DNA of 10,219 nucleotides from a virus. A program made the position numbers and the translations under genes. This document shows, in pieces, positions 1-10,219 of this stretch; positions within the stretch are counted from its first letter, which is position 1; every line of letters starts with the position of its first letter. The stretch lies in the UHGV virus genome UHGV-0275486; one strand, written 5' to 3'. The notes below the pieces were generated by a model. That model had not been told where the DNA came from. It made no database searches and worked only from the letters and a program-made list of their open reading frames with translations.

Positions 1-117
1 AGCTTACAGGTGGCCATTCGTGGGACAGTATCCCTGACAGCCTACAAAACGCAATTGAAGAACGCGAGGCATCGTCTTAACGAGGCACCGAGGCGTCGCA
101 TTCTTCAGATGGTTCAA
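1..117 (+). CDS. 3-prime end of an upstream gene (partial, product not recognised)
   Basis: Frame +1 is open from the window edge to TAG at 115-117 (..RRRILQMVQPLS*); the other two + frames hit stops within 80 nt. Start is outside the window and no motif is recognised. Confidence 0.3.
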
Positions 118-587
118 CCCTTAAGTTAGCGCTTATGGGAGAAATCCCCGCAACCTCTGATGTATTATGCATCCTCAACGCAGCCACAGTTAACCTGATT
201 GGCGGGTTTATTTCATCTGTAAATATATTTATAAAAATAATGCCCACGCACAGCATAAAACAAAAAGTATTACAGATAAAAAAGGAACGTAATGTGCAGA
301 TTTGTTGTTTTCCATATTTACTCACCTTAATATGATTAACCCTGATAGGGTTGTTATTTCAGCGGTTTTCAAATGAGATATTATGGTGATCTGGCAGATT
401 TGCATAACATTAAAATTTAATTTGTTTAACCGCTTTTAATAATAAGCGTTGTTTGTATCCCAGCAATCTGTTGTTTGGTTTTTATTCCATTAAGGTGGGG
501 CTTTACACTGGAGCCAGTTTATTTATACTTCATACGTCAGCCTGAACAACTGGCATCTGCTGCGCTGCGCCATCGAGAGATTAAGAA

Positions 588-1187
588 ATGGCGCATATAC
601 AACTGGTCAAACAAACCTCTTCCGGATTACTTCTCCCGGCGACGCCGGAGAGTTGTGATTTTCTGCATCAAATCAAAATAGGCGAGTGGATACACGCAGA
701 CTTTAAGCGTGTGCGTAACTACGCATTCCACAAGCGTTTTTTCAAACTCCTGCAACTGGGATTCGATTACTGGACTCCGGTCGGTGGGGCGATCACGCCA
801 CGCGAACGAGAACTGCTGTCTGGTTTCGTTGATTACCTGTGCGAATCAGTTGGTCGGGAACACACGCCAGCCCTGAGTGAGGCCGCAGAGCAATATCTGA
901 ATACAGTTGCGACACGCAGAACCCGGGATACGGCATTGCTAAAGTCGTTTGAGGCTTTTCGCGAGTGGGTAACCATTCAGGCTGGATTTTACACCGAACA
1001 TTTTTATCCGGACGGTAGCCATGGGCGTCGGGCGAAATCCATCGCGTTTGCGAATATGGACGAAACCGAGTTTCAGCAGGTTTATAAATCTGTTCTGAAT
1101 GTGCTGTGGAACTGGATTCTGTTCCGTAAATTCTCCTCTCAGGAGGAAGTTGAAAATGTGGCCGCACAACTACTGGAGTTTGCGTAA
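588..1187 (+). CDS. lambdoid nin-region protein, DUF1367-like (family assignment from memory)
   Basis: 199-aa ORF with ATG start and protein-like composition. Its TAA stop overlaps the next gene's ATG (TAATG at 1185-1189), indicating translational coupling. It sits directly upstream of a YbcO-like gene and Q, as in lambdoid nin regions. Confidence 0.7.
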   Translation: MAHIQLVKQTSSGLLLPATPESCDFLHQIKIGEWIHADFKRVRNYAFHKRFFKLLQLGFDYWTPVGGAITPRERELLSGFVDYLCESVGREHTPALSEAAEQYLNTVATRRTRDTALLKSFEAFREWVTIQAGFYTEHFYPDGSHGRRAKSIAFANMDETEFQQVYKSVLNVLWNWILFRKFSSQEEVENVAAQLLEFA

Positions 1188-1477
1188 TGGTGAATTTACG
1201 TAAAGCGGCTAAAGGCCAGATGTGCCAGATCAGAATCCCTGGCTACTGCAATCACAATCCCGAAACCTCTGTGCTGGCGCATTACAGGCTGGCGGGGACG
1301 TGCGGAACAGCGACAAAACCACACGATATGCAGGCAGCGATTGCCTGTAGCTCATGCCACGATTTAATCGACGGGCGGGTAAAAACCAGCGATTACACCA
1401 AAGAAGAATTACGCCTGATGCATGCAGAAGGTGTTTTTCGCACACAAGAAATCTGGAGAAAGGAAGGTTATTTATGA
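1187..1477 (+). CDS. YbcO-like DUF1364 protein (Cys-rich, putative zinc-binding nin-region protein)
   Basis: 96-aa ORF (MVNLRKAAKGQMCQIRIPGYCNHNPETSVLAH...IACSSCHDLIDGR) with paired Cys motifs and the same length as the E. coli DLP12 YbcO protein, which it closely resembles from memory. Start overlaps the upstream stop; its own stop overlaps the next start (ATGA at 1474-1477). Confidence 0.75.
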   Translation: MVNLRKAAKGQMCQIRIPGYCNHNPETSVLAHYRLAGTCGTATKPHDMQAAIACSSCHDLIDGRVKTSDYTKEELRLMHAEGVFRTQEIWRKEGYL

Positions 1478-2016
1478 TTTACCCAACAAATACAGGCAAA
1501 AGCGGGGAACACCTTCGTCTCACCACGCTGGAAAGTGTCTGGATTCAGGGAAAACTGCGCATGTGGGGGCGCTGGTCGTATATTGGCGGCGGTAAGACGG
1601 GAAATATGTTTAACCAGTTGCTGGCATCCAAAAAATTGACGAAAACAGCCGTCAATGAAGCCCTGCGCAGGATGAAAAAAGCGGGAATAGAGAAACCTGA
1701 GCTGGAAGCGTTTTTGCGAGAGATGATCAATAGCAAGCAAAAGACCTGGCTGGCGCATTGTACTGATGCAGAGGCGTTATGTATTGATAGAGTCATAAGT
1801 GAGGTGCTGGCAAAACACCCAGGATTGATTTGTATCCTCCGGCAACGATATGAAGGGAGGGGGATGACTAAGCGTAAAATGGCTGAATTGCTGAATGATG
1901 CACATCCTGAGTGGTGTTTTAGCACATGCGAAAAGCGAATTGCTAATTGGTTAGCCGTTGCTGAATATGCCCTGTATATTCCCATGCGAGAATCATTTGC
2001 TCAAAAAATAGCTTGA
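1474..2016 (+). CDS. late-gene antitermination protein Q-like (QuuD/Phage_antitermQ type)
   Basis: 180-aa ORF starting at ATG 1474, preceded by GGAGAAAGGAAGG as ribosome-binding site and overlapping the upstream stop. Contains an RWG-W-type motif (KLRMWGRWSY) recalled from QuuD-like Q proteins. It is the last early-operon gene before a terminator, tRNAs and the lysis cassette. The 220-aa extension from 1354 lies inside the preceding gene and is not used. Confidence 0.65.
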   Translation: MIYPTNTGKSGEHLRLTTLESVWIQGKLRMWGRWSYIGGGKTGNMFNQLLASKKLTKTAVNEALRRMKKAGIEKPELEAFLREMINSKQKTWLAHCTDAEALCIDRVISEVLAKHPGLICILRQRYEGRGMTKRKMAELLNDAHPEWCFSTCEKRIANWLAVAEYALYIPMRESFAQKIA

Positions 2017-2099
2017 TTTTTTACGCATAAATTGCTTCAATTCCGGTATGCTTCGCAAAGCTGTATCGCGAGGCGAACCAAGCGCATGAACTTTACCAG

Positions 2100-2128
2100 A
2101 ACCCGCCATTGAGCGGGTTTTGTTGTTT
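2100..2128 (+). terminator. intrinsic terminator downstream of Q (candidate tR-prime-like element)
   Basis: 7-bp stem AACCCGC/GCGGGTT (2100-2106 and 2113-2119) with 6-nt loop CATTGA, followed directly by TTGTTGTTT. Confidence 0.5.
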
Positions 2129-2193
2129 CTGGGGGGGCATTTCGTTAAATGAAGCTGTGTTGTGCGCAATTAGCTAATAACACGAATCGTGAA

Positions 2194-2203
2194 TGTATAT
2201 AAT
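2194..2203 (+). promoter_or_regulatory. candidate -10 element (TG-TA-TATAAT) upstream of the tRNA pair
   Basis: Perfect TATAAT at 2198-2203 with TG at 2194-2195. No good -35 hexamer at 16-18 bp spacing, so this is a weak call. Confidence 0.2.
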
Positions 2204-2325
2204 GCGCTTGTTCCTTCGATGGTGTATTCGAATAACGGATTACTGAATACAGCTATCCCATTAAGGGAACACCGCCATCTTTTAAGTGGTAGGTGTGAGA
2301 TTCGATACCTCGGTGGCGGTTCTGT

Positions 2326-2401
<76 letters not shown>

Positions 2402-2404
2402 TAT

Positions 2405-2479
<75 letters not shown>

Positions 2480-2754
2480 GCATTTGAAATAAGCCTTATT
2501 GTATTGCAGCACTGGCGTATTTTTATTACGTGGGAGCAGGTTGTTTCGAAAAAGCATTCTGTTCTCTGGCTATGATTTGAGGCCAGGTGTAGCCTCAGTG
2601 CTGATTTTTTTACGGCAGCAGAATGGTGCATTATCGGTGGAGATTTTGTATTTCCTGGCAGGGCCGGTGATGTGCCATCCCGATGTTGTAAACATCGCTA
2701 AAAATGACATTGAGATTAATCATATACTAAGCAAAACCTGGAAATACATCCTTT

Positions 2755-2780
2755 ACCGCCTCCACCGGGCGGTTTTTTTT
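2755..2780 (+). terminator. intrinsic terminator
   Basis: Stem ACCGCC (2755-2760) / GGCGGT (2768-2773) with loop TCCACCG, then a run of eight T (2773-2780). Confidence 0.55.
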
Positions 2781-3103
2781 ATTCTGAACCCTAAAAAAAG
2801 AAACACGGACACTGATAATGCCCGTGTGGCAATGCCATGTAAGTTAGCGATGAATATGGCGCAAAAAAAGCGCGGCCGTCGGATTAACGCCGCGGGACAA
2901 AGTCCATGAAGAATCATAAGTATTGGCCCCCTTCTGGGGACATGTTCATACTACTAAGCTTCAGAAGTGGTTTAAATCATCAAATTAACCTTAATTTTCG
3001 ATAAGTCTTATTTCATTTCTTTGCGCCACATCTGGCGCGCATCAAATAACGCCACGCAAAGGGCATCTGCGGATGCCGGTGCTTTTGACGGGGTGTTTTT
3101 TAC

Positions 3104-3125
3104 GGGCCGCTGGTGGCCATTTTTT
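3104..3125 (+). terminator. small intrinsic terminator-like hairpin just upstream of the holin gene
   Basis: GGCC(G)/(T)GGCC stem (3105-3109 with 3114-3118), 4-nt loop, then A and six T (3120-3125). It lies about 40 nt before the holin start and could alternatively be a structure regulating holin translation. Confidence 0.4.
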
Positions 3126-3165
3126 GTTTCCATTACACAGCGCCCGCATCTGCGAGGTGGGGGTT

Positions 3166-3381
3166 ATGAAATCCATGGATAAGTTAACAACGGGTGTCGC
3201 CTATGGCACCTCCGCAGGCAGTGCTGGCTACTGGTTTTTACAGTTGCTCGATAGAGTCACGCCCTCACAGTGGGCAGCAATAGGTGTGCTGGGTAGTCTG
3301 GTGTTTGGCCTGTTGACGTATCTGACAAATCTTTATTTCAAGATTAAAGAAGATAAGCGTAAGGCTGCACGGGGAGAGTAA
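3166..3381 (+). CDS. S: class II holin, phage 21 S-type pinholin, with dual-start motif
   Basis: 71 aa from ATG 3166 ([29 protein letters not shown]...[11 protein letters not shown]), close to the phage 21 S protein as recalled and the same length. Met1 and Met4 give the antiholin/holin dual start. GAGGTGGGGG precedes the start. The upstream in-frame extension from 3073 runs across the terminator hairpin and is not used. Confidence 0.9.
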
Positions 3382-3385
3382 TTCA

Positions 3386-3730
3386 ATGACTCAAAACTAT
3401 GAACTGATTGTGAAAGGGATCCGCAATTTTGAGAATAAAGTTACGGTAACTTTAGCGTTACGGGACAAAAAACGCTTTGACGGTGAAATTTTAGACCTGG
3501 ACATCTCGCTGGACCGTGTTGAAGGTGCCGCGCTGGAGTTTTATGAGGCAGCAGCCAGAAGAAGCATCAGACAGGTCTTCCTGGATGTTGCTGCCGGGTT
3601 ATGTGAAGGGGATGAGCAGTCACCGGAAAAGCGCCCCATAATTTTAGAGGCGCAGGGTGTGTGGATAACCTACAAAGGAAAACTGCCGGGAAGAATTACT
3701 GGTTCACTGAAGACTCCGCCGAAATGGTAA
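3386..3730 (+). CDS. DUF1327 / YdfR-like protein inserted between holin and endolysin
   Basis: 114-aa ORF starting 5 nt after the holin stop, with GGGGAGAG 7 nt upstream of the ATG. Hydrophilic protein resembling, from memory, the Qin prophage YdfR family, which also sits between holin and endolysin genes. Confidence 0.6.
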   Translation: MTQNYELIVKGIRNFENKVTVTLALRDKKRFDGEILDLDISLDRVEGAALEFYEAAARRSIRQVFLDVAAGLCEGDEQSPEKRPIILEAQGVWITYKGKLPGRITGSLKTPPKW

Positions 3731-3968
3731 TTTCACCAGCATATTTTTCTTCCAGTAATACCGCCAGCCACTTGAAAGAATTTTGTTGTTGCTGGGACCA
3801 TTTGGGGTTGAGTGATTCAAGCTGGAGCGATGCCAGTGTTGGTTGCATTTGTTCCTTGGGAATTGAGAATGCCAGATATGAAAATGCGACAGTAAGGGCA
3901 TTTACATCATCCCGAAGCCTGGAAATGCAGTCGAGCAACTCCTGTAGAGAAATGGTGCTATTGTCCAT
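3696..3968 (-). CDS. hypothetical protein on the antisense strand inside the lysis cassette
   Basis: 90-aa ORF with a strong ribosome-binding site on the minus strand (AGAGAGGA, 7-nt spacer, ATG). Composition is helical and protein-like, unlike the overlapping + strand ORF 3661-3993. Its 3-prime end overlaps the DUF1327 gene by 35 nt. No homologue recognised. Confidence 0.4.
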   Translation of the reverse strand: MDNSTISLQELLDCISRLRDDVNALTVAFSYLAFSIPKEQMQPTLASLQLESLNPKWSQQQQNSFKWLAVLLEEKYAGEITISAESSVNQ

Positions 3969-4073
3969 AAATAATCCTCTCTATTGTATTTAACTATTCC
4001 TTGCCTGATTCAACAGGCCGGGACAGATAAACATATCCAGGGTTCAGAAACCGATAAATCCTGATAAATATCC

Positions 4074-4607
4074 ATGAACGCAAAAATCAGATACGGCCTG
4101 TCGGCTGCCGTTCTGGCACTGATTGCCGTCGGTGCGCCTGCGCCTGATATTCTCGACCAGTTTCTGGATGAAAAAGAAGGTAACCACACAACGGCATACC
4201 GCGATGGTTCCGGTATATGGACCATCTGTCGTGGTGCCACAATGGTGGATGGTAAGCCCGTCATACCGGGAATGAGGCTGTCGAAGGAAAAATGCGACCA
4301 GGTTAACGCTATTGAACGTGATAAGGCGCTGGCATGGGTGGAGCGCAATATTAAAGTACCACTGACCGAACCACAGAAAGCGGGTATAGCGTCATTTTGT
4401 CCCTATAACATTGGCCCCGGTAAGTGTTTCCCGTCGACGTTTTATAAGCGGCTGAATGCCGGTGATCGTAAGGGTGCATGCGAGGCGATTCGCTGGTGGA
4501 TAAAAGATGGTGGGCGCGATTGCCGCATACGTTCAAATAACTGCTATGGACAGGTTATTCGTCGTGACCAGGAAAGCGCATTAGCCTGTTGGGGGATAGA
4601 TCAGTGA
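4074..4607 (+). CDS. R: SAR endolysin (lysozyme with N-terminal signal-anchor-release domain)
   Basis: 177 aa. The N-terminus ([17 protein letters not shown]) is a weakly hydrophobic Gly/Ala-rich segment typical of SAR domains. It is followed by the lysozyme catalytic spacing E-x8-D-x5-T ([16 protein letters not shown]). A SAR endolysin is the expected partner of a pinholin. Confidence 0.9.
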
Positions 4608-5068
4608 GCAGAGTCGCCGCGATTATTTATGCTCTGGTTATCTGCATCATCGTCTGCCTGTCATGGGCTGTTAATCATTACCGTGATAACGCCACCGCCT
4701 ACAAAGAGCAGCGCGACAAAAATGCCAGAGAACTGAAGCTGGCGAACGCGGCAATTACTGACATGCAGATGCGTCAGCGTGATGTTGCTGCGCTCGATGC
4801 AAAATACACGAAGGAGTTAGCTGATGCGAAAGCTGAAAATGATGCTCTGCGTGATGATGTTGCCGCTGGTCGTCGTCGGTTGCACATCAAAGCAGTCTGT
4901 CAGTCAGTGCGTGAAGCCACCACCGCCTCCGGCGTGGATAATGCAGCCTCCCCCCGACTGGCAGACACCGCTGAACGGGATTATTTCACCCTCCGGGAAC
5001 GACTGGTAATGATGCAGGCCCAACTTGAAGGTGCTCAGCAATACATAACCGAACAGTGTTTAAAGTAA
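4604..5068 (+). CDS. Rz: i-spanin Rz
   Basis: GTG start at 4604 overlapping the endolysin stop (GTGA). The N-terminus ([29 protein letters not shown]) is a transmembrane segment, followed by a coiled-coil region. Close to lambda Rz as recalled. The ORF track's TTG at 4589 is an upstream in-frame alternative. Confidence 0.9.
4824..5009 (+). CDS. Rz1: o-spanin Rz1 (lipoprotein embedded in the +1 frame of Rz)
   Basis: 61 aa ([24 protein letters not shown]...[15 protein letters not shown]) with a lipobox ending in Cys and a proline-rich body. AAGGAG lies 7 nt upstream of the ATG. Lies wholly within Rz, as in lambda. Confidence 0.85.
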
Positions 5069-5205
5069 AATCTTAACTACAATATGATTCATTTTGATGA
5101 TTGTTTCATAAGGAACAGTGAAGTAAGATCTAAGAGGAGTTAAATTTTATACAGTATAATCATAATATTGCAGCAAGGTGGTTATAATTGAAAGAATATT
5201 TAGAT

Positions 5206-6663
5206 ATGAATACATCTCATGTAAGAGTTGTTACTCATATGTGTGGGTTCCTGGTTTGGCTCTATAGTCTTTCAATGTTGCCACCAATGGTTGTAGCATT
5301 GTTTTATAAAGAAAAAAGCCTGTTCGTTTTCTTTATAACTTTCGTTATATTTTTTTGCATTGGTGGCGGAGCGTGGTATACAACTAAGAAATCTGGCATT
5401 CAATTACGTACCCGTGATGGGTTTATTATAATTGTAATGTTTTGGATTTTGTTTTCTGTTATTAGTGCATTCCCTTTATGGATTGACTCAGAACTTAATT
5501 TAACGTTCATTGATGCTCTGTTTGAAGGGGTTTCTGGAATAACAACAACAGGAGCAACTGTAATTGATGATGTTAGTTCATTACCTCGGGCATATTTGTA
5601 CTATCGGTCACAGTTAAATTTTATAGGTGGTTTAGGAGTTATTGTTCTGGCGGTTGCTGTATTGCCATTATTGGGTATTGGTGGTGCAAAGCTTTATCAG
5701 TCAGAAATGCCGGGGCCATTTAAGGATGACAAACTCACTCCCCGCCTGGCCGATACGTCACGGACACTGTGGATAACTTATTCTTTATTAGGTATTGCTT
5801 GTATTGTCTGTTATAGACTTGCAGGAATGCCTTTGTTTGATGCTATTTGTCACGGGATTTCCACAGTTTCGCTTGGTGGTTTCTCAACTCATAGCGAGAG
5901 TATCGGATATTTTAATAACTATTTGGTTGAGCTGGTGGCTGGTTCTTTTTCCCTGCTATCGGCTTTCAACTTCACTCTTTGGTATATTGCTATTAGCAGG
6001 AAAACGATAAAACCTTTAATCAGAGATATTGAACTTCGTTTCTTTCTGTTAATAGCCTTAGGGGTGATCATTGTTACCTCTTTCCAGGTCTGGCATATAG
6101 GTATGTATGACTTGCATGGAAGTTTTATTCATTCGTTTTTTCTTGCCAGCTCCATGCTCACTGATAATGGTTTAGCTACGCAGGATTATGCAAACTGGCC
6201 CACGCACACGATAGTGTTTTTGCTGTCGTCAAGTTTCTTTGGGGGATGTATAGGTTCAACTTGTGGTGGAATTAAGTCACTTCGATTTCTTATACTTTTC
6301 AAACAAAGCAAACACGAGATAAATCAGCTTTCTCATCCCAGAGCGTTGTTGAGTGTAAATGTAGGAGGGAAGATAGTTACAGATCGTGTAATGAGGTCTG
6401 TATGGAGTTTCTTTTTTCTTTATACTCTCTTCACGGTGTTTTTTATACTGGTGTTAAATGGTATGGGATATGATTTTCTTACATCATTTGCAACAGTGGC
6501 TGCATGTATTAATAATATGGGATTAGGTTTTGGGGCTACTGCATCGTCATTCGGAGTGCTTAATGACATTGCAAAATATTTAATGTGCATAGCTATGATT
6601 CTTGGTCGCCTTGAAATTTATCCTGTTATTATATTGTTTTCAGGTTTTTTTTGGCGCTCCTAA
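5206..6663 (+). CDS. trkG: Trk-system potassium uptake protein TrkG (TrkH/TrkG family membrane protein)
   Basis: 485 aa from ATG 5206 (491 aa from TTG 5188). Multiple transmembrane segments and the conserved TrkH-family motifs (GITTTGATV, LYQSEMPGP, GGCIGSTCGGIK). Markedly AT-rich compared with its flanks. Matches the trkG gene of the K-12 Rac prophage as recalled, in the same position after Rz/Rz1. Confidence 0.9.
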   Translation: MNTSHVRVVTHMCGFLVWLYSLSMLPPMVVALFYKEKSLFVFFITFVIFFCIGGGAWYTTKKSGIQLRTRDGFIIIVMFWILFSVISAFPLWIDSELNLTFIDALFEGVSGITTTGATVIDDVSSLPRAYLYYRSQLNFIGGLGVIVLAVAVLPLLGIGGAKLYQSEMPGPFKDDKLTPRLADTSRTLWITYSLLGIACIVCYRLAGMPLFDAICHGISTVSLGGFSTHSESIGYFNNYLVELVAGSFSLLSAFNFTLWYIAISRKTIKPLIRDIELRFFLLIALGVIIVTSFQVWHIGMYDLHGSFIHSFFLASSMLTDNGLATQDYANWPTHTIVFLLSSSFFGGCIGSTCGGIKSLRFLILFKQSKHEINQLSHPRALLSVNVGGKIVTDRVMRSVWSFFFLYTLFTVFFILVLNGMGYDFLTSFATVAACINNMGLGFGATASSFGVLNDIAKYLMCIAMILGRLEIYPVIILFSGFFWRS

Positions 6664-6749
6664 TATATGGCTGATTTATAATTGTGAGTTTAATATTATA
6701 TTGACTCACTCATTGATCCAATACCTAACTTTACCAGCAACACCTCCGC

Positions 6750-6784
6750 CCCCAGTAGCACTGGCTGCTGGGGTGCGTTTTATT
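6750..6784 (+). terminator. possible terminator downstream of trkG
   Basis: CCCCAG (6750-6755) / CTGGGG (6768-6773) stem with a 12-nt loop, followed by TGCGTTTTATT. The T-run is interrupted and the loop is long, so this is a weak call. Confidence 0.3.
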
Positions 6785-6800
6785 CATAAAGCAAGGCTGT

Positions 6801-7592
6801 ATGAGCGAGAAATTAAAGATAGTCTATCGCCCATTACAAGAATTGTCACCGTATGCGCACAACGCCAGGACGCACAGTACTGAGCAGGTGGCACAACTGG
6901 TAGAAAGTATTAAGCAATTCGGCTGGACTAATCCGGTGCTGATTGACGAAAAGGGCGAAATTATTGCGGGTTACGGTCGTGTTATGGCGGCTGAAATGCT
7001 CAAAATGGATTCTGTTCCGGTCATTGTTCTGTCTGGCCTGACGGATGAGCAGAAAAAGGCGTACCGCCTGGCAGATAATCGCCTGCCGATGAATGCTGGC
7101 TGGGATGAAGATCTGTTGCGGATGGAGCTGTCGGACCTAATCAATGCTGATTTTGATGTCTCCCTGACAGGCTTCATCCCGACAGAAATTGATGAACTGT
7201 TGACGGATGTTTTGCCCGGTACAGGAAATGAGGAGGAGCCGTATACGACGAAAATTGATACGCCTGTTTATGAGCCGTCGGGCGGTAAACCGGATATCAG
7301 TGAACTGTACGACGATACGAAAACTCAGGAGCTGATCAGCCGGATACGTTCGGCGTCCCTTGAGCCTGATATTGAGAAATTCCTCCTGTGTGCGGCAGAA
7401 CGTCACACGGTGTTTAATTTCAGTAGAATTGCGGACTATTACGCTCACGCCCCCTCTGAAATTCAGTGTTTTTTCGAGGAGTCGGCGCTGGTGATCATTG
7501 ATTATCAGCAGGCTATTGAAAATGGATTTGTCCGGATGACGCAGCGCATGGTGGAGATCATGCATGGTGGTGAGGAGGAGGAATATGCGTGA
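6801..7592 (+). CDS. ParB/Srx-like N-terminal domain protein with acidic C-terminal region
   Basis: 263 aa. The N-terminus (PLQELSPYAHNARTHSTEQVAQLVESIKQFGWTNPVLIDEKGEIIAGYGRVMAA) has the ParB-like nuclease-domain pattern, including the Gly-x-x-Arg core. The C-terminal half is acidic and ends in EEEEYA. AAGG precedes the ATG. Confidence 0.75.
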   Translation: MSEKLKIVYRPLQELSPYAHNARTHSTEQVAQLVESIKQFGWTNPVLIDEKGEIIAGYGRVMAAEMLKMDSVPVIVLSGLTDEQKKAYRLADNRLPMNAGWDEDLLRMELSDLINADFDVSLTGFIPTEIDELLTDVLPGTGNEEEPYTTKIDTPVYEPSGGKPDISELYDDTKTQELISRIRSASLEPDIEKFLLCAAERHTVFNFSRIADYYAHAPSEIQCFFEESALVIIDYQQAIENGFVRMTQRMVEIMHGGEEEEYA

Positions 7593-8517
7593 TGATTTTT
7601 GCGCCTTTATTCTGACTCACGGGCGACCGGACAAAGTTCTGACTTACCGGACGTTGCGTCGTGCTGGCTATACCGGGAAAATTTTTATCGTTGTTGATGA
7701 TGAAGATAAGACACGGCATCAGTACATGGCTGAATTTGGTGAACAGGTGCTGGTGTTTTCCAAAGCCGATATCGCCAGTCGTTTTGACGAAGCCGATAAT
7801 TTCTGTGACCGCCGCTCAATTTTTTACGCCCGTAATGCCTGTTTCGACCTGGCAAAACTGGTCGGGTGTAAATACTTCATTCAGCTCGATGATGATTATC
7901 ACGAGTTCCAGTTTCGGGTGGATCGCAACTATGACCAGGCCTATTTTCCGATAAGGAAACTGGATGCGATCCTTTCTGAAATGCTGGCGTACTACGAATC
8001 AATACCTGCTCTTTCCATCGCTATGTCGCAGGGCGGGGATTTTCTTGGTGACAATGGCGGCCATGCTTCGTGGGTGAAACGCAAGGCAATGAACAGCTTT
8101 ATCTGTTCGGTTGATCGACCGTTCTCATTCATGGGGCGCATTAACGAGGATGTGAATACGTACACGAATCTCGGTCGCTGTGGTGAATTGTTTATGACGA
8201 TCGGTGCTGTCCAGTTAGGGCAGAAACAGACGCAGAAAAACAGCGGCGGAATGACCGAGCTGTATCTGGATTCCGGAACCTACGTTAAAAGTTTTTACTC
8301 CGTCATGTATGCGCCGTCGTGCGTAAAAATTTCACTGATGGGTGCCAGCCATAAACGCATTCACCATCAGGTCACCTGGAACAACGCTGCAGTAAAAATC
8401 CTTCACGAAAAATACAGGAAGAAGACACCCTGCATATCAATGGGGGTGACAAATGATTCCGTATTCGAAAGTCGAGTCTCTGGCAGCGTGCCGGATGACT
8501 GCACAACAAATCGCTGA
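7585..8517 (+). CDS. hypothetical protein with GT-A (family-2 glycosyltransferase-like) motif spacing
   Basis: 310 aa from ATG 7585, which follows GAGGAGGAGGA and overlaps the ParB-like stop (ATGCGTGA). The N-terminus has a beta-strand (CAFILTHGRPD), then IFIVVDDEDK about 30 residues later and FIQLDDDY about 55 residues after that. This matches the spacing of the DxD elements in GT-A folds such as SpsA as recalled. Function is inferred from motifs only. Confidence 0.55.
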   Translation: MRDDFCAFILTHGRPDKVLTYRTLRRAGYTGKIFIVVDDEDKTRHQYMAEFGEQVLVFSKADIASRFDEADNFCDRRSIFYARNACFDLAKLVGCKYFIQLDDDYHEFQFRVDRNYDQAYFPIRKLDAILSEMLAYYESIPALSIAMSQGGDFLGDNGGHASWVKRKAMNSFICSVDRPFSFMGRINEDVNTYTNLGRCGELFMTIGAVQLGQKQTQKNSGGMTELYLDSGTYVKSFYSVMYAPSCVKISLMGASHKRIHHQVTWNNAAVKILHEKYRKKTPCISMGVTNDSVFESRVSGSVPDDCTTNR

Positions 8518-8704
8518 CGTTCTGGATGTTGATCTGAACCGACTGAAAGAAAATCGGGAAGCAATGACAGATTTTTATGCGGCCATCCGTAAGGGCAGAG
8601 CGAAAGGTGAAGCCGAGTTACGAGCGGCATTGTTTAAGCTTGCCAGAAAAGGGGATGCCTTTGCTCTGCGCGAACTACTCAGGGTGGATAAAAATCAGGA
8701 CTAA
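8453..8704 (+). CDS. small hypothetical protein upstream of the small terminase (possible DNA-binding accessory protein)
   Basis: 83-aa ORF with GGGGGTGA 4 nt upstream of the ATG. Helical, basic, protein-like composition. Overlaps the end of the preceding gene by 65 nt and stops 3 nt before the terminase gene. Confidence 0.45.
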   Translation: MIPYSKVESLAACRMTAQQIADVLDVDLNRLKENREAMTDFYAAIRKGRAKGEAELRAALFKLARKGDAFALRELLRVDKNQD

Positions 8705-8707
8705 CTG

Positions 8708-9154
8708 ATGAGCAGACCGGACTGGGGGGCGTTGCAGCAGGAGTATATTGCTGAATACACCCGCTCCGGTATATCTCCGGTGGCATGGTGTGAAGCAAGG
8801 GGACTGAATTACGCAACAGCCCGTCGTTACATCAAAAAAACTCCGAAAAATGCGCAGACAGAAATGCGCAAAACTGCGCAAAAAAGTGCGCAGAAAAAAT
8901 CTGCGCAGACTGCACAAAAGCGGAACGAAAAATCTCAGGAAAAAAAGCCAGTATTCGATGCGGGCCTGAATGAGGGCGACGCGGAGGAATTTTCGTTCTG
9001 TCCCGATGATTTCGGCATTTCTGACCAGCAGGCTAAGTTTGCGATGCTTGTTGCTCAGGGTAAAAAGCCGACAGAGGCGTACCGACTATCTGGATTTTTT
9101 CAAAGGCGAGATAGGGAAAACCCATCTGGCTCAGGAGCTGTGGACGCAGATTGA
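8708..9154 (+). pseudogene. terminase small subunit, truncated at the 3-prime end and running into unrelated sequence
   Basis: The N-terminal 130 residues look like a small terminase: a helix-turn-helix-like segment (ISPVAWCEARGLNYATARRYIKK), a K/Q/A-rich linker, and the conserved [27 protein letters not shown] motif. After about nt 9097 the frame decays into an unrelated 18-residue tail ending at TGA 9152-9154. Another frame carries tail-protein J-like sequence from about 9084. Confidence 0.6.
8851..8916 (+). repeat. cluster of TGCGCA hexamers inside the small terminase gene
   Basis: TGCGCA at 8851, 8865, 8875, 8887 and 8902, plus TGCACA at 8911, spaced 9-15 bp. The region encodes the K/Q/A-rich linker. 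Confidence 0.5.
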
Positions 9155-9797
9155 TAACGGTCAGCTTGCGCCTGACCTGGCTGAAATCAGGACATCCATT
9201 ACGGATGTCAGCAATGAAATCACACAGACCGTCAATAAGAAACTGGAAGACCAGAGTGCAGCGATCCAGCAGATACAGAAGGTTCAGGTTGATACAAATA
9301 ATAACCTGAACAGCATGTGGGCCGTGAAACTGCAGCAGATGCAGGACGGACGCCTTTATATTGCGGGTATCGGTGCCGGTATTGAGAATACGCCAGCAGG
9401 AATGCAGAGTCAGGTGCTGCTGGCGGCAGACAGGATTGCGATGATTAATCCTGCGAATGGCAACACAAAGCCGATGTTTGTTGGTCAGGGTGATCAGATA
9501 TTCATGAACGACGTGTTCCTGAAACGCCTGACGGCTCCCACCATTACCAGCGGCGGTAATCCTCCTGCATTTTCCCTTACACCGGACGGGCGACTGACGG
9601 CGAAAAATGCGGATATCAGTGGCAGTGTGAATGCGAACGCCGGGACGCTCAACAATGTCACGATAAATGAAAACTGTCGGGTTCTGGGAAAACTGTCTGC
9701 GAACCAGATTGAAGGCGATCTCGTTAAAACAGTGGGCAAAGCTTTCCCCCGGGACTCCCGTGCACCGGAGCGGTGGCCATCAGGGACCATTACCTGA
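9084..9797 (+). pseudogene. C-terminal fragment of tail-tip / host-specificity protein J homologue
   Basis: From about 9084 the frame encodes sequence ([23 protein letters not shown]...[77 protein letters not shown]...) that closely matches the C-terminal region of lambda J as recalled. There is no J N-terminus, which would be about 900 aa. The frame stops at TGA 9795-9797, before where lambda J ends. Confidence 0.6.
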
Positions 9798-9835
9798 GTA
9801 TACGCCGTTTAGGGCCAACCGGGCTAATCAATAGC

Positions 9836-10219
9836 ATGCAAATGCGTTACGGCCTGGTTAAAGATGATGGCTTTATTGAGGTTTGGGCCTTCCAGCGTGC
9901 ATTTATCAACGGCGCAAAGGTTGCGGTACTGGCGCAGACGGCACGCACGGAATTATACATTCCAGACGGATTTGTTAAGCAAACCGCCGCGCCTTCTGGA
10001 TATGTTGAAAGCCCCGTTGTAAGGATTTACGACCAGTTAAACAAGCCGACTAAAGCAGATTTGGGCCTTGAAAATGCGATGCTTACAGGCGCTTTCGGTC
10101 TTGGCGGTAGCGGGATATCAACAAACGGCAAGATGAGCGATGTAGAGATCTTAAAAGCTCTGCGTGACAAAGGTGGTCATTTCTGGCGCGGTGATAAGCC
10201 GACCGGAAGCACGGCGACC
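9836..10219 (+). CDS. hypothetical protein, 5-prime part only (runs off the window)
   Basis: A different + frame from the J fragment is open from 9728 to the window end, with the first ATG at 9836 (MQMRYGLVKDDGFIEVWAFQRAF...). No strong ribosome-binding site and no recognised homologue. It may be a frame-shifted continuation of the tail-fibre region or a separate gene. Confidence 0.3.
   Translation, partial: MQMRYGLVKDDGFIEVWAFQRAFINGAKVAVLAQTARTELYIPDGFVKQTAAPSGYVESPVVRIYDQLNKPTKADLGLENAMLTGAFGLGGSGISTNGKMSDVEILKALRDKGGHFWRGDKPTGSTAT

Follow-up and report, generated by a model that had tools for sequence, protein, structure and literature searches.

The closest described counterparts of the locus studied here are lambdoid lysis cassettes and the small accessory genes that accompany them. 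In phage 21, the holin gene S and the endolysin gene R are adjacent. Endolysins of the signal-anchor-release (SAR) type reach the periplasm without a holin. In the Qin prophage of Escherichia coli K-12, a further gene lies between holin and lysozyme, in the order essQ-ydfR-rrrQ-rzpQ. The bor gene of phage lambda and the iss gene of E. coli prophages are morons and are expressed in the lysogen.

The window (the whole stretch of 10,219 nucleotides analysed here, virus genome UHGV-0275486) is a mosaic, defective lambdoid prophage of the Rac/DLP12-like kind from E. coli, in which a truncated terminase gene is fused to a tail-fibre fragment. A sequence-only reading of this DNA had reported about 690 bp between the S and R genes, a plus-strand DUF1327-like gene coupled to the holin stop codon, and an opposite-strand 90-aa ORF with a near-ideal ribosome-binding site, whose 3′ end overlaps that of the plus-strand gene by 35 nt. 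All of these observations hold. The holin gene ends at 3381 and the lysozyme gene starts at 4074; the plus-strand gene is ydfR, which starts 4 nt past the holin stop codon; the opposite-strand ORF (ORF90) begins with ATG 7 nt after AGAGAGGA; the two genes share 3696–3730; and every feature lies where it had been placed. Our main reading, to which we assign a probability of about 65%, is that ORF90 is a genuine protein-coding moron that was inserted in reverse into the interval from holin to endolysin gene, at a hot spot at the 3′ end of ydfR. The features of the region are as follows.

3166–3381, plus strand: phage-21-type class II holin, 71 aa (Pfam PF04971 Phage_holin_2_1 'Bacteriophage P21 holin S', E=4.8e-35; phrog_9876/phrog_20 'holin'; PGAP essD)
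3386–3730, plus strand: ydfR (DUF1327), 114 aa (Pfam PF07041, E=8e-42)
3627–3653, minus strand: hairpin GCGCCUC-9 nt-GGGGCGC followed by UUUU within the ydfR tail, candidate antisense terminator
3661–3993, plus strand: shadow ORF, 110 aa, not a gene (no Pfam or PHROG match; broken in relatives)
3696–3725, minus strand: last 9 codons and stop of ORF90, junction-derived tail (antisense of the shared ydfR end)
3696–3968, minus strand: ORF90, 90 aa, phrog_2411 / UniRef 'Ybl58' / WP_000370551.1 (annotated hypothetical protein)
3726–4017, no strand: ORF90 cassette, 292 nt (BLAST boundaries: common sequence up to 3725 and again from 4018)
3975–3982, minus strand: ribosome-binding site of ORF90, AGAGAGGA, 7 nt before the ATG
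3983–4013, minus strand: sigma-70-like candidate TTGAAT-19 nt-TACAAT, weak, of doubtful function
4003–4018, no strand: inverted repeat GCCTG-ATTCAA-CAGGC, at the right boundary of the ORF90 cassette (other alleles have a perfect 7-bp form)
4074–4607, plus strand: lysozyme-type endolysin with SAR-like N-terminus, rrrQ type (Pfam PF00959 Phage_lysozyme, E=1.3e-24)
4604–5068, plus strand: Rz spanin (Pfam Phage_lysis, E=9e-53; PGAP 'lysis protein')
4824–5009, plus strand: Rz1, embedded in Rz in a different frame (ORF with lipobox)

The holin begins with MKSMDK, in which Met1 and Met4 form a dual-start motif in the arrangement of S21; its placement in the pinholin class rests on sequence. The Ala/Gly-rich N-terminal segment of the endolysin resembles a SAR domain, and the relatives of the enzyme in the PDB, the phage 21 lysozyme 3hde (3e-16) and RrrD 4zpu, are both SAR lysozymes. 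The holin and lysozyme genes have dN/dS values of 0.08 and 0.09; those of ydfR and ORF90 are 0.35 and 0.33. Strain EcPNK006 is 100% identical to the window over 3100–4700, and PGAP annotates this stretch as essD (holin), YdfR family protein, an opposite-strand hypothetical protein, lysozyme and lysis protein, followed by trkG. DNA matching 3386–4073, mostly its ydfR part, is present in 4383 of 5426 complete E. coli genomes, including the essQ-ydfR-rrrQ locus of K-12 Qin, and S-ydfR-R is the usual order among E. coli prophages.

The YdfR protein of the window scores 141.8 bits against PF07041 (cut-off 25). It has a conserved N-terminal region of ~74 aa, 80% identical to K-12 YdfR over residues 1–74, and a variable C-terminal tail that starts just after this domain. 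The first 72 residues of K-12 YdfR were shown to bind the catalytic N-terminal half of RNase E; the protein also co-purifies with RNA and is unexpressed under standard conditions (2026 study, PMC13232886). RNase E binding provides a lead for ydfR itself, in the modulation of RNA or RNase E at lysis, and has no tie to ORF90.

The window holds many antisense ORFs of 90–146 aa, so the length of ORF90 proves nothing by itself. The ORF matches the phrog_2411 profile over 90 of 90 positions (E=3.1e-59). For the alignment, 99 homologous regions were collected, 35 of them distinct; these distinct relatives show no indels across the 474 nt aligned, even where DNA identity falls to 80%, and all carry the same start region, GAGG-7nt-ATG, as the invariant string GAGGATT.TTTATGG. 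ORF90 is unbroken in all lineages at or below 94% DNA identity, again down to 80%. Many of these loci had been retrieved with the ORF90 protein itself, and a sample selected by DNA was therefore examined as well. When the 1140 matching E. coli records were stepped through evenly, a CDS was called at the ORF90 position in 39 of 39 records, and the 273-nt ORF90 is intact in all three DNA-selected loci of 85–91% identity (L112–L114). Variable sites are distributed over the codon positions as 51/79, 22/79 and 31/80, a codon periodicity. ORF90 is under moderate purifying selection, and the minus-strand frame has stood up to the conservation check that the sequence-only reading had proposed, with an invariant ribosome-binding site and ATG and with remote homologues.

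The same reading had asked whether the plus-strand ORF at 3661–3993 is the real coding frame. It is not. This ORF loses its start codon or gains stops in every relative with 94% identity or less, and searches of Pfam and PHROG with it returned no match; it was rejected on both grounds. The dN/dS ratio was dropped as a discriminator between the two frames (0.33 for the minus frame of ORF90 vs 0.23 for the mirror plus frame), because their third codon positions coincide, and ORF integrity and remote homology were used in its place. The evidence that we regard as decisive for ORF90 as a gene comes from its remote homologues. When 1.84 billion proteins were searched with a profile, and in a second search, homologues of 81–97 aa with 30–45% identity were recovered, which share the motif ELL..I..LR..VN.L.vAFSYLaFs...E...Ti.aL.fES.N. 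Homologues of the same length in unrelated contexts cannot arise from a shadow frame. Judged by these comparisons, ORF90 is a genuine conserved gene.

It might nevertheless be non-functional in this window, either as the shadow of a plus-strand coding or RNA feature or as a hitch-hiker decaying in a defective prophage. The equally low dN/dS of the mirror frame, the empty promoter search (see below) and the damaged terminase gene of the prophage would fit such a view, as would the frameshifted or truncated ORF90 copies found in a minority of genomes. The breakage of the plus-strand ORF in relatives that keep ORF90 intact speaks against it, and a shadow frame leaves the distant homologues unexplained. 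Moreover, ORF90 evolves at the dN/dS of ydfR and is carried by isolated, viable phages (Chlobot, 783R2 and phiSTEC1575-Stx2k). We therefore consider a non-functional ORF90 quite improbable.

The family to which ORF90 belongs is limited to Enterobacterales and is uncharacterised. In Serratia, the homologue is part of the core chromosome, with the conserved synteny pyrC-dinI-X-bssS-solA; another is carried by the Sodalis chromosome. In a Citrobacter prophage the homologue lies upstream of the holin gene and divergent from it, and in E. coli homologues adjoin genes for AIDA-type autotransporters. The Citrobacter and Serratia proteins match phrog_2411 with E values of 1.9e-33 and 4.5e-10. At least 1000 public contigs carry the exact ORF90 sequence. 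A LexA box was considered for the region upstream of ORF90 and rejected, the palindrome there being CCTG-N6-CAGG and not CTG-N10-CAG; the LexA box at the Serratia locus is that of dinI, a gene with a terminator of its own. The occurrence of homologues on the Serratia chromosome is a modestly interesting by-product of these searches.

In the AF2 model of ORF90 (pLDDT 72), four helices are followed by a disordered tail, residues 81–90, with pLDDT <50. The computed pI is 4.4 and the net charge −5, the family being acidic throughout, and a search for a transmembrane segment found none. ORF90 is thus predicted to be a soluble, acidic, all-helical four-helix protein with ~80 structured residues. Sequence searches with ORF90 in Pfam, NCBIfam, PADLOC and the PDB gave no match and no solved structure, fold searches returned generic helical matches only, and a literature search found no paper on ORF90 or phrog_2411. 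From the small, acidic and helical character of the modelled protein, its binding partner is most likely a protein, of host or phage, and not DNA.

How ORF90 came to its position is seen from an 'empty' allele in E. coli A27. This allele agrees with the window in ydfR and in the sequence upstream of R but lacks 3726–4017 and carries 19 nt instead; the flanks of the cassette are 94–96% identical between A27 and the window. The ORF90 cassette is a discrete insertion that separates two genes which are direct neighbours in related phages. Its GC content is 0.43–0.46 vs 0.50–0.54 in the flanks, a small difference, and a search of the slot for sRNA or tRNA remnants found none. The empty allele already contains the sequence in which ORF90 overlaps ydfR; the 35-nt overlap is accordingly a junction or by-product of insertion and not a regulatory design. 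For the same reason, the final 9 codons of ORF90 and its stop codon (3725–3696) are junction-derived. This agrees with the disordered tail of the model and with a plasmid-borne ORF90 copy, in which DNA homology starts only at 3729.

The same slot is occupied elsewhere by other genes. One allele combines a long YdfR with ORF86, an antisense ORF of 86 aa (phrog_2572); another carries ORF79, a 79-aa AT-rich antisense ORF (phrog_21218), together with a different YdfR tail. The overlaps of these two ORFs are 4 and 53 nt. Among the 5426 complete E. coli genomes, ORF90 is found in 1139 (21%), ORF86 in 314 and ORF79 in 103. Kinship of ORF90 to ORF86, to ORF79 or to the C-terminal extension of the long YdfR was rejected, with hhalign probabilities of 0.2–0.3%, and so was the label 'DUF1823' for ORF86 (12.9 bits, below the cut-off of 25). 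All three known occupants are in reverse orientation. In K-12 Qin both the slot and the antisense gene are absent, and ydfR overlaps the start of rrrQ. The slot at the 3′ end of ydfR is a recombination hot spot with interchangeable cargo genes. Of the roles that the sequence-only reading had listed for the antisense ORF, that of a cargo gene is accordingly the best, given the discrete insertion at 3726–4017 and the unrelated genes in the same slot.

A second proposed role, that of a functional module in which ORF90 or ydfR, or both, would be regulated by convergent overlapping transcription or by antisense pairing of the two genes, did not hold up. It draws on the 3′ overlap of 32–35 nt that is preserved in all ORF90-bearing loci examined, and on one locus (L087) in which the N-terminus of ydfR has been replaced while ORF90 and the ydfR tail are kept. 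The binding of K-12 YdfR to RNase E and its co-purification with RNA also make a link at the RNA level conceivable. However, the tail retained in L087 carries a stop codon, the empty allele has the same ydfR tail with the overlap wholly pre-existing, and the overlaps of the two unrelated ORFs found at this position have other lengths. Obligate pairing also failed the test of co-occurrence: ydfR-like DNA is present in 4383 genomes and ORF90 in only 1139, so that ydfR is mostly found without ORF90. Conversely, genes of the ORF90 family occur without any ydfR in Serratia, Sodalis and Citrobacter and beside autotransporter genes. ORF90 is likewise retained where R has given way to an IS element or, in Stx2 phages, to another lysis cassette. 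Such a module is therefore very improbable.

The signals for transcription of ORF90 are sparse. Its sole sigma-70-like candidate, TTGAAT-19-TACAAT at 4013–3983, is weak, and its −10 element ends 15 nt before the ATG; a transcript starting from it would therefore cut into the ribosome-binding site. Stricter promoter scans found no ORF90 promoter, and scans over 3000–5400 gave matches no more frequent than those in shuffled sequence. The candidate terminator hairpin has four U residues only and lies within conserved coding sequence. Its arms are kept in the ORF79 allele, with a different loop of 6 nt, and the hairpin is not specific to ORF90, because it is also present in the empty allele. A search of 3300–4200 against Rfam gave no match even at E up to 1. 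A cis-antisense RNA or type I toxin-antitoxin system was rejected, the overlap being at the 3′ ends only and an Rfam match being absent.

We propose the following course of events for ORF90 as a reversed moron. The minus-strand gene would be transcribed on its own in the lysogen, when late transcription is off, and its transcript would stop at or near the hairpin and U-run in the ydfR tail. After induction, head-on late transcription would silence it. The site would tolerate backwards cargo only. Plausibly it is the downstream endolysin gene that enforces the antisense orientation, because a forward promoter active in the lysogen would read into a gene for a SAR-type endolysin. The three backwards insertions suggest a rule, namely that cargo genes located upstream of a holin-independent (SAR) endolysin have to be directed away from it.

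The orientation of the three unrelated ORFs can also be read as a sign of regulation. The ORF90 protein or its antisense transcript could time or counteract lysis, for example by damping leaky expression of the pinholin and SAR endolysin from the prophage or by uncoupling S and R on the mRNA. The family does lie beside lysis genes and on the opposite strand in two phage contexts, the S-R slot of E. coli and the region upstream of the Citrobacter holin, and ORF90 is kept in cryptic prophages with intact lysis genes, this window included. But the Serratia homologues are core chromosomal genes far from lysis genes, most phage-21-type cassettes lack ORF90, and the interval has no Rfam family match. 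The candidate terminator would end an antisense RNA within ydfR, well short of S. In addition, the Q-S interval and the surroundings of lysis genes are generic sites for morons. The sequence-only reading had put forward a lysis-timing regulator; no positive evidence for it emerged, and the Serratia core genes and the autotransporter-adjacent homologues argue against it. We regard this role as unlikely.

A bolder variant concerns the slot rather than any one occupant. The unrelated genes of this antisense-only slot might share a function in cis, in which minus-strand transcription in the lysogen serves the late S-ydfR-R message as a safety lock or as a cue for RNA processing, possibly in concert with YdfR as a binder of RNase E, and in which orientation and position outweigh the encoded protein. 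This idea is speculative and, in our view, improbable. Independently of it, the report that YdfR binds RNase E (2026) makes the S-ydfR-slot-R region a reasonable target for studies of lysis gene control at the RNA level.

Returning to ORF90 as a moron, the analysis settles the antisense ORF as a true gene. It also defines a family of small, acidic, helical proteins that extends across Enterobacterales and has no Pfam model, with a core gene between dinI and bssS in Serratia, and it maps a hot spot inside a lysis cassette that has taken up three unrelated small genes, all backwards. The antisense-only character of this hot spot is itself of modest interest. The arrangement in the window is an ordinary, already annotated moron, with ydfR entered as 'YdfR family protein' and ORF90 as 'hypothetical protein'. 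The view that a gene directed against the lysis transcript is unusual was overstated, as bor and iss provide precedents and 21% of complete E. coli genomes have exactly this arrangement in their annotation. Being common, annotated and of a known pattern, the arrangement makes ORF90 an uncharacterised instance of a familiar kind.

Three described systems place the locus. With S21/R21 of phage 21 it shares the holin, which is of the P21 holin S type with the MKSM dual start, and a SAR-like lysozyme related to 3hde; it differs in that the lysozyme is distant from R21 (62 bits) and that ydfR and ORF90 lie between S and R. With essQ-ydfR-rrrQ-rzpQ of K-12 Qin it shares the holin type, the N-terminal domain of ydfR (80% over 74 aa), the lysozyme type and the gene order, whereas the Qin ydfR encodes 103 aa with a different tail, overlaps the start of rrrQ by 4 nt and is followed by neither slot nor antisense gene. 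The bor and iss morons differ from ORF90 in encoding a lipoprotein rather than a soluble acidic helical protein. Iss-type genes also lie after Rz, as in two related loci (L004 and L102) where iss is on the minus strand directly after Rz, whereas the place of ORF90 is within the cassette, after ydfR and before R, with its 3′ end entering ydfR. In the remaining respects ORF90 resembles bor and iss: it is a small accessory gene beside the lysis genes, it is directed against late transcription, its presence varies among related prophages, and it is kept in cryptic ones.

The slot between ydfR and the lysozyme gene R also accommodates antisense genes other than ORF90, the 90-aa minus-strand gene of the window, in other prophages, at loci denoted by L numbers:

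L117 1024-1284 and L118 1043-1303, minus strand: ORF86 (86 aa, phrog_2572), antisense, ydfR-R slot
L102 1512-1751, minus strand: ORF79 (79 aa, phrog_21218), antisense, ydfR-R slot

ORF86 is present without annotation in phage PhiR63_1. The 'DUF1823' label attached to it in PhiR5_1 was rejected, the match lying far under the Pfam threshold. Long forms of YdfR, of 176-211 aa (proteins P0155 and P0159; L117 525-1076 and L118 460-1095), carry an extra C-terminal helical segment after 'GSLKTPP', the exact breakpoint where the ORF90 cassette begins. Because the extension departs at precisely this point, the YdfR C-terminus is modular.

The ydfR tail contains a hairpin, a candidate terminator of the antisense transcript, whose arms GCGCCCC/GAGGCGC are common to two otherwise divergent tails (window 3627-3653, as minus-strand RNA, and L102 1438-1460), while the loops differ (9 nt versus 6 nt). 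In one relative, L093, a U.G pair is replaced by U-A. Retention of the arms could alternatively stem from conserved R-P...E-A codons. As for the candidate terminator, the minus strand folds better than the plus strand and has UUUU directly after the hairpin.

A second hairpin element, perfect over 19 nt, CAGTGGTAGGACACTGGCG, is found in E. coli upstream of antisense ORF79, which is unrelated to ORF90. A Citrobacter prophage has it upstream of its ORF90-family gene as well. The element is not present in the window.

L102 1808-1826, minus strand: CAGTGGTAGGACACTGGCG upstream of ORF79
L105 4930-4948, also L106 and L107: CAGTGGTAGGACACTGGCG

The Citrobacter prophage additionally encodes the Hfq-binding sRNA isrI (L105 6929-7026, minus strand; Rfam RF01392, 51.7 bits).

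ORF90 is also found in rearranged lysis regions. In Stx2-type prophages, holin-ydfR-ORF90 is followed, in place of R, by a second, different lysis cassette containing Phage_holin_8, Phage_holin_3_7 and an M15 peptidase; in other prophages, IS66 or IS3 replaces R or lies between holin and ydfR.

L098/L099 1285-2322; L097 1-2427; L113 1240-2060; L095 3201-4429: loci with a second lysis cassette or IS66/IS3

ORF90 is undamaged in all of these loci. Separately, a ParE/ParD-like toxin-antitoxin pair lies directly 3' of the lysozyme gene in a prophage with a replaced ydfR N-terminus (L087-L089 1089-1623).

Outside the lysis region, the window prophage carries:

1475-2016: DUF1133 gene, by position likely a Q-type antiterminator
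2326-2398 and 2405-2476: tRNA-Thr and tRNA-Gly (annotation of the identical RefSeq record), between the DUF1133 gene and holin
5188-6663, 6801-7592 and 8708-9797: trkG, a Rac hallmark, directly after Rz, and farther on a truncated terminase gene with a tail-fibre fragment

Around 9100 the truncated terminase small-subunit gene is fused to a tail-fibre fragment, and the entire morphogenesis region has therefore been deleted. The prophage is defective, with its lysis cassette still intact.

A minority of ORF90 copies are damaged, by frameshift into the 3704-3901 frame or by truncation.

94-aa copies: P0045, P0046, P0050, P0059
46-56-aa copies: P0043, P0047, P0056, P0127

In the plasmid copy at L005, the ATG is out of frame at a run of A residues and the PGAP start is a non-ATG codon. 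The ORF90-family gene of Serratia is chromosomal and conserved, and lies in the dinI-bssS interval (L104 5001-5282; L119-L122 3001-3279); the flanking dinI carries both a LexA box and a terminator of its own. In E. coli K-12, dinI presumably adjoins bssS with no ORF90-family gene between them.

Follow-up and report, generated by a model that had tools for sequence, protein, structure and literature searches.

Organization of the trkG locus

The trkG gene occupies positions 5188–6663 (+ strand) of a 10,219-nt stretch of viral DNA, UHGV virus genome UHGV-0275486, which we refer to in its entirety as the window. Counted from a TTG codon, the gene comprises 491 codons and encodes the K+-translocating membrane subunit of the Trk system, a protein of the TrkH family. 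The window comes from E. coli and holds the remnant of a Rac-type lambdoid prophage at the Rac site. Positions 565–10219 are 99.9% identical to E. coli strain EcPNK006. In that genome, the sequence next to this region consists of tail-fibre remnants, then a diguanylate cyclase gene, then uspF and ompN, which identifies the Rac site. The gene order starts with DUF1367, YbcO, a Q-like antiterminator, tRNA-Thr, tRNA-Gly, holin, YdfR, lysozyme, and Rz/Rz1, and reaches trkG; it proceeds with a ParB-like gene, a TAGT-type glycosyltransferase-like gene, a small terminase-related ORF, and a terminase-small fragment that is fused to a tail-tip (J-like) fragment. An Rfam scan returned the two tRNAs only, with no match in the AT-rich flanks of trkG.

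The slot that holds trkG is bordered by two phage genes. Upstream, the Rz gene (4604–5068, + strand; Pfam Phage_lysis, 178 bits), which encodes the i-spanin and contains the embedded Rz1 (4824–5009), is the end of the lysis cassette; RefSeq annotates these genes as ‘lysis protein’ and rzoD. The downstream border is the ParB-like nuclease-domain gene (6801–7592, + strand; Pfam ParB_N, phrog_620), a full-length version of ynaK. The initial annotation had placed trkG between Rz/Rz1 and the packaging genes, and this placement is seen in the window as well as in the more complete phage record ON470595, which reads holin, lysozyme, spanin, trkG, ParB, two hypothetical genes, terminase small, terminase large, portal, and coat. 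The order in ON470595 confirms that trkG is positioned between the lysis and packaging modules. Ten deposited phage records contain trkG at 99% identity, and the same ten carry the ynaK module. A ynaK-to-terS module lacking trkG was not found in the phage collection, where all matches were these ten trkG-bearing records, and no contiguous match to the Rz 3′ end joined directly to the ynaK 5′ end (in the alleles present here) was found among 5,426 complete E. coli genomes. As these searches yielded no empty site without trkG, the designation of trkG as a moron is based on its composition and position.

An AT-rich leader (5069–5187, + strand) connects the Rz stop codon to the trkG start, with a GC content of about 0.255, the same figure as for 5069–5205. 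The leader contains a TATAAT at 5155–5160, a candidate −10 element that is retained upstream of trkG in E. albertii and E. fergusonii, and promoter activity has been reported for the trkG upstream fragment (PMC9898762). Sigma-70 promoter and terminator consensus scans over 4900–6950 gave matches at, and not above, shuffled expectation. The gene is on the strand of the late genes, and the consensus scan identified no terminator-like site between Rz and trkG. Downstream, a pattern match at 6750–6783 (+ strand) describes a terminator-like GC-rich hairpin followed by a T-run, with a 10-bp stem, seven GC pairs, and the tail TGCGTTTTAT. This hairpin, between trkG and the ParB-like gene, sits where the GC content regains the phage level.

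Identity of the trkG product

The product matches the Pfam TrkH profile PF02386 with 480.5 bits (E = 6.6e-144; cut-off 27) in a profile search. The match is full-length, aligning residues 40–483 to profile positions 3–500 of 502. Four glycine-containing pore-loop motifs are found at the expected spacing, namely TTTGAT at 113, GGFST at 224, TDNGL at 319, and NNMGLG at 436, an assignment made on motif presence. Residue 327 is an aspartate, in the context TDNGLATQDYANW. Asp327, five residues past the third pore-loop glycine, is a feature of the Na+-dependent TrkG subtype (Tanudjaja et al. 2022, PMC9898762). Judged from its sequence, the protein is thus a TrkH/TrkG family member in which each defining feature looked for at this level was present, and the gene at 5188–6663 is E. 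coli trkG, in essence the allele found in K-12, here within a less eroded Rac prophage. The gene is present and annotated in 1,552 of the 5,426 complete E. coli genomes (~29%) and absent from the remaining ~71%; 1,525 E. coli records carry the trkG annotation at 99–100% identity.

Base composition and origin of trkG

The GC content of trkG is 0.381, compared with 0.482 for the rest of the window (z = −7.7), and every other gene in the window falls between 0.464 and 0.570. This bears out the first impression of a gene far AT-richer than the phage genes on either side. The 1,732-nt stretch with the lowest GC anywhere in the window begins at 5002, and the change points of the cumulative GC curve lie at ~5039 and ~6733. 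A profile of GC and codon usage had been proposed as a check, and once computed it revealed a composition that is not uniform across the window. Codon bias, gauged by GC3 and rare-codon fractions, deviates most at the third position, where trkG has a GC3 of 0.325 versus a pooled 0.519 (z = −8.6). The first and second positions are low as well (GC1 0.420, GC2 0.399). The gene is enriched in A/T-ending and rare codons (ATA, TTA, AGA/AGG), a trait that some small phage genes have in common with it.

Chromosomal paralogues of the TrkG clade place this composition in perspective. Full-length relatives with 67–79% identity are found in E. fergusonii, Citrobacter, Pectobacterium, Pantoea, Enterobacter, Leclercia, Cronobacter, and Rahnella, all outside prophages, in unrelated neighbourhoods, and with GC contents of 0.42–0.61 that track those of the host and flanking sequences. 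The E. fergusonii gene lies between porin genes and an hchA-like gene, the Pectobacterium gene follows ychF, the Enterobacter and Leclercia genes reside between ygiQ-like and ftsP-like genes, and the relative in one contig adjoins kdpA. These relatives are ordinary chromosomal genes with host-like GC, which makes trkG a host-type paralogue and its phage-borne allele the compositional outlier. The E. albertii trkG (92% protein and 84% DNA identity; GC 0.383) occupies another chromosomal site, flanked by yebY and a pphA-like gene. Upstream of it, ~40 nt from the 3′ end of Rz are retained, which indicates that this copy also descended from a phage-borne cassette.

A membrane protein could in principle be AT-rich by virtue of its amino-acid composition, or by local drift, and not by foreign origin. 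TrkG contains many Phe, Ile, and Leu residues, whose codons are T/A-rich, and the low GC1 and GC2 would fit such a bias. This explanation is barely credible given that the third position deviates most, that orthologues with the same protein composition have GC contents of 0.52–0.61 in Pantoea, Enterobacter, and Cronobacter, that the non-coding leader beside trkG has a GC content of 0.255, and that most E. coli genomes do not have the gene at all; GC3 and the high-GC orthologues effectively refute amino-acid bias as the cause of the low trkG GC. The alternative put forward at the outset, a host-type transporter acquired horizontally and carried as prophage cargo, agrees with the deviant composition, the patchy presence in E. 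coli genomes, the chromosomal relatives that track host GC, and the literature. Schlosser et al. 1991, as cited in PMC9898762, described the low GC of trkG (38% vs 53% for trkH), its location in Rac, and a phage-mediated acquisition, and Tanudjaja et al. 2022 (PMC9898762) restate the foreign origin, low GC, and Rac location. The status of trkG as foreign AT-rich cargo is therefore already known from 1991 and 2022.

Translation start of trkG

Signals in the window: Two in-frame codons compete for initiation. The ATG at 5206–5208 (+ strand) is annotated by RefSeq and UniProt and yields 485 residues. The TTG at 5188–5190 (+ strand) yields 491 residues, beginning MKEYLDMNTSH..., and is the probable true initiation codon. 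The initial annotation had observed that the ATG is without a good ribosome-binding site and that the TTG is located 6 nt past an AAGGTGG, and both observations hold. The Shine-Dalgarno (SD) sequence AAGGTGG (5175–5181, + strand) is separated from the TTG by the 6-nt spacer TTATAA. Pairing of the 16S anti-SD with the preceding 17 nt amounts to −7.7 kcal/mol for the TTG and just −0.9 kcal/mol for the ATG, which has no usable SD of its own; the strong SD lies 24 nt from the ATG, too distant to position it. An SD as good as AAGGTGG precedes 2.5% of the TTG/GTG triplets in the window.

Conservation: We compared 14 TrkG-clade loci, from E. coli, E. ruysiae, E. albertii, E. fergusonii, Citrobacter, Pectobacterium, two Pantoea, Rahnella, Enterobacter, Leclercia, Cronobacter, and two further contigs. 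Exactly 18 nt ahead of the Met-equivalent codon, 12 loci have TTG and the other two GTG, and none has ATG. A GGAG/GGTGG-type SD with a pairing energy of −5.7 to −10.6 kcal/mol precedes this TTG/GTG in all 14, a quality reached by 0.8–9.5% of the TTG/GTG triplets per locus. The 18-nt interval between the two codons contains no indels and no stops in any of the 14 loci, and the DNA upstream is otherwise unalignable. The chromosomal paralogues have the same TTG/GTG and SD position and the same length of the six-residue N-terminal segment. Within Escherichia, E. coli, E. ruysiae, E. albertii, and E. fergusonii all keep the TTG and the SD, even though their nucleotide sequences diverge by 16–28%. 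The Met-equivalent codon is ATG in Escherichia only and reads CTG, ATT, CTC, TTA, or GCA in the other loci.

Existing gene calls are divided. RefSeq and most NCBI entries give trkG at 485 aa. The long N-terminus is called in 26 of the 120 top homologues, ON470595 annotates a CDS of 1,476 nt (the 491-aa form), the 491-aa sequence is found among Logan gene calls, and the PHROG family profile has a length of 491, with the 485-aa form covering positions 7–491. The agreement of ab initio callers with the TTG start supports it. In Citrobacter, a 485-aa protein would need a CTG start and looks like the result of homology-propagated annotation. In Leclercia, the caller picked an upstream ATG with an SD of −1.9, and the conserved TTG with its SD of −5.7 is present. 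More distant relatives (a 486-aa group and Morganella) begin at or beside the ATG-equivalent position, which suggests that a 485-aa TrkG would probably function.

Predicted RNA structure: Folding of the E. coli start region predicts a hairpin in which 5177–5196, covering the SD and the TTG, pairs with 5268–5284, within codons 27–33. It has a z of −2.45, with three of 200 shuffles folding equally well, and its pairing partners shift with the 3′ end chosen. The predicted unpaired probability is 0.47 for the ATG and 0.00 for the TTG. Fold prediction did not find the hairpin in E. albertii or E. fergusonii. We rejected this weak, 3′-end-dependent, and E. coli-specific structure as evidence in either direction.

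Experimental evidence and alternatives: Tetracycline ribosome profiling (TetRP) in K-12 listed ‘ECK1362 trkG, shift −18, TTG, new site’, with the N-terminus MKEYLDMNTSH..., and read densities of 75/59/36 at the TTG versus 0/12/0 at the annotated ATG, where one replicate gave 11.8 (Nakahigashi et al. 2016). K-12 and the window are identical over 5069–5260, so the start region profiled in that work is the same as the one analyzed here. In the same study, lacZ fusions for trkG were inconclusive, with the top activity measured when both codons were mutated, and the N-terminal peptide column for trkG is blank in the TetRP table (Nakahigashi et al. 2016). The gene is not among the entries of the TRAINSPOTTER supplements. 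Four independent lines strengthen the earlier suggestion that TrkG may start six residues upstream of its annotated methionine, namely SD energetics, conservation across all 14 loci, the initiation profiling published for K-12, and the agreement of ab initio callers. We conclude that TTG 5188 is most likely the main start in vivo, giving a 491-aa protein.

Exclusive use of ATG 5206, with the upstream TTG and SD as a relic unused in Escherichia, would accommodate the prevailing database entries, the E. coli-specific fold that leaves the ATG more accessible, and the failure of the lacZ fusions to confirm the TTG. ATG is also intrinsically the stronger initiator of the two codons. We regard this reading as highly improbable, because the ATG is poorly paired with the anti-SD and 24 nt away from the strong SD, its TetRP densities are 0/12/0 against 75/59/36 for the TTG, and the TTG and SD are retained in four diverged Escherichia species. 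Production of both the 491-aa and the 485-aa proteoform from one mRNA is a less extreme proposal. The two codons are in frame and 18 nt apart in an AT-rich, weakly structured leader, a minor TetRP signal appeared at the ATG in one replicate, and the odd outcome of the lacZ fusions hints at a more complex initiation. This, too, is improbable for an ATG without an SD and with no TetRP signal in two of three replicates. Predominant initiation at TTG 5188 accounts best for these observations.

A broader evolutionary reading can be built on the same comparison, in which the TrkG clade was selected for a weak TTG/GTG start combined with a good SD, the 485-aa reference is wrong, and the ATG of Escherichia is a possible second, SD-independent proteoform or a regulatory switch. 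We consider this reading as a whole speculative and rather doubtful. In it, the weak conserved start codon may hold down the dosage of an ion-conducting subunit, and the proposed ATG proteoform or switch might involve the predicted E. coli-specific pairing of SD and TTG with codons 27–33.

Ribosome profiling had pointed to the upstream TTG as early as 2016; the increment of the present analysis is the comparative support, together with the observation that annotations still use and propagate the ATG. The reference entries P23849 and NP_415881.1 probably lack the first six residues of the protein. The correction matters for TrkG expression constructs, N-terminal tags, structural models, and start-site benchmarking sets, and the error has spread by homology, as illustrated by the one Citrobacter orthologue annotated with a CTG start.

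Proposed role as lysogenic-conversion cargo

Using the structural context and the published physiology, we propose a composite account of the locus. Identity, composition, context, SD energetics, and start conservation come from the present analysis, and transport, H-NS, and TetRP data are drawn from papers. The ancestor of trkG would be the paralogue that is widespread on Enterobacterales chromosomes, captured by a phage from a presumed low-GC donor, which would explain why the gene is much AT-richer than its surroundings. In the prophage, trkG is most likely cargo for lysogenic conversion, inserted in the manner of a moron where the lysis cassette ends and the ParB/terminase region begins. 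In the lysogen, its own leader would drive transcription at a low level, with the AT-richness of the gene making it a target of H-NS dampening, and upon induction, transcripts from the late promoter would presumably extend into it as well. The conserved weak start codon may limit how much of this ion-conducting membrane subunit is made. The AAGGTGG located 6 nt upstream would position the ribosome on TTG 5188 and direct synthesis of 491 residues, not the annotated 485, and the downstream ATG would be an Escherichia-specific Ile/Leu-to-Met substitution that misled annotation.

At the protein level, TrkG would form, together with TrkA and SapD of the host, a Na+-dependent route for the uptake of K+ (and Na+) that can back up TrkH. 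An ion transporter at this site may also affect phage–host physiology during infection, as the initial annotation suggested. The uptake role is modelled on the published properties of TrkG in the lysogen, which include Na+-dependent K+ uptake, Na+ uptake, partial repression by H-NS, and a backup function for TrkH (Tanudjaja et al. 2022, PMC9898762). K+ uptake was found to depend on TrkA and SapD and to be stimulated by Na+ for the K-12 allele, which is four residues off that of the window (PMC9898762). We assign a probability of roughly 0.78 to the full account, that is, to trkG as moron-like Rac cargo of horizontal origin translated from TTG 5188. The finding is real and ordinary, with both halves already published and a small annotation error as the likely addition. 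That a phage can deliver a working ion transporter of host type is illustrated here in textbook fashion, and the picture is otherwise unchanged.

Comparison with known systems

The closest counterpart is K-12 TrkG (b1363, NP_415881.1, UniProt P23849) in the cryptic prophage Rac, the same gene at the same prophage site. K-12 Rac and window positions 4631–7054 share 99.3% DNA identity across rzpR-trkG-ynaK. At the protein level, V262, S330, L341, and C458 of K-12 TrkG are replaced by A, N, S, and Y in the window, and D327 is found in both. The window prophage is less eroded, as it retains the Q-like gene, the tRNAs, holin, lysozyme, a full Rz, full-length ynaK, and a full glycosyltransferase-like gene, whereas in K-12 Rac, Rz is reduced to a fragment, ynaK and ydaY are truncated, and the deletions on both sides of trkG are heavier.

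TrkH, the Trk subunit encoded by the core genome of Enterobacteria, has the same Pfam family and architecture as TrkG, and TrkG is ~41% identical to Salmonella TrkH by tblastn. Both proteins are TrkA-dependent. By alignment, the TrkH N-terminus is presumably ~9 residues shorter than that of the 491-aa TrkG. The two systems differ in that TrkG requires Na+ and carries this ion as well, and in that trkH has a normal GC content of 53% (PMC9898762).

The lambda bor gene provides the positional parallel. Like trkG, bor sits directly after Rz/Rz1 and ahead of the packaging genes; both are lysogen-expressed genes of deviant composition and non-phage function. The initial annotation had placed trkG where lambda carries bor; the position matches, and the likeness is positional only. 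The bor gene is transcribed opposite to the late operon and encodes a small lipoprotein, whereas trkG is on the late-operon strand and is a 1.5-kb gene for a polytopic transporter.

A possible fold over the trkG start

The Shine-Dalgarno (SD) sequence and probable TTG start codon of trkG lie in a region (5177-5196) predicted to pair with 5268-5284, which corresponds to about codons 27-33 of the gene. The pairing segments are TTGAAAGA and TCTTTCAA, with a core of GGTGGT against GCCACC. The z-score of this fold is -2.45; the fold does not hold up when a different folding window is chosen, and it is not conserved in either E. albertii or E. fergusonii. The published trkG lacZ fusions (PMC4909307) were built without the downstream segment 5268-5284, and the fold might be relevant to their anomalous result, in which activity was highest with both candidate start codons mutated.

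For the Citrobacter sp. Awk 4 protein P0003 (L026 3943-3963, contig JANEWG010000080.1), the 485-aa NCBI annotation would have translation begin on CTG, whereas 18 nt upstream of it there is a TTG that has an SD; the annotated start looks like one carried over by homology from E. coli TrkG. Likewise, the start called in Leclercia (P0029, locus L039) is an ATG further upstream whose SD is poor.

Other occurrences of trkG and its clade

In E. albertii NBRC 107761, yebY and a pphA-like gene flank a diverged trkG (84% DNA identity). Upstream of this copy is a remnant of the Rz 3' end, and an adjoining ORF matches the caspase-inhibitor effector family NleF (E 6.9e-10). The segment (L004 5819-9043) is thus a small island of phage origin, located elsewhere than the Rac site. 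Plasmid-classed records account for 15 of the 1,559 trkG places found in complete E. coli genomes, and in strain E8 (NZ_CM180514.1) an IS1 insertion splits the gene. On one enterobacterial contig (L034 3956-7476), the high-affinity K+ uptake operon kdpFABC-kdpD adjoins a divergently oriented TrkG-clade gene.

Organization and state of the prophage

Positions 1 to ~565 are without a match in E. coli EcPNK006, whose genome is otherwise identical, and other strains align from position 137 onward. Ahead of the DUF1367 gene there is a second AT-rich region (151-600, GC 0.32-0.37). Two tRNA genes, tRNA-Thr(TGT) and tRNA-Gly(TCC) (2326-2479), each detected by both ARAGORN and Rfam, separate the Q-like antiterminator from the holin. 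A 90-aa minus-strand ORF (3696-3968), 'hypothetical' in RefSeq, is antisense to the 3' end of the YdfR-family gene; its match to phrog_2411 (198 bits) is full-length.

The segment 6801-8517 begins with a ParB-like gene that is full-length and encodes a nuclease domain (263 aa, phrog_620). After it comes a glycosyltransferase-like gene whose 310-317-aa product scores 122 bits against Pfam TAGT (TET-associated glycosyltransferase) and 348 bits against phrog_842 ('beta-glucosyl-HMC-alpha-glucosyltransferase'). The pair may have served the ancestral Rac-type phage as a DNA-modification module. Both copies are longer than those of K-12, where ynaK (87 aa) and ydaY (119 aa) are truncated remnants only.

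A short way downstream of this pair, an N-terminal fragment of the terminase small subunit (phrog_51) is joined directly to a tail-tip/J-like fibre fragment (phrog_2148; 8708-9797), both labelled partial in RefSeq. The prophage is defective because all head genes and most tail genes have been deleted, whereas the deposited phage record ON470595 retains the terminase large subunit, portal, and coat genes missing here.

Follow-up and report, generated by a model that had tools for sequence, protein, structure and literature searches.

Sugar modifications of phage DNA decide attack by restriction enzymes, CRISPR, and glycosylase-based defenses. To our knowledge, all known modifications of this kind require that a hydroxymethyl-pyrimidine be made first. 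One family of relevant enzymes is TAGT (TET-associated glycosyltransferase), reportedly defined by Iyer et al. in 2013. It includes the T2/T6 enzyme (beta-glucosyl-HMC-alpha-glucosyltransferase) that glucosylates glucosyl-hmC DNA (PMC13216743). The T-even enzymes extend a glucose set on 5-hydroxymethylcytosine by a GT-B enzyme and have no ParB/CTD partner. Phage GT-A DNA glycosyltransferases and the trypanosome base-J enzyme carry an R...DDD...ED[Y/F] signature (Pyle et al., bioRxiv 10.1101/2023.12.21.572611; Cell Rep 2024). In that study, ~65% of phage glycosyltransferase contigs had no oxygenase or thymidylate-synthase neighbor, and glycosyltransferases linked to C5-methyltransferase and TET-like oxygenases were shown to be active on 5hmC from neighboring enzymes (bioRxiv 10.1101/2023.12.21.572611). 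ParB proteins enter DNA modification in 5mYOX-ParB systems, where they activate phage thymine dioxygenases on dsDNA (O'Toole et al., PNAS 2026, PMC13229309; bioRxiv 10.1101/2025.08.14.668559). Hypermodification genes of the amino-acid and kinase types accompany the ParB-dependent clade, and glycosyltransferases the ParB-independent one (PMC13229309).

The window (the whole 10,219-nt stretch of UHGV virus genome UHGV-0275486) encodes a gene pair located after trkG (5188-6663) and before a terminase small-subunit gene (8708 onward). Gene 1 (6801..7592, + strand) encodes a 263-aa acidic partner protein that is full-length YnaK. Gene 2 (7585..8517, + strand) encodes a 310-aa GT-A glycosyltransferase of the TAGT family (PF20691), named 'GREB1-related protein' in RefSeq. 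An earlier note on this DNA described an 8-nt overlap of the two genes and a gene 2 ribosome-binding site built from the Glu codons of gene 1, and both details hold. The overlap, ATGCGTGA (7585..7592, + strand), includes the gene 2 start (ATG, 7585-7587) and the gene 1 stop (TGA, 7590-7592), and translation of the two genes is coupled. Because gene 1 ends in Glu codons (GGT GAG GAG GAG GAA TAT GCG TGA, ...GEEEEYA*), the gene 2 ATG is preceded by the purine-rich, Shine-Dalgarno-like GAGGAGGAGGAA (7572..7583, + strand; direct sequence reading). A mechanical ORF list starts gene 2 at 7564; we favor 7585 because 24 aligned homologues begin at the equivalent position (MRDDFCAF...). Junctions in other phyla range from -11 to +4 nt (median gap, 3.5 nt). 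Both genes are under purifying selection, with dN/dS of 0.09-0.15 for gene 1 and 0.07-0.14 for gene 2, values taken from closer homologues because dS was saturated against distant ones.

The GT-A fold with a DxD motif that the earlier note proposed for gene 2 was supported by profile and structure comparisons. The protein matches Pfam TAGT (PF20691) over residues 8-222 (E 3.4e-35; 122.3 bits, cut-off 27.5) and PHROG 842 (6e-104). The AF2 model reaches pLDDT of ~80 or above over most of residues 1-150. The top PDB matches of this model are GT-A glycosyltransferases only, and its nearest viral structure models are TAGT-domain proteins; the TAGT profile itself retrieved no PDB sequence relative. 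The DD (D38/D39, VVDDED) and DxD (D102-D104, LDDDY) motifs are invariant or nearly so in 25 homologues. The DxD codons (GAT GAT GAT; 7888..7896, + strand), invariant in the alignment and preceded by a modeled beta-strand (residues 97-101), specify the predicted metal- and nucleotide-sugar-binding site. The invariant residues of the alignment (R14, D38/D41, D102-D104, and N187-E188-D189) resemble the signature of the phage GT-A and base-J enzymes.

The Pfam and PHROG families, GT-A fold, and DxD motif are common to gene 2 and the T2/T6 enzyme, a similarity at the profile level only: no T-even phage is among 36 tblastn hits at 1e-5. Unlike the T-even enzymes, the gene 2 subfamily has its own conserved basic C-terminal region (residues 216-285, TQ.N.GGMTELYLDSGTYVKSFY...RIHH in the alignment; 8230..8439, + strand). 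This region, with a net charge of +6.7 and low model confidence, lies nearly all past the end of the Pfam match (residue 222), and may form a lid that binds the acceptor or the partner. The last ~20-25 residues are a lineage-specific extension. The window's lambdoid prophage, unlike T-even phages, lacks an hmC pathway and genes for alpha-/beta-GT or GT-B enzymes. Human GREB1 also has a TAGT-type glycosyltransferase domain (PMC6163654; PMC7968844), but is a very large eukaryotic protein with no ParB-type partner and no viral context.

The gene 1 protein (pI ~4.4, net charge ~-26) has the ParB-like N-terminal domain and acidic tail attributed to it in the earlier note. The tail is ...HGGEEEEYA (7551..7589, + strand), and similar tails (DDEE, DHEE, GDEE) occur on partners from other phyla. 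The N-terminal module (residues 1-135; 6801..7205, + strand) has a ParB/Srx fold, identified with Pfam ParB_N, Foldseek, and PADLOC. The Pfam ParB_N match is marginal (E 2e-6; 28.2 bits, cut-off 26.3), and PHROG 620 ('ParB-like') matches at 1.5e-88. Foldseek with the AF2 model (N-domain pLDDT mostly ~75-90) retrieved Noc, ParB-CTP, PadC, KorB, sulfiredoxin, and SerK, with E of 2e-6 to 1e-4 for the partition-type proteins. The module contains a box II-like AG[H/Y]GRVMAA and an invariant ADN, and G57, R60, A63/A64, D92, and N93 are invariant among aligned enterobacterial homologues. Codon 58 is TAC (Tyr; 6972..6974, + strand), where the family alignment has CAC (His). Tyr occurs in 3 of 99 close relatives; distant relatives have His (57) or Gln (2), and K-12 has His. 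By alignment, H58Y is a rare allele at what would be the position of the CTP-hydrolysis Glu in the canonical GERR motif.

The N-domain fold, box II-like GxxRxxA, and box III-like DN are features of partition ParB/Noc/KorB. However, gene 1 lacks the HTH and lysine-rich dimerization domain of partition ParB, is strongly acidic, and resides in an integrated prophage. We rejected a partition system, given also a TIGR00180 score below cut-off (35.4 bits versus 58.45), no ParA in any pair neighborhood examined, and no parS near the genes, where a few short repeats resemble chance matches. Of 371 phage records matched by the N-module, the nearest (50-54% identity) are N-termini of phage DNA adenine methyltransferases. 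Similarly, the N-terminal ~140 residues match PHROG 498 (E 2.9e-49) and PADLOC MTase_II (1.8e-37). The same cassette is found in ParB_N-DNA methyltransferase fusions of phages and prophages, which, like the pair, are typically near packaging genes (Kaljevic et al., PNAS 2025, PMC12704722). There it is covalently joined to the methyltransferase, whereas in gene 1 it is joined to a motif plus CTD that may recruit a separately encoded glycosyltransferase. A known anti-phage defense system was also rejected, as PADLOC gave no match for the enzyme and only the methyltransferase N-terminus match for gene 1.

The motif is an invariant linker peptide, Y-T-x-K-I-x-x-P-x-Y-x-P (residues 148-159; 7242..7277, + strand), defined from alignment columns. 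Position 2 is always T or S, and the peptide lies in a stretch predicted to be disordered (pLDDT <50, residues 136-170). It is followed by a helical CTD (FLxxAAxRHxxFxYxxIAxYYAH...Q.L.E.SALVIIDxxxAIxxG; 7311..7550, + strand), identified by alignment and phmmer. A phmmer search with the CTD found 1175 representative clusters, in all of which the CTD is C-terminal. Neither a significant Pfam family (best E 0.016) nor a credible PDB relative was found for the CTD profile, and residues 148-263 contain no HTH, methyltransferase domain, or other Pfam family. About 94% of partners have the ParB domain. Stand-alone mini-partners that lack it retain the linker peptide; the part of gene 1 that strictly accompanies the enzyme is the linker motif together with the CTD, not the ParB domain.

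This organization parallels 5mYOX-ParB, in which an enzyme is encoded beside a ParB with an NBD, linker, and CTD and without a DNA-binding domain, as described for ParB176. That partner likewise has a short helical segment and an unstructured linker of ~35-50 residues, and Asn and His/Asp at the positions of MxParB Q52 and E93, which are Asn and His in the gene 1 family. Both systems are often near terminase genes. However, the enzyme there is an Fe/2-oxoglutarate dioxygenase rather than the GT-A glycosyltransferase found in 265/265 loci here. No dioxygenase occurs near the pair, and, unlike 5mYOX-ParB, the gene 1 CTD retrieves only glycosyltransferase-linked proteins (80/80). In 5mYOX-ParB the partner is needed for activity on duplex DNA; by analogy, we infer the same requirement for the enzyme described here.

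The association of the two genes is strict. The CTD gene is directly upstream of the enzyme in all 265 enzyme-seeded loci (105/105 and 160/160), and the enzyme is directly downstream of the CTD in 80 of 80 CTD-seeded loci. One protein (P0378) is a natural single 534-aa chain of TAGT, ParB_N-like, motif, and CTD. The gene pairing is not due to chance, and the conserved co-occurrence on which the earlier note made its module depend is found across several phyla. Specifically, the loci span Proteobacteria, Bacteroidota, Firmicutes, Actinobacteria, Desulfobacterota, Chlorobi, and one haloarchaeal virus, with 40-57% identity among viruses of E. coli, Bacteroides, Lactobacillus, and Haloarcula. Of 5426 complete E. 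coli genomes, 889 (16%) retain at least 80% of the pair. Records named 'Escherichia phage vB_EcoS-...' are in silico predicted prophages, not isolated phages. Tandem enzyme copies occur at two loci (L024 and L200), and a sugar epimerase/dehydratase gene is inserted behind the enzyme at two others (L193/L194). Known DNA-glycan pathways likewise have sugar epimerase/dehydratase genes and tandem enzyme copies, and sugar epimerases and second transferases are occasional neighbors of the glycosyltransferases of Pyle et al. We found no experimental study of the pair and no function for ynaK/ydaY in the literature.

The pair usually occurs just upstream of terminase genes, which belong to several unrelated families. 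It is directly upstream of them in a prophage of E. coli H10407 and in Lactobacillus phages phi jlb1 and c5 (in the latter two, right after cos), and it abuts TerL directly in Nocardia NTR1. Metagenomic phages have it in the same pre-terminase position with four terminase families. In Vibrio phage pv27, the pair is instead located amid primase, exonuclease, and helicase genes. The adjacent packaging modules are of Terminase_4/TerL_ATPase, Terminase_2/3, GpA-type, and P22-like types. None of the classical lambdoid phages in the phage collection carries the pair. With at least four terminase families beside the pair and lambdoid phages without it, we rejected an ordinary packaging component, the alternative raised in the earlier note; the pair is not a universal part of packaging. 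Within E. coli it travels with one terminase type (898 versus 889 genomes), and therefore E. coli alone could not settle this question. In the window, a terminator-like hairpin, CCCCAGTAGCACTGGCTGCTGGGG then TGCGTTTTAT (6750..6783, + strand; pattern match only), separates trkG from gene 1. It may be read through on a late transcript antiterminated by the Q-like protein encoded upstream (1474-2016). A 69-aa ORF with a terminase-small-subunit-like PHROG match (8495..8704, + strand) overlaps the end of gene 2 and precedes the terminase small-subunit gene.

Enzymes that could produce an acceptor on DNA were sought near the pair. No TET/JBP family member (PF12851) was found within 10 kb in eight distinct neighborhoods with precomputed Pfam hits. 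No annotated oxygenase, hydroxymethylase, or thymidylate-synthase-like gene was identified in the whole 31.8-kb genome of phage c5, where three unassigned ORFs have no Pfam match, or in the H10407 prophage, covered from its integrase through its tail tip. The same is true of ~21 kb of phi jlb1 that spans its early, packaging, and head regions. Thus, unlike the glycosyltransferases of Pyle et al., the pair has no 5hmC-making neighbors in these regions, and it has an obligatory CTD partner that is not described for them.

The explanation that we favor, with moderate confidence, is that the pair is a two-subunit phage nucleic-acid glycosylation module expressed with the late genes. On this view it would be an adaptor-dependent DNA glycosyltransferase, allied to the ParB-dependent DNA-modifying enzymes described recently. 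Gene 2 would be a GT-A enzyme that depends on metal and DxD and uses a nucleotide-sugar as its donor, and gene 1 would be an obligatory adaptor or activator, the linker peptide and CTD of which would bind the enzyme in a physical complex. The ParB/Srx N-domain, a putative nucleotide-binding domain, may gate the enzyme or hold it on duplex phage DNA, the putative acceptor. Replicated genomes would be sugar modified shortly ahead of packaging by the terminase encoded immediately downstream, and the added sugar would shield them from nucleases of the next host. Several observations count against DNA as the acceptor. No acceptor-making enzyme was found in the regions described above. We know of no hydroxymethyl-pyrimidines in E. 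coli DNA, and of no glycosyltransferase that acts on canonical bases. The partner, with a net charge of -22 to -27, has no recognizable DNA-binding domain; ~4-6% of partners lack the ParB domain, and a Bacteroides subclade of this domain has AGNGV, without the box II Arg. No modified DNA is reported in the literature for any pair-carrying phage.

Some of these observations would also fit an unlikely alternative, in which the sugar is transferred to protein: a terminase, virion, or host protein or, most plausibly, the partner's own Y-[T/S]-x-K-I-x-x-P-x-Y-x-P peptide. Gene 1 would in that case serve as a substrate, or as a subunit that presents one, and not as an adaptor on DNA. The lack of a hydroxymethyl-base pathway beside the pair and the acidity of a partner without a DNA-binding domain point this way. 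So does the fact that the sole unvarying partner element is a disordered peptide with T or S at position 2, which together with the CTD suffices as partner in some phages. Furthermore, GREB1, which belongs to the family, reportedly adds O-GlcNAc at a Thr/Ser site in the estrogen receptor, which itself counts against a DNA acceptor (PMC7968844), and the GT-A matches include the peptide and protein modifiers SunS, ThuS, and glycogenin. However, the invariant peptide is equally explicable as a docking strand for the enzyme, and a host-specific protein target fits poorly with 40-57% identity among viruses of such different hosts. The ParB module is common to DNA methyltransferases and resembles the dioxygenase activators (PMC13229309), and DNA is the target of those phage enzymes in the family that have been characterized (PMC13216743). 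An acceptor other than DNA or protein is quite improbable. This could be a nucleotide, a small metabolite, or RNA, for instance at a modified base of a tRNA, with the ParB/Srx domain as a nucleotide-binding or phosphotransfer subunit. The fold does include ATP-using enzymes that do not bind DNA (sulfiredoxin and serine kinase), both among the structural matches, and proteins with the ParB fold occur fused to RNA-related domains and bind a variety of NTPs (PMC12704722). Yet the recurrent neighbors of the pair are terminase or replication genes rather than RNA-related or metabolic ones, and some phages do without the ParB domain.

Annotations in databases (e.g., 'chromosome partitioning protein' or 'transcriptional regulator'), the adjacent trkG moron, and TarS/TarP-type wall teichoic acid transferases among the remote GT-A matches (bioRxiv 10.1101/2023.12.21.572611) could suggest two unrelated functions. 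In that case, gene 1 would be a partition protein, nuclease, or regulator and gene 2 a lysogenic-conversion envelope glycosyltransferase (Gtr- or TarP-like). We consider this highly improbable given the two-way perfect co-occurrence, the start/stop overlap, and the natural fusion. For gene 1, there is also no ParA gene or HTH domain, and TIGR00180 scores below cut-off. For gene 2, no membrane segment or envelope-pathway neighbor was seen, and the pair occurs in the virulent phage c5. An envelope-modifying conversion enzyme was rejected on the strict linkage to gene 1 and the range of hosts, as Gram-negative, Gram-positive, and archaeal cells share no envelope acceptor. A separate possibility, which we regard as somewhat unlikely, concerns the local copy only, not module identity: the pair in the window may be a decaying relic without present function. 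At 9082-9088 the truncated terminase small-subunit gene (8708..9088, + strand) runs straight into sequence for the C-terminal part of the tail-tip protein J. The prophage has thus lost ~18.4 kb internally, from terS to J, and is defective. This copy may serve no phage now because the prophage is defective and gene 1 has H58Y, a rare change at a nearly invariant position. K-12 Rac, for which the earlier note gave only short ynaK and ydaY annotations, shows that such a locus can be lost by deletion. The short ynaK is indeed a remnant, an 87-aa stump with homology to the window ending at nt 7054. In contrast, ydaY is not a native neighbor but a tail-region gene joined to ynaK by deletion, and K-12 lacks the enzyme gene. 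The window module is fuller, as suspected, K-12 having only a deletion remnant. Against decay, both frames in the window are unbroken and share 99-100% identity with those of prophages that appear complete, and the pair is widely retained in E. coli genomes, as noted above.

Under the favored explanation of nucleic-acid glycosylation, the pair combines an enzyme of a DNA-glycosyltransferase family with an obligatory adaptor, in viruses of both bacteria and archaea, and a base-priming enzyme was never found alongside. This leaves two options: (i) new acceptor chemistry on DNA or (ii) that many phage 'DNA glycosyltransferase' annotations act otherwise, which touches the 'solitary TAGTs' noted in 2026. 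A rather unlikely form of the first is that an enzyme held on DNA by its adaptor places sugar straight onto a canonical base or the backbone of non-hydroxymethylated DNA. If true, this would be a DNA modification chemistry not yet described, present in ~1 in 6 of the E. coli genomes sequenced and in phages that infect haloarchaea and most of the major bacterial phyla, and the 'motif plus CTD' protein would represent a general class of loader for DNA-modifying enzymes. More broadly, the pair would extend ParB-like activation of DNA-modifying enzymes from dioxygenases to glycosyltransferases.

The window spans the late region of an E. coli lambdoid prophage of the Rac type. Its genes run in the order DUF1367, YbcO nuclease, Q-like antiterminator, tRNA-Thr, tRNA-Gly, P21-type holin, DUF1327, lysozyme, Rz/Rz1, the potassium transporter gene trkG, gene 1, gene 2 and a small ORF, and end with a broken terminase small-subunit gene that runs on into the C-terminal part of tail-tip protein J. 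The tRNA genes, tRNA-Thr (TGT, 2326-2401) and tRNA-Gly (TCC, 2405-2479), lie between the Q-like antiterminator and holin genes. Positions 4590-9088 are collinear with, and 99.4% identical to, an apparently complete prophage of ETEC H10407, which carries trkG, gene 1, gene 2, the small ORF, terS and terL in that order. Beyond 9088, the window lacks ~18.4 kb of the H10407 prophage that encode terminase, head and tail proteins, and the terminase small-subunit gene is severed after ~127 codons and fused to the C-terminal part of J (8708-9797; junction 9082-9088). Because of this loss, the window prophage is defective and incapable of making particles.

Several other features of this region were identified. 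A strong terminator-like hairpin occurs between trkG and gene 1 (6750-6783), and trkG resembles a moron, with a terminator of its own, inserted into the late operon. Within the terminase small-subunit gene, AAAANTGCGCAGA is present three times (8846-8910); the repeats encode a repetitive AQK-rich stretch, and the minus strand there contains several terminator-like hairpins. The triple repeat may serve as a recognition site for packaging, or merely be a coding repeat. The 69-aa small ORF (8453/8495-8704) has no Pfam family and a terminase-small-subunit-like PHROG match, and is overlapped by the end of gene 2 by 23-65 nt, according to whether its start is placed at 8453 or 8495.

As the earlier note described, genes 1 and 2 overlap. 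Gene 1 occupies 6801-7592, gene 2 begins at an ATG at 7585 and ends at 8517, and ATGCGTGA is common to both. The final codons of gene 1 (GAG GAG GAG GAA TAT GCG TGA) encode its acidic tail, and the same purine-rich stretch serves gene 2 as ribosome-binding site. The 7585 start is matched by the N-termini of 24 aligned homologues. Purifying selection acts on both genes: compared with relatives at 79-98% identity, dN/dS is 0.07-0.15.

The ParB-like N-terminal domain proposed for the first protein (hereafter, the partner) was recovered by a Pfam ParB_N match and by fold matches over residues 1-135, where Foldseek retrieved the ParB/Srx-fold proteins Noc, ParB-CTP, PadC, KorB and sulfiredoxin. This N-module is the cassette with which phage DNA methyltransferases begin (PHROG 498, 2.9e-49; PADLOC MTase_II, 1.8e-37) and occurs in 371 phage records, the nearest being 50-54% identical. 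Disorder is predicted for residues 136-170, yet this stretch includes an invariant peptide, Y-[T/S]-x-K-I-x-x-P-x-Y-x-P (the linker peptide). Residues 171-250 form a helical C-terminal domain (CTD) with many invariant positions; profile searches assigned it to no Pfam family and gave no credible relative in the PDB. The acidic C-terminal tail is indeed present, and the whole protein has a pI of ~4.4 and a net charge of ~-26, as do partners from other phyla. At position 58, which corresponds to the hydrolysis Glu of the canonical GERR motif, the window protein has Tyr (TAC, 6972-6974) within a box II-like motif, AG[H]GR. His occupies this position in 153 of 158 sampled relatives and also in K-12 YnaK; Tyr58 occurs in 3 of 99 close relatives, and the other sampled homologues have His or, in two cases, Gln. 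Annotation of the gene is uneven: in the RefSeq record NZ_CM184352.1 (locus L001, 9001-9792), which encodes an identical protein, it appears as two features, a 'ynaK' pseudogene fragment and a 'transcriptional regulator' CDS, and other records give a single 263-aa ParB/Srx protein.

The second protein (hereafter, the enzyme) had been thought to resemble GT-A-fold transferases, and this assignment held. It matches the TET-associated glycosyltransferase family (TAGT, Pfam PF20691) at 122 bits (cut-off 27.5) and PHROG 842 at 6e-104. The AF2 model is confident over most of the N-terminal 150 residues, with strands and helices alternating as expected. Its best PDB structural matches are all GT-A enzymes (WrtF, SpsA, K4CP, SunS, glycogenin and TarS), and its best viral structural matches are other TAGT-domain proteins; a PDB sequence search found no solved structure with detectable sequence similarity. 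Invariant residues among homologues are R14, D38/D41, the DxD at D102-D104 (LDDDY) and N187-E188-D189. Residues 216-285, past the Pfam domain, are conserved and basic and were modeled with low confidence. The final 20-25 residues (within 8425-8517) are unconserved, and homologues stop near residue 287. RefSeq names for the protein vary between 'hypothetical protein' and 'GREB1-related protein'. PF20691 includes the T2/T6 enzyme that puts a second glucose on glucosyl-hydroxymethylcytosine DNA, and 'solitary' TAGTs of undefined function occur in 288 of the 753 phage genomes having such enzymes (PMC13216743).

The two genes consistently occur together. A species-level scan (one genome per species) recovered 25 loci from Escherichia, Shigella, Pantoea, Serratia, Bacteroides, Dysgonomonas, Lachnospiraceae, Faecousia, Desulfovibrionaceae, Prosthecochloris and Hyphomonadaceae, among others, and in 25/25 the CTD is encoded immediately upstream of the enzyme, with junctions mostly of -11, -8, -5, -2, +1 or +4 nt. 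The co-occurrence that the earlier note proposed to survey was likewise found in IMG/VR, where both genes are present in 80/80 enzyme-seeded and 80/80 CTD-seeded loci; Bacteroides and Lactobacillus enzyme seeds gave both genes in 160/160 further loci (median gap 3.5 nt). By these gene-neighborhood counts, the pairing is obligatory and very widespread. A CTD-only query returned 1175 representative clusters, in all of which the CTD is C-terminal, mostly in proteins of ~250-300 residues. One representative protein, P0378, combines enzyme, ParB-like domain, linker peptide and CTD in a single 534-residue chain. The ParB module is present in ~94% of partners. Since Vibrio phage pv27 and six metagenomic phages encode the peptide and CTD alone, as a stand-alone partner of 115-150 residues, peptide plus CTD is the constant partner of the enzyme and the ParB module is accessory.

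Variants of this arrangement were also observed. Another representative protein, P0266 (433 aa), has two ParB_N-like domains followed by linker peptide and CTD. Two enzyme paralogues follow one partner gene in locus L200 (9136-10861, directly in tandem) and locus L024 (3587-6137, ~0.8 kb between copies), and in loci L270 and L292 the enzyme is followed by a second 'motif plus CTD' gene; such duplications hint that more than one sugar is added stepwise. An NAD-dependent sugar epimerase/dehydratase gene lies between the glycosyltransferase and terminase small-subunit genes in L193 (3418-4380) and L194 (3009-3971), suggesting that a special nucleotide-sugar donor is supplied by the phage. In a metagenomic phage with the pair, four consecutive GT2-family glycosyltransferase genes just after the capsid gene (L031, 17837-20316; L032, 8659-11138) may serve virion or other glycosylation.

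The partner-enzyme-terminase order is kept in Lactobacillus phage phi jlb1 and in the virulent Lactobacillus phage c5, whose ORF1 and ORF2, immediately following cos, are the pair. Enzyme gene and TerL are directly adjacent in Nocardia phage NTR1, and 3 kb separate the pair from the downstream TerL in haloarchaeal virus HHTV-2. The possibility that these are ordinary packaging components was not borne out: metagenomic phages keep the order with Terminase_4/TerL_ATPase, Terminase_2/3 and GpA-type terminases. In pv27 (OR413349.1, 191 kb; locus L197, 5459-6888), whose partner is 139 aa and lacks a ParB domain, the pair sits among primase, exonuclease and helicase genes, away from the terminase. 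Given the varied terminase types and the replication-gene setting, the pair is a portable cassette and not part of one packaging machine.

The statement in the earlier note that K-12 Rac has only short ynaK/ydaY annotations here was partly right. K-12 similarity to the window stops at nt 7054, the enzyme gene is absent, and K-12 YnaK is a remnant corresponding to the first ~85 residues of gene 1, so the window does carry the fuller module; ydaY, on the other hand, is no native neighbor. In intact relatives ydaY is flanked by the genes for the tail tube and the tape measure, and a deletion brought it next to ynaK. At least part of the locus was present in 1580 of 5426 complete E. coli genomes, and 80% or more of it in 889.

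In every DNA glycosylation pathway characterised to our knowledge, the acceptor is a hydroxymethyl-pyrimidine. We identified no TET/JBP oxygenase within 10 kb in eight distinct neighborhoods with precomputed Pfam matches, and no annotated oxygenase, hydroxymethylase or thymidylate-synthase-like gene in the complete c5 genome, in the H10407 prophage from integrase to tail tip, or in the early, packaging and head regions examined of phi jlb1. By these searches, the enzyme therefore does not use a phage-made hydroxymethyl-pyrimidine. Phage GT-A enzymes do glycosylate 5hmC, and ~65% of glycosyltransferase contigs have no oxygenase or thymidylate-synthase neighbor, a group left uninterpreted (Pyle et al., 10.1101/2023.12.21.572611).

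A subclass of phage thymine dioxygenases requires a ParB homologue for activity on duplex DNA (O'Toole et al., PMC13229309; preprint 10.1101/2025.08.14.668559). That protein combines a nucleotide-binding domain with an unstructured linker and a C-terminal domain and lacks a DNA-binding domain; its canonical hydrolysis residues are replaced by Asn and His/Asp, and activation survived mutation of its nucleotide-binding residues (PMC13229309). Gene 1 shares this layout and these substitutions. In that study, glycosyltransferases accompany the clade that is independent of ParB, and pairs of ParB and a glycosyltransferase were not among the systems studied (PMC13229309). That ParB directs modification machinery is a hypothesis of Iyer et al. 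2013, as cited in PMC13229309, and a catalogue of ParB-fold fusions in phages does not mention glycosyltransferases (Kaljevic et al., PMC12704722). Literature searches found no experimental work on the gene 1-gene 2 pair.

The best-supported reading, to which we give roughly even chances, is a two-subunit module that glycosylates phage DNA ahead of packaging. The partner would act as adaptor or activator via linker peptide and CTD, and the ParB module would provide a DNA-directed, nucleotide-gated function, as for methyltransferases and dioxygenases. The main rival, which we consider unlikely, is protein glycosylation, possibly of the partner's own invariant hydroxyl-bearing peptide; it draws on the lack of a hydroxymethyl-pyrimidine pathway in the neighborhoods and genomes covered, the very acidic partner and the reported glycosylation of a protein by GREB1, a member of the same family (PMC7968844). 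The data fit poorly with unrelated functions, with a partition role and with an envelope role. Overall, the gene pair is real, conserved and functionally coupled, and is best supported as an adaptor-dependent phage nucleic-acid-modifying enzyme.

Follow-up and report, generated by a model that had tools for sequence, protein, structure and literature searches.

Two deletion scars between terS, J and stf remnants in the late region of a Rac prophage

Near the right end of UHGV virus genome UHGV-0275486 (10,219 nt; this whole stretch of DNA is called the window below), a reading frame resembling the start of a phage small terminase gene (8708-9154) overlaps a second frame with similarity to the tail-tip protein J of lambda (8970-9797). 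An initial annotation, made from the sequence alone, had taken the point where the two meet for the scar of a deletion in a defective prophage. The locus raises the question of whether two distant late genes were brought together here by loss of the DNA between them, what was lost, and whether either frame still amounts to a gene. The following features were delineated, with the evidence for each given in parentheses:

8708..9088, plus strand: small terminase (terS) remnant, with the native start and codons 1-127 of 364 (DNA/protein alignment, Pfam, PGAP)
8970..9797, plus strand: mechanical 275-aa ORF, not a gene, made of 39 out-of-frame terS codons and the J fragment (ORF list)
9082..9088, plus strand: junction 1, block overlap (three- and four-way alignments; one BLAST block runs to 9088, the next starts at 9082)
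9087..9794, plus strand: internal fragment of tail-tip gene J, 236 codons, equivalent to approximately aa 814-1045 of 1160 (BLASTP, Pfam, BLAST)
9089..9154, plus strand: out-of-frame tail of the truncated terS (terS') ORF, 21 J-derived codons and a stop (translation)
9790..9794, plus strand: junction 2, TTACC, 5-bp exact microhomology between J and stf (window aligned with J and stf of HS)
9791..10219, plus strand: remnant of the side tail fibre gene stf, from approximately codon 414 of 1258 (BLAST, offset, translation)
9795..9797, plus strand: TGA closing the J reading frame, which is stf read out of frame (alignment, translation)

Window positions 8400-10219 were compared by megablast with 5,426 complete E. 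coli genomes and 50,697 phage records, and split into three homology blocks. The left block (8400-9088) corresponded to Rac-type late regions with an intact terS (99.7-99.9% identity over 689 nt), and the block to its right (9082-9794) to gene J as found in E. coli HS and numerous further strains (99.9% over 713 nt); E was 0 for both, which excludes a chance match. The two blocks overlap, with no foreign or filler DNA between them. Alignments of the window with intact terS (from SPF_0923 and PSS-16) and intact J (from HS and PSS-16) were made with MAFFT, and placed the crossover inside the trinucleotide CTA at 9086-9088. This microhomology is exact over 3 bp and reaches six of seven positions in the extended motif CCGrCTA (CCGaCTA vs CCGgCTA), its exact part depending on the J allele (CTA against the HS allele, TA against the PSS-16 allele). 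Around the join, intact terS reads ...GCGTACCGACTA|GCCGGTTATGAG..., intact J of HS reads ...GCATCCGGCTA|TCTGGATTTTTTC... and the window reads ...GCGTACCGACTATCTGGATTTTTTC..., and no more than 9 of 12 bases are common to terS and J. A 45-nt J probe found no match with three or fewer mismatches in the J of SPF_0923, so this record was used for the terS side and for gene order only. Alignment to intact relatives and inspection of the join for microhomology had both been proposed as checks, and their outcome confirms that the reported deletion scar is real.

The reading frames differ across junction 1, as originally described: terS is read from 8708 (modulo 3 = 2) and J from 9087 (modulo 3 = 0), and an in-frame terS-J fusion protein was rejected on these grounds. 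The first estimate of where J begins, near 9084, was accurate (J homology starts at 9082-9086), but the estimate that terS-like sequence continues to about 9097 was not, since the DNA homology stops at 9088. The later end is an illusion at the protein level, arising because the codons that follow the junction (CTA TCT GGA TTT, LSGF) by coincidence resemble the native ones (CTA GCC GGT TAT, LAGY).

A second scar, absent from the initial annotation, is present at 9790-9794, where by BLAST the J block ends (at 9794) and an stf block begins (at 9790). Positions 9790-10219 were 98.8% identical to the interior of the HS gene annotated as 'prophage tail fiber N-terminal domain-containing protein'. 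In HS the endpoints of junction 2 fall at positions 20713 and 23021 of locus L003, and the 2,307 bp missing here comprise the last 111-115 codons of J, the whole of lom and approximately the first 413 codons of stf. The stf remnant reads open to the end of the window and has no start codon of its own within it. In the urinary isolate E. coli EcPNK006 (NZ_CP071436.1), which is 99.93% identical to window positions 565-10219, PGAP calls only a shorter stf ORF from an internal start downstream of the window ('pyocin knob domain-containing S74 family peptidase').

Intact late regions of the same type were available from Escherichia phage vB_EcoS-683R6 (ON470595), 'Salmonella phage SPF_0923' (ON032529) and a prophage of E. 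coli PSS-16 (NZ_AP027713), and are colinear with and 99.7-100% identical to the window from trkG through terS codon 127. Like the window, these regions hold Q, tRNA-Thr/Gly, the lysis genes, trkG, a ParB-like gene, a gene for a TET-associated glycosyltransferase (TAGT), a small ORF and terS; unlike the window, they also carry the rest of terS, terL, portal, a P22-like capsid gene and tail genes, with a full J (1132-1160 aa), lom and a full stf, amounting to approximately 18.4 kb and 2.3 kb of additional sequence. The order in all three is trkG, ParB-like gene, TAGT gene, small ORF, terS, terL, portal (DUF4055), minor head protein, scaffold, P22-type capsid, head-tail connectors, tail terminator, tail tube, chaperone (ydaY), tape measure, M, L, K, I, J, lom and stf. 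Window positions 9088 and 9089 correspond in PSS-16 to positions 20381 and 38783, respectively, of locus L006, which gives 18,401 bp for deletion 1 in this proxy, a size that, like the exact microhomology, depends on the parent chosen, because the J fragment is closest to J from the Qin prophage of HS (99.9% DNA identity), its amino acid identity to the PSS-16 J being only approximately 91%. Relative to PSS-16, deletion 1 took out terL, portal, capsid, tail tube, tape measure, M, L, K and I, together with J codons 1-813. The large terminase, portal, head and most tail genes had been predicted to be absent, at an expected 15-20 kb, and the 18.4 kb missing relative to an intact relative agrees with that prediction. 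The 'complete genome' record ON032529 starts inside the lysis region and ends in sitABCD, uspF, ompN and nifJ of E. coli type; it appears to comprise the right-hand half of such a Rac-type prophage and adjoining host DNA, and not a complete phage genome.

The identification of the second frame as a J homologue held, with 91% amino acid identity to PSS-16 J residues 814-1045 (BLASTP) and a Phage_Tail_Tip domain (PF09327, E 2.6e-31), so that 8970-9797 does contain tail-tip sequence; its placement at the C-terminal end of J did not, as the fragment is internal. Intact J of 1132 aa has six Pfam domains (FNIII-A, Phage-tail_3, Ig_J, Ig_J_second, Phage_Tail_Tip and Ig_GpJ_C). The fragment has only the fifth of these, the central tail-tip-fibre domain, and lacks both the four that precede it and the C-terminal receptor-binding Ig_GpJ_C (PF12421); it does not show the full domain series of lambda J/TipJ, and it stops 111-115 codons short of the J stop. 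PGAP labels the same piece in EcPNK006 as 'phage tail tip fiber protein, missing N-terminus and C-terminus'. In the 275-aa ORF, the N-terminus is the +1 frame of terS and the stop was made by junction 2, and no Shine-Dalgarno-like sequence was found upstream of the ATG at 8970; this ORF is a mechanical by-product and not a gene.

The terS remnant is 99.7-100% identical in DNA to intact terS genes (1095 nt), and its 127 native residues can all be aligned with the intact PSS-16 TerS, from which they differ by a single D/E exchange. Pfam places Terminase_2 (PF03592) at aa 122-321 of the full-length homologue of 364 aa (E 1.3e-8). The 148-aa product of the terS' ORF, which terminates at the stop codon 9152-9154, gave no Pfam match and keeps only aa 1-127; the stump has lost almost the whole Terminase_2 domain. 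From its sequence, the product is to be considered a remnant of a member of this family, not a functional member, and PGAP labels the piece in EcPNK006 'terminase small subunit, incomplete, missing C-terminus'. A search of PDB with full-length TerS gave a weak match only (E 0.23), in which residues 108-158 resemble the N-terminus of a solved small terminase; this suggests, although only as a hint, that the break falls inside the DNA-binding (helix-turn-helix) motif. The possibility that the terminase is naturally short and full-length for its family was rejected, since 127 of 364 codons are left and the 364-aa form is encoded in 852 of the 5,426 complete E. coli genomes.

It is very improbable that the junction created a functional new gene, in the form of either a truncated, DNA-binding TerS or a J-domain protein encoded by the 275-aa ORF. 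The two genes are joined out of frame and the Terminase_2 core (aa 122-321) is lost, terS being broken inside the motif that aligns weakly with the small-terminase helix-turn-helix (E 0.23), even if the terS' ORF keeps its native start, its upstream context and 127 native residues and would share in transcription of the late operon. Although long and open, the 275-aa ORF has no ribosome-binding site and begins with 39 nonsense codons, and the allele is limited to one lineage, which gives no sign of selection. Just as doubtful is the idea that the 148-aa product, translated from the late mRNA that depends on Q, could attach to the pac region of incoming Rac-type phages or to a terminase partner of theirs and block packaging in a dominant-negative manner. 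If true, this would make the scar a domesticated anti-phage function instead of plain decay; the observations behind it are the intact start and upstream context only.

The element is Rac, the lambdoid prophage at ttcA in E. coli. Rac is among the most widespread prophages of this species. The window ends short of the flanks, and the identity follows from EcPNK006, because its flanks match those of K-12 Rac. On the left side, back to ttcA, EcPNK006 carries ydaV, ydaT, repressor genes, sieB, kilR, racC, recE, recT, ralR, xisR and intR, and on the right side stf and tfa remnants and a diguanylate cyclase gene, followed by uspF, ompN, nifJ, ydbJ, hslJ and ldhA. Both the Rac site (ttcA to uspF/ompN, with intR/xisR at the ttcA end) and the annotated Rac gene set (recE/recT, racC, kilR, sieB, ydaS/T/V, and trkG past the lysis genes) are thus found in EcPNK006. 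In published work, about 69% of strains carry Rac at ttcA; the K-12 copy is described as incomplete, and intact copies exist in other strains (PMC6379469).

Rac of K-12 MG1655 (b1345-b1375, at ttcA) has the same site and flanks and the same intR, xisR, recET, racC, kilR, sieB and ydaS/T/V, and like the EcPNK006/window element it holds the trkG cargo followed by ynaK and is defective by internal deletions of morphogenesis genes. The endpoints differ, however: in K-12, ynaK is joined at codon ~87 to a tail-chaperone fragment (ydaY), and a tape-measure fragment (ynaA) is joined to lomR. K-12 Rac lacks terS, J, Q, holin and lysozyme, retains of the lysis genes only the rzpR pseudogene and rzoR, and keeps a full-length stfR, whereas the window keeps Q, the lysis genes, a full-length ynaK, the TAGT gene, the terS stump and the J fragment, and its stf is truncated. 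Decay of Rac in the window's lineage and in K-12 is independent.

The explanation that we hold with high confidence is that two deletions within the Rac late region destroyed the morphogenesis module and left the remnants of terS, J and stf as pseudogenes. Deletion 1 (~18.4 kb) would have joined terS codon 127 to J codon ~814 over the 3-bp CTA overlap, and deletion 2 (~2.3 kb) J codon ~1045 to stf codon ~414 over the 5-bp TTACC overlap, in both cases out of frame. Both probably arose by RecA-independent, short-homology illegitimate recombination (replication slippage or short-homology end joining). At each junction, a short repeat found at both endpoints was retained in one copy without an insert, as judged against parents that are proxies. 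The chance of an overlap at a random junction is 0.05 for at least 3 bp and 0.005 for at least 5 bp; junction 2 therefore supports a short-homology mechanism better than junction 1, whose 3-bp overlap alone is marginally above chance. A repeat scan of 8600-10219 revealed no direct or inverted repeats flanking or hairpinning 9082-9088 or 9790-9794, and no IS element, IS end or homology of 20 bp or more was found at the junctions. Deletion mediated by an IS element, or by homologous recombination between long repeats, was rejected, as IS sequence is absent and the blocks overlap. Several smaller deletions in succession would end in a sequence identical to that left by one step per gap.

The same final sequence would also result if the tail region had been converted from another lambdoid prophage, and Rac was considered as a partner in ectopic recombination or gene conversion with a second resident prophage (for example of Qin type). 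Identity to the J and stf resident in HS Qin is 99.9% for the J remnant and 98.8% for the stf remnant, EcPNK006 has five places that match the query, and lambdoid prophages are known to swap tail genes (PMC3945230, PMC2669165). The same late module, however, moves between attachment sites as a unit, so that likeness to Qin need not mean Qin origin, and identity of just 3-5 bp at the junctions is not what homologous exchange leaves behind. Had Rac and a distant prophage exchanged DNA reciprocally, a large chromosomal segment would moreover have been deleted or inverted, whereas the host genes on both sides are in normal Rac order. We regard such an exchange as unlikely, and the scars are best read as internal deletions because host synteny is kept on both sides.

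A similar scar exists in the Qin prophage of E. coli HS (L003 18024-21046), in which a terL stump adjoins an N-terminally truncated J at L003 18401 and the genes between are gone. That scar differs from the one in the window in its prophage and attachment site, in the terminase gene involved and in its breakpoints, and its J keeps 881 codons to the natural stop, with lom and stf intact. By analogy, this suggests that terminase-to-J deletions recur in lambdoid prophages, the pools of which have been described as riddled with such deletions (PMC2669165).

Under the two-deletion explanation, the element would be unable to package DNA or build particles, its three remnants being pseudogenes, and upstream of them Q, the two tRNAs, holin, lysozyme, Rz/Rz1, trkG and the ParB-like/TAGT pair remain intact as ORFs or genes. 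The view of the element as a defective prophage is supported, with terS truncated, the J piece genuine and 18.4 kb of particle genes gone.

Among the 5,426 complete genomes, only that of EcPNK006 matched the whole stretch 8400-10219. A 401-nt probe over junction 1 was covered to at least 80% in this genome alone, and so was a probe over junction 2. GCA_029112555.1 has a draft contig, reported for six samples, that encodes the identical 148-aa terS' product and ends 34 nt past the terS' stop and before junction 2. The 34-nt junction 1 sequence was not found in a scan of one genome per species, which included one representative E. coli genome. Window positions 1-564 are unlike EcPNK006 save for a patch of 82% identity at 137-212, the counterpart stretch in EcPNK006 lying just downstream of hokD; with this differing left end, the window is a second sequence background for both scars. 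E. coli genomes are rich in repeats of J-like sequence (median of three places per genome) and the draft contig stops soon after the terS' stop, as might be expected if the junction came from a collapsed or chimeric contig over repeated prophage DNA. Such an assembly artefact is scarcely credible here: junction 1 recurs base for base in a closed chromosome, in the draft contig of six samples and in the window with its different left end, junction 2 is found in the closed chromosome and the window, and at both the blocks overlap by microhomology and unique sequence spans the join. The scar allele, which is real, is seen in more than a single sequence but only within a narrow lineage, a distribution in line with a recent, probably neutral loss.

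The case is one of textbook cryptic-prophage decay in a well-known element, the remnants of which PGAP had already flagged as pseudogenes, and it adds one more independent route by which Rac loses its particle genes; its importance beyond annotation is small. In annotation, neither the two ORFs (8708-9154 and 8970-9797) nor the 'S74 peptidase' downstream of them should count as genes, all three being remnants. The base-level junctions, with 3 and 5 bp of microhomology, could serve as markers of the lineage of EcPNK006-like urinary isolates. The retained Q and lysis cassette, with the J and stf fragments, may be a source of lysis on induction, and the retained sequences could act as recombination substrates for infecting lambdoid phages, a role shown for stfR of K-12 Rac (PMC3945230).

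Upstream of the scars, the ORFs for Q, holin, DUF1327 protein, lysozyme, Rz/Rz1, TrkG, ParB_N and TAGT are open and of the same lengths as in the intact relatives. The Q-type antiterminator (DUF1133, 180 aa) is followed by tRNA-Thr(TGT) and tRNA-Gly(TCC) at 2326-2479, between the Q gene and the holin gene as in intact Rac-type phages; a search against Rfam found these two tRNAs only and no structured RNA at the scar. The lysis region encodes a holin (Phage_holin_2_1), a DUF1327 protein, a lysozyme and Rz, with the ORF of the Rz1 lipoprotein embedded in Rz at 4824-5009. A Q and lysis region of intact appearance had been described from the start, and at the level of ORFs (Q, holin, lysozyme, Rz and Rz1) this is correct. 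Between the lysis genes and the ParB-like gene, trkG (5188-6663) has a G+C content of 33-41%, compared with 47-53% in the flanking phage genes, which fits foreign cargo inside the late operon.

Between trkG and terS, in the window as in intact Rac-type phages, stands a pair of overlapping ORFs, the first encoding a ParB_N protein of 263 aa (6801-7592) and the second a protein of 317 aa (7564-8517; 310 aa as called) with a TAGT domain (PF20691, E 3.8e-35). ParB-dependent phage dioxygenases have recently been described (PMC13229309), and the ParB_N/TAGT pair may constitute a DNA-modification module; no TET/JBP dioxygenase is visible within the window. The gene of the ParB_N protein, ynaK, is called a 258-nt 'incomplete' pseudogene by PGAP in both EcPNK006 (L001 10402-10659) and PSS-16 (L006 18094-18351), with the 263-aa ORF open. 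This call is likely due to the reference, the 87-aa YnaK of K-12, being itself a product of the ynaK-ydaY deletion in K-12.
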